Source: Hemiscyllium ocellatum
Taxonomy: Eukaryota
Assembly (NCBI RefSeq): GCF_020745735.1
Contig: NC_083409.1
Location: 48,876,048-48,940,047 of the forward strand
DNA length: 64,000 nt
Direction: 5' to 3'
Positions 1-64,000 of this stretch are shown one piece after another (the first letter of the stretch is position 1; every line of letters starts with the position of its first letter). The notes beneath the pieces were generated by a model. The model saw only the letters and a program-made list of their open reading frames with translations, ran no database searches and was not told the origin of the DNA. The translations under genes and the position numbers were made by a program.

Positions 1-39
1 AGCCAAACATTATTTACACTTCTATAACTCTTCATATTT

Positions 40-990
40 ATTTAAATTCACTAATGAGATGTGGGAATCACTGAGGGGCCGCACATTTAATGTCTGTCCC
101 CAGTTGCTCTGAGATGGTAGTGATGAGCTCTTTCCTTGACCTCATATGCTGTAGGTATATTCACAATGCCATTTGGGAAGGAATTCCTGGATTTTGACCC
201 AATGACATGAAGGACAAATGATTTTCTTTTAAGTCAGGATGATGAGTGGCTCAGAGGAGAAATTGCTGATGATGGTGTTCATGTGTATTTACTGCCCTGA
301 GAAACTTTGTTTGCAGTGCATCTTTATATGGTATAAACTGCTGTTACTGATCATCAGTTGTGATGCAAGTGAATGTTTGTGGATGAGATGCCAGTCAGGC
401 GGGCTGCTTTGTCATGGATGGTATTTTGCTTCTTCAGTGTTGATACAGCAACATCTACCCAGGCAAGTGGGGCATATACTATCATACTGCTGACTGGTGG
501 TGCATTGTAAATGGTGGACAGGCTTTGAATTAATCAGGAGATGAGTTACTTGCTGCTGGGTTATTAGCATCTGATCTCCTCTTATAATCAAAGTACTTAT
601 AAAGTTAGTCCAGTTCAATTTCTGATCAATGGTAAACTCCAGGCTATTCCCACCAAGCTGCGTGGCCTTTTTCACATACGCAGCTACTTCAAGGTTCCAA
701 GATTAGCTCATCAATTGCGGCATTGACTTTCAGTTCTGGAAGTTGCTTTCATATATGGATCTTTGAGGCCAACATTGCCAGAAAGAAATTTAGGGAGACT
801 GCTGCTCCCATGATGTTGTTAGTGGGGGATTCAGTGTTGATAATGCCATTGATTGTTCAAATACAATTATTAGCTTTTGTCTTGTTGAAAACAGTCATTG
901 CCTCGTATTGTCACTGCCACATTTCAGCACAAGCCTGGATATTGTTCAGGCCTTGCTACAATTTGACATGAACTGCTTCAGTAGCTACAG
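40..990 (-). mobile_element. Degenerate CR1-group LINE 3' part, with a ~150 bp unrelated insert near 650-810
   Basis: Reverse complement resembles the LINE at 35320-37190 (3' UTR cccacatc..., TIDQKLNWT in ORF 412-675). Confidence 0.65.
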
Positions 991-2064
991 TGTGCTACAT
1001 CAATAGTGTTGACTTCTTCCAGTGGGCCTGCCCATTGGATATCACGATAGGTCTTCCAATTGGGCTTGTTAGTTCACTGGCCTACCTACTATCCTTGTAC
1101 AGATGGACCCCTGGGGAGAAGTCAGCCATCTCTGATGTCCAGCCATAGTCACTTCTGTGTTCTTGAACTGGAATGTAATCCTCATAATCTTGACAAAATC
1201 CCACCCACTGAGCATGCAGACAACCCAACAGCTCTTGGCTGCCACAATATAGAAAAAGGGTGGGTTTTATCTCAGAGTGTAAAACCTGCAATGTCTGTAG
1301 CTTCACCTGGCTTTATGGAGTCTGGTGGCACACTCTTTCTCTTCTTTGTCCCACAACAATAGTGTCAGATTTGACCGTGAGCCACTTTCTGACTGGAAAC
1401 CAGTTGATACAAGATGGAGCATTCATGACTCAAAACTCTGAAGACCTCTTCCAAAGTGTTGGTTTGGTTTTATGCATCCTGTCTTCTAGGATCCTGAATT
1501 ACATTTTAAAGAATCCATTCACCTAACTTGGGGCCAGTGGCCTTTGCTGTCTAGCAGCCTGTCACCGAGGAAACAATAATAGCGGGCACAGTCCATAAGT
1601 TATTCCTCAACATTGAGGTGAGGAGGGAGTTACGTGAATGATACTTCACACATTGCTATCAGGTGTGAGGATTGAGTTTCCATCTTGAGAGCTCACTGAA
1701 TCATTTTTCCGGTCAGAGAGTAATTGTTCTCAATTTTCTTCAGCAGTTGTCGTATTTAGGGTGGAGATCATGATTTGACACAGATCACATTATTTGCTTT
1801 TCTTTATTTTGGGCTTTCTTAGGCTCTTATTTGTTTTAGATCTTGAATGGGAGGTAAATATTAAGATATTGAGGAATGGGGACTTCTTATAAGAAGAGGG
1901 TACTTTAACTGTTTTGATGAACTTGTTTGGACATTTTGTGATATACCTTCAAACCAGGTGGGATTTGAACCCATACCTTCTGAAGAGTGAACTATATACT
2001 GACACTTCAAAGGTAGAATGTATTCTGTAATAAAGGTAAAGTTGCTCAAGTCCACCTGCAGTAT

Positions 2065-2232
2065 AGGGGACTGTTGTGTCATTAGAGAGGTGATTGGTGG
2101 TTATTTAACCTGAGGGTCACGATACCTCAGACAAGGGGAGAAGCTGTGAAGGTTGATGGGAACTGAACCTGTGCTGTTGGTAAAACACTGCAATGCAAAC
2201 CAGCCATTAGCCAAAGGAACTAACTAATCCCC
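2065..2232 (-). mobile_element. tRNA-like SINE remnant (family B)
   Basis: Reverse complement shares gtgaccctcaggttaaa.. accacca with 63095-63280. Confidence 0.5.
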
Positions 2233-4714
2233 ATAGAAAATGGAAGCAGCCCTGGGACTGTGGAAACTTTACCTTGTACCTATGCAGCAATAGTATATTT
2301 AGAGTTACAATTTAATGGAGTAACATTAGATTTAAAAGAAGAATAATAGAAACAAAGATCAGTAAGAAGAATATAGGGTTTGGCAGAATTCTAAGGCAGC
2401 AAGATGTTATATAAGTTAATGACTCTCACAGGGTTAATGTTGGAGACTGTATTAAGCTCTGTCCAATCCGATGATGTCATATAAGTTTGGAGAGAGAAAG
2501 AAGGATTCTAACTCAAGATGCCAATGGAGACAACTGCACTATCATTGTCTCCTGATAATGTTAGTAATTATGTCTAACTAGCCAATGCAAAAGGCCTTTA
2601 ATTGTTATTGTTATTGCGCTGTTTCTCATTAAATGTCATTTGTGGTATATCTTCTACCACTGTTAACCAAATAGGCTCTTATTCCCAGTGCAGAAAGGAG
2701 GATTGGTAGTAACATTATACCCCAACCCACAGCTGGCACTTTTCAATACTGCGGCACATATAATAAAGGAGATTCCAGATTAAGGAAGAGGTGAGGCAGT
2801 TGGAGAAATTTAAACACAAAATTTGAGGTATCTAGGGACCAGAAGCCAATGAGCAGTAAGGACAGGCATAATGGTAAGAAGGACTTTTTTTTTTCTTTTC
2901 TACTGGGAAATGGAACACATAATAATTTTTGGAAGGCAATGTCCAGATGAAAGAACATGTGCATGGACTTTATGGAACCTGCAGAAGCTTCAAGTGTAGT
3001 GTGTAGTGTCACTGAATTAAATTGAATACAACATTTTGATTTTCTGATGGCAGGTTGAGATGCAAAAATTAAGTCAAACAAATTGGTTGTGACATGTCAG
3101 GACTGTACCAGGTTATTACTTGCAATATATTTGTATGCCATATTGATTATTTATTAGCATAATTATAAGACCATAAGACATAGGAATGGAAGTAAGGCCA
3201 TTCGGCCCATCGAGTCCACTCCGGATTATGTTCTACCTTTAAGATGAAGTCACAGCATATGAGAATGTCATAACACTTGCTTTATATTATTTTTAAAATG
3301 TGATGAAACAGTTGGCTTTGTGCATTCTTTCTGAGCTCAGTGCTTTTCCTTGTTGAACTCTATAGCACAAAGAGAGGAGCAGGAGAATGATAGCCTGCAT
3401 GGGGACTTGGTGTCCGCAAGGAGGAGTCAGTGGTGAGCAGGATGTGCAGGATTAGGCTGCGGGGAGTGGAAGAAACACAAGAGAAGAAAGATGGTGACAT
3501 TTAAGGGATGGAGGAGAGGAAGATGGATCCCAATGGAAGACAGAGGATGGCGTCACAGGAATCATTTGAACTGGGATCCTGAGTGTGATGGGGATAGGAT
3601 AGTGGGCACTGTCAGTCAAGATAAGAAAATGAGAAGCCTGAAAGGCAGTGTAATTATGTCCCAGAGTGATAGTTATAACTCTGGACACCAACATTATCAA
3701 AAAAGACAACAATCCTTCTTCCACAATAAAGGAAATGACCTAATTCCTCTGTAACCACTGATGTGTGCCAGACATGAGGTCTGCCAGTACCTTAAGCTCT
3801 CCAGCGATGTTAGGCTTAGCCAATATGATGATGTCCACATGAATGAAGTGAAACCAATGTAATTAATAATGTGAAATTTAAATTTGGGGAGAAAATCTCA
3901 TGCCACCTTTGTCCTCTCAGTCTCATGCGACTGGCGATGGTGTTTGGCAGGAAAGTTTTAGCTGCAATACAGAGCCTCCCTATTTGACTAGGAGACACCT
4001 GACGCCTCAACGTTTTCAGCTTATGGTTGGTTTCACCACTGAAAAACATGCCCTACTGCAGAATCACAAGTTTCCGTGCATGCCACTGGAACTTTAATTT
4101 CAATTGTAATATTGGGGAACCAGGAAGAAGCGAGAGAGCAGAAGGAACACGTGCTTCACTTCTGCCAGCGGGAATACTGCACCACTGAAGAGTCCACTCC
4201 CCTGGCCCCACCATGGCTGAGAATGCAGGGAGCATTCAAGTTTGAGAATAGTGGAAAGGAATCAAGGTATGTCAGGAAGTAATGGCGTAGTGATAGAAAG
4301 TTGACCTGTAAACCCCGTAAAAACTGTTCGACTCAGTGAAGTGGGAAGTTCCAGAGTTTTGAGATTATGAGACTACTTAGAGTAGGGAGGTGTGCAATCA
4401 TTTCATTCCACAGAGTCTTAGATAAATAGCTTTGACTAGATGCTGAATATTTCTTTCCTTAGCCCTGGATCACAGATAGGACACTGCTCTCTAAACATAG
4501 TGATGAATAGTTACTATTGCTTGAATTAGTTTACTTAAAGACCCTCATTCGATTTAACTTGAATTAAAGGGCACTTGACTGCTTTCAACTTTGATCAATC
4601 AGTTAAAATTGTGGCCTTGCAAATATCCCTTTGATAGGAAGAGTTAAATTTCTTGCAAGTATGGTTACCATGCTTAGTCATGCTCCTTAAACAATGTTTA
4701 GTTTGGACAGCAAC

Positions 4715-5740
4715 ATTTTGTTTTATTCAGTCATGCGATGTGGTGTCCATGACTGGGACAGAATTTATTGCTGAATCCCAGTAACATTGAGAAGCATGTA
4801 GTGAGCTGCCCTCTTGAACCACTCCAGTCCATTTCGTGTAGGTGCACCCACAATGCTGCTGGGGATGCACCTCCAGGACTTTGACCCAGTGACACTGAAG
4901 GAATGGCAGAATATTTCCAAGTCAGGATGGTGAGTGGCTTGGATGTGAACTTGCAGGTGGTGGTGTTCCCTTGAATCTGCTGCTCTTGTCCTTTTAGGTG
5001 GAAGTAGAAATGAGTTTCGAAGGTGCTGTTTATGGACACCTGATGAATTATCTTGTAGATAGTACACACTGCTGCTACTGAGCATTGATGGTAGATGGAT
5101 TGAATGTCTGGATGTGGGGTCAATCAAGCAGGCTGCTTTATTCTGATGATGCCAAGAGTCTTGCTGGATTTGCACTCCTCCAGGTAAATGGTGGCTCAAT
5201 AATTAGCACTGCTGCCTCACAGCTCCAGGGACCCAGGTTCGATTTGAGCCTCGGGCGACTGTCTGTATGGAGCTTGCACATTTCTCCCCCCTGTTTGCGT
5301 GGGTTTCCTCCGGGTGCTGTGGTTTTCTCCCACAGTCCAAAGATGTGCAGGTCAGGTAAATTGGTCATGCTAAATTGCCCATAGCGATGTATAGGTTAAG
5401 TGCATTAGTCAGGGGTAAATATAGGGTAGGGGAATGGGTCTGGGTGGGTTACTCTTCAGAGGATAGGTGTAGACCTGTTGGACTGAAGGGCTTGTTTCCA
5501 CATTGTAGGGATTCTAATTCTAAAAATGAAATGGACAGTATTCCATCATGGTCTTGACTTGTACCTTTTAGATGATGGATAGGGCTTTGGGGAGTCAGGA
5601 GGAGAGTTCTTCGCTGCAGAATTCCTAGCTTCTGACCTATTCTTTTAGGCACAGTATTTAAATGGCTGGTTCATGGATGACATTGGGATGTTGATAGTGA
5701 TGAATTTAGGGATAGCAATCCCATTGAATGTTGATGTTTA
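4715..5740 (-). mobile_element. CR1-group LINE 3' fragment split by an HE1 SINE
   Basis: Reverse-complement match to the 3' end of the 35320-37190 family; the sequence resumes after 5525. Confidence 0.7.
5190..5522 (+). mobile_element. HE1-type shark SINE (V-SINE group)
   Basis: tRNA-like head (ttagcactgctgcctcacag...ggttcgat), V-domain core (gggtttcctccgggtgct...cccacagtccaaagatgtgcaggt) and CR1-like tail ending tgtagggattctaattct. Confidence 0.85.
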
Positions 5741-5779
5741 GATATGATTTGAACTAAAAAGGCATGTTATAAAGTTTAA

Positions 5780-5956
5780 ATATGTGTTGCTGGAAAAGCG
5801 CAGCAGGTCAGGCAGCATCAAAGGAACATTCCTGAAGAAGGGCTTATGCCCAAAACGTCAATTTTCCTGTTCCTTGGATGCTGTCTGAGCTGCTGTGCTT
5901 TAACCAGCAACACATTTTCAGCTCTGATCTCCAGCATCTGCAGACCTCACTTTTTA
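5780..5956. mobile_element. Penelope-like terminal hairpin remnant with degenerate hammerhead core (5832-5859, +)
   Basis: Inverted arms tgtgttgctggaaaagcgcagcag / ctgctgtgctttaaccagcaacaca. Core CTGAAGA-A-GGGC-TTAT-GCCC-AAAA-CG-TC has G12>A. Confidence 0.75.
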
Positions 5957-7702
5957 CTGGATAGAGGATTGGTTGACTAACAGAAAGCAAAGAGTGTGGA
6001 TAAATTAATGCTATCCTGGCTGACAGTGACTAGTGGTGTGTTGATGTTGGGACTGCAATTATTCACAATGTATATAGATGATTTGAGTTGGGGACCATGT
6101 CTAGTGTGTCAAAGTTTGCAGATGACACAGCTGATGGGTAGCAGAGCAAAGTGAGCAGAGGATTGTGAAACTTTGGAGAGGAACACAGATACATTGAGTG
6201 AGTGGGCAAATGTCTGGCAGATGGAATACAATGTTAGTACATGTGAAGTCATCCATTTTGGTAGGAGTAACAGTAAAAAGGATTATTATTTGAATGGTAA
6301 AAGATTGCAGCATGCTGCTATGCAGAGAGACCTGGATATCTTTGTGCATGAATCACAGAAGGTACAGCAGGTAATTAAGAAGGCAAATAGAATTTTGACT
6401 TTCATTGCTAAAGCAATTACGTTTAAAAACTTGGGAGATTATGTTACAGCTGTACAGGGTGCTGGTGAGGCCACACCTGGAGTACTGTATGCACTTTTGG
6501 TCTCCCTTACTTGAGAAAGGATGTACTGGCACTGGAGGCAGTGCACAGGAGGTTCACTAGGTTGGTTCTGGAGCTGAGGGGGTTGGCTTGTGAGGAGAGA
6601 CTGAGTAGACTGGGATTATATTCTTGGAATTCAGAAGAATGAGGTGGGATCTTATGGAAACATATGAAATTATGATGGGACTGGATAAGATAGAAATACG
6701 GAGGATGTTTCCATGGGCAGATGAAGTTAGGATAAAAGGGTATAGCCTCAAAATTAGAGGGAGCAGATTTAAGACTGAATTGAGAAGGAACTTGTTCACC
6801 CAAATGGTTGTAAATCTATGGAATTCCTTGCCCAGCGAAGTAGTTGATGCTACTTCAGTAAATTTTTAAAGCTAAGTGGAGCCGCAGGTAGATAGGATAG
6901 TGAAGAAGGCGTTTGGTATGCTTTCCTTTATTGGTCAGAGTATTGAGTACAGGAGTTGGGAGGTCATGTTGCGTCTGTACAAGACATTGGTTAGGCCACT
7001 GTTGGAATATTGTGTGCAATTCTGGTCTCCTTCCTATCGGAAAGATATTGTGAAACTTGAAAGGGTTCAGAAAAGATTTACAAGGATGTTGCCAGGGTTG
7101 GAGGACCTGAGCTACAGGGAGAGGCTGAACAGGCTGGGGCTGTTTTCCCTGGAGCATTGGAGGCTGAGGGGTGACCTTGTACAGGTTTACAAAATTATGA
7201 GGGGCATGGATAGGATAAATAGGTAAAGTCTTTTCCCTGGGGTTGGGGAGTCCAGAACTAGAGGGAATAGGTTTAGGGTGAGAGGGGAAAGATATAAAAG
7301 AGACCTAAGGGACAACTTTTTCACACAGAGGGTGGTACGTGTATGGAATGTGCTACCAGAAGAAGTGGTGGAAGCTGGTAAAATTGCAACATTTAAAAGG
7401 CGTTTGGATGGGTATATGAATAGGAAGGATTTGGAGGGATATGGGCCAGGTGCTGGCAGGTGGGACTAGATTGGGTTGGGATATCTGGTCAGCATGGACA
7501 AATTGGACCAAAGGGTCTGTTTTCATGCTGTACATCTCTATGACTCTATAAATCATTTTTTGACCAATAACGGAATTAAGGGATACGGTGAGAGTATGGA
7601 TAGGTGGATCTGCATCCATGAAAAACCAGCCATGATCTTATTGAGTCAGCCATGATCTTACAGCCAGATGGCCTACTTCTGCTCCCATTTCTTGTGTTCT
7701 TA
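5957..7702 (+). mobile_element. CR1 LINE ORF2 3' half with 3' tail, interrupted by a younger CR1 at 6875-7550
   Basis: RT motifs SKFADDT, WANVWQMEYNV, EVIHFGR and RDLDIFV; tail gatggcctacttctgctcccatttcttgtgttctta. Confidence 0.85.
6875..7550 (+). mobile_element. 5'-truncated HER1-like CR1 LINE nested inside another CR1
   Basis: ORF ...LYKTLVRPLLEYCVQFWSP...ERVQKRFTRMLPGL; tail ctgtacatctctatgactctat. The host LINE resumes immediately after. Confidence 0.88.
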
Positions 7703-8914
7703 TCGATGTTAGAGAGAGAGAGAGTCAGCTGGAAACATCTGTTGAATCAGGGAACCTTTTGCCTCAACAGCTTGCTTTGACCAGCAGCTTCAAACAGAGC
7801 TTTTACTAAAACCAAACTAAACCAGACAAAAATCCTGAACTGGGAGAACTGGCCACTCCCCTTTCATTGTACAAGTGTTTGTGAAAAAAAACCTTGAAGC
7901 CTTTTCCTGATTATTGCCTTAGTCAGTATCTGTTAGCCATTAGCAAAGTCCCTAAACCCAGACAAATCTGAACCTCTGCCTTTTACAACCCCTCTTGAAA
8001 AAAATAAGGACAACATAACCTTGTTAAAGGAGCACCATTGTCACAAGGGAGATGTTATAACATTGGGAACATGGGTCATTGTGGGAAGGGAGGTCATCAA
8101 TGGTCACAATCAGCCTGGCCCTAATGCGGGGTGAGGGGGTTAATACAGAATGATGGTTATCATGGCTTGGCTGTAGGAGGTAAGCTCAGGAGGTAATGTT
8201 GAGAAATAACATCATAACTCAAAGTGCTGTGAGAGAATGTTTGGAAGCTCAGTACTGATGGATTAACAGTTAGTGCAAGGAAAAGAACATGGAAGTTTGG
8301 AGTGGGCCCTTGTTTATCACTTTGGGTCTGCAATCTATTGTACCAACCATGACTTGCATTGCTTTCAACACTCATGTGAGGTAAACATGTACATTGGAAT
8401 TGGACATTAGCTCCTCTCACATATGTGGGTTCTACTTATAAGTTACATGAGGGAAATTGCATTAATCAGGCATTTTCACAATGTGGATTGAAGTAATCTC
8501 TAAATGTAGTACCCATCATCTAAAAAGCATAGGGTGACCAATGAAATAGAAAGCCTGGTCGCAAGCAACCTTGGCTATGTAATTGGCCAATGCAAGTGAA
8601 GGTAGTCAACTCTGTGAAGCAGAGTTAATTAATACATAACCTTAAGAGTGGCCCCAGCAGGTCAAGATCTCAAAAGCTGCACAGGAGCTTAGAACTGATT
8701 TCGTCTCACCTTGAAATGCACGTATTCGCCAATTTTGTTCTTATATACAATATTACCTTTTTTGAGTGATGTTGGGGCAGTGGGGGGGAGGTGTGAGGAC
8801 AAAGTATCAGTAATTATACAATATTTAAAAATCTCCTGGTGTATTTGTGTAACAAAGTTGTGTTGCATTCATTGGAAGAAGGACTATGCTGAACCATCAA
8901 TAGCTGATACCTTA

Positions 8915-9240
8915 CAAGGATGGTTATCAGATACAAAGGTGACCATGTGACCATGGCTGATGACTCAGTTCCACAACCCTATTGACTACAGCCAAGTGTA
9001 GATGCAATGCAATCCATTTTTCAACCAATATCATTGTGGTGGAGATGATAGGCCTGCTGAAGGTGAGGTTTCAATAGTTGGATCAACATGTGGACTGTGC
9101 AGCATAATCCTAACATGCTGTGCTCTGCACAGCTGGAACAGGCAAGAAAAAAGGGGCTTTATGGATTCTGAAGAACTGGGAGATCAGCAGCAGTCTTTCG
9201 AGGAGGAAGTTGAGGAAATTGAGCAAGAGGACCATCATCT
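8915..9240 (+). mobile_element. Harbinger/PIF DDE transposase (HARBI1-like) pseudogenic fragment
   Basis: Frameshifted motifs GWL..., PWLMTQFHNP, VEMIGLLKVRF and IILTCCALH, followed by an acidic tail (EEEVEE). Confidence 0.65.
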
Positions 9241-11905
9241 TCAGCATGGACAGTGCTGCAGCATCAAGTACAACAAGTCAGAAGGACTTAATTGACATTC
9301 AATTCCAATAGATGTGACCTGGGTGCACTCATTAATTGCCATTTTATGTAGGTCAAAAAGCAAATAGTTTCTCTTTGTTCCCAGAGGCAAATTAAGCTTT
9401 TGTTCATTGTTCACTTTTATTGAAGTTGAATAAAAGCAAATGGTTTGAAAGCTTTCCAGTATGTTTTAGTCCCACATTCAACAGTAAGAGGATGGTGGGC
9501 TACACTGGGCATTGGGGAAAGACTATCACGCCCTTAGACGTGGTTCTAAGATGACTGGATGCTAAGGATGGATAAGCTTTCTAGCTTGCTTGTTAAGGAG
9601 CAATGAGATGTGATTGTGCACTTGTATGTGTCTGCCATGCCACATTTGTACCATGAAAAGTTTTGGTTACCCTCCCACTACATGCACAGGGAAGAGCAAC
9701 CCCTGACTGGCACAGCTGAGTTTAAGGGTAGTGCTAGGACCAGGAATTCCAGAGGTCCTGGCAGTGGCTAGAGCAAGGATATGATGCGCATGGTGCCATG
9801 AGTGAGGTGCATCGGCAACAGGATGAATTTCAGAAAATAGCCTGGGAAATTTCTTCAGGGCGTACGGAGAGAAATCCTCCTTGAAACTCAACAAAATTGA
9901 CATGAGCTGTAAAGTTGTTCTACTTCCCTGCAGAAAAAATATTTAACATTACACTAAGCTGCAGCCTTTTGATGTCATCAACATTGTTTATTCTCATTGT
10001 TTTCATTTTTCATTTTTAAATAAGTTTCTGCGAAGGTTGTGAGAAGTTGTTCAAAGTGCCTTTGGAAACAACTGACAAAATATTGTAGCAAGCAGAACAG
10101 ATCATTAATTAAACACACACACTCTAGTGTCTGCATTACCTATGAAAGATACTTTGGAATAAACCATGTTATCTATTCAAATTCACACTAACATTTGAAA
10201 TGGATACTACATCTAAAAGGCTAAAATTTATAATTCTGACAGAAATGCCGAACAAATATAATTCCATGCATTCAGTAGTTTGAGTTGTGTTATTCTTATT
10301 TTTAATGTGCATTTTTATATACAACTTCTATTGTACTTTAGATCTTCCCAAATAATGGCTAATTATGTAATGTGCACCCATTTCGAGTAGTTGTATCTTT
10401 GCCCAGAGTTACCAATGGTATGCATTTATTAAGATTCTTTGCATGTCACATATTGCTTGCTAACCCTAACATAACACCACTGGAGAACAGCAATAGCTCT
10501 GATAGCGAGACAGGATATAAATAAAATGTCTTTGCCACCAATTTTTCAGGGCAAGAAGAGCTAATTGTGGAAACCAAAAGATGCCTGATCGAACATTGGG
10601 TCACATGTTTTCCGGTTATTTGGTGCTAGAAGCATGTAAATAAGTGTTGTGAAATGGTGTGTATAACTGTAAGTTGGCACATCTTAAAATGCTGTCAAAC
10701 ATCACTAGCCTTTAGATAGCGTAGTAGCCCCATAGGACTGTAGTCAGAGTACAGCAGCAGCCCTCCAACGCAGAGGTACACACTTCGCTTCCCAGTTATT
10801 GTGACATAAACAACCCACACTATCATTTACCAATCCTCATTTTATGATTGGCACGTTATGTCAAATAGAACGGTGTAACAATGAGAAAGCCAACACATAC
10901 TTTAGGCCTCCTTACCAAATGAAATACCCTTAACCTAAGCCGGTTCGTTCAGAATTCTTCTTTAACTGCTCTGTGCTGTAGATAGTGTTGCCATCGAAAT
11001 GTCTGTTTGTTTATTTAAAAAAAGAGGACTGGAGCAGTAGGCGTATGTTCTGGCTCCGTAATGTTCTGATAATCTACATCCTTGCTGCAACTCACACCTC
11101 TAGGATTTACCTCTCACTGTATGAGACTAATATACTAGTTGTTAATGCGTGAAATGCACATATGTTGTTATCTTGTTTCAAGTGCATTGTAATTGAAAAT
11201 GTTGTTTCTAAGCCTATATTAGAAAAATCAAGAGATGTGGATCTGTTCTTGATACATTCTGGGCAATTAGCATTAATGTTTGACAAGAAACAGTTACAGA
11301 GAACCTTTTGGCTCAGTAGGTAATATGCACTTCCTGGTGAGGCTCTGAGCCATAGGCTGAATTTTATAGGACACCTGAGGGTTGGGAAACAGACCGATGG
11401 AGCCATAAGTTTGGCTGCATGCCAATGCCTATCTGCAAATGACAACACTACCACAATTTTATGAGTGGCAGGGGTAGAGTTGATGGGTACCTCATCAGTG
11501 GACCAACTAAAGCTCTTATGTAGGAATTAATGCCAAAGAGAACTGTTTCAGCTTCTCTCATCTTTCTCTGTAATTGAAGACTTAACAGGATTTGCAAACA
11601 ATGCTGTGGGAATGGTATTGTTTCTTGTTAAATTCTAAATCTTGGAGCATAACAGAAGTGCCAAAAAAAATTGTAACAGGAGATAAAAATGTACGCTTCA
11701 TTTCCAAACATCTGGGTGATTCACTTTATGCTGTTCGTAGTGAGCTCAGCATATTCCTTTCATATGTTCCCACATTAATTATTTTCCTGCAAGTTCCTGA
11801 TACTGTAAATTTGTATAGGGTTTAGTTACTATAATTGGGGGCTTGAAACCATAGGATATGCCATGTCAAGGCAGGGTGATTCCTACCATGGTCATGACTC
11901 CTAGT

Positions 11906-12123
11906 AGAAAGTGATGACTGCAGATGCTGGAGATCAGGGCAGAAAATGTGTTGCTGGAAAAGCGCAGCAGGTCAGGCAGCATCCAAGGAGCAGGAGAGTC
12001 GACGTTTCAGGCATGAGCCCTTCTTCAGGAATCCTGAAGAAGGGCTCATGCCCGAAACGTTGACTCTCCTGCTCCTTGGATGCTGCCTGACCTGCTGCGC
12101 TTTTCCAGCAACACATTTTCAGT
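11906..12123. mobile_element. Penelope-derived palindromic element: 89-bp arms (11942-12030 / 12032-12120), hammerhead cores on both strands
   Basis: 87/89 arm complementarity. Starts with the Penelope end agaaagtga.gactgcagatgctggagatc. Flanking direct repeat tcatgactcct at 11892-11902 and 12126-12136. Confidence 0.88.
12034..12061 (+). ncRNA. Minimal type I hammerhead ribozyme motif (Penelope-type)
   Basis: CUGAAGA-A-GGGC-UCAU-GCCC-GAAA-CG-UU. Mirror core on the - strand at 12001-12028 ends in GUC. Confidence 0.65.
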
Positions 12124-12699
12124 CCTCATGACTCCTCCCATGATCACTGATTTCAGCTGTGTCCTCCCATTTTCACAGGGAAATTCTAGGTTGGGGCAAA
12201 GGCCAAACCTTTAAATCTTTATTTAATTCAGTTTCTAACTCAGAATCAGGCTTTTATCATTACGTGTCCACAATTCACCATCTCTCCATCTACAGTTTTC
12301 ATTTTATGGCATATTTGAAGATAAGAAGTTAATGATGAAGATTCATGAATCAGTGACTTATTACCATCTTCAGTGGCCTTGGCAGTTCCAAGTGCTGTTT
12401 GCTCTGTGGCTTTGGGTCAGTAATTCTGTGCACCATCTCCTCCAAGGTACTATGGACATGCATCTGTGCAATTCATGCTCTTTGCACTTTTTCCAAGAAG
12501 GCAGCATGTCAATTAGTGTAAGTATGATTGAGTGATATGCCCCTTGCAGTTGTGGAGGCGTTTAGAGGTGTGAGTGTGGCAGGCATGATTGGGATGAGTC
12601 TGGCTAAGGTATTACAATGCTAGTGGTAAGATCTGGGTACCCAGAACAGCTTCTGGGTGTGGGACGAGACTGTCAAAAATTGAGAAATGTGAAAGGTAG

Positions 12700-13000
12700 T
12701 TGGTGAGATGGGTCTCAGATGTGGTGCTTAGATGCATTCACTCCTCTTGACCATGCAAGTGAGCTTTATAAATCTCTTTTGGCATTGGTGCCTGGGACTT
12801 GGAGATAAGCAGTGTGCATTCACCACCATTGCCATGTCTCCCATACCCTCCAGAGGTTCAATTTCACGAGCTGCCTGCCTATCATGGCACATGGCCTCCT
12901 TTGCAGGCTCCACCTGTCTGCCCAGTGCCATCAGGCTGGCCTTGTTAAAGCTGGAGCCCTTTCCGTTGTAATATTGACACCCTCTGTCCCAGAGTGTTCC
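12700..13000 (-). mobile_element. Harbinger-associated Myb/SANT-like DNA-binding protein remnant
   Basis: ORF 12728-13156 contains KGSSFNKASLMAL..QVE and MAMVVNAHCLSP..HQCQKRF, typical of Myb/SANT-like Harbinger ORFs. Confidence 0.55.
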
Positions 13001-16000
13001 CATATGTTTATCAATTGATCTGTAATTTATTGCTGCAACTTTGTTTTTCGTATTCTTTTGAAAAGAGGAAGCTGCTAGAGCATTTGGTTTCTTTAGAACT
13101 CTCCTTGATCCTCTGCAGAGTGCAGAGACCTCACCTCCAGAGCCACTTTTGGTCATGTTACAATTCGGAAAATTAGGTGAGTACTTGAATTTTACATGCT
13201 GCCTGTCTTCCGAACAACTGACTCAGGCAGGTATCGAATTGTGGTGCCCATGCCCAAAAATCAGAGCAAATGAATTTTTAGCCCAGTGGCCCTAAAGGTC
13301 AAATTGTTGCAAAGTGAATTTTTTGCAACAATACTTTCCGGTTAATGAAGTTATATATTTTAGACATTTTTGAAAGGTTTTTCTGTGGCTGATAGTGGCT
13401 CTTCTGGTATCTTCTAATTACAGCGGTGAACCAGTCTGTTAAACAAATGGGAAACATTTAAAGCTCCAGACTGATCGTCACCATTTCCCTGGCAGGTTTC
13501 TGAACTCTGAGCTTTAAGCTAACACTAAGTTCAAGGAGTTCAGTATGGTCACAGTTGGGTCATTAGTTGTGACGATGCAGAATGAAGTTTTCAAAAGACT
13601 CTGCACCAGTCTGTCCGATCCTAGAAATAGTGGGAATTTCATCAGAGATCCAGGTGTTATTACATTGATGGTTTTCCTTAATATTCTTGTCTTGTTTCAT
13701 GAGCTGTAGGAAAACTCATTATTTAGACCTTGTGAGACTGTGTTAACAGGGTGCTAAACCTTAAAGGACATTACCAGTTCATTTCAATCCTTCCCTTGCT
13801 CAGTATCCACAAGAGTATACTTTGTACTGGCAGTCTTTGGATAATGGATCAGATTGGGAAATCTGGCTAAATTTTCCCATTGTTAGCCCAGGGTCCTTTG
13901 GCGGCATGTAATTCATTCCTGATCTGTGTGGCAAATGGCTAGTGCACTCACCAATCGAGCTGTCAGGAGAGCTCTTTGCTTTACACTTTCAAGTGTTTTC
14001 TTTGCCGATGTGGTTACATCTGCTCGCACCTAGTTAACATGTCAAGTAATTTTAATTTCACTGCTTCTTATATTTTGTGGTCACAGTTCACTTGTGAACA
14101 CTGTTGATCCAGCAGACAGGGAGAGCTGCTGTTCCTACCACACTATAAAAAGTTGAATAATTAAACTTTAAACACTTCTGGCTGCATTAGTAAATCGTAA
14201 GTATGGAGCTTGAAAAATCATGTTTGTTTTGTAGGGACACCTTGTAGAGAAACCTTTGGAACTTGCAGTTCACTCAGATTTAAAATACTTCCAGACAACA
14301 AAGTGTCTTTCATCAGGACACTCTGTTGGAAGTGGGTGCAGTTTCTGGAATGTGCTTTAGTTGGATTAAACCAATATTTCAATGTCGCCTTCATATATGT
14401 AAATAATGTAACGAACAAAATGATTTATTTTCCCTCTCAGAATCAAAAGGGCGAATGTATATGCTAGTAAAACGCCAGGATTGGCTCATGGTTTTCCTGG
14501 TTAGTTATTACAATGTCAAATAACACTGGAGAAGACCCAGGTCGCACCAATATAAAATGGATAGACATTGGCGTCGTCTCAAGTTTGTGACAGGTGCATG
14601 TCCTGAACCATCCTCATCTCCATGCATGGTGTGAATGGCTGACACCAATTACACCTCCTTATCCAAATGGTTACCTAAATGATGAGCAATATCAGACAGT
14701 GGCTGTTCTCAGATGAGTTTTGGTGATGGTTTTGGAGTAAGCTACATGCTGTAGAGTTGGAGAATCGTCCTGTTTATTCTCGTTTCACTGGGATGATTTA
14801 AATAAATCTACGTTTGGCTTTAATTGGTGGCCAAATCAGTTGTGCCTGATGCCTGATCTTCTCATTCAGTCCTAATTTTGGCAAGTTGTCTTATAACATA
14901 TGCTTGGCCACACATTTGCCTAGGCAAGGGCTCAAACCATTAAGGGATGCCTGTTATATGGCCCCATGAATTTAGCAGCAGGACTAATGCAAGTGTATAT
15001 TGAGCCTTGCTGGAACCATGTCTCAATAGAACATTTTATACCCATTGGACACTTGAGGAATAGTACAGTGTCAGCCAATTTCTACCTTGGATTTCATAGG
15101 ACAGGATTTTGACTGTAATATAGGGGTGGGTTTGAGATAAGTGAGGAAAGAGGGGATTTGGAGCAATTTCACATCAGGAGCAGAATGGCTGCATACCCAT
15201 TCATATGTGACAGGTAGCTTATTTGGAAACCAATGATCAGAAGCCAATTGGGGGCCTAGTATTCCAGCTCAGTTGGACACCCACCACTCAGTAGGTAGCT
15301 GCAGTCACAGGCACTTGCCCTCTGCACTAGTGGTTTGGCAGTTGTAACCAGTTTTTAGTTCGGATGTTTTAAAAGTGCTGAGATAGTGTGCTACAAAATT
15401 GAGGTGTTTTCTCTTTCTCTTCAACCTTCAACAGCAGGTTACAGTCACTTCCTTGCTGGAGAGCTTACTGTTAGCCCTCTAAGCTCAAGAATGTAGTAAA
15501 GTATCCTCTGGCTGTTAATTGGCCAGTTAAAGTAAAATTGATGTTGGGTGACTGTTCCCAACATAGTAGGGGTCAGGTCTCTCATTTAATCCTGATGTAA
15601 TCCTGACCCAAAATACTGTATCAGATTCTTCTCTAGTCCAGTTTATAAAAATCTTTCAAAATATTAGAGTTGATGATGTGAAATATTTGTATCAGTCATC
15701 AGAGGCACAGATGCGAAGTGTCCATTGTGCAAAAATGTGCATGAAAATGAATTTTCTTTGAGAACAGGGTGATGACATTTTTGAGCTGGTTTTTAATCCA
15801 GCCCAGACTGACGTGATCAAAGTTTCCTCTCGGTTGGTAATGTTCGCTATGATAAATGCTTATGAAACAGTTCCAACAAGCATGACTGTTTTGCTTCAAA
15901 ACACATAATTTGGCAATCTTACTCATCGAGCATGTAAGGATGTGGGGAAAATGGAGATTCTTAAGGTTGGACTGAGGTACATTGCTGAGGAAGTAAAGAA

Positions 16001-16289
16001 AGAAAGGACAGAACATATTTCTGAGATTTCTACTGCACTCCTTCAAATCTTGCAGCAAAAAGGCCTGAGAAATAGATCCAGAGACCTTGGTTCTGCCTTT
16101 GTCATTATTTTCCAGAGATGTGGCATGGGAGGATATCCCCCTGACTTGGACAGACCCTCCATTCACCATGACTCTGATCTGATGGATGACGAAGAAAGGT
16201 CACAAGCTAGGAGTCTCTATCCTGTTTCTCTGATCTCAGTGGGGCAGAGTAGATCAGCATATTTAAGAACATCAGTTTCATCCAGGGTT

Positions 16290-17675
16290 TTTTAAAAAAG
16301 TTGCCAGTGAGGCAGTTATTGCATTGGTTTTAATTTTCCAAAATTCCTTAAATTTGGGAGAGGTTCTATTACATTGGAAAATAGCAAATGTAACTCTTTT
16401 ATTAAAAAAAATAGAAGACCGAAAGCAGGAAACTACAGGCTAATTAGCTTAACTATTCCTCAAAGGGAAAACGTGATTATTATTACAGATATTTTAGCCT
16501 GTATAATACTTGGAACGAGGGCCAGATGGATCTCATTTGATTGTGACGTCCTTCATTGACTCAGGTTAACAATCCCAATCAGGGAGCTCTGGCTGACAGA
16601 TATAAGCAGGAGGTTCAAACAGTCTCTTCATTCTAGGGACTGGCCCTGAGCTGGCTAGTCAGAGCTTATGTACTGTGTACATATAAATAAAGAATGATTT
16701 GGTGATGGGATATTGGCCACCGGGCAGTTATTTCAGCCAGACACTTAGATAAATCAATGTAATCAAGCAACACCAACATGGTTTTGTGCAAAAGAAATCA
16801 CATTTAACCCATTTTTTGGAGGTCTCTGAAAAATAGCCTGTATAGTAGATAAAGGGGAACTTATTAATATACAGTATTTAGATTTATAAAGGCATTTCAT
16901 AATCTACAACACAAAGGTTTTCTGGAAATTAAAGCTTCTGCTGTAAGGAGTAACCCGACATTGGCATGAATAGGAGATTGTTTCTTGTTTGTAAGCCAGA
17001 GAGTTGGCATACTGAGTCATTTTCTGGTTGGCATGGCTTTATTAAGAGGTGCCAGTGCTGGTGGTCTAACTGATTATTATATATATATATAATTAATTTG
17101 GATGAATGGACCAAAAAGGTAGGAAAGCAACTCATGAATAGGACCTAAGTCTGAAACAGATATTGATACACTCAATGAGTGGACATAGATCTAACAAATC
17201 GAGCATAATGTGTGAAAATGTGAAATTTTCCATTTTGGCAATAAAAATTTTAAAAAGGCGCATATTATGTAAATGGTGGGTGAGACATTGAAAACATTGA
17301 AGATACAGAGGGATCTGGATAGCCAGCATTTGGATTGCAAATGGTTAGTATGATGGCATAGCGAGTAATATTGGATCCTCCGGGTTCTTGACAGGGTCAA
17401 TGTGGACAGGATGTTGCCTGTCGGAGGGGAATCCAGAATTAGGGATTTAAAAAGAAGGGGTTGCTATTTTAAGAAAGAAACAAGCCATTTTTTTACCCTC
17501 AGTGGATCATGAATCTTTCGACTCATGACTGTGATGGAAGCAGAGTCTTTTGAAGGCAGATAAATAAATTTGTGATAAATAAGTTGGATAGCGGAATTGG
17601 AGTAATCAGATCAGTCATGATTACATTGAATTGGGGTGTAGGTTCAAGGGGGCAAAGGGGCTACTCCTGCCTCTA
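16290..17675 (+). mobile_element. Old, heavily deleted CR1 LINE containing a solo-LTR-like insert
   Basis: Motifs AGNYRLISLT, caacatggtttt and gtatttagattt...; CR1-type tail ctactcctgcctctatg. Confidence 0.7.
16500..16735 (+). mobile_element. Probable solo LTR (~236 bp)
   Basis: TG...CA ends, TATA-like gatataa, AATAAA near the 3' end and short gcc duplication at the flanks; it interrupts CR1 sequence. Confidence 0.45.
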
Positions 17676-19169
17676 TGTACGTTAGCCTCATTTGTGAAGG
17701 GGTGGGTTTGATCTTCCAGTCAAAGAAATGGTCTAGGCCTCCAAAGAAGTTTTTTTTGAATATTTATTGTCAATTTCTTTTAAAGAAGCTGAAGGGACTG
17801 GAATATTGTTTCTCTGCATGAAGGAATGCAATAGATGCTGGAGTTTCTAGCCTATGTGGGCTTGATTGTATGTCGAACGGCACAAGTAATGGTGTGGATG
17901 CTTGCCAAATCCATGTTAATCAAATGTTCTTTCCTGGAGCCAGGAAGCTGATGCAGAGTCAGCACTGGAGGGTCTGTAGCATATTCCTGAGTAATTTCTT
18001 TTGTTAACTTATGCGAGACTTTAACCTTAAGTGCATAAATTTAATCTTGCAGCTAAAATGGCAAAAATGACCTGTTTTTGTGTGAACATCTTTTCCGATT
18101 AGTACTTTCCAAGCTTTTTCCCCCACTGTGACCCCTTCCCCACCCTCTTCAATGCTTGAGAATCAGTGTGAATCTGGAATGTCAATAGTGAGGGAATTTT
18201 GTGAATGTTTACTGGAGGCCAATGGATGTATCCACAACCGTTTTGAACACTCTGATGCAGTCTTGGAGCTAAGGAACCTATGCATGTGTGTGTTAGAGCC
18301 ATGCTACGCTTCTGTGATACCCACAACATTTTATCTGCCAGTTTCAATCAGTGCTACAAGCTTGTTTACCTTGTTTCGTCCACTGCATGCATTTAAGTCC
18401 AACACCCTCAGTCCTGAATTGACTAACTCCCTTCTTATACTTGTCCCCTCATCTGGTGTGCCTGAAGTTAGATTCCTGACCCTTCCCATGCCCTCTGTGC
18501 TGTTACTTGCTCTAGAAACTTTAATAACCTCTGCTGAGCCCTCTTAAGCATTTAACTTTTTCATATAATTTTGCCTGCAACTGAACCCATTCCCTACACT
18601 ATTTGGCTTAAAGCACTATGTGCAGTCATAGTTATGCAATTTGCAAGGACTCTGGTCCCAGAACGATTCAAGTGGAGTCTGTTCCATTCTTTCCCAATAC
18701 TGTTGCCAATGTCCCTATACCAATCTTTGAGTGGAGATCTTCAAGCAGCCAGCATGTGTTATGGATGTAATCACTATGAACCACAATGGGGTCTACCAAC
18801 TCCCACATCATGCAGTTACAATCCATTGCCTGGCCCAGCATCTCTATTTTAATTACTTAGTTCTTAATTTGATTTTTAGAATTTTCGCACTGGCCTTTTA
18901 TTTTGTAGCCTGTAGATATTTCCCCTGTATATGTTCAATCTGAGAGTAACCTGTAATAGATAGTCAAATCAGTGGCTATCACCAGCCAATAAACTTATGG
19001 TTTACCTGAGATGTCACTTACAAGCTATCAGCCAAAAAATGCAAGCGAAAAGCACCTCTTTCCCTCTGCACTGAATTCCCATACTGCCTCCAAATTCTCC
19101 AAACTATATTCACTCAGGCTGTATCTCAGTGTGGATGCAATCTCTCCTTCCTGATCATACAAAGCCTAT

Positions 19170-19375
19170 TGATATTGCATCCTTGGTGCCAAGGTCTGAA
19201 AAATCAGTGAATAGCAGGGCTCTTTAAGAAGGGATGGTAAACAGCCAGTGGTCATTTGCCTCATTGGTATCAATGTTATTGGCAGAAACAAACATGTAAT
19301 CCTGCAGTCAGAATTGGAGATATAGGTAGGAAGTTAGCAAGAAGAGTCTCAAAAGTAATAATCTCTGGATAACTT
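19170..19375 (+). mobile_element. CR1 ORF1 SGNH-esterase fragment
   Basis: Decayed translation C.LGAKV...DGKQPVVICLIGINVIGRNK..ILQSE...GRKLARRVSKVIISG. Confidence 0.6.
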
Positions 19376-19599
19376 ATTAGATGTGGTGGCTACAAGAAGG
19401 TGATTGGTCTACAGTCAAATGACCAGTTATTGATGACGTACACTTTTTGCCTGCCAAAGACTGTGATTGACTCTCCGGTAATAGCCTACTCATGGGATGA
19501 TTGCTTGTTAAATACCTCTGCCTCTTTATGACTTTTAAACTGCAAATCTTATTTTATTAATATCATGCATAGAGAGCCCTTTGGATATCCGGCGCAGAG

Positions 19600-19985
19600 G
19601 ATTGTGGGTAAGTTGCAAGACTTTCTCATGGCTCTGGTCTTGGGCCTGACCAAGTTAGCCATTGACAGATCCAGGCTGTGGGCAGTAAAGGGGGTCATAA
19701 TTGTTAATTGTCGGCCTCTCTTCCGCAGCTTTATTTCTGCCCAGGTGTCCTGGCAGAAAGATCATGCAGTGTCCACCAATACACTTGATGCCTTTAGAGT
19801 TAGATGGAAATGCAGTGGGTAGACCTAGAGTGCTTTATCTCCCCTTACAATTCCATTTTGAATTTTCTTCCTCCCTCTCTCTCTTATTGGGTTTTGCATG
19901 TAAACTAATCAATTGGAAAATAATGTGACCTAATGATGGTGGTTAATAAATGAAATTGTCACAGATGATTTGATGATGGGAAAAG
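19600..19985 (+). mobile_element. Tx1-clade LINE ORF2 C-terminus and 3' UTR
   Basis: LVLGLTKLAIDRSR...CRPLFRSFISAQVSWQKDHAVSTNTLDAFRVRW; UTR homologous to the repeats at 61618-63080. Confidence 0.6.
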
Positions 19986-19989
19986 CTAT

Positions 19990-20260
19990 TAGGTTGTGGT
20001 AGCCTAGTGGTATTGTCACTGGACTCATAATCTAGGACATCAGGCTATATCCTGGCAATGTAGGTTAAAATCCTGCCCTTACTGGTGGTGAAATTGGAAT
20101 TTAATATAGGGGCCGTCTTGTGGTGCAGCACTAGCATGTCTGCCCCTAGATCAGGAGGCCTGAGCTCAAATCCCATCAGCTCCAAGGGTGTATAATAACA
20201 TCTTGAACATATTGATTGGCAAAATAGGTTAAATATTTAAAAAATATAAAAATCTTGAGA
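19990..20260 (+). mobile_element. Deu/SacSINE1-like head with a nested tRNA-like SINE (family A, ~20108-20228)
   Basis: gtggtagcctagtggtattgtcactggact head, then ggggccgtcttgtggtgcag...gaacatattgattggc, which matches family A at 61431-62382. Confidence 0.5.
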
Positions 20261-20639
20261 TTAACTGATAACAGCAGTTACTGGTGCCATCCAATAATTG
20301 CTGAAGTATTTCGATATTGGAGTGGACGTGTCATCAGGTAAGCAGGCTGCTTTGCTATAAATGGTGTCATGGTTGTGGGAGTCTGCACTCAATTGAGCAA
20401 ATATGCCTGACTTGTGCCTGTCGATAGTAGACAGGACTTGAGGAGTGATGACGTGAGTTATTCACTGCCAGATTCCTAGCCTCTGACCAACTCATGGCCA
20501 CTACTTATTTTGGCAAATCTCAGTTCGGCTTCCGGTCAATGGTGACACCCAGGATAGTTGCAGTGGGAGAATTCAGTGTTGTAACACTATCGTACATCAA
20601 GGAAAGATGGTTAGAATCTCTTTTGTTGGAGATGGTCAT

Positions 20640-20960
20640 TAGATTAGATTAGATTACTTACAGTGTGGAAACAGGCCCTTCGGCCCAACATGTCCACACC
20701 AACCCTCCGAACAGCAACCCATCCAGACCCATTCCCCTACATTTATCCCTTCACCTAACACTAAGGGCAATTTAGCATGGCCAATTCACCTAACCTGCAC
20801 GTTTTTGGACTGTGGGAGGAAACTGGAGCACCTGGAGAAACCCACGCAGACACGGGGAGAATGTGCAAACTCCACACAGGAGTTGCCCGAGGCGAGAATT
20901 GAATGCGGGTCTCTGGCGCTGTGAGGCAGCAGTGTTAAGCACTGTGCCACTGTGTCGCCC
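20640..20960 (-). mobile_element. Young full-length HE1-type SINE
   Basis: Head gggcgacacagtggcacagtgcttaacactgctgcctcacagcgcc, V core and (AATCT)n tail seen as agattagattagatt; CpGs retained. Confidence 0.9.
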
Positions 20961-21060
20961 ATTGATTGGCATTTTTTCCAGTCTAAGCCTGGATATTGCT
21001 GCAAATGTGTTGCTGGTCAAAGCACAGCAGGTTAGGCAGCATCTCAGGAATAGAGAATTC

Positions 21061-21088
21061 GACGTTTCGAGCATAAGCCCTTCATCAG
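21061..21088 (-). ncRNA. Minimal hammerhead ribozyme motif, intact core
   Basis: auuc-CUGAUGA-A-GGGC-UUAU-GCUC-GAAA-CG-UC-gaau, with a 4-bp stem I (AUUC/GAAU). Confidence 0.72.
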
Positions 21089-21369
21089 GAATAAGAGAGA
21101 GAGCCAAGCAGGCTAAGATAAAAGGTAGGGAGGAGGGACTAGGGGGAGGGGCGATGGAGGTGGGATAGGTGGAAGGAGGTCAAGGTGAGGGTGATAGGCC
21201 GGAGTGGGGTGGGGGGGGAGAGGTCAGGAAGAGGATTGCAGGTTAGGAGGGCGGTGCTGAGTTGAGGGAACCGACTGAGACAAGGTGGGGGGAGGGGAAA
21301 TGAGGAAACTGGAGAAATCTGAATTCCTGGTTGGGTCCAAATTTTGTTGGTTGGAATGTAGTTCGGAGT

Positions 21370-21506
21370 CCGTGTGGGATCAGTCGGTTCCGTAGACAGG
21401 TGCCGTGTGGGATCAGTTGGTTCCGTAGACAGGTGCTCCGTGTGGGATCAGTCGGTTCCGTAGACAGGTGCTTCCGTGTGGGATCAGTCGGTTCCGTAGA
21501 CAGGTG
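21370..21506. repeat. 4 tandem copies of a 33-nt unit (33/35/36/33 nt)
   Basis: ccgtgtgggatcagtcggttccgtagacaggtg starts at 21370, 21403, 21438 and 21474. Confidence 0.95.
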
Positions 21507-21655
21507 CTGGATATTGTCTGGGTCTTCTTGGATTTGGACATGGACAGCTTCAGATTCTGAGGAGTTTGAATGGTTCTGAAAATTGTGCAGTCATCAGTGA
21601 ATATTCCCACTTCTGACCTGCTGATGGAGTGAAGGTCATTGAGAAGCAGCTGAAA

Positions 21656-22335
21656 ATTTTTTAAATTTCAAAAATAAATAATTTTATGAATAAAGTTTGG
21701 GTCTCTTTACAATTGGTCATGCCATTCTTGTGCACACATTACATTTCTTTACATACAGACATTGAAATTTATTTTTCATATATACAAGTCTATACATTTA
21801 TTATCCAGCTCTTCTGCTGAGGCATCAGCACAGCCCAAATGACTGGGTGGGCCCCCTGTTCTTCTTAGGCAGGCAGATGTTACACGGTGGTCTTTCCCCA
21901 CCACATCTTGGCGGCAGCTGCCCCAAGCATCAGCGCATCCCTCAACACATAGTCCTGGATCTTGGAATGTGCCAGTCTGCAACACTCAGTCGGGGTCAAC
22001 TCCTTCAGCTGGAAGATTAACAGGTTTCGGACCGCCCAGAGAGCGTCCTTCACTGAGTTGATGATCCTCCAGGCACAGTTGATGTTCATCTCGGTGTGCG
22101 TCCCGGGGAACAGACTGTAGAGAACAGAGTCCCGCGTGACGGCGCTGCTCGGGATGAACCTTGACAAACACCACTGCATTCCTCTCCAGACTTCTTCTGC
22201 GTAGGCACATTCCAGAAGAAGGTGTGTGACAGTCCCGTGCCCCCTGCAGCCGCTTCGAGGGCAGCTTGCGGGAAAGAATCCAGGCGTGCATAAAGGATCT
22301 CACAGGCAGAGCCCTTCTCACCACCAGCCAAGCTA
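21656..22335 (-). mobile_element. L1/Tx1-type LINE 3' end (zinc-knuckle C-terminal domain plus UTR)
   Basis: RRALPVRSFMHA... and ...WRIINSVKDALWAVRNLLIFQ...KMWWGKTTV*; A-rich tail on the minus strand. Confidence 0.78.
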
Positions 22336-22750
22336 TGTCTAAGATAGTTGGGCTTCAGACACTATTCTGAGGAATTCTTGCAGAGATGTACTGGAGCTGA
22401 GGTGACTGAGCTCCAACAATGACAGCATCTTCTTTTGTGTCAGATGTGACTCCAACCAGTAGACAGATCACCCCTGAAACTGACTTCAGTTTTGCTCACA
22501 AGGTCATATTGAATATGTGGACCAATGGATGCATCTACTAAATTAACATGTTAATTTTACTAAATGTGGATTTTCATTTCAATGTAAAGTATCGACTTTT
22601 AACCATGCTGAGCTAATCAGAAGCCAGACTTTAATTATGTCATATCCACAATCCTCAGTTGAGATGGAAATCAACTAAGCAAAAGAATGAGCAATGTATA
22701 AAGTGCTAATTTCGGTATGTTAGTGGAAATGAGGTTTGCAAATAACTGAG

Positions 22751-23339
22751 AGAAAGTGAGGACTGCAGATGCTGGAGATCAGAGCTTAAAAATGTGATGC
22801 TGGAAAAGCGCAGCAGGTCAGGCAGCATCAAAGGGACAGGAGAATCGATGTTTCGGGCATAAGCCCTTCTTCAGGAATGAGGAGGGTGTGCCAAGCAGGC
22901 TAAGATAAAAGGTAGGGAAGAGGGACTTGGGGAGGGGTGTTGGGAATATGATAGGTGGAAGGAGGTTAAGGTGAGGGTGATAGGCCGGAGTGGGGGTGGG
23001 GGCGGAGAGGTCGGGAAGAAGATTGCAGGTCAAGAAGGCGGTGCTGAGTCTGAGGGTTGTAACTGAGAAAAGGTGAGGGGAGGGGAAATGAGAAAGCTGG
23101 AGAAATCTGCATTCATCCCTTGTGGTTGGAGGGTTCCTAGGCGGAAGATGAGGCGCTCTTCCTCCAGGCGTCGTGTTGCCATGGTCTGGCGATGGAGAAG
23201 GCCAAGGTCCTGCAAGTTCTTGGCGGAGTGGAAGGGGGAGTTGAAGTGTTCAGCCACGGGGCGGTTGGGTTGGTTGGTGCGGGTGTCCCAGAGGTGTTCT
23301 CTGAAACATTCTGCAAGTAGGCGCCTGTCTCCCCAACGT
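22751..23339 (-). mobile_element. 5'-truncated Penelope-like element (GIY-YIG C-terminus, 3' repeat, hammerhead core at 22847-22874)
   Basis: ORF AEHFNSPFHSAKNLQDLGLLHRQ...RRLEEERLIFRLGTLQPQGMN; duplication aaataactga at 22740-22749 and 23340-23349. Confidence 0.88.
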
Positions 23340-23473
23340 AAATAACTGATTTAAGTTGGCAAAAAGGAAAACATATAGAGGAAGCAAATGAAGATTGGGA
23401 AAATAAAGCAAGGATTTGGATATGCAGGATAAGTCAAGGAACAGACTGTTGATGATGCCTGGAGGTTTACATA

Positions 23474-23602
23474 GGTAAAGGTGAGGACTGCAGACGCTGG
23501 AGATTAGAGTCAAGATTAGAGTGGTGCTGGAAATGCACAGTAGGTCAGGCATCATCTGAGGAGCAGGAAAATCGACGTTTTGGGCAGAAGCCCTTCATCA
23601 GG
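23474..23602 (-). mobile_element. Short Penelope terminal fragment with hammerhead core (G12>A) at 23574-23601
   Basis: ggtgaggactgcagacgctggagatt...gacgttttgggcagaagcccttcatcagg. Confidence 0.75.
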
Positions 23603-24629
23603 TGACAACGTGCACGCATAACATCTGATTCCACAGTGGGCAAATTGAATTCGTTGGTGTGAATCAGATTTGTGTCCATAACGTGGATTTCATCCCCATT
23701 CCAGCTGGATGGGTTGGGGCGTGCGTCCTTGCCCTACCCATGGTGGACATGATGGTGCAATGGATCAGACCTGTCTTCAGTCAGAGATTTCGAGAAGAAG
23801 TGAATAGGTAAATCTGAAAATTTTTGCTAGTAAAGAAAGGAACTAGCAAAAGAAACTTGCATCTTCTGCAGCTTGAATGACACCAGAATGTCCCAGAGTG
23901 CTTCACAGCAATTTATGCACTTTTAAAGAGCTGCAACTGTCTTGCCTTGATGATGTCATGTATGAAGATACAAAGTTTAAAGTTGCATTTTTAAAATGAA
24001 CTTGTAAGATGGCTGGCAGATGACAAATAATACCGGCAATATCAAGACTGGAAACTTAAGCAAGCATGTAATTAAAATACGAGCTATCACAGCCATTTGT
24101 GAAATTCACTTTGTTAAGTATGGACCATCCACTGTCTTTTTACTTAATTGAAACATGATGCCTTCTGAATCCTTACAGGGAAAGACTAATTTCCATTGAA
24201 TGGGCAACCCTGGCTGTCTCAAAAATATTCAAGTATGAAAAGCCACACAGTAGGGTGACCTTTCAACCTAACACATTCCCTTATTTGATCGGGGAACCTG
24301 TGACAAGTCACATGGGTAAGACGGACATAATTTCAGACGTGCTTTAAAAGGTTACAGCAGAAGCTATTCTGATGACAAACCCCATTAAAAATACCATCTG
24401 AAACATAGAAAAGGCTTTAAACTAGCTGCAAGGCTACTATGCAGTCAAAGAAAAATTTATACATTGAACATAGGATAAAGTATCTGCCCCAGCCTATTCC
24501 CAAATTCCTGTTCAACCTGATCTCTTGGCAGTTCAACTACACAAAGCTTCACAGATTACTCAGAATTCTCTGCTCTTACAAGACCTCCACTTCACTTAAA
24601 GTAGCAATAGAGTGAGGAAATTACATGCC

Positions 24630-25080
24630 AGCTGTGAAACAGACTGAAATAATATCAAATCGAAACTGCTCTCTTTTCTTAGTTTGTATCTAATCTTCAT
24701 GTTTGAGATTGTGTGTGCATGAGGTATTGTCTTCAAATCTCCAGGGCAGGTTTGCGAGAATAAATAATGGCCCAAAACGTCCAATAGGAAGGCAATTGTT
24801 GCCACTGTGTAGACAAGAGTTGCGCATTGGTAATGTTGAAAGACTTGGCAAATTGACTGTAGGAATTCACCGGGATGGTGAAACTTTCAATGTGCAAACT
24901 GGTGCAGACAAAGGGTCGAATGGCTCTTTCTGTGCTACAACTTTTCAATGGTTGTATGGATCTGTTACCCTGCATCTGAACATCTCAATCAAGTGGAAGG
25001 GTGGGCTTTACCAAAAATCAGCAGAAGTGACAATTTCTGGGATGTGGGAAAGTTTTTCTTCTGTGAATCTTAACTAGTAT
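24630..25080 (-). mobile_element. Very old RTE-like LINE RT remnant
   Basis: Weak similarity around IPVNSYSQFAKSFNIT and the following LGHYLFSQ-type segment. Confidence 0.35.
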
Positions 25081-25199
25081 CTTACATAATTTTACACTGT
25101 TCACTTTATGGTGTATGCACCACACCTCTATGCACTGCACTGACACAATTTTGTACTCCCTACTGCTGAAACCAAACTGTGCACAGGCCATGCACTACT

Positions 25200-25990
25200 A
25201 GCCAGAGGTGAGGTGATGTGAGGTGAGGTGAGGTGAGAGTGACAGCCCTTGACATCAAGCCTGCATTCGACTAAGCGTGGCATCAAGGAGCCCGAGCAAA
25301 ACTGGAATGCATGGGATTCAGGGGGCAAGTTCTCCACTGGTTGAAGTCATACCTGGCACGCAGGAAGATGGTTGTGCTTGTTGGATTTCAGTCATCTCAG
25401 CTCCAGGACATCTCTGCAGGAGTTCGTTAGGGTACAGTCCTCACCCAACCATCTTCAACTGCTTCATCAGTGATCTTCCCTCCATCACCAGGTCAGAAGT
25501 TGAGATTTTTGCCAATGATTGCACAATGTTCAACACCATTCACGACTCATCACATGCTAAAGCAGTCCAAAGTCAAATCCAACAAGATCTGGACAATATC
25601 CAGTAATGCGCTGGCAAGTAAAATTTGCATTACATAAATGCCAGACAATGACCATCCCTAATAAGAAACAGTCTAACCACTATCCCTAGGCATTCAATGG
25701 TGTTACCATCAATGAATTCCTACTGCCAACATTCTGGGGTTATCATTCACCAGAAACTCAGCTAGAGTCAAGATGTAAACACAGTGGTTACAGTAGCATA
25801 CCAGAAGCTAGGAATTCACCTCCTGACACTGCAAAGCCTTCTAAAGGCATTATGGGTTTACCTACAGCACATGGACATGCAGTGGTTTAAGAAGGCAGCT
25901 CACCACCACCTTCTCAAGGGCAACTAGGGACGGATAATAAATATGGCCTGTCAGTGACGCCCACATCCCACAAGTGAATAAAGAAAAATA
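25200..25990 (+). mobile_element. CR1-group LINE fragment (RT and 3' end) with internal deletion
   Basis: PTIFNCFISDLPSITRSEVEIFANDCTMF; tail cccacatcccacaagtgaataaag. Confidence 0.8.
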
Positions 25991-27049
25991 AAACCTATTC
26001 CAAGTCCTGGATATCTTTTAAACTGAACATCCCTTATTCACAACTGACTTCTCTTTTCCCCTTCCCCCTGAACTACCATTCTTCCATAGTCTGCTGACCC
26101 TCTGCCAATTGCTAACCTCACTTAGGCTCCACAGACACAATACCTCCCTGACTCCATCTCTGACTCACTCTCGTCTCCTTCCACTGACCTCACTCTCATT
26201 GACCTATGCTCAGCCCTCATCCACTTAATTGCCACACTACCTGCCATCCTACCCACCAACCACCCCACTCATCTGCCAATGTACCCAGCTTTCGTTGCCT
26301 TTATGTCTACCTGACACCCTACTGCCGTACCCTCTTACATTACCACTCTTACCTATTTACTTCACTCACCCACACTCATTCACTAGAAGTCATTAAATAC
26401 TTTGAATGTCACTAAAGGAGTAATTATATTCAGTTATTATTAAATAATTACATATATCTTTGTTACATTAACAATTAATCATTACACATAATATTGAATG
26501 TTTAAATAAACAGAAGAAAATAAAAAGCCTGTGTAATATGGAGAGAAGATTAATTACACTTATCCTTCTATGTGACTCTGTGCTGTTTGCCGCTGTTTTT
26601 AACTGGCATTCTGGGGTCATGTGTGAGTCTGGCTTTGCCTCCTTTGGGCTGAATTGAGGCCTAGACACCAAGTCATGATGAAGGTATCCAGGAGTAGCCA
26701 GATGCAAAAGACTACCCACAAAACAATGCAGAAAAATAACTAAGAAGTTTTTGATTGAATAACAAACGGCTGGATCTGTTTTGATGGTATTCGATGGTAT
26801 TGCATTCACAAAAGCGTGCTGCTGGAATTTTTAAAAAATTGGGATGAATAATATAGCAACACTTTGATCATGGACAATATTTCTGTGACATAACTGTTGT
26901 CGGGAAACAACAGCCAATTTGCAAGAAAACCAGAAACAGCTGAAGAAACTCAGCAGCTCTGGCATATTTGGAGAGAGAAAGAGATTCCAATGATTCCTCT
27001 TCAGAACCAATTTTCATGAAAATTTTAAGATTACCAAAAAAGTAACTCA

Positions 27050-27320
27050 ATAGATGACCAGATCAACTCCCTTAGTGATGTTAGTTAGGGAATAAATATT
27101 GACCAGGAGCATGTGTATGTCTGCTTACTATTCTTTGAATAGTGCTTTGGTGTATTTTATGTGGAGCAAAGAGTTCGATTTAACACCTTGTCAGAAATAC
27201 AATGGCACAAGTGGTGCCTCACTGAATTATCAGCCTAGATCAAAATTCTGGAGTGGATCTTGACCCAACAATCCCTTGTTTTACGGTCAAAATTGCTATT
27301 AATTCATTAAAGTCTGAGAC
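27050..27320 (+). mobile_element. Deu/AmnSINE-like 3' segment
   Basis: gggaataaatattgaccagga...ctattctttgaatagtgc...tcagcctagat...ctggagtggatcttga pattern, recalled as DeuSINE-type. Confidence 0.4.
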
Positions 27321-27639
27321 CTTACGTAAAACTGCGAAAGCTGAGCTAATGAAAAGGGAAGAAAGGATTATCTGTACAGTGGGGCAAAAAGAATAAGTGA
27401 AATAAGTAAGAAAGCAAAGCAAATAAATGAATGGTTCAGAAGTCCAGAGTTGAAAGCTGCAAGGGGAGATTTGCCATGCTGAGGTTTCAATGCTGCAAAG
27501 GAATACCTTTTAAGTTATACAAATGCACTCTGAGCTTTGTATATGTGACACTGACGCTGAATAAAGTAACATGATTGATTTAGGAAGCATCCTAGAGCAA
27601 TAATAATATGTTTCTCCCATCCTATTTTATACTGAGATT

Positions 27640-27850
27640 ATTTTTATTTTCACATTGTGGTATGCTGTCCAGAGTTCTTGGCCTCATCATTGGTCTCACT
27701 GTCGCCTCTGATCTCAGATGGAACTCCCACATCTCCATTGCTAAATCTGCCTCCCAGAAGATTAGCTTCCTTTTTCATGCCAAAGTATATTTTTTCTTCA
27801 TCAGTACTCATGTTTAACTCTGTTTAAAGCTGATCATGTATCATGGAGGT
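27640..27850 (+). mobile_element. Old non-LTR (CR1/L2-group) RT-downstream fragment
   Basis: GLTVASDLRWNSHISIAKSASQKISFLFHAK. Confidence 0.55.
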
Positions 27851-30800
27851 TCCCTGTTGAAGCCATTTCAACCTTCCTGTAATCCACTTTATTATTTCCA
27901 AAACTGTCTTTGTGGGCTAGATCTTTGCTACTGAATTCAGTAGCTTGAATCGGAAAATTTTTTGGCATGTGGACACACTTCAGTATAACGGACCCCATCG
28001 CATGTAATTTTCACGACAGAGAGGTGAGGTGTGATCAAGTTGGGCCTGCTCACTCTAGAGGCAGAATGGAATGAGGTGGCCACAGAAGCAGGTATGTGTT
28101 ATATCAGACTGGTGAGGAGTTCACATCAGTTCTCTAAAAATTCTGTTCATCTTTATGAAAGGCCATTGGACACAACCCTGCCCCCATTGCCACCACCTCA
28201 TACCCCACGTCACTAACATTGTTGCCTCACACTCGTATGTCACTTCATATTACTTCCACAATAACTCATGCAGCATTTATTATGGGTAGACTTTCGGAAC
28301 CAAATAGAAACGAAGAAAATTACACTTTTAGCAATCTCTTACAGCTCTCACTCATACATTCTTAATACAGAAAAAATTAAACTTTTCATCCATGAAATGT
28401 ATTCAAGGTTTTTAAATCTCCATAAATGGTCAAACTGTTATAAAAACAAACAAACGTTCATTCGATAACCATGTCAAAAACAGTTAATCTTTTTAATAAC
28501 GTCTTAAATGATCAATCAAAATACAAATTCAGCACCCCATGGAGATTAGTTTTGAATCTTTTAAAACTCAGACAAGCATTCAGAATGGGTTCAGTTTAAT
28601 AACAGTTTTTGAGAAATGTCAACAATGTGTTTGACCAAATCTGCATGAATCGATGGTGATATTTTGTTTTCTTTGCTACAACAATTAGCCTTTGAATCAA
28701 TGCATTCAAGCAGCATGCTTTTTTCTTTTAATTTTGACAGCTGCAGTTTGGTGTTTTGTTTTAATTTTTGAAGGGCTAGTGGTTGAAATAAATTCAGGTT
28801 ATGGCAATTAATCAGGAGTGTTTGTATCTCCTGTATAAATTTGTGAATACTATACGGCAAATTTTGGTTGTTTGACTAGTGAAAAAGGGTATGTTTGAAC
28901 TCAGCACTATTTTCAAACAGTCCAACAGATTTGTTCTTGATGCCAGTTTGATTCACTATCCATACCTTTTTCACTATGAGGAAAAATTGTTTCTGATGGA
29001 GGGGTGGGTCCTCTGTATTTGGGTCCTGTCCAACATTTTTAAAGATTCCTGGAGTTGTCTGCACTCCATGAGGGACTGGCCCTGTGATTTCTCCCCTTTT
29101 ATAATCTTAACTGTTTAAACCCAGATTTAACATTACATAATAAATGTTCCTTTCTACAACATTGTCTTCCTTTACTCTTGGTAGATTATAGATTAAGGGC
29201 TTTGCCTCTTCACCTCGTTTGAGACTTTAATAATGTTCACATTCAGTAATGTCTTGGATAACTTCAATAATATCATATGTCCTTCCAAGTCTTGGGATGG
29301 ATTTTAAAACTAATGGATATTCCCTTGGTTGCTCCAAATGCTCGTGATGAATTAATGTAACACACCTGGCCCAGCCTCTTAGCTGGTTTAAAGGGCTTGA
29401 TGTCCTTCCTTTTTTAAAATTAGATTCAGGTTTAAATTTCAAAAGACTGAAAATTAAATTTCTTCATCATGTCTGAATAATGAAAGCAGAAGCCCCCATC
29501 TAAGTTTCATTCAACTTTGTCAGAACATACATTTGACTTTAGATAAAGGGAAAACAAGGAATGAAGTAATTTCAGGAAACAGCAGGTCATGCCCAGCTGC
29601 TGTTACATTTCTGTTTTCATTAACATACAAGAAAAGCCTTACATTGTGTTTAATATGTGCAAAACACATTACTATGGAAATGAGGGAAATAATAAATTTG
29701 TTGTTGTTAATGGAAATTTAAATGTATTTGTAAAGATTACTATCAGCATTAAAATCATGTCCAGAAGGAATGTGCTTATTGTTTCACTAAAATAATGAAA
29801 CATTCAGAAGGAAGCAATTATGAAGAAACTTACTTTAATTGTTTAAAGTGAAATTACACAATTGTGAGGAATCAATAGTAGCTTGTTTGTATTTTTCATA
29901 TTTCAAATAAAATTTCTAGCTTTGTTGATATGGCTGCTGAACAGTTCAGTTTCTGACATTATGCTGTTGGAATAATCTCAAGCTGCTGCATTGTCGTTTC
30001 TCAGTTAACCAATCATATAACTGGGAACTCAATATCACACAAAGTTTTCCCTATGCTTCTTGTCTTGCTACTCTACCTTCAGCCTGATTACTACCTACAG
30101 TAAGAAAAGTAGAAAAAATGATTTTCTTTCATCTGCAACTCAGTCGCGTTTTCCACCAATGTGTTAATTCATGTTGGTTTATAAATTGTGGGTTAAGGTT
30201 TCTATTCTTTGTGTGAGTGCCTAGATAGCAATTATTGGTGGGCTCTTTTCCTATTGAGGAGAATGGCATCACATTTTAACTTGAGCCTGTTGTGGCCCAA
30301 TTTTGAGACAAATTTGCTTTCCAATAGATATCACTGGATATGTTCAACTGGAGAGATTTGGGCTGATTTTCCCCTTCTTACCCAGGGGTACAGGTACATT
30401 AATGTAATTCTCCATAAGTCCTATGTTATACTGGTTTATTACTATTTGTTACTGTTAGATCCACTGCTTGCCCTAAGTTACTACCAAGAAACCCACAACC
30501 AGGTTTCTATTATCCTTTATAAATCTCTTTGCCAACCCTCCATTAATCTTTCTGTGTTTCACTGCCAACTCTCTATTATTCTAAATATGTCTCCCTGCCA
30601 TTGGCCTACCTATATTTTCCTTTAGGTAACTCACTGCCAGCCCCTCTTTATTCTGTGTGGCTCCTCCCACTGCCAACTCCATGACATCCTCTGACTTACT
30701 GTATGTGACTAATTTTCAGATCTTTAAGGGGAGATATTCCTGGCTGACTGTCAGGTGTACTGTATCATCTGGTGATATCACCCAGTCAATTTTGGGAAGT

Positions 30801-31269
30801 TAGTATAAAAAAGTACATTAAATTTTCTTCCTTTCAGTTTCATGGAGGATAATCAGGTGTGTTCCTTTACTGACCAACTTAACTTTATGATATTGACTGT
30901 CTAGATCATTCACTGCACTTGATAACAGGGCAGGAAAATCTCTCCAATCATGTTACTCCTTGTTCCCTCTATATAACTCATTACCATCGGTTCATACTTG
31001 ATGTAGAGCTCACTGACAACATGTTACAGTGTGTTAGTCTATTAGACTTCTGTAATTGTTACCCTCTTTATAATTTCTGGCCAGTCTTATAATATTCTCT
31101 GTATAGTTCAGTATTATCTTATATGTAGGTAGTAATAGTTCTGTATTATATTGTAGGTAATTTTTTAAAAAATTGCTCACCGTGTGTGAATATCAGTGAT
31201 TCGGCAAACATGTATAGCCAAGCATTAACTCTGGAGAAGGTAGTAGTTAACTGCATTCTTGAACCATTA

Positions 31270-32025
31270 CATTTCATGTGATGCATTTTGGTAGGAAGAG
31301 CATGGACAGATAATATAAAATAGAGGTTACAATTCTTGCAGAGAAGACTGGATGTATATATGCATAGATCACTGAAAGTAGCAGAATAGGTGGAATTAAT
31401 AAAAATGTACAGTAGCATCTGCTTTATTAATTGCCACACAGAGTACAAGAGCAAGGAAACTATGCAAACTTATACAAGACACTTCTTAGACTTCAGCTTG
31501 AGGATTGTGTACAGTTCTGGATTCCACACTGTAGGAAGGATATAAATGTATTGGAGAGACTGCAGTAGAGATTACAAAAGTGGTTCCAGGGATGAGAAAA
31601 TTCAGTAATAAGGATAGATTGGAGAGCTTGGGAATGCCTCCCTGGAGAGAAAGTAACTAAGAGGTGATCTTATGGTATTTTTCAAAATTAAAAGCATTCT
31701 CCTTGGAGTAGATAGGGAGAAATAAAAGGATAGAGAATGAGAGGGCAGAGATTCAAAATGATTGTAAACGTAGCAAGTATGAGGTAAGGAAAATACATTT
31801 TCACACTAGTGATTTGGATCTGTAATGCACTGCCTGGAAATGTGGTCAAGGTAGAGTCATTTGAGGCATTCAAGAGGGCATTGGATGATTATTTGAATAG
31901 GAATAAGGTGCAAAAGTATGGGGAAACAGCAGGTGAATGACACCGTCAGGATGCTTGTTGGAGAGCTAACACAAACATGTTGGGCTGAATGGCTTCCTTC
32001 TGAGCTGTAGCAATTCTGGCGATTC
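31270..32025 (+). mobile_element. Old CR1 LINE 3' fragment
   Basis: tatacaagacactt..agacttcagcttgaggattgtgtacagttctgg; tail gggctgaatggcttccttctgagctgtag. Confidence 0.72.
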
Positions 32026-33584
32026 TACGTAGGGTCACATCGACAGCATTGTTAGGAAGGGAGTTCCAGGATTTTTGATAATGAAGGATTGGTGATATAG
32101 TTCCAAGTCAGGATAGTATGTGGCTTGGAGGGGAACTTGCCAATGGTGATGCTTCAGGCTACCCTTTAAGAATCCATCCATTTTACTATATAACTCAGTG
32201 ACAGCTTTTAAGTACGCTTTAAATAATTCCTGAACCCACAAAGGGAGATTGTTGGGTCCCCATTCATTTTTTTATGGTGCTCTGTAAAGGTAGTATTAAA
32301 GGACAAACTGTTGGAATAACTACTGATTATTTGGGTGAGAATTTCAACATGTGTAAGATGATGGGGTCAGGTAAGCAAGTTTAAATTGCAAAAGGATGTT
32401 TTGATAGCTATATTTGATAATATAATTCCAATCATAGCAACAATGTACCTTTATATAACATATTTAATGTAGAAATGTAATGAGACAAGAATAAACAGTA
32501 AATCACTGAAGGGAATATTGGATGAAATAGGAAAGCTTAGCCAGAAAGATTAATGATACAATAGAGATGGAAATGCAGATAGGCTTAGGGAGGGAATGTC
32601 AAACCATTGAGCTTAAAAGGCTGAAATCACAGTCTCCAAAGTTATAACAGATGGACAGGGTGGGGGGTGAGGAAGGGAATACGTTGGAAGCCAGAGCTGA
32701 GAGTCAGTTTTTGGAGAATAATAGGACTGCAGTTGCTGACATGGGTAGGTAGGGAGAAGTTCATGACAGAATTTCAATGTGAATGAATCAGCAGTTTTAT
32801 GGATCAGCAAGTACAGAAGCAGTGGGTGAGCAAGATTCAGGCATCAGTATTTTAGGTGAGTTGAGGATGGAAGATTACAGATTATTGGATGGCTGGAAAT
32901 ATGGTGTCTGGATATGGCAAAGGCAGAATGAGGATTTTAACGGTAGATTTGAATTTTGTTTGACAAACTAGACACACTATAACCTGAACTCCTTAGACAT
33001 GTACTTCTCAATCCCTCATTGGGAAGTGCATTTATCCACAAAGTCATTTCAAGTTACGTTGGTAGCAGAATTATAACTGCTTAAGTAATATGTCACTGTC
33101 TCTCCAGATCGGCTGTTGTACAAGCAGTGTTAGCATTGTGGCAAAGTATGTCATAAATTGAAGGAAATGGATGGACAATGTTAACTATTGTTTGGTCTCC
33201 TTGTAGGGAGACTGATATTTAAATTTAAAACTAGAACAAAATGCTTGCCATAATATGTTTTATGAATGACACAAAGTTTGCAAATTGAAGATAAAACTGG
33301 AAGATAAGTAGTTCTATAAATTTTAGATAAGGGAAAAGAAAGGATTGGATTAGGAAACAATGGTTTGGGTCGCAATGAAGGAAGAAGCAGAGAAATAGGA
33401 AATGTGGAAGTAGGAGTTCAAAGAAAGGAATGACCATCCTACCATTGATAAACACAGCACAAGGTTGCAACAGAGAGAAAATTTAGAGGCCAAATGTGAA
33501 AGGATGATGAATTAACAGACAATACAATTTATTCTTTGAAAATACAGTACACTGTGCAAATGAGTTGCAAGAGGAACCTCAGAA

Positions 33585-33905
33585 TTTCTTCCCAGGGATG
33601 GGAGAGTCCAGAACTAGAGGACACAGGTTTGGGGTAAGAGGGGAAAGATATAAAAGGGACCTAAGGGACAACGTTTTCACGCAGAGTGTGGTACATATAT
33701 GGAATGAGCTGCCAGAGAAGTGGTGGAGACTAGTACAATTGCAACATTTAAAAGGCACCTGGATGGGTATATGAATAGGAAGGGTTTGGAGGGATATGGG
33801 CCAGATGCTGGCAGATGGGACTAGCTTGGGTTGGGATATCTGTTCAGCATGGACGAGTTGGACCGAGGGGTCTGTTTCTGCGCTGTACATCTCTATGACT
33901 CTATA
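33585..33905 (+). mobile_element. HER1-like CR1 3' end
   Basis: Near-identical to 7230-7550; tail ctctatgactctat. Confidence 0.85.
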
Positions 33906-35319
33906 TGTAAGCATTGGATGAACTTAAACTTAGAAAGTTAAGAATATTGAGGGAAAGAGAAACATTCAATATAAAACAGAAAAGGTCTTCATGAGCTAAG
34001 AATAATGATTGATGTGTGAGTCTTTGTGAATGATAGGTTTTCGCATTTGTGGATATATTGTAATAATTTCTGTTATTTGGGGATATTATCTGTTTAAATG
34101 CCAAAATAAATAGCTCAACAACCATTGGTGCTGCCAACAGCCAATCTTTAAACCATTAAATAGAATTCTAGACTATATATGTTAATAACTTTGACTTCCC
34201 ACTGGGTTGTGATTTGAATTTTCTCTGAGATTTCCTGGTTGGCTCTAGTTGGAGAACAAGATGTGATTTTAGGATCATGTTGAATGTTTAAGTGTTTTGT
34301 TGGGTTTTTATGCAGGTTCATTTCATTACATGAAAAATGTATTTGTAAATCTAACTTGTCAGATTATAAACTTGCAATCACAATTGGAAAACTCAGTATG
34401 TGAAGCACTTTTACCTCCTTTGGTTACCCCATCTTATTGCAAACATTAATATTTATGAAACAGATAATAAAGCAAATCAGGTGGAACACCTTATTGTAGA
34501 ATAAACTACCATCTCTGGACTAAGGGTGGATTTGGGGAGATAATGAGTAGGAAGAGAGTTGAGTTGAAGTTGTTAAAAATAATAAACTTGTTACGCTCAA
34601 TGACTTGTTCCATTCCCAGAAGATTCTCATGTTGTTCAAACAAAATTATAGATGTAAATTGGTCTAAAGTTGTCAGTATATTGCTTATTGGTGATATAAT
34701 TACACATTTCATTTTTAATTCACTAGTGGAACATGGGCATTGCTGGCTGGCTAGCATTTATTGCTTGTCCTAGGTATACTTAAGAAGGTCATGGTGAGTT
34801 ACCTTCTTGAACTGCTGCAGTCCATATACTGTAGATAGGCTCACAATGCTCTTGGGGAGGGAATTCCTGGCTCTTTCTCTACTTCTTTCTTAAATTACAA
34901 TAAAGTAATAAATGCATTTAAGTCTGTGTACCATATGAATCTTTGAACAGCAAAGTCCATACAGATTTAGAGGGAAAGATTGCAATCTAAATGTTTTTAA
35001 TTAAAGTTTTACCATTATCTCTGTGTTTCCTTGTAATGATGGGGACAACCTGGGAGCAGACATTTTGTGTGGAACATAAGATCTTGGCTGATCTGGTTGT
35101 GGCATCAACTCCACTTTCTTGTCCACTTTAGCAGCTGCATGAGAACCACAGTCGCCTCGCCTAAAGACAATCCCCACAATATTCCTTGATCCAGGCACTC
35201 ATCTAGAGAAGCTTCATGCCACCAGAAGTTGACATTGTGCCCTTCGTGGCCCAAGGAGCAGAGAAATCATTTTGTTTTGCACAATATTTATCTGCATACA
35301 CATAAATTGAAGTGTTACT

Positions 35320-37190
35320 TTGGTGAAGCTACCACACAAGACTTTTTGCATGCCAAACAGCAGAAGCAGCAAGTGATAGATAGAGCAAAGCGATCCAACA
35401 ATTAATGGATTAGACCTAAGCTCTGCAATGCTACCATATCCAGCTGTGAATGGTGATGGGCAATTAAACAACTCACTGGAGGAGGAGGCTCCACAAATAT
35501 CCCCTCCTTCAATGATGGTAGAGCCCAACTCATCAGTGCAAAAGGTAAGGCTGAAGCTTTTGCGCAATCTTCAGCCAGAAGTGCACGGTGGATGATTCAA
35601 CTTGGCCTCCTGCAGTGGCGCCAGCGTCACATATACCAGCATCAGCCAATTTGATTTACTCCATGTCTTATCAAGAAATGGTTGGAGGCACTGGATACTG
35701 CAAAGGCTGTGTGCCCTGACAACATTTCAGCAATATGACTGAAGTTTTATGCTCAAGCATGTTCCACCCCTAACAAAGATGTTTAAGTAAAGTTACAACA
35801 CTGGCATCGCCTGACAATGTGGAAGTTGCCTAGGTAAGACAATCCAACCTGGAAATTACTGCCCCATCAGTCTACTTTTGATCACTGGCAAAATGATGGA
35901 GCGTGTCACGAATAGTGATATCAAGCAGTAGCAGCTCAGCAATAACCTTCTCATTGATGCCTAGTTTGGGTTTCACCAGGCATTCTCAACACCTGACCTT
36001 GTTTACAACTTGGTTCAAATAGGATTGAAAGCGTTGCATTCCAGAGGTGAGGTGAGAGCGACTGCCCTTGACATTAAGGCTGTATTCGACTAAGCGTGAC
36101 ATCAAGAAACCTCAGCAAAACTAGAACCAATGGAAATCACAGGGCAAATGCTCCCATTGGAACATGGTTGTGGTTATTGGTGATCAGTCATCTCAGCTCT
36201 AGAACATCTCTGCAGGAGTTCCTTAGAGTAGTGTCCTAGGCCCAACCATCTTCAGCTGCTTCATCAATGACATTCCCTCCATCATAAGATCAGAAATGGA
36301 GATGTTTGCTGATGATTGCACAATGTTCAGTTCCATTCACGACTCCTCAGAGACTGAAGCATACCAAGTTCAAATGCATCAAGATTCGGACAATATCCAG
36401 ACTTGGACTGACAAGTGGCAAATGCCACTTGTGTGGAACAAATGGTTATGACCAACGCAAGTAAGATACAGTCTAAATACTGCCCCTTGAAATTCAATTG
36501 TGTTACCATTACTGAATCTGTCACTGTCAACATCATGGAGATTACCATGGGCCAGAAATTCAACTGGACTCACCACACAAAAACAGTGGCTACAAGAACA
36601 GGTCAGATGCTAGGATTACTGTGGTGAGTAACTCACCTCCTGACTGTTCAAAAGCTGGCCACCATCTACAAGGCACAAGTCAGGAATATGATGGAATATT
36701 CCCCGTTTGCCTGGATGAGCGCTGCTCCAACAACACTCGAGAAGCTTGACACCATCCAGGACAATGGAGTCCGCTTAATAGGCACCACATTCTTGAGCAT
36801 CCATTCCCTTCACCTTCGATGCTCAAGCTGCAGTAGTGTGTACATCCTACAAGATGAACTGCAGAAATTCATCAAAAATCTTTAAGCAGTGCATTCCAAA
36901 CCTACGACCACATCCATCTAGAAGGACAAGAGCAGCAGATACATGGAATGCCACTGCCATTCCAAGCCACTCACCATCTTAATTTGGAAATATATTGCTG
37001 ATCCTTCACTGTTGCTGGGTCAAAATCCTAGAACTCCCTCCCTAGTGGCATTGTGGGTCAACCTATAGCATGTGGACTTGCAGCAGTTCAAGAAGGCAGC
37101 TCAACACCATTTTCTCAAAGGCAATTAGTGACAGGCAATAAATGCTGCCCAGCCAGCGACACCCACATCCCACGAGTGAATAACTAAAAA
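35320..37190 (+). mobile_element. 5'-truncated CR1-group LINE (degenerate RT and 3' UTR)
   Basis: LDTAKAVCPDNI, NYCPISLL, ALDIKAVFD, GVP*SSVLGPTIFSCFIND, MFADDCTMF; tail cccacatcccacgagtgaata. Confidence 0.88.
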
Positions 37191-37277
37191 TACAATCCAT
37201 TTAATGTGCAATCTTGTTGCCATCCAGCTATTTATTCAATTTCATTTTCATCCCAGGGCTACATTTGTATGCCATAG

Positions 37278-37501
37278 GAAAGTGAGGTCTGCAGTTAATG
37301 GAGATCTGAGTCAAAAGTGTGTTGCTGGAAAAACACAGCAGGTCAGGTAGCAACTGAGGAGCAGGCGAATTGACGTTTTGGGACAGAGCCCTTCATCAGG
37401 AATGTCATTCCTGATGAAGGGCTCTGGCCTGAAACGTTGATTCTCCTGCTCCTCAGATGCTGCCTGACCTGCTGTGCTTTTCCAGCAACACACTTCCGAC
37501 T
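37278..37501. mobile_element. Penelope-derived palindromic element (arms ~37309-37404 / 37406-37501), hammerhead cores at 37372-37399 (-) and 37411-37438 (+)
   Basis: Centre aggaatg-t-cattcct; 15-bp direct repeat ctacatttgtatgcc at 37259-37273 and 37500-37514. Confidence 0.88.
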
Positions 37502-39149
37502 ACATTTGTATGCCTTCCATGTACCACCATTGACAACAGGTTGTGAACCATTCTTCTTAGTCTTGGAAGCATACGACCCAAAGAAATCAAATGAAATGGA
37601 CAGAAAATATATTGTTAAAAACATTATACTGCTGAATAATACAATTATCCCATAGATCCTGGCAACCTTTTGCAGGGAAAAATAGAATTACATATAATTG
37701 CAATTGTATTCTCTGCAGATCTTAGTTCCTTTTACTGTTACGCTTTTTAACGTTCAATTGATTCAAGAAAAATACAGCAAATGCAGCCAAATGTTTCTCA
37801 TATATCAACATTATTGGAATGAATTCAGCAATTCTTACCAAATTATTTTTACCACATTCTTATAGCACCTAGGATCTAGTGACTTAAACATTGTTTGGAT
37901 AATGCACTGAATAAAAGTCATGCCCTTGAATTTGTATTTACTCACAATATTCTTGAAGAGATTTAGTTTCCACTGTTTGTTTTTAAGAAACATCTCATTC
38001 TATCCCAGGACAAAATGATCGTAATGAAACAATCTGAATTTTTAACTTGCGACTTCCTCTCAAAATACATCACCCTGGAGAAAATGACTTTCAAAATTGT
38101 TCAGAATCAGAATTTAAACCAATAAAAATCAGGAATTTGCATTTACATAGCACCTTTTACTTATATAGTTCAGAAAACCAGCTGACTTTGAAATATATTG
38201 CCATTCTTTCAGTATGGTTAGTTTAAAATCCTAGAATTCACTCTCAAATGGCATTGAGTGTCCACTTACAGCACGTGGACTGCAGCGGTTCGGGAATAGG
38301 GCCTTATAAAGGGCAAATAGGGACAGGCAATAAATGTTGGTCCAGCCAGTGATGCCCACATTCCATGAATGAATGAAAAAATATGGTAGTATATAATATT
38401 CCCTTTTCTCTCATTAAATAAAGAAATAGTTTATTTGCACAATAAAAATTTCAAAACCCTCAAATTCTTTACAAAGCATCAAGTTACAAGATGCCCTGCC
38501 TCTGGAACATTTAACAAGTTCTTTGTTTTACAAAAAAAAGCATGTAGAATCAGACAATTGACTTGTGTCCTTCCATTTAAAAATTTCTCTTTGTGTCAAC
38601 ATTTGTTTCACTCATTCCTAGATGATTACATAATTAATGTTTATCCATCTGATATTTGATTGGTGTACAGTCTTTAGTAAGCCAATTGTACAAAATCTCA
38701 TTTAAAGCATTTGACAAATAGCATCCCATGTTCATTACCAAAACAATCCCCAGTGTTCCAGCAGCCAAAGTACACTTAGCAACCCTATTTATGTTCACAA
38801 TGTGTGTCCTTTTAAAGCTGTTTTTGTTCATTACAGATTTCAGATATTACAATCAGATAGTCGAAATTGAATAATTATAATCCATTATTTTATCACCATC
38901 ATGATGTAACCTAGATAATCCAATAGCATTTCTGGAATGAGATTTAAGCAAGCATTTGGATTTAGAGATGAGGTTGCTACCAGTGAGCCAAGACTAACAC
39001 CATTGTTTTTACTGTGAGGAAACATTCAGTTGGTACTTTTTTAAAATATAGATCTCAGATCCTAAATAAAGGTTGATACAATTTCAATAAGGATCTCAGT
39101 ACATAAATAACACTCATAATATTCATTATGGCATGTAGAAGAAAAGTTT

Positions 39150-39420
39150 CAGGTTCATGCTTTCTGAATTGGTGGAATTCAGCCAGCTTTGATTCAGAAA
39201 CAAACCCTTTGATCTATGAGTGATGAGAGTTTCCATTCCTGATCACTGTCCAGTGACCCTTGCTATTATCCATGTGTAGGTGTTGAATCAAGAAAGCATT
39301 ACGCTTCGCTCTGATATCCCTTTCAAAACAAGTAATACATTTCCATCTACGCATTTGAACCTTGCCAAGTCTTACTTTTGCAGACATTCAAAGGCAGGAC
39401 GAGATGGTGAGAGTCAGTTG
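39150..39420 (+). mobile_element. Ancient LF-SINE-like remnant (related copies near 45500-45790 -, 52470-52760 +, 60200-60540 -)
   Basis: Shared motif gtccagtgacccttgct.../gactcctgttggaaag...gtgaggatagaatagg...cacatgaagaat; resemblance to LF-SINE is from recall. Confidence 0.4.
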
Positions 39421-42099
39421 TGGAGTCATACATGAATTTTGGAAATGGGGTTTTGAAGGGGTAAAAAAAATCCCACTAAGTAAGAAGTACCTGTTATTTC
39501 TACAGCATTAATTTTGTAGATAGAGAGTAAGGAAAAAAAATGTAGAAAACAAATGCTTGTGTATTTGAAGGTTAGTTTCAATGCCACTACTAGAGATTGT
39601 GGACTGCATATATGATCTAAGAAAGTTCCAATGTTACTGGAATAAATACTCATTGCACCACAACAGTGATCATCGAATCTAATTATTTCGTTGTAATTCA
39701 TTGGGTAACAACAGTGTCATTTTTAAAAACTGTCAGTGGTTGCTGAGATGATGAAAAGCCCTAATTTTCAGAATGGAAGCTGATCTACACTTAACAGTGA
39801 TTTGTTCTGAATAGTTGCCCTGTTATAAGTCAAGAAAAATAATAATTCAGTTAGCTACAACGGATACATTCCTTGTATGACACCCTTATATGTTGTTCAA
39901 TAGTTTTGTTTTATATTAAGACCAAGGCCTCTGGTGTAGGACACTTTTAAGACGATGTAAATCAGCAAATAATAGGTTAAAGTATATCTGAACATTGCAA
40001 GAGGAAGAGAAAGATTAGCAGCAGGATGGACATCCATCACTTAAGATTGATGAAAAGAATGAATTTCTCAGGTGATGTGGTCAGATGTTGTCTTGACTCA
40101 TACAGAAGAAAAATGTTTATGACAGGATTTTTGGAATCTTGAAGAAACAAGGTTTGTGTAATCAGCTATCACAGTTGTACTGCTAGGTGAAGCAAAATAA
40201 GAAAACCTGCAATAGAAAGACAGAGTGGGGCAAGAGGTGAGAAAACCTTTCCTATCCGTTCAAAGAATAGTAACATCAGTCAGCAGTAATAACTGCTCAA
40301 ACATCACAGTAGAAAATAAACTCTGCTTTGACTTTCATAGAGTCGCTGCACTTCAGAAAGAGGCCATTTGGCCAATCAAGTCTGCGCCTACCCTCTGAAG
40401 ACATCATCCAAGGCTGGAATGAACCCAGATCCCTGGAGCTGTGAGGCAACAGTGTTAACCACTGTGCTGCCTGGAACACTTATTTAGCATGAAACAAACT
40501 GTCTTTTATTTGACTATTTTCTCTGATCAGGTGCTGTCAAAAGAAAACAAAATTGTATTTTATAAAGTTATTAAAACAATGTTAAGTAAATCACTAATCA
40601 AAACCTGACACAATCCTCTCTTGCTGTGGGTTTTTTATACAAAACAAAAAAAAAGTGGCTTGGATTGAAAATCTTAAGATTTTCCATGTGTTGTCTGTCT
40701 CCAATGTCAGTAGTCTATGACCTGCTCTTTTCTTACTGTTATATAAAGGCCATTTTGTTTATCTGACCTGACAGCAACTACCATGGATATTAGTAAGGTT
40801 GCTGAACAGCACACTGCTGCTATTTAGCTCCATAATGGTAAAAAAAATTTCACTTATTCCATCACAGCTCATTTCCCCCAGAAATGTAACACAGGGCTAC
40901 AATTGATATTCATTGAGACAGCCTTAGTTTTTCCAGTCTTCCTTTTTCTTTTATAGTAGCTATACATTAATGTTAAGAATGTGCTGAATTTTACACTTTC
41001 CCAGAAGAAATTATTTGAGTTGGAGGCTGATATTGGGTAATTTCAAAATTATCTATGATTTGAGTTCCACTTACATTATTGCTAATTTTGTAAAGTTTCT
41101 TAATTTATCTGAGGGGAAAATATTTCAAAACTAGTATTGACTGGAGGTACTTCTTCCAGCATTTTAGAGAAAGCAAATCTGGTTCTTGTCACTTATACTC
41201 CAGTCAAAATATGGAATTGGAAGCAGGTTAAGTAGCAGTCCAAGAATATTTCTTTATCTTGGATAATTTCATGGTGAACTGATGAATGGTTGTATTGTAA
41301 TACACTAGAAATCTGGTTAAACATGGATCAAGGGATCTAAGTGAAAATATATTATTGCTGGATTGTATAGTTGAACCTCTCAGACAATCAAATATTTAAA
41401 TTAGCTTTATGTCTTGACAGGTGATGTATGACAGTGCTACAGAATCCATCTGATGTATATGTCACCTTGAATTAAATTATTTAAGACATTTCTATTGCAA
41501 ATAAAGATTCCAGTTGTTTCATCCATGAGCTCATCTTCCCAGAACCTTCCCTGTCAGTTAACTAAGGGAACGGAATAGTTCTGTCTGTACGATGAGGTTT
41601 GAAGAACTGCGTAAATAATAGCTATAAAGTTCTATTAGTAATGAAATGAGCAGTTAGATCACTTTGATGTGACAGTAACATATAATTATATACTTGAACT
41701 GATTGCTGACAACATTTTTGTGAGAGTTAAGCTTAATGCAGGATTTATTGACTTTGCAAAGAAGCAAAACCAAACTGAGAAGGTACCTATTCACAAATCT
41801 GTCATGGCATATTGATTTGTGTTATATTGGACTTGGTCTCTATATTTTTGGAAACAAAGATAATCACAATCTATGATTTTTAAAGCGTGGAAACCAATTG
41901 TCAGTAAGTGTAAAGAATCCACTATATTTTATTCTAAGGGTACAAATCACTTTTTCTTTGTTCCAATTTATGCATTCTCTACATTTCACATGCTCAGTAA
42001 ATCTCAGTTTGTGCGGTGGCTGAACTGTGGAAGACTTATCTGGTTCTCCCTCCCCTCTGACATTTGGGAGACAACTGACCTCATTCCTTTCCTGAAACA

Positions 42100-43950
42100 T
42101 TAAACAAAAGGCATGTGGATAGGAGAGGGTGTGGTGACAGTGTTAAAGATAGAATTGATCCTTAATACTGTACGTGCGGCAGACAGAAAATATTTGTTAT
42201 TTTTATCCACTTGGTAGAAAAAATACCAAGATAAAGAGGAGTACAAGTTAAATTGGGTAAGGGACAATTTTACCAAGCCAATGGTGATTTGGCAGAAGTG
42301 AACTGGAAATGGTTACTTGAAGGTAAATCAATATGAGAGCAGTGTGACAAGTTGAAGGAAAAGTTAGAGAGGGTTCAGAACAAATGTTCCAACAATTAAA
42401 AAGGGGGGAAACTCCAAAATCTAGACCCTCTCAGATATTAAAGTATGCTCATAGTGTGATAGCAAAAACAAAGAAACATACGCCAGATATTGAAAGTTCA
42501 ATACTGCAGAAAGCCGAGAAGAAAATAGAAAATGCAGGATTGAAATTTGAAGGAAATTAGGAGAGTAAGGAGAAGGCATGGAATTTTTTAGCAAGTCAAA
42601 ATGAGGAAAACCCCAAGGTTGTTTTACAAATACCTAAAGAACAGATAGATAATTTAGAAAAGTGTAGGGTTGCTTTGAGACCAAAACGTTAACGTGTGCA
42701 GAGGCAGAAGATGTGAGCATGGTTTGCAGTGAATACTTTGCATGTTTTCACTAAAGAGGGGGACATGCAGATGTTGTAATTAAGGAGAATATTGGATTAT
42801 GTAAACATAATGAGAAGGAAATATCAGGGATTTTAGCATCTTTGAAAGTAGATAAACCGCCAGGGCGAGGTGAGATGCATCCAGGCTCCGAAGAGAAGTG
42901 AGGAAATGCCAGAGACTCTGACCATCATTTCAATCCTCTCTAGCTGCAAGAATGGTGTCAGAAGACCGATGGACATCCAATGTTACATCATTGTTTTAAA
43001 GGGGAGGCAGGGATGGACCCAATAATTACAGGTCAGTCAGCTTAACCTTGATGACAGCTTAAATCATCATTTAGAATAGCATATTAATCAAGGACAGTCA
43101 GCATGGAATTTTTAAATGAATGTCATTTATGACCACAGCAAATGCCAAGAAGGATCAATGAGAACTGCATTTGATGTAGCCCCTTTGGATTTTAGGAAGT
43201 GTCTTGACACAGTCCACTGTGGTCGACTGGTCAGAAAAGTAACAGCCCATAAGATCCAAGTGCAAGTAATATGTTGGATCCAAAATCAGCTCAAAGGCAA
43301 GAAACAAAGGGAAAGGGTTGATGGGTTCTTTGAGAATAGAGGGCTGTTTTCAGTGGGGAAAGCAGGGTTCACTACTGTGCCTCTTAACTTCTGTGGCTTT
43401 TTTCAATGAATTGGACTTAAGTAAGGAATCATAATTAAGAAGCATGCAGATGTTATAAAATTGATTGTGAGGAACTAAAGTCTGGAATATAGAAAGATAT
43501 CATTGGACTGGCCAGATGGGCAGAAAAGTGATGAATAGAATTCAATTCAGAAAGGTGCAAGGTAATTCATTTGGAGACAGCAAGCAATACAAGGATATAT
43601 TCAATAAATGGTAAGATATTGAGAATTGTGGAAGAGCAGAGATTTCAAATGCTTTAGGTTGTGTGTTCACAGATCTCCCAAAGCACCAGGGCAGTGTCAA
43701 TGAACTGGCTATGAAGTTCTATAGGATATTGTTCTTTTTGATTCAGGCATAGAGCATCAGAGCAAAAGGTTACTTGCGCTGTTTTGAACAAAGGTAGCTA
43801 AGGGAAGATTTAGTTGATGAGCAAGAATTATGAGGCGCCATGTGAAGTTGATGGGAAGAATCTGATTCCCTTGGTATGAGGTCATAAACCAGGGGATGTG
43901 GATTTAAAGAAACTGGCAAAATGATTAGAGAGGGGTTGAGAATTTTCACT
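42100..43950 (+). mobile_element. Old CR1 LINE ORF2 remnant
   Basis: aattacaggtcagtcagcttaacc, cagcatggaatt, FDVAPLDFRKCLDTV, gcagatg and WAEK* motifs. Confidence 0.75.
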
Positions 43951-44794
43951 TTTAATCCAATGTTTCATTTTAAAAATTTCCATTCAGTACCTGATATGCC
44001 ATTGAAGGCACTCCAATTATTTCACTTTACACAGTCTCTCCTTTGTTTATTTCTTAATCCGCAGATCTTGGTAAAAGAAATATACACTTTTTCATTCATA
44101 CATCCAGGACCCAAATTAATTTGGGTCACAATGGTGACAGCAATTTATACTTTCAGCAACTGACATAGGCAAAGAAAAGGAGTTGTAAAGTATAGGGAAA
44201 TGTATAACTACCCAGAACTACCACAAGATGCCCTGCTCCAGCAAAGTCCAGGCTACTATCTATTCCACTGAGCCACTGGTTTCTATTAAACACCCAATTT
44301 GATGGTTTCATGCCGAAAAAATTGGAGTGCAGCTTGGAGAAGAAGGAATGACTTATTAATTGGTATAAACAGGACATAGGCTAAATCAACCCAGACAACA
44401 GTCAGATTTGTAGCTACTCATTTAAGTAAAGCCCAAAAGGTTATTAATTTGTCTTTCATGACATTTGGAGAGATCACTTTGAGAATAAAATGCCCTCTAT
44501 GTGTGTGATTTAAATCAGCTTAGGTAATGTATGTTTTTGAAAGAGTTGATGGAGCGTAATTCAGCAAAAAGAAACCAATTCAATCTTGTGCTGTTCTAGG
44601 ACATGTCAGTGTTGAAAGGTTGAATTAATGGCACAGATTTTATTTTCTTTCATCTCTGAGTTAGTACAGATGTTAAGCTGTGGTGATTTACTGGATGAGA
44701 ACTGTTAGTTTACACTGTGGTCATTGTAGCTAAACTGCCTGTATTAACTATTTCTTCATGGTAATATGTATGTTTTCTTAATACTTTATTGCAG

Positions 44795-44956
44795 TTCGAA
44801 GGCTGTAATAAGGCATTTTCTCGACTAGAAAATCTCAAAATCCACCTGCGGAGCCACACAGGGGAGAAGCCTTACCTTTGCCAACATACTGGCTGCCAGA
44901 AGGCTTTCAGCAACTCCAGCGATCGTGCCAAACACCAACGAACGCACCTGGACACG
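44795..44956 (+). CDS. GLIS1: Internal coding exon of a GLIS-family C2H2 zinc-finger transcription factor (end of ZF3 and ZF4)
   Basis: Acceptor tactttattgcAG|TTC and donor ACG|GTAAGT. 162 nt = 54 codons, [54 protein letters not shown], nearly identical to the recalled GLIS1/GLIS3 sequence. This exon alone does not separate GLIS1 from GLIS3. Confidence 0.93.
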
Positions 44957-47277
44957 GTAAGTGCTATACAGAAAATTTTGCATTACATTGTCATGGGTAG
45001 TTATTCAGCACCTTTCCTTTTCTCTTCAGCCAATGAAGGCAAACACACGCAAAAAAAAGTGAGAATGTTGAAAATTTGAAAAAAAGACTATTATAGGTAC
45101 ATGGATAGGGGAACTGAAATACAACTATAAAACAATCTGAGTCAATGCTACTGCAAAAAGCAGTTCTGAAGGGTTTGACACAAATTGCTAACAGGCCTTT
45201 CTCTTTCAGTTGCTCACTAAACAGATCTAGAATTTCACTATTCCTGAATATTTAAACCAAGTTTCATGTCAAAGTCAAAGTCAAACTTCACAGTTTCTTT
45301 TCTATGGTTCTGATTTCTTTTTTATAATGAAGTCCATAGAACGGTATCTGTTATGACTGGACCAATGCTCTCATCAAGGTTACTTACAGTGGGTGAATGG
45401 TAGGAAATAATAATCAGAGGAGTCAAGACTTGTTAGCTATTTATTTTGATGGGGTGAAAGAGCAACCCTATGATTTCCCATAAGGCACCCTTTATAGCAC
45501 CAGCCACATTGGGAGCACTGAAGTGACCAAATATCCAACTGTGGCCTTAGATGAAGCACTTCAAAAATAACAGCAGCACCCTTTTTTGGCTCACAGACAA
45601 CTACCTTCTCTTGAATGCTTCATGACAATGGAAGCAAGGAGATCTTGGCCCAGTCCCCCTGGCCTTATTGAATTGTCTTATTTTAGTGGAGATGACTAGT
45701 GGCAGTATGAATGCCTTTGTGCCACTGAACAGTATAACCAACAAATCTTCCTGCTATTCAGTGACTTCTGCTGGAAATAGTGTCCCATAGCTTCCAGGCT
45801 ATGGCTCATTGGAAATGGGCTATAAATTGGAAAATATACATCATTACCCCACAAAGCCCTGAAGCACAAACTTGTGTGGTAATTGCATGGGAATTTTAAA
45901 AACTTCCAATGGGTTGATTTTCACAGCCCTCTACAAAAGTCTCTGACCCTGATCTCAGGTTGGATACGTGGGCCATATATGTGGGACTGACCTGCATACT
46001 TGCCATGGAGATGGTATACAGTTTAATGCCTGGTTTAATTCAGTAATCAGCCATAACTCATCTGAACACTGAAGCCAATGCCATGCCAATAACCCCTCCT
46101 CAACTCTAACAGATAACATGACCATCCACCATAATCACCTGTCTACTACCTTGACTTAAAACAAATTGATCCTCTACCCCTCCCCACCTGACTATGTCCC
46201 TGACTGACTCATATAAGATCCACTCATTTACCTACTGATTCACCCAAACTTAAATGATTCACTTCATCCACAAATACGTCACTCACTCAATCACTTAACT
46301 GCTCACTCATTTATTAACTCACCCCCTGAAAGGCTTGGACCTTTAAAGATTTATATCAATATGGCAGCTAGTACCAGGAAAAAGATCTCACTTCTTGTGT
46401 CTAGCAATCTTCTGTCAGGGATGGCTATGCTACCCTTCAGTGCTCCAAGTGGGATTAGAATTTGTGCTGTTGTGTCTTTGATGACCAGATCTGATCCAGT
46501 TGTGTAACCCCCAGCCCAGCATAATTGATCCGAGTTAGTTTTTCTTTCTCCCTCTCTGGAAAAACTAAAACAGAATGTTGACATGCAAAAACAAAAATGG
46601 AATTTTGGCTTGCACAGAAATATATGTGCAGCTGCAGCACACAATGAATTGGAAAGTTGATGATGTCTAGAGACATTTAAAAAATTTAAATCAAAGTGCA
46701 GACTGACATTCTGTAATTTCAAAAAAGGCACTAATAATGATGAGAGGGTCAGCTATATCCTCCTGTGGGCAGCAGATGAAGGATTAAATTTATTGAACAA
46801 TTGGGAGCTTACTTGGTGACAGAAATCTACACAAAATTTTTTGCATGATTTAACATACATCTCTAGCCAATATCAAATCATCGTATCCACCACTATGAAT
46901 TTTAAGGCTTCAGACAGGAGTTGGAAGACCTTAACAACTTTATATCAAGATTTAAACATGTAGCCAGAAAAACTAAGTTTACAGACAAGGATGAAAGGCC
47001 ATTGGATCAAGTAATTTATGATTCTGTGCATGCTGATGTATCGAAACTAATTGGAAAGCACAAGCCCATAATATCAGAGCCACTTGAAGCCACAAGCCAA
47101 TAAATGAAGTCAGTAACCACCATAATGATGAACACTACAGTTAAACCAAAGGCAGGCAGTAAGCTTAATGTGGTGAAACAGCAGAAAAGCAAAGTACAGC
47201 AAACAGAGAGAAAGGTATCCAGGCGGTATAGTTGACCATCACAAATTCAATGACAGAAGGAAATTGCCCACAAATGA

Positions 47278-47428
47278 GTCATGATTTGGAGGTGCCGGTG
47301 TTGGACTGGGGTGTACAAAGTTAAAAACCACACAACACTAGGTTATAGTCCAACAGGTTTAATTGGAGCACTAGCTAGCAATTAAACCTGTTGGACTATT
47401 ACCTGGTGTTGTGTGATTTTTAACTTTT
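47278..47428. mobile_element. Second-family Penelope-type hairpin remnant (49-bp arms 47317-47365 / 47379-47427)
   Basis: aaagttaaaaaccacacaacactaggttatagtccaacaggtttaattg and its inverse; flanking ccca(c)a(a/t)atga at 47267-47277 and 47429-47439. Confidence 0.7.
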
Positions 47429-48714
47429 CCCACATATGAAACCGTCAGCAAAGCTTGTGTAAAGACTAATCATTGGGAAAAGATATACAGGGTATATTAA
47501 GAAAGTGATAAACAAAGTCAGACTAACCGGTTGAATGGGTAAGAAGAGAAACCAAAACATCCATACATGCCAGCGAGTTTGAGAACTTAATTGGTATACA
47601 ATGTCATGAAATGTCTGGATACAGCAGGTTCCAGAGAAAAGAAATTCACACAATCATTTAGATAACAAAGAAGCTGATAAATAAGCCCACAACTATAAAT
47701 CTGAACCTGAGGACTGAACCTGGAGCACAGAGTTACATCATCCCCCTCAGATTATAGCAAAAGATCTTTCCTGAAAGCTTGAAAGCAAATTGGGTATCCA
47801 ATTGGTGTTCTGAAATCAAACCAATGTCATGCTGACAGGGTATGGCGAATTGAGATCTGACAGCTAGGACCACCCAAGATCAGAGGGACACAAAGGAAAA
47901 GATGTTAACTGTATGTTTTCAATCACTATTCTGGGGTTGAGTGGTTGCACAGAGTTACAGACTATCTCAGTAAACCAGTCCACTTCCATGAAGTGAAGTA
48001 GTTGACATGAAGGGTTGAACATATAACAGCTGTTGAAAAACACCCTCCAAGCAAAGAAGATCTGGTGCAAATACACCTTGAATTCTTTGATGAAACGGTT
48101 GACTGATTCAGCCTCCACATAAAGTATCAAAAGTCCCAAGAGATGGAAGAAAACAAAGTAATCATACAGACTACTTCGCAAATGTTGTTAAATTCCATTG
48201 TGGTTAGAAAGAAACCAAATTGAGGTAAATGAATATAAACTCATTGCCACTGTGGAAATGTGGTTACAAGAAAACCAGACTAGGAACTTAACATTCACCG
48301 ACATTTGACCTTTCATTGAGACAAGAGGGACAAGAGGGATGGAAAAGGGGATGGGGTAGCATTGTTAATAAGAAATGAAATGAGGACAGTTGTGAGAGAT
48401 GATCTAGGGTCAGATGATGTAGAGTCCATTTGGGTGAAGGTTAAAAAAAATGAAAGAAGGCATTGGTAAAAGTGTGTACACACCCCCAAACAGAAGCCAC
48501 TCTGTGGGAAAGGCTATAAATCTACAAATAATAGGAGCATTTAAAAAAGACCAAAGCAATAATTGAGTCATTTGAATCTTCATGTTGATCAAATCAATCA
48601 AATTGGAAAGGGTATCCAAGGAAACTAATTAATATAGTGCATCAAGAATAGTTTCCGAGAGCAAAATGTCATAGAGCCAACTGCGGAGCAGGCTACCTTG
48701 GATCTAATAATGGG

Positions 48715-49785
48715 AGAAAGTGAGGTCTGCAGATGCTGGAGATCAGAGCTGGAAATGTGTTGCTGGAAAAGCGCAGCAGGTCAGGCAGCATCCAAGGAGC
48801 AGGAGAATCGACGCTTCAGACATGATCCCTTGTTCAGGAATGAGGAAAGTGTGCCAAGCAGGCTAAGATAAAATGTAGGGAGGAGGGACTTGGGGGAGGG
48901 GCTTTGGAAATGCGATAGGTGGAAGGAGTTTAAGGTGAGAGTGATAGGCCAGAGTGATGGTGGGGGCGGAGAGGTCAGGAAGAAGATTGCAGGTTAGGAA
49001 GGTGCATCGTTGAGTTCGAGGGTTGGGACTGAGATAAGGTCAGGGGAGGGGAAATGAGGAAACTGGAGAAATCTGAGTTCATCCCATGTGGTTGGAGGGT
49101 TCCTAGGCGGAAGATGAGGCACTCTTCCTCCAGCCGTCATGTTGCTAAGGTCTGGCGATGGAGGAGTCCAAGGACCTGCATGTCCTTGATGGAGTGGGAG
49201 GAGGGGTTGAAGTGTTGAGCCACGGGGTGGTTGGGTTGGTTGGTCCGGGTGTCCCAGAGGTGTTCTCTGAAACGTTCTGCAAGTAGGCGGCCTGTCTCCC
49301 CAATGTAGAGGAGGCCACATCGGGTGCAGCGGTTGCAGTAAATGATGTGTGTGGAGGTGCAGGTGAATTTGTGGTAGATATGGAATTTGTGGTAGATATG
49401 GAAGGATCCCTTGGGGCCTTGGAGGGAAGTAAGGGGGGCGGTGTGGGAGCAAGTTTTGCATTTCTTGCGGTTACAGGGGAAGGTGCCAGGAGTGGAGGTT
49501 GGGTTGGTGGAGCGAGTGGACCTGACGAGGGAGTCATGGAGGGAGTGGTCTTTTCAAACGCTGAAAGGGGAGGGGAGGGAAATATATCCCTGGTGGTGGG
49601 GTCCGTTTGGAGGTGGTGGAAATGACAACGGCTGATACGATGTATATGGAGGCTGGTGGGATGGTAGGTGAGCACCAGTGGGGTTCTGTCCTGGTGGCGA
49701 TTGGAGGGGCGGGGCTCAAGGACGGAGGCGCGGGAAGTGGAGGAAATGTGGTGGAGAGCAGCGTCGACCACGTCTGGGGGGATAT
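48715..49785 (-). mobile_element. Penelope-like element 3' part with GIY-YIG endonuclease, nested in CR1
   Basis: FTCTSTHIIYCNRCTRCGLLYIGETGRLLAERFREH; degenerate hammerhead at 48810-48837; 18-bp tandem duplication near 49366-49401. Confidence 0.9.
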
Positions 49786-50367
49786 TGCGGATTTGGGAGA
49801 TAGGACAAGTTTAATAAATAACCTCCAAGTAAACAATCCCTTAGGAAGTAGTGATCACACAAGATAGAATTTAAAAGAAGCTTGGATCAGAAACAATTGA
49901 GTTTAAATTAAATAATGGGAATTACAAAGAAATGAGGATAGAGTTAGCTAAAGTGAACTGGGTGGATAAATTAGCAGGAATGACAGTAAGTAAACAGTGG
50001 CAGACATTTATTTAAGGGAGTGATTAATGACTCTCAGCAAAAACACATGTCAGTAAAGAAGAAAGATTCTAAGAGAGGGATAAACCAATCATGGCTCATC
50101 AAGGAAGTTAAGGAGAGTACCAAGTTAAATGGAAAGGCATATAACAAGATTAAAGTCAGTGACAGCCCTGAAGGCTGTGATAAATTCAGAATCCGACGAA
50201 AGAGGACTGAAAGGATAATAAAGATAGGGAAAATAATATCTGAGCACAAATTAGCAAGGGATATAAAATCTGATAATAAAAGCTTTAACATACATAAAAA
50301 TGGAAGCATGAGGTCAACATGAACGCCAGTCCTTTAGCAAATAAATCTGGGGAGATGGTGTTTTTAA

Positions 50368-50700
50368 AGAAGCCCTACAAAATGGAAGCAGACCATTCAA
50401 GTCCACGCCAATCCTGTGAAAGGATATCCCACCCAGACCCAGTCCTTGTAACTCTGCAGTTTCCATGATTAATCCACCTAGTCTACACATCCCTGGACAC
50501 TGTGTACAATTTAGGATGGCCGATCCGTCTAACCTGCACATCTTTGGATTGTAGGAGGAAACCAGAACACCTGGAGGAAACACCTGCAGACAGGGGGAGA
50601 ATGTGCAAACTCCATGCAGACAGTCACCTGAAAGTGGAATCAAACCCAGGTCCCTGCTGCTATGAGACAGCAGTGCTAACCTTTGAGCCACTGTGCAGCC
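50368..50700 (-). mobile_element. HE1-type SINE nested in CR1
   Basis: Reverse complement of the head, V core and tail seen at 5190-5522. Confidence 0.82.
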
Positions 50701-53700
50701 TTTGAAATGCAGCAGAGTTAAACAGATATGTTACATCATTCTTTACTTGGAAGATGATTCAGATATTCCATTAATACTAAAGAATAAAGGGATGAACTAA
50801 GTACCATCACCAAAGAAGTAGTATGAGACAAATTAAAAGGGCTGAAAGCAGATACATACCCTGACTCTCATAGCCTGTGTCCTAAGATCCTAACAGACGT
50901 AGCTATGGAAATAGAGTATGTATTAATTGTAATTTTCCAAAAATCCTTGAATTCTGGAGGTCTGTTCCCTTTATTTAAGGAAAGATATCATTTCACTGGA
51001 GACAGTTCAGAAGATATTCACTAGGTATGGAAGGATTGTCTTATGAGTAAAGGCTAAACAGGTTGGGATTCTAAAGTTTAGAAGAATGAGAGGTGATCTC
51101 TTTGAAACATATAGGATTCTTAAGAAGTTTGATAGGTAAATGCTTAGAGGGTGTTTCCCTTCATTGGAGAGTCTAGAACCAGAAGGCATAGTCTCAGAAT
51201 AAAGGGACACTAATTTAAAACTGAGGTGAGGAGGAAGGAAGCTCTTCTCTCAAAGGGTCTTTGGAACTCCTTGCCACAGAGAACTGTTCGGGGTTGCGCT
51301 GGGCAGAATCCTTCAGTATGTTTAAGCCTTTGATAGAATGTTAAATAGTCGGGAAATCAAATATGGGAGGAAAGTGGATGTGAGGAACGTTGGATCAGCC
51401 ATGATCCTGTCGAATGGTGGAGTAGGCTTGAGGGGCTGAACAGCCTACTCCTGTTCCTATTTCTTACTGTCTTATGCTCTTAACCAACAGGACAGTATGA
51501 ATTTACCTGAAACACAAAGACCTTAATCAAATCATAAAAAGCGACCAGTACCCCATTCCAACACTAGAAGAGATCACACCAGCACTGGCAAGGGCAAACG
51601 TTTTAAAGCTCGATGCCAAAAATGGCTACTAAAATGTAGAACTAGGTATAATTCACTGTTGACTGAGAGCAACAAATGCCAAATCTACAAGATGGAGGAA
51701 CATTCTTACCATCTAAGTAGTGACATGAATGGTATTTTTAAAATGCTAAATATGCCCCTAAAAAGGGGGTTAATCTTATTTCCAAAAAAAGTCAATTGAT
51801 GACCTCCTTTCAGCTAGAAAAGTTAATGATTGGAGCAGGGCATTAAGGTTTAAATTAAGAAGGACTTTATCTATTATATTGTCTGAACAGAGTTCGAAAT
51901 TAATTATGCATGAGATAAATGCAACATTCACAGCTGCATTGCAGACTCAGGTTCTTGTGAAACCCACCACTGGCCTTTACAGTTTTCTTACATGGCACAT
52001 CTGAATGTAAAAAATAAACCCTCATCTATTCAAGCTTAAGATATGATTGTTTCAAACATCTAGGGACCAAAAGACAACTAGAAGGCATAACACCACAACC
52101 CCTGCTCTGATGGGCTACCATTCTCTTGTCACAAACTAGCAAGTTGCACCTAGCTCTTAAAGTTGAACCTAACCTGATATATGCATTAGAATTCAGCTGA
52201 ATCCACAGTGTAATAAAAATAAGTGGCAGAACAGGTGCTATTGAATATCAATAACGTAAATCCAACAATGCTGATGCTGTTTATTTGAAAAATAATTGTT
52301 ATGAATACTTACTTTCAGAAGGGAAGTGTGTTCAGCAGCTCTCGTTAACTTGATGTTAGACACTTCTAAATATGGTATTGCACACCTTTCCCAGTTTTGT
52401 TAAGTGTATAAAATATGGTTCCAATGTTCAAGTCAATAAGTTCTCAGCCAAGATGTAGTAATGAGTTACATAGGCCAACAAGTACTCTGGTTCCTCTCTT
52501 ATCTATCATAAATTCATTAATCTTGAAGTAGCTATGGTAGTACTTCTGCTGCCCTTAGTTTTCCTCTCGAGAGGGGTGGAAAGAAATAATGTCCATTGAC
52601 TCCTGTTGGAAAGTTCTTTAATGTAAATATCCAGTGAGGATAGAATAGGAATTGGCTACAATATCTCACACGGAGCACTAGCCGTCTTACACCTGGCTTG
52701 GCATCACATGAAGAATTGTCATTTTGACCATTAGAGATGTGGATCCATGCTCAGCAAAAAAAAACCTGGAGAGAAAATTGAATGGAGATTTTTGCCAGCA
52801 AGCCTCTACAACAGTTACATAATCGAGGCAGGTAATATATAAAACATGTGTTAGGAATGTTGGAGGAATTGTAATTAAGTAACATAAAACAGATGCTGAA
52901 CCTGTTTGAATTTACAAAACATTTGTCATGGGATAGAGAAGATATTGCTTCACCTTATGTTGTAATATTCAGATGTTAAGTCTGCACTTCATAAACATAA
53001 AGTTATAATTCTTCCTTCTCTTCTTTATGCTTTCCTTCTTTTGGAAAGGAATCTCTGTCTGCAGAGCCCAGGTACTACTCATTCAATGATTTCAGTAGAT
53101 GATGATACAGATGATTATTAAATATAATAGGGTAAAATTTTGGTTTTGCACTGACAATAATCTGGCAGAGCTGACTGCTCGCCCATTATAAACCTCACCC
53201 AATTTTTGTTCCATTCGAATGAGCAGTGTAACACCATGCTAGACAAAGGAACAATCTGCTGTGCCAGATTACTGCCCATACAATGAACATGAAAATGTAA
53301 GTATTATTTATATACGTCTAAACAGTTATTCACCTTACGATAGTACTTTGAATTTAAATCTGGAAGTCCTTAATGTAAACTCACTATGCTTTTGGGAATG
53401 TTATTATGCAAAAACCAGGTTAAATGACACTGTCAACTATTGAATGATGCTCTGCCCATGGACAATGTGATTCTATGCAATGCAGTATAATGGTTGTATC
53501 AGTGGAGTAGAAATAGATTTAAATAATGTTTTAAAATTTCCCAACAATGATACTGCACTGTTTGAGATTACTTTTTGGATTGACCTTGTGCGCTAACCTA
53601 AGAACATTGCAGCAAATGACACTACAACTTGCATTGATGTAAAGATAAGAATCCTTCACATCATATGAGATACATAGCTTGTCTACCTGAAGAGAAAAAA

Positions 53701-54130
53701 AGACGTTCTTCAAAACATTTTACAAATGGAGGATATAAATGTGATCATTGATAAGTTATTGCAGTCAAATGTTCTATATTTGCAGCTTCCTGATAGTTAT
53801 GCGATTGGCCACCGGTAATAATTATCAACAGCTACAGTTGCGAAAACTATTTCCAGGTTTTGAATCAAATCCAGGAGCAGGGCTATCATCTAACACCATG
53901 TATTACTGATCAAGTGCCAGGACTGAACTTTTTGAGTGAAGTATCTTAAAAGGAGGAATTTCTACATTTAGTAACTGCATTCTGATTTGAACGTGCTTGG
54001 GCACAGGAAGCAATAATTCATCATCTCACAGCAGAAGGTATCACATGTACACAGTCAGTACAGAATTGTATTAATGAGACTCAGCAGCTATTGCAAAGTG
54101 TAAAATTCTTCCTCTCTTAAACCTTTACAG

Positions 54131-54241
54131 AAACCATATGCTTGTCAGATCCCAGGGTGCACAAAGCGCTACACTGATCCAAGCTCACTGAGGAAGCATG
54201 TCAAGGCACACTCTGCCAAACAGCAACAGGTGCGTAAGAAG
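54131..54241 (+). CDS. GLIS1: Next internal coding exon of the same GLIS gene (ZF5 plus basic tail); not in the ORF track
   Basis: Acceptor cttaaacctttacAG|AAA and donor AAG|GTAAGA. 111 nt = [37 protein letters not shown], in frame with the previous exon. HSAKxQQVRKK fits GLIS1 (GLIS3 as recalled: HSSKEQQARKK), while GCTKR is GLIS3-like, so the paralog call is moderate. Confidence 0.9.
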
Positions 54242-54539
54242 GTAAGATACAATCAGATGGGTCAATGTGTAATGTATTGGGATTATTACAGCACTTTTCT
54301 TTCCAAATATTAATCTGTTTTAAAGTACACTAACTAACTTCTCCTTTTTCACCTTTATTTTACAATTGAGAATGCTGGGTGATAGAGTAAGCCCAGTGTG
54401 CTGGACACTGGGACATTTGAAAAGTATGGACAAGTTAGGAATGCCAAGCTCACACCATCCTGACTTGGAAATATGTTGCTACTTCTCCCCTGTTGCGGGG
54501 TCAAGATCCTGTATCTCTTTCTTAATATCACTGTGGGTG

Positions 54540-55175
54540 TCAGAAAGGCAAGTGAAATGTTGGTGTTTCTTGCCAGTAAAGTCATGTATGAACGTAAGGA
54601 AGTGTTCCTGTACCTGTATAAGGCCTCAGATAGACCTCATTTGGAGTGCTGTATACAATTTTGATTTCTAAATTTAAGAAGTGATATAATTGCATTAGAA
54701 AAAAGTCCAGTGAAGGTTTGCTTTACTAATTGCTGGGATGAAGAGGTTACTTTATGAGGAAAGGCTGGGCCTATTGGGGTTTAGAAGAATAAATGGTAAT
54801 TCTATGAAACACAAGATCTTGATGGGAGACTACAGTGTAAATTCTGAGAGGCTGTTTACTTTGGGGACAAGAATATAACAAGGGGACACAGTTTAAAAAT
54901 TAAGGATCTCCTATTTAAGACAGAGGTAAGGAGAAACATTTTCTCTCTGAAGGTTGTTATTCGGAATTCTGTATTCCAGAGAGATGTGGAGTCTGGGTCA
55001 TTGGATATATTTAAGGATGATTTTTGCTTGATAATGGAAATCAAGGGTTAGCAAGGATGGACAGGGAAACAGAATTGAGGGCACCAATACATTCAGATAT
55101 GGTCTTATTGATTGGCAAAGCAGACTTGACATGGATGGGTTGGACTGAAGGATCTGTTTCCATGCTGGACATTTG
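54540..55175 (+). mobile_element. Old CR1 3' fragment(s)
   Basis: LYLYKASDRPHLECCIQF; tail gggttggactgaaggatctgtttccatgctg. Confidence 0.7.
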
Positions 55176-55187
55176 GAACTGGCATAA

Positions 55188-55460
55188 GGTGGGAAAGGGA
55201 AATGAGGAAACCGGTGAAACCTTCCAGCTCAGCACTATCCTCATGACCTGTCCTACCTGCCAATCTTCCTTCCCACCTATCCGCTCCACCCTCCTCTCTG
55301 ACCTATCACCTTCATCCCCAACCCCATCCACCTATTGTACTCTTTGTCACCTTCTCCTCAGCCCCACACTCCTCCCATTTATCTCTTCATCCTGGAGGCT
55401 CCCTACCTTCATTCCTGATGAAGGGCTTTTGCCTAAAACGACGATTTTCCTGCTCCTCGC
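55188..55460. mobile_element. Rearranged Penelope 3' fragment with degenerate hammerhead at 55415-55442 (+)
   Basis: Pyrimidine-rich Penelope 3' region, then attcctgatgaagggcttttgcctaaaacg. Confidence 0.7.
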
Positions 55461-58400
55461 AAATTCAGCCTCTGCTATGTTGACAGCAAATTAACTAAAA
55501 TAACATGGATTCAGCTGGCATAAACTGCTAACTTCACCTACTAGCTGTCATGATAGTAACTGATTCCACCTACTGCTGCAGTTCAATGGGTTTGGTTGGC
55601 GTAGAGTGTTAACTAGTTTTTGAACATGACATTCTGGAGTTCCAGCATCAATTGTTTGCCTTTCTACAATGTGGGTAATGCTGAGCCTTAGATTTAAGAT
55701 TTTTCTTGCATGATATTGCGTCCGTAATGTTACTGACAAGGGGAGATTATATATTCGACATTAAAAAAAAATGAATGCTCCGAGAATATAAGGATGCGAT
55801 TGATTCTGAATTGCATTCCATTGAAACCAAACAATGACAACAATCTAGAGTGGAATATGTTGACTCATGAAGATGTCTCATGAAAGTGTTCTCTCTCATA
55901 CCACAGTGACTGCATTCAAGTTTAAGGGATTGTTAGACACTCTTTAGAACATGAGACTGTTTATGCATTTGGCTAGAATTTGGGGATATATCATTCCACT
56001 CTGCAACACAAGTCTTGATTTTTTTTTATAACACAAGTATTGATTAAACTCAGTCAAATAAATTTAAATAGGTTTATGACAGCTGCCCAAGTGGATCAGT
56101 TACTGATGGCTACATGATATAGTGCTGAATCCTACAGACCATAAGCTTTTGAGGTTTGAACTTCAGAGTGTGCTGTTAGTTGATGTATGGCAGAGCAAAC
56201 TGGTGCTAAATGGTTACAGCATCTCTGAATAGTATGGAAAAATAAGCCCCGATTTTTGTTATTGATCAGATTTTGTGAACAGCAAATAATAGAGGATATA
56301 ATTGAAATGCTACATTTTTCAATGCAGTGCAGGAGCAAAGTGATTGAGGTGTGCAGATGCATGAATCCTGAAAAGTGGGCAGAGAAGGGATTGAATACAG
56401 CAGCAAAGAAATTACCTTCTGCAAACCGATTGTTTGCCCCCATTGATGAAACTGCGTGGAATATTGGGCTCTTTGCTAAAAGCAGTTATAACAATCTGAA
56501 AGAAATTGTAGCACGGATTTACTAGGAGGATTCCAGTGATAAGAGATTTGTGTTATAAGGAATGCTCAACAATTAGGTCTGACTTATCTTTGATTAGGGG
56601 GAATTTAAAAGATTACTAAAAGGTGTTAGAAATACTAAAGGAAATCTACAAAGTAAATATAGGTAGATTATTTGCTTTGATAATTGAAGATAAGAAATAC
56701 ATGCGTGGGGGGTGGTGAATAGAAAAACATCTTTCACAAATAGTTACTGCAATATGGAGTGCTTTGTGACTAGTGATGATGCATTTTGATTGTCTTCAGA
56801 AAGGTACAGGAGAATTGCTTAAAGAAGAATAGAAAAATATTTGGGAAGAAGGCAACAAATAGATTAAAGTGAAAGAAGACAGGGAAATTTAATTTATAAC
56901 TTACATCCTATTTAGTGCAATTAAGACTGAGGGACTGAATGGTCGACACAGTTTTCTTTTTGGTATGATCACCATTATGACATCTTTGTTAGAAAGTCGG
57001 GGAGTGTAAATGTTTGGATGAGGGTAAGATGGCTTGACTGTGATATGCTAATAACATTCACACAAGTTGATTCACAAATTAAAATAAACTATCAGGGAAA
57101 AACCACTTGAACATGCTGGTGTACATAAACATTCAACTGGTATGAGTTAACAGAAAGCAAGAATTCAAAGTAAAGTATTTTCTCTGAAGCTGCACAGTTA
57201 CAATTCTGCAAGAATATTTCCATAATATATACCTAAAATAAACTGAATTACCAGGTTTCTAATTTTATAAAAGATGTAATGAAGTGTGTATTATCAATGA
57301 TGCTAGAGTGAACAGTGTGTTTTATGCTGTGTTGTTACTTTTGCTGAATTATGCATGGTGACAGTGCATTGGCAGAGATTCTTGAATCTGGAATTGAAGA
57401 TTACAATAATTCTTCTTTATTGGGTTCATTCCTCCTGCTGTTTTTAATCTTCCTCTCCAGTTGTTTTAAGAAGTACATGTTTCGCACAGTATTGCCAAGA
57501 GCATTCATTCTGCTAGTTATAAGATAGATGTCAAGATGATTTGCTACAGTGAGTCGAACAAGCTCAACTTTGCTCCAAACCTAGCAAGTGTTTTCTGTTA
57601 CTAAAAAAAAAACCAGATTCAGATTCATCAATTTAAAGAACTCAGCTCATGTGGTTCCCTTTTATAAAGCTCACAAAATCACAGAAACACTCTCAATACA
57701 ATGTTGGAGGTTACTGTAGCCCATTAGTTGCATGAGATAAATCCTTTCATATATTGAATGAAACTGTATGTTAACAGTCCTTCTAAATATTACCGGTATG
57801 TGTCCAGTCAAATATGGTAACTTGGCTCTTTGATCAGTATTTCATTGGATGGCATACATAGCTCCCAGCAGACTTGGTTATGGAATAATACAGTATGTTG
57901 TTAAGAATCCAATTTCTAAATGGTAATTATCCAGTCTGCTATTATTGGGAGATATTTTAATTTTGGATTCTCTACAAATCAACTTATTTTGTTCATCAGA
58001 GAAGGTGTTATACAGAAATGCTCATTAATGTTAATATATGACATAAACATTGAAATGGATTGTAGTGATTCTTGCTTCAGCGTGTGCTCTGGGAGAAGGC
58101 ACATAACATTGTGTTTAAGAGGTATGGATTTTCATTTTTTAACAAGGTAATATGAAAATGAGCAAAATAATATGATTGCAAATTTGAGCCTTATCTCTCC
58201 AAGTCAGAAATTAGAACATGCTCTAGTGGCAACATTAATAAGAAGATGCTATTTGCCAATCAATTCTATCCCTTTCATAAATCATACTCAAACAACCCTA
58301 CCATAAACTTTACTCCATCTCACTCAATCTTTAGTTCCTTGGACAATGTGGGCTTTTAAAACACACATGCTGTGCATCAGTTCTGTATACTGAAACCTTA

Positions 58401-58801
58401 TTATACTGTGTTTAGAAGCCGCCCTTTGTTTTACCAATTTGTTAATTGTCTTCTCTATTTTCAATATTGATGATGCCTTTTGTAAGCAAATAAAACATTA
58501 ATTATAATATAGTTCCCACTTTATTCCAGCCATGATGCTTTTGGATCTATCAACTGATGATCTGCTGGTTCTGGCAGTTAGCTACTGTTTTTAAATGTAT
58601 CACTATTAAGTAGACCCTCTGTGAGAATCACATTGACAATGAATATGTCAGGTAAGAATATGGTGACCCAGACCTTATTAATGTGACCAGGCTTGGTTTT
58701 ACCATGTCTTCCATTAATAATTACTTAATTGTCATGACAATCTAGATGGGAGGTCATGTGGCAGCTGTACAGGACATTGGTTAGGCCACTGTTGGAATAT
58801 T

Positions 58802-59009
58802 CTGGATTAGTGGTGCTGGAAGAGCACAGCAGTTCAGGCAGCATCCAATGTGCAGCGAAACCGACGTTTTGGGCAAAAGTCATTCCTGATGAAGGGCTTT
58901 TGCCCGAAACGTCGATTTCGTTGCACTTTGGATGCTGCCTGAACTGCTGTGCTCTTCCAGCACCACTAATCCAGAATATGATTTCCAGCATCTGCAGTCA
59001 TTGTTTTTA
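58802..59009. mobile_element. Penelope-derived hairpin element
   Basis: Arms tctggattagtggtgctggaagagcacagcagttcagg / cctgaactgctgtgctcttccagcaccactaatccaga; duplication ccactg(t/g)tgga(a/t)tatt at 58786-58801 and 59010-59025. Confidence 0.85.
58886..58913 (+). ncRNA. Minimal hammerhead ribozyme motif, intact core, sense to the GLIS pre-mRNA
   Basis: CUGAUGA-A-GGGC-UUUU-GCCC-GAAA-CG-UC. Confidence 0.72.
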
Positions 59010-60811
59010 CCACTGGTGGATTATTGCATGCAATTCTGGTCTCCTTCCTATCAGAAAGATGTTGTGAAACTTGAAACTTGAAAAGATTTACAAGGATGTT
59101 GCCAGGGTTGGAGGATTTGAGCTATAGGGAGAGGCTGAACAGGCTGGGGCTGTTTTCTCTGGAGCGTCGGAGGCTGAAGGGTGACCTTATAGAGGTTTAC
59201 AAAATTATGAGGGGCATGCATAGGATAAATAGATAAAGTCTTTTCCCTGGGATGGGAACTAGAGGGCATAGGTCTAGCGTGAGAGGGGAAAGATATAAAA
59301 GAGACCTAAGGGGGAACGTTTTCACGCAGAGGATGGTACGTGTATGGAATGAGCTGCCAGAGGAAGTGGTGGAGGCTGGCACAATTGCAACATTTAAGAA
59401 GTATTTGGATGGGTATATGAATAGGAAGAGTTTGGAGGAATATGGGCCGGGTGCTGGCAGGTGGGACTAGATTGGGTTAGGAAATCTGGTTGGCATGGAT
59501 GTGTTGGACTGAATGGTCTGTTTCCATGCTGTACACCTCTGTGACTCAATGTTGGAAATTGTCATCTCATAGCAATTTTTTTTCAGAATTAGATCAATTA
59601 GTGGCCAGAGGGAATACATAAGCTGCCTGTGGATGGTAAGCAGGCTTTCCAAAGATAACGAGAGGCTACTGCAGCCTGCTATTGCAAAAGAAAATTGAGG
59701 AAGGGCACCTTCACCTTGAGATGGCCTCTCAGCAATTGTAAACTGAAGAAATGATTATTGCTGCTGAACCATCACTGTAGAAAGGGAATGCTTCCACAGA
59801 GTGGCCTATGATCAGCACTGCTTTAGCCAGCTAAGAGCAACACCTGAGGAGCTGGGGGAAGGTCCTTTATATGATCCAGGAAAATTAGCGTCCCCCCCAG
59901 AGTTTGCTGCTAGGCACCTGCCTGGCCCTGATGCCATGAAACACCCACAGACTAACTGCAAAATTCTATTGGTCCCCTGATTATTTATCCTCTTAATTAT
60001 CCTCTGGATCAAGTTAACAAACCACCTGTTACTTGAAGGTGGGTGTCATTCCACAACTGACCCAAACTCCAGGAAAATGGCTGTGTCAGGACTATGCAAT
60101 GGAAGCAGCCCATTACCAGCACTGGAACTTTCCTTAACCACTCACCTCTGCTCCCAAAAAAAAATTGGCAGCAAAATCCTGCTCCATGTTAGAGAGATTT
60201 CTTTCCTATTTTTAGTCCTCTCTTGAACACACAAACTTGTGTTGTTAAAGGTTGGGAGCCAACTTTTGCCTCACCCATTCTTTATTTGTCATCCTAGATA
60301 TTAAGGGAGGGTTAATTGCTCAAATCAAGCAGTGGCTGCTGGTCATTTTCTGCTACCATTTTCCACTCCTAAGTGCTGCTGAGTCACTCAACTTTAAGTG
60401 ATTTCATAGTTGCACCTGATCCTGTCTCACCTGATGTTAGTTATGCAGTATTTCCATCAAGGATCACTATGGTCTCAACTGAACAGAAATCCTGCTGGAC
60501 ATTTTTTTCTCTTGCACAGTTGAGGCCAGTGCCATCATTTCCCCTGTAACGTAAATTTGTGATCTTCCAGATTCATTGCCGCAGAGATAATGTTTCTATT
60601 CAGTGTACCAATGGGATTCCATATTTCGGGACCTTATTGGGCAATGCTTAGAGAGTATCTTTTGTCTCATGAATAAAATCCACAAATTATCAGGTGAATC
60701 CAGGGTTCAGGATAAATGCAGTGTCAAAGGGCTTCTGTGGAATACTTCAACTCTGAGAAATAAGTTTGTCAAAGCATAACAACTGTGGGGGGGGTGGGGG
60801 AGGGGTGCTCA

Positions 60812-61325
60812 AAATTGAAATGAAAACAAAAACTGCTGGAAATACTCAGCAAATCAGGCAGCATCTGTTGAGGGATAAGAGAGCTCACATTTCAGATGAA
60901 TGACCTTTTATCAGGCCCATTCTGGTGAGAAATCATGAATCAGAAACATTGGATGGAATCGTGTGAAGACAATGTGAGTCTTGTTTGCTAGCTGCTGAGG
61001 TGGCGAGATATCTGTGTTCCTTCCTTTTGGATCATGACCAGAAGTTGAGGCCAGCAGCGACCTTTCACCTGGAGTCAGGACCCATGGGGTGATGGTCCTA
61101 TTAATCGAGAACTCCTGGCCATTCAGAGGCCAGCAGCTTTTTTTTTGCTCAGCTGTGCCTTGGGGAGGCACAGTGGCTACAGTCAGAATGATGTCAGGAA
61201 TGGCCCAGGCCGCCTCCAAACATACCACTTGAAAGACAGCATATTGTAGCCTTAACTCTCTCTCTGCAAAGATGATGCCTGACATGTTGAATATATCTGC
61301 AAGTCTCTGTTTTCAATTTCAGAAA
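60812..61325. mobile_element. Old Penelope-type inverted ends (60812-60914 and ~61250-61325) around an unrelated insert
   Basis: aaactgctggaaatactcagcaaatcaggcagcatc and its degenerate inverse gatgcctgacatgttgaatatatctgca. Confidence 0.5.
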
Positions 61326-61422
61326 GTAATGTGACTATTATTGTCGGGAAGTCCTAGACTTTTTATTATTCCAAAAAAGAATGAAAAAAATTCAGGAACC
61401 CACCAGATTTGTGCTAGAAAAT

Positions 61423-63087
61423 AGCAGACTCTGGGGGCCCTCTAGTGGTAGTGTTCCTACCCCTGGTCTGGGAGGATCAGATTCAATAACATCTCTGAAC
61501 AGGTTGAATAGAAAATATCTTGAAGCAGAACTTGACCTGATGAGAGCATTGTGTTGGCCTCTCTGATAGATTATACACAATCAAGCTATCTTGCATTGGT
61601 TTTTAAAAAAAGCAGACTCAGCATGTTCGGCTGCCCTTGGACAGAGAGCATGTGGTGTCCATGAATGCTTTCAAAGCAGTTACAGAGGAAGGGGGGCACC
61701 GTGGGGCATTCATGTGCATTATCTTTCCTACCAAATCCATTTTGATTTAATTCCTGACCTCTCTCCCTACCTTCCTCCTCCCCCCACACCCCCACCTTTG
61801 ATGGTTTGTATTGCCCTTTATAGACTTTTGAGTGTAAATATTTAATTGGCTACATGGGTGATTACTCCTGATAGTTAAAAATGTAAAAAAAAATTGAAAG
61901 TCATGATGGGAAGTCACTCAGTTGTACTGATAGCATACTGGGTATAAAAAGCAAGCAGACCCAAATGGTGCTCTTAAGGTGTAGCAGTTGTGTCCCACCT
62001 TGGAAACAGAAAGCCTAGGTTCAGGTCCCACCTCTCCAGAAGTGTGTCATAACATTTTTGAACAGGTTGATTAAAAAGGTACATGTTAAGCAGATCTGCC
62101 CCTATCACGTTTTGCACAGAAATATCTAACTGGCTACAAGGGTGATTTACTAATGGTGGTTAATAATTAAAAGGTCACAGTGATTTGGTCATGGGGACAA
62201 AACAACTATTCAGTTGTATGTGATAGTACTTGTGGATATAAAAAAATAGGAAACACATCCAAAGATGGGCTCTTGAAGCTCCGTGGTATTGTTTGTACCT
62301 CTGAGACTGGGGACTGGTTTTAAGTCCCATCTGCTGTAGAGGTGTGTAATCACATCTTCGAACAGATTGATTAGAAAATATGAAGCAGACCTCCAAAAAA
62401 AAAGCCATCACGTTTTATGTTTTGCATTGCCCTTAACAGGTTTTGAGTGTAAATATCCAGTTGGCTACACGGGTGCTTTACTGGTGATGGTTGGCAGCTG
62501 AAGGAAAAAAATGTAACAGTGATTGGTGATGGGAAGTAAACAAAAATTGTTCAGTTATATGTAAGAGCACTTCTGGATATTAAAAAAAAGCAGACCCAAC
62601 TTGGGCACTGCATGGTGTGAAGTGCTTTATTTTCCCCTTGAGTTTGGTTTTGATTTAGCCCCTTCCTGCTCTCCCTACCTCTCACTCAATTTTGAATTTA
62701 GCGTTACCTTTAACAGCCTTTGCATACAAATATTTAATTGACTATGCGGGTGATTTACAGGGTAACAGATTAAGAAAGAAAAAAAGCCCTGGTGATTTGG
62801 TAAGGGAATAAACATGTTCAGTTGTGAGTAAGAGCATTTCTGTATATAAAAAAAGTAAAACAAAAATAAAAAAAGCATTCTCATTCATCCTCCTCTCCCA
62901 ACCTTTAATGATTTGCATTGCTTGGGCTTTGCATGTAAATTAGTCAATTTGAAACATGGGTGGACCAGTGAGGGTTGATAGAAGGAAAAGAAGATACCAT
63001 GGGTCATTTGTGATGGGAAAAAAAAAATACCTGTTCAGTAGTGTGTGATAACACTTATAGATATTAAAGAGAAAAAAAACAAGCAGA
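61423..63087 (+). repeat. Stack of five Tx1 3' ends and three tRNA-like SINEs (family A) separated by AAGCAGA(C)
   Basis: Tx1 tails at ~61618-61950, 62095-62250, 62391-62587, 62596-62872 and 62880-63080, each ending in an A-run; SINE A at ~61431-61522, 61961-62087 and 62264-62382. Confidence 0.75.
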
Positions 63088-63094
63088 TGCAGAA

Positions 63095-63280
63095 GGGGTT
63101 AGTTAGCTGAGTTGGCTGGATGGCAGGTTTACAATACAGAGTGACAATAACAGCATGGGCTGAACTCCCACATGAGTGGAGGTTATCAGGGAGGTATGGT
63201 GACCCTCAGGTTAAACCACCACCAGTTATCTCTGTCTTATGAAAAAGCAGCTCCATGGTTCAGTAAGACAATGGGAACAT
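63095..63280 (+). mobile_element. tRNA-like SINE (family B)
   Basis: gttagctgagttggctgga head; gtgaccctcaggttaaaccaccaccag core shared with 2065-2232. Confidence 0.55.
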
Positions 63281-64000
63281 TACCGGCCTTCTCTGTGGTG
63301 AAATTTGTCAGTGATTTGGGTGTTTACCAAAACTCAATGATTTCAGACCATCCCTTTTGCTGTTTTCATTCCGTCAGTATTCTTTGCCGCCTAGTTCCAG
63401 GTTATCAATGGTTCAGAAATAAAGCAGACCCTGGAATGCGTCTGCAGGACAGTCTTCCCTGGGCTCGGACTAGGCTATGCATGTCATGAGTAGTGGCTGT
63501 TTTTAGTGTTCAACAATAAATGATGTTCCTTTCTGGTTGGGCTCCCTCTGTTATTACAGTGCTATTTTGATTTGATGTGTAAAAGAACAATCTGGAAGAA
63601 TTCTACTCCTCATATCACAATACAACTGAGAACCTTGTTGCCATTTCTTCAGCAGCTCTGTATGTTTTTGAAACATTTTAATAAAGGAGCCACATGGCTG
63701 GCAGATAATATAAATTGCTAGAGTGCATTTCACAACAGGTTGACTAACAATCAAGAAGCTTAGAATTTAAAGAAGGCAGCTGCTGCACAATATAGCATTA
63801 TCCAAGTTAATTAATAACCCTGAAACCACAAGTGACCTGCAACTTCCATCTGGTTCAGTGCATCCACTCCTTTCAGTCAGAAAATCGCACTAACCAAACT
63901 GAAGCATTTATTTTTGGTGATCTGGAATCCTTCAGTTTTCCAACTCTCCTTCATAGCACTTATAGTTAAGAATCCAGCTGAGTACAGTTCCTCCTTCTGT

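Follow-up and report, generated by a model that had tools for sequence, protein, structure and literature searches.

The window, which is the whole 64,000-nucleotide stretch of DNA analysed here, contains at 61.4–63.45 kb a stack of ten short units. One LINE family contributes five of these as 3' tails (T1 to T5), three are copies of a short interspersed element, here called SINE A (S1 to S3), and the stack is completed by unit X and by the unit at 63088–63414. The ten units are flanked by 11 copies of a short motif (J0 to J10) consisting of an A-run and AGCAGAC(Y)C, of which five contain the exact sequence AAGCAGAC, four differ by one change and two are degenerate; all are in + orientation (Table 1). 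The units at 61530–61609 and 63088–63414 are absent from the first-pass annotation, which had been made from the sequence alone. Within the latter unit, a second SINE family was recognised, as 63095–63284 is the reverse complement of 2035–2231. Retrocopies of host mRNAs were not found among the units.

Table 1 Units and target copies of the stack, its right flank and the dispersed LINE tail (positions of the window)
Feature	Positions	Strand	Evidence
T0, dispersed copy of the same LINE tail; 85-aa ORF2 C-terminal remnant	19565..19997	+	BLAST, ORF reading, HMMER
J0, left-most target copy: A-rich run, AGCAGAC, then TCTGG	61415..61433	+	read directly
S1, SINE A copy with internal deletion	61434..61522	+	alignment A2, nhmmer, thousand-fold contig depth
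J1, target copy AAGCAGA	61523..61529	+	motif search
Unit X, 80 bp, A-run at end, no family match	61530..61609	+	no second copy in the window; near single-copy depth
J2, target copy AAGCAGAC	61610..61617	+	exact motif search
T1, longest LINE tail; decayed ORF2 C-terminal end and 3' UTR, final A-run	61618..61952	+	BLAST to 19746-19884; alignment A1
J3, target copy AAGCAGACCC	61953..61962	+	motif search
S2, SINE A copy	61963..62087	+	alignment A2, nhmmer
J4, target copy AAGCAGA	62088..62094	+	motif search
T2, shortest LINE tail	62095..62250	+	BLAST, alignment A1, nhmmer
J5, degenerate target copy AAACACATCC	62251..62260	+	read directly
S3, SINE A copy	62261..62382	+	alignment A2, nhmmer
J6, target copy AAGCAGAC	62383..62390	+	exact motif search
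T3, LINE tail with ~16 extra bases ahead, including an A9 run	62391..62587	+	alignment A1
J7, target copy AAGCAGACCC	62588..62597	+	exact motif search
T4, LINE tail, last part of ORF2 kept	62598..62872	+	alignment A1
J8, degenerate target copy AAGCATTC	62873..62880	+	read directly
T5, LINE tail; 3' part most similar to SINE A 3' part	62881..63080	+	alignment A1, shuffle test
J9, target copy AAGCAGA	63081..63087	+	motif search
Last unit: second SINE family and ~125 bp at single-copy depth, no clear A-tail	63088..63414	+	BLAST, contig depth
J10, right-most target copy, runs into the original right flank	63415..63434	+	read directly
Repeated ~150-bp LTR-like piece, target at its 5' edge	63417..63568	+	contig depth, direct reading

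On the + strand AGCAGA starts at 61423, 61524, 61611, 61954, 62089, 62384, 62589, 63082 and 63423. These nine copies in 2.05 kb (61.4–63.45 kb) compare with 0.93 expected from the remainder of the window (28 + strand copies in 62 kb), which corresponds to a Poisson P of 6e-7. The placement of the motif at the unit junctions by the first-pass annotation, including the copy at 63422, is correct, and the two degenerate copies listed there at 62251 and 62873 are present as described (AACACAT at 62252 and AGCATTC at 62874). The exact sequence AAGCAGAC occurs eight times across both strands of the window, and five of these copies, all on the + strand, are inside the stack. The three others (27119, 50386 and 55118) were considered as junctions and rejected, as they adjoin neither A-tails nor repeat ends.

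A target site duplication (TSD) of defined sequence is found on both sides of the inserts, and its copies bound all ten units, in agreement with the earlier proposal that the target was duplicated at each insertion and new sites were thereby created. The left edge of the duplicated target is constant, with the A-run lying against AGCAGAC. Its right edge is variable and falls after AGCAGA, after AGCAGAC or after AGCAGACCC, J0 alone extending as far as ...CTGG; such a pattern is expected if the first nick is fixed and the second varies in position. The outermost copies, J0 (61415–61433) and J10 (63415–63434), agree at about 17 of 19 positions, the A-rich part being possibly tail and not target. 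Neither 63291–63414 nor unit X could be accepted as a copy of the left flank, since the stretches before J0, J2 and J10 are unrelated beyond about 20 nt. The target context can be written ...GAAATAAAGCAGACCCTGG..., with the core GCAGAC.

The five LINE tails have five different 5' ends in alignment A1, and two of them, T1 and T4, extend into the end of ORF2, homologous to 19746–19884 (BLAST). Five LINE 3' ends of the same direction and distinct truncation, two with an ORF2 end, had already been recognised in the first reading, as had the A-run right before the motif, which can be read at each of T1 to T5: every tail closes with ...GGATAT(A/T)AAAAA immediately 5' of the motif. Five of the six tails of this LINE in the 64-kb window and three of the five copies of SINE A fall within the 2-kb stack (nhmmer), and chance cannot explain this clustering. 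Contig depth suggests that only some tens of copies of the LINE family are at least 80% like the stack tails.

ORF2 of this LINE is represented in the window by its last ~85 aa only (19565–19819), and the 64-kb window contains none of its RT or EN ORFs. A protein word search with the 85-aa ORF2 end of T0 gave no match. An exhaustive HMMER search with the ORF2 end, however, yielded 42 relatives which have the common end ...LLIFGHPV.RGAGRSEDLL.GLLLGLAKLAINRSRQ...CLPLFRGYVRARVSLEKEHAVS...; the closest of them come from EukProt. JGI metagenomes gave no match to the ORF2-end profile or to TTGGCTACANGGGTGATTTAC, a conserved block of the 3' UTR. The relative P0014 is a C-terminal ORF2 piece on the ENA contig L002, where neighbouring pieces match Exo_endo_phos and RVT_1, and P0017 possesses a C..C....H....C motif just upstream of the shared ORF2 end. 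The L002 ORF2 is in turn related to ORF2s of vertebrate LINEs, among them one (40% identity) that bears the name 'transposon TX1 uncharacterized 149 kDa protein', a pipeline name and not the result of a tree. These domains and names, as distinct from a phylogenetic placement, support an assignment of the stack LINE to the L1/Tx1 type. On L002 two full-length related LINEs stand head to tail with a period of 6741 bp, 97% identical and joined by A38, so that stacking is not peculiar to the shark LINE family. The sequence AAGCAGAC is absent from the 3' junctions of the related LINEs on L001, L002 and L003, which belong to other organisms, have short and different 3' UTRs and are uninformative on the target of the shark family.

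The three stack copies of SINE A belong to one family (alignment, nhmmer), and further copies in the window are S0 (20094–20243) and a fragment at 1902–1983. Whereas the single family had been described accurately, the tRNA-like character that was ascribed to it received no call by ARAGORN or Rfam. A B-box-like GGTTCAAGTCC is nevertheless present in the SINE A copies, and the majority sequence of copies elsewhere in the genome has a B-box-like GGTTCAAGTCCCACC. To follow the elements beyond the window, contigs of four runs from three species were aligned to 60800–63799 at a likeness of at least 80%. The summed contig depth of SINE A reaches thousands, compared with about 8–19 for single-copy sequence. 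Past the SINE A 3' end (61520 and 62077), 270–550 contigs per run continue into AT-rich sequence which agrees with the window at only 0.34–0.38 and contains no AAGCAGAC in any of the three species. The copy S0 likewise lacks the motif, as had been stated for a copy near 20108. As SINE A continues elsewhere without the motif, the motif is not a part of SINE A, and the three stack copies adjoin it because of where they landed. No enrichment of SINE A at the LINE target was seen in the 3' flanks from three species, and only the three stack copies adjoin the motif. SINE A is thus a dispersed high-copy family and not a target-specific SINE.

The 3' part of SINE A resembles the LINE tail about 10–40 nt before its A-run. 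Between S2 and T5, 23 of 28 positions are identical (z = 7.3), and the corresponding comparisons of S0 and S3 with T5 gave z = 4.2 and z = 3.7; none of 300 shuffles reached any of these scores. Against the other four tails the scores of SINE A are marginal or at chance level. The 3' homology between SINE A and the LINE is therefore likely to be real, though it is clear with one tail only, and the shared end of about 28 nt would fit a classical LINE–SINE partnership of the Ohshima/Okada type. For the earlier idea that SINE A uses the LINE machinery this means that the homology to T5 speaks in its favour, whereas a target-bound SINE is contradicted by the flanks without AAGCAGAC in three species. 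Because SINE A is dispersed, the machinery would either be only site-preferring, or LINE subfamilies with the same tail would differ in endonuclease specificity. In a 2013 survey of 58 SINEs sharing their 3' end with a partner LINE, the shark and ray entries are paired only with HER1 and CR1-named LINEs (PMC3747384).

The right flank of the stack is a repeat in its own right. It is matched by contigs from copies elsewhere in the genome over 63417–63559, beginning five bases ahead of the motif, with a depth of 55–116 at 63400–63499 and of 595–1420 at 63500–63599 (6–140 times that of single-copy sequence). Within this piece an AAATAAA box (63417) is followed 96 nt downstream by AATAAA (63516), and the end reads ...TTACA, an arrangement like that of the TATA, R and U5 portion of an LTR oriented in the direction of the stack. 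To the left of the stack no repeated U3-like sequence was seen, 61300–61399 being at about single-copy depth. In addition, the piece does not start with TG, and GTGCTA, present at 61411, recurs at 63569, a 6-bp match on both sides that would give a 150-bp element starting at the target. For these three reasons the LTR reading is unsure, and the right flank is here called only LTR-like.

Whether the units arrived separately or were multiplied on the spot was judged from pairwise identities, with T0 as the only outside tail. Over about 150 shared columns T1 to T5 are 59–71% identical to each other and 56–71% identical to T0, which lies 42 kb away; similarly, the four SINE A copies are 63–68% alike, inside or outside the stack. 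Tails and SINEs thus appear star-like, with no local clade, and separate insertions are favoured. This agrees with the expectation that the tails would not form one local clade with shared breakpoints, their 5' ends being different and their identities no higher than to T0. A common 5' end of T2 and T3 (ATCACGTTTT), which would imply a duplication, was rejected because the multiple alignment starts T2 about 25 nt further in.

The same junction also exists at other loci, as shown by two X6 contigs of organism B with arrangements absent from the stack. In one of them the SINE A 3' end is followed by ...AAAAACAGACCCA/...AAAGAAAAACAGACCCA and then by a LINE tail which begins at the position of 62653 and hence adds a sixth truncation point. 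The second has ...AAGCAGA and 15 nt, then the last ~40 bp of a LINE tail; neither contig is the orthologue of the stack. With regard to age, a comparison with related sharks for arrays with fewer units had been proposed. No smaller array was found in two relatives: contigs of the organisms B and C (about 4–5% different from the window) span every junction from J0 to J10 with small indels only, so that the complete stack predates the split of the three species. As the units are just 60–70% alike, the stack is very old and inactive. No sign of a host function of the locus was seen.

Three other explanations of the stack have to be weighed. A first possibility is that the motif is the elements' own 3'-terminal sequence, comparable to the short repeats that terminate CR1-type LINEs and the SINEs belonging to them, and that the elements are merely adjacent. 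Such elements would produce the same picture in an array, with the motif after every unit. However, hundreds of SINE A copies elsewhere as well as S0 do not run into the motif, four unrelated unit types would need the same octamer after their A-run, and the clustering would be left unexplained. Furthermore, the motif is found ahead of the first unit and at the start of the repeated right flank as well, which supports its identification as duplicated target and not as insert sequence. For SINE A the own-terminus reading is largely refuted, for four unrelated unit types it is unlikely, and altogether we give it hardly any credence. Mostly local amplification, in which one or two insertions were followed by unequal crossing-over between the repeats of A-run and motif, is improbable too, though less extremely so. 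It would account for the order SINE A, motif, tail, motif that appears twice running (61963–62260 and 62261–62597), for the head variant ATGG.GCTCTT with CCAA(A) ahead that is common to S2 and S3, for the CCAA extension common to J3, J5 and J7, and for the BLAST pairing of 61836–62273 with 62120–62609 at 64%. Yet the repeated order, the head variant and CCAA are equally explained by the target AAGCAGACCC together with an extra A at the 5' junctions, and the five tails differ in their 5' ends, T2 aligning colinearly from a later position than T3. Moreover, neither tails nor SINEs are more similar within the stack than to the copies outside, and unit X and 63088–63414 are unrelated to the other units. 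The data are compatible with at most one duplication of one unit of SINE and tail.

The strongest of the three, and still an unlikely one, is a generic A-tract hot spot, in which an L1-like endonuclease with no more than the customary preference for T/A-rich nick sites hit an A-rich native site (TAGAAAAT/AGCAGAC) and then kept nicking the existing poly(A) tails, AAGCAGAC itself being unrecognised. All TSDs would then begin in an A-run and share the bases that follow it. Insertion of L1 and Alu into existing poly(A) tails gives tandems of the same direction, with a TSD taken from the A-run and of variable length. Every new A-tail is a good site of the L1 type, and the variable right ends of the TSDs (AGCAGA, AGCAGAC, AGCAGACCC and once CTGG) are as in L1. 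SINE A lies in AT-rich sequence genome-wide, and a small motif-free stack exists at T0, where two SINEs of the same direction follow at 19998–20230. On the other hand, L1/Alu insertions into poly(A) tails are not known to involve a fixed non-A sequence or to pile up ten units at one spot. A-runs occur throughout the window, yet nearly all of its LINE tails (5/6) and the majority of its SINE A copies (3/5) are in one 2-kb spot, and at least one other locus in organism B has the junction CAGACCCA, there joining SINE A to a LINE tail with another truncation point.

The stack is thus probably the work of a site-preferring LINE of the L1/Tx1 type on a repeated LTR-like element. About ten separate retro-insertions by target-primed reverse transcription would have taken place at one preferred site with the core A/AGCAGAC(Y)C, just downstream of the AAATAAA box and at the 5' edge of the repeated ~150-bp LTR-like element. 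In each event an A-tailed copy would have been added immediately to the left of the nick, with duplication of ~7–12 target bases, once up to ~19. As usable target would then have remained on both sides of the insert, later copies could enter at the same point and in the same orientation. A LINE of the L1/Tx1 type, represented by its own 5'-truncated tails in half of the units, would most likely have supplied the machinery and would also have copied other RNAs, namely SINE A, the A-tailed unit X and the unit with the second SINE family. The site would have been chosen by the endonuclease rather than by annealing of the RNA to the target, and the LINE family as a whole may prefer it. Some observations count against this account. 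T0, the sole dispersed tail in the window, carries no motif on the 5' side and has lost its 3' junction to the two SINEs that interrupt its 3' end; the last unit (63088–63414) is without a clear A-tail; and SINE A is found overwhelmingly elsewhere, so that the machinery, if it moved SINE A, would not be strictly site-specific.

Comparable systems are known from other hosts (Kojima 2015, PMC4494074). In crocodilians, Tx1-Mar LINEs and SINEU-3 insert at one shared position of Mariner-N4_AMi, where the TSD is 16 bp long; SINEU-3 copies in tandem, 'sandwiching a TSD', are attributed to sequential insertion, and a LINE–SINE partnership was inferred from the common target. Target preference is reported there for many elements of the Tx1 clade, two Tx1 families preferring LTR retrotransposons, and an element is regarded as sequence-specific if one kind of sequence is found in >20% of its flanks. 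Sequence-specific insertion into repeated targets within the Tx1 clade is described for Xenopus Tx1L in Tx1D, for Keno (U2 snRNA) and for Kibi and Koshi (microsatellites) (PMC4494074).

The Tx1-Mar/SINEU-3 system resembles the shark locus in that a LINE and a SINE lie at one site inside another transposon, with a defined TSD and tandem inserts. The target differs: in crocodilians it is Mariner-N4_AMi, in the shark it is AAGCAGAC(C)C on the margin of a short repeat of LTR-like character. Furthermore, the SINEU-3 group has snRNA heads, whereas SINE A of the shark may be tRNA-derived, and 90% of the SINEU-3 copies are in the target, whereas SINE A is dispersed. The hosts are different, and with about ten units the shark stack is the deeper one. 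For the Tx1 families Tx1-8_Crp and Tx1-4_AMi no site sequence is stated in the account used here. The targets of Tx1L, Keno, Kibi and Koshi differ from that of the shark, and their specificity rests on many copies, in comparison with one shark locus plus indirect evidence. Consequently, the first-pass annotation overstated the novelty when it spoke of an unrecognised Tx1 specificity and LINE–SINE partnership: what is new here is that the host is a shark, that the target has another sequence and that the stack is deeper, while the insertion logic has already been published (PMC4494074).

A more far-reaching version, which we regard as quite unlikely, would be that a shark endonuclease of the L1/Tx1 type recognises AAGCAGACCC where it directly follows the TATA-like box of a short repeat resembling an LTR, and that the LINE 3' end was captured by a tRNA-type SINE which was then freed from this target and dispersed to AT-rich sites in the thousands. 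If true, the inserts would be placed behind a foreign promoter, and the result would be a triangle of Tx1, LTR and SINE that is not known to have been described for cartilaginous fishes. In annotation, stacks of this kind can be taken for tandem arrays or for 'new' composite families, and the copies of the target are the points at which they should be divided. The stack can be regarded as a natural record of a site-preferring LINE that reused its own target duplications, in which ten events with their truncations and TSD lengths are readable. Cartilaginous fishes may carry Tx1-type lineages which target another transposon, as crocodilians do, and such lineages bear on the age of this habit and on the evolution of LINE endonuclease specificity.

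The second SINE family, a part of the last unit of the stack (the array of same-direction retroposon insertions at one duplicated AGCAGA-core target), is very abundant, with a depth (summed contig coverage from four runs of three species; single-copy about 8–19) of up to ~53,000 in the bin 63200–63299. Between ~63124 and 63200, 46–79 bases are absent from many of the aligned contigs; thus, a segment of the stack copy has no counterpart in most genomic copies, or these represent a shorter subfamily. Another high-copy SINE-like element lies 0.5 kb upstream of the stack: about 100 bp at 60800–60899 are extremely repeated (depth 11,000–21,000), and weak copies exist at eight further places of the window on both strands.

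Features in the window and on contig L002
Feature	Position	Strand
tRNA-like SINE, first of pair in T0	19998–20107	+
SINE A copy, second of pair in T0, after the tRNA-like SINE	~20108–20230	+
208-aa ORF, P/T/S-rich, containing ...LVLTYHPTSLHIHRISRCHFHHLQTDPTTRDIFPSPPLSAF...	49145–49771	-
Second SINE family, copy 1	63095–63284	
Second SINE family, copy 2	2035–2231	-
Related L1/Tx1-type LINE, 2 full-length copies, head to tail	L002:1–10483	

Within the 3′ end of T0, a dispersed copy of the LINE tail, two distinct SINEs, both in + orientation, form a small motif-free stack (19998–20243). At the stack LINE tail T3, CTCC, nine adenines and GCC (62391–62406) separate the target copy from the start of LINE homology, which may be the remnant of a tail-only minimal insertion or untemplated bases of the T3 5′ junction. 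The 208-aa ORF is overlapped by one of 155 aa, and both look like the decayed coding end of a different retroelement family.

The LINE pair on L002 (ENA ERZ25070917, contig ctg110827_2x_c, 18,092 bp), a contig from another organism, has a period of 6741 bp and 97 % identity between the copies. At the junction, the first copy ends in A38, followed by one base and the 5′ end of the next copy. Given the final 'c' of the contig name, this tandem array may have been closed into a circle by the assembler.
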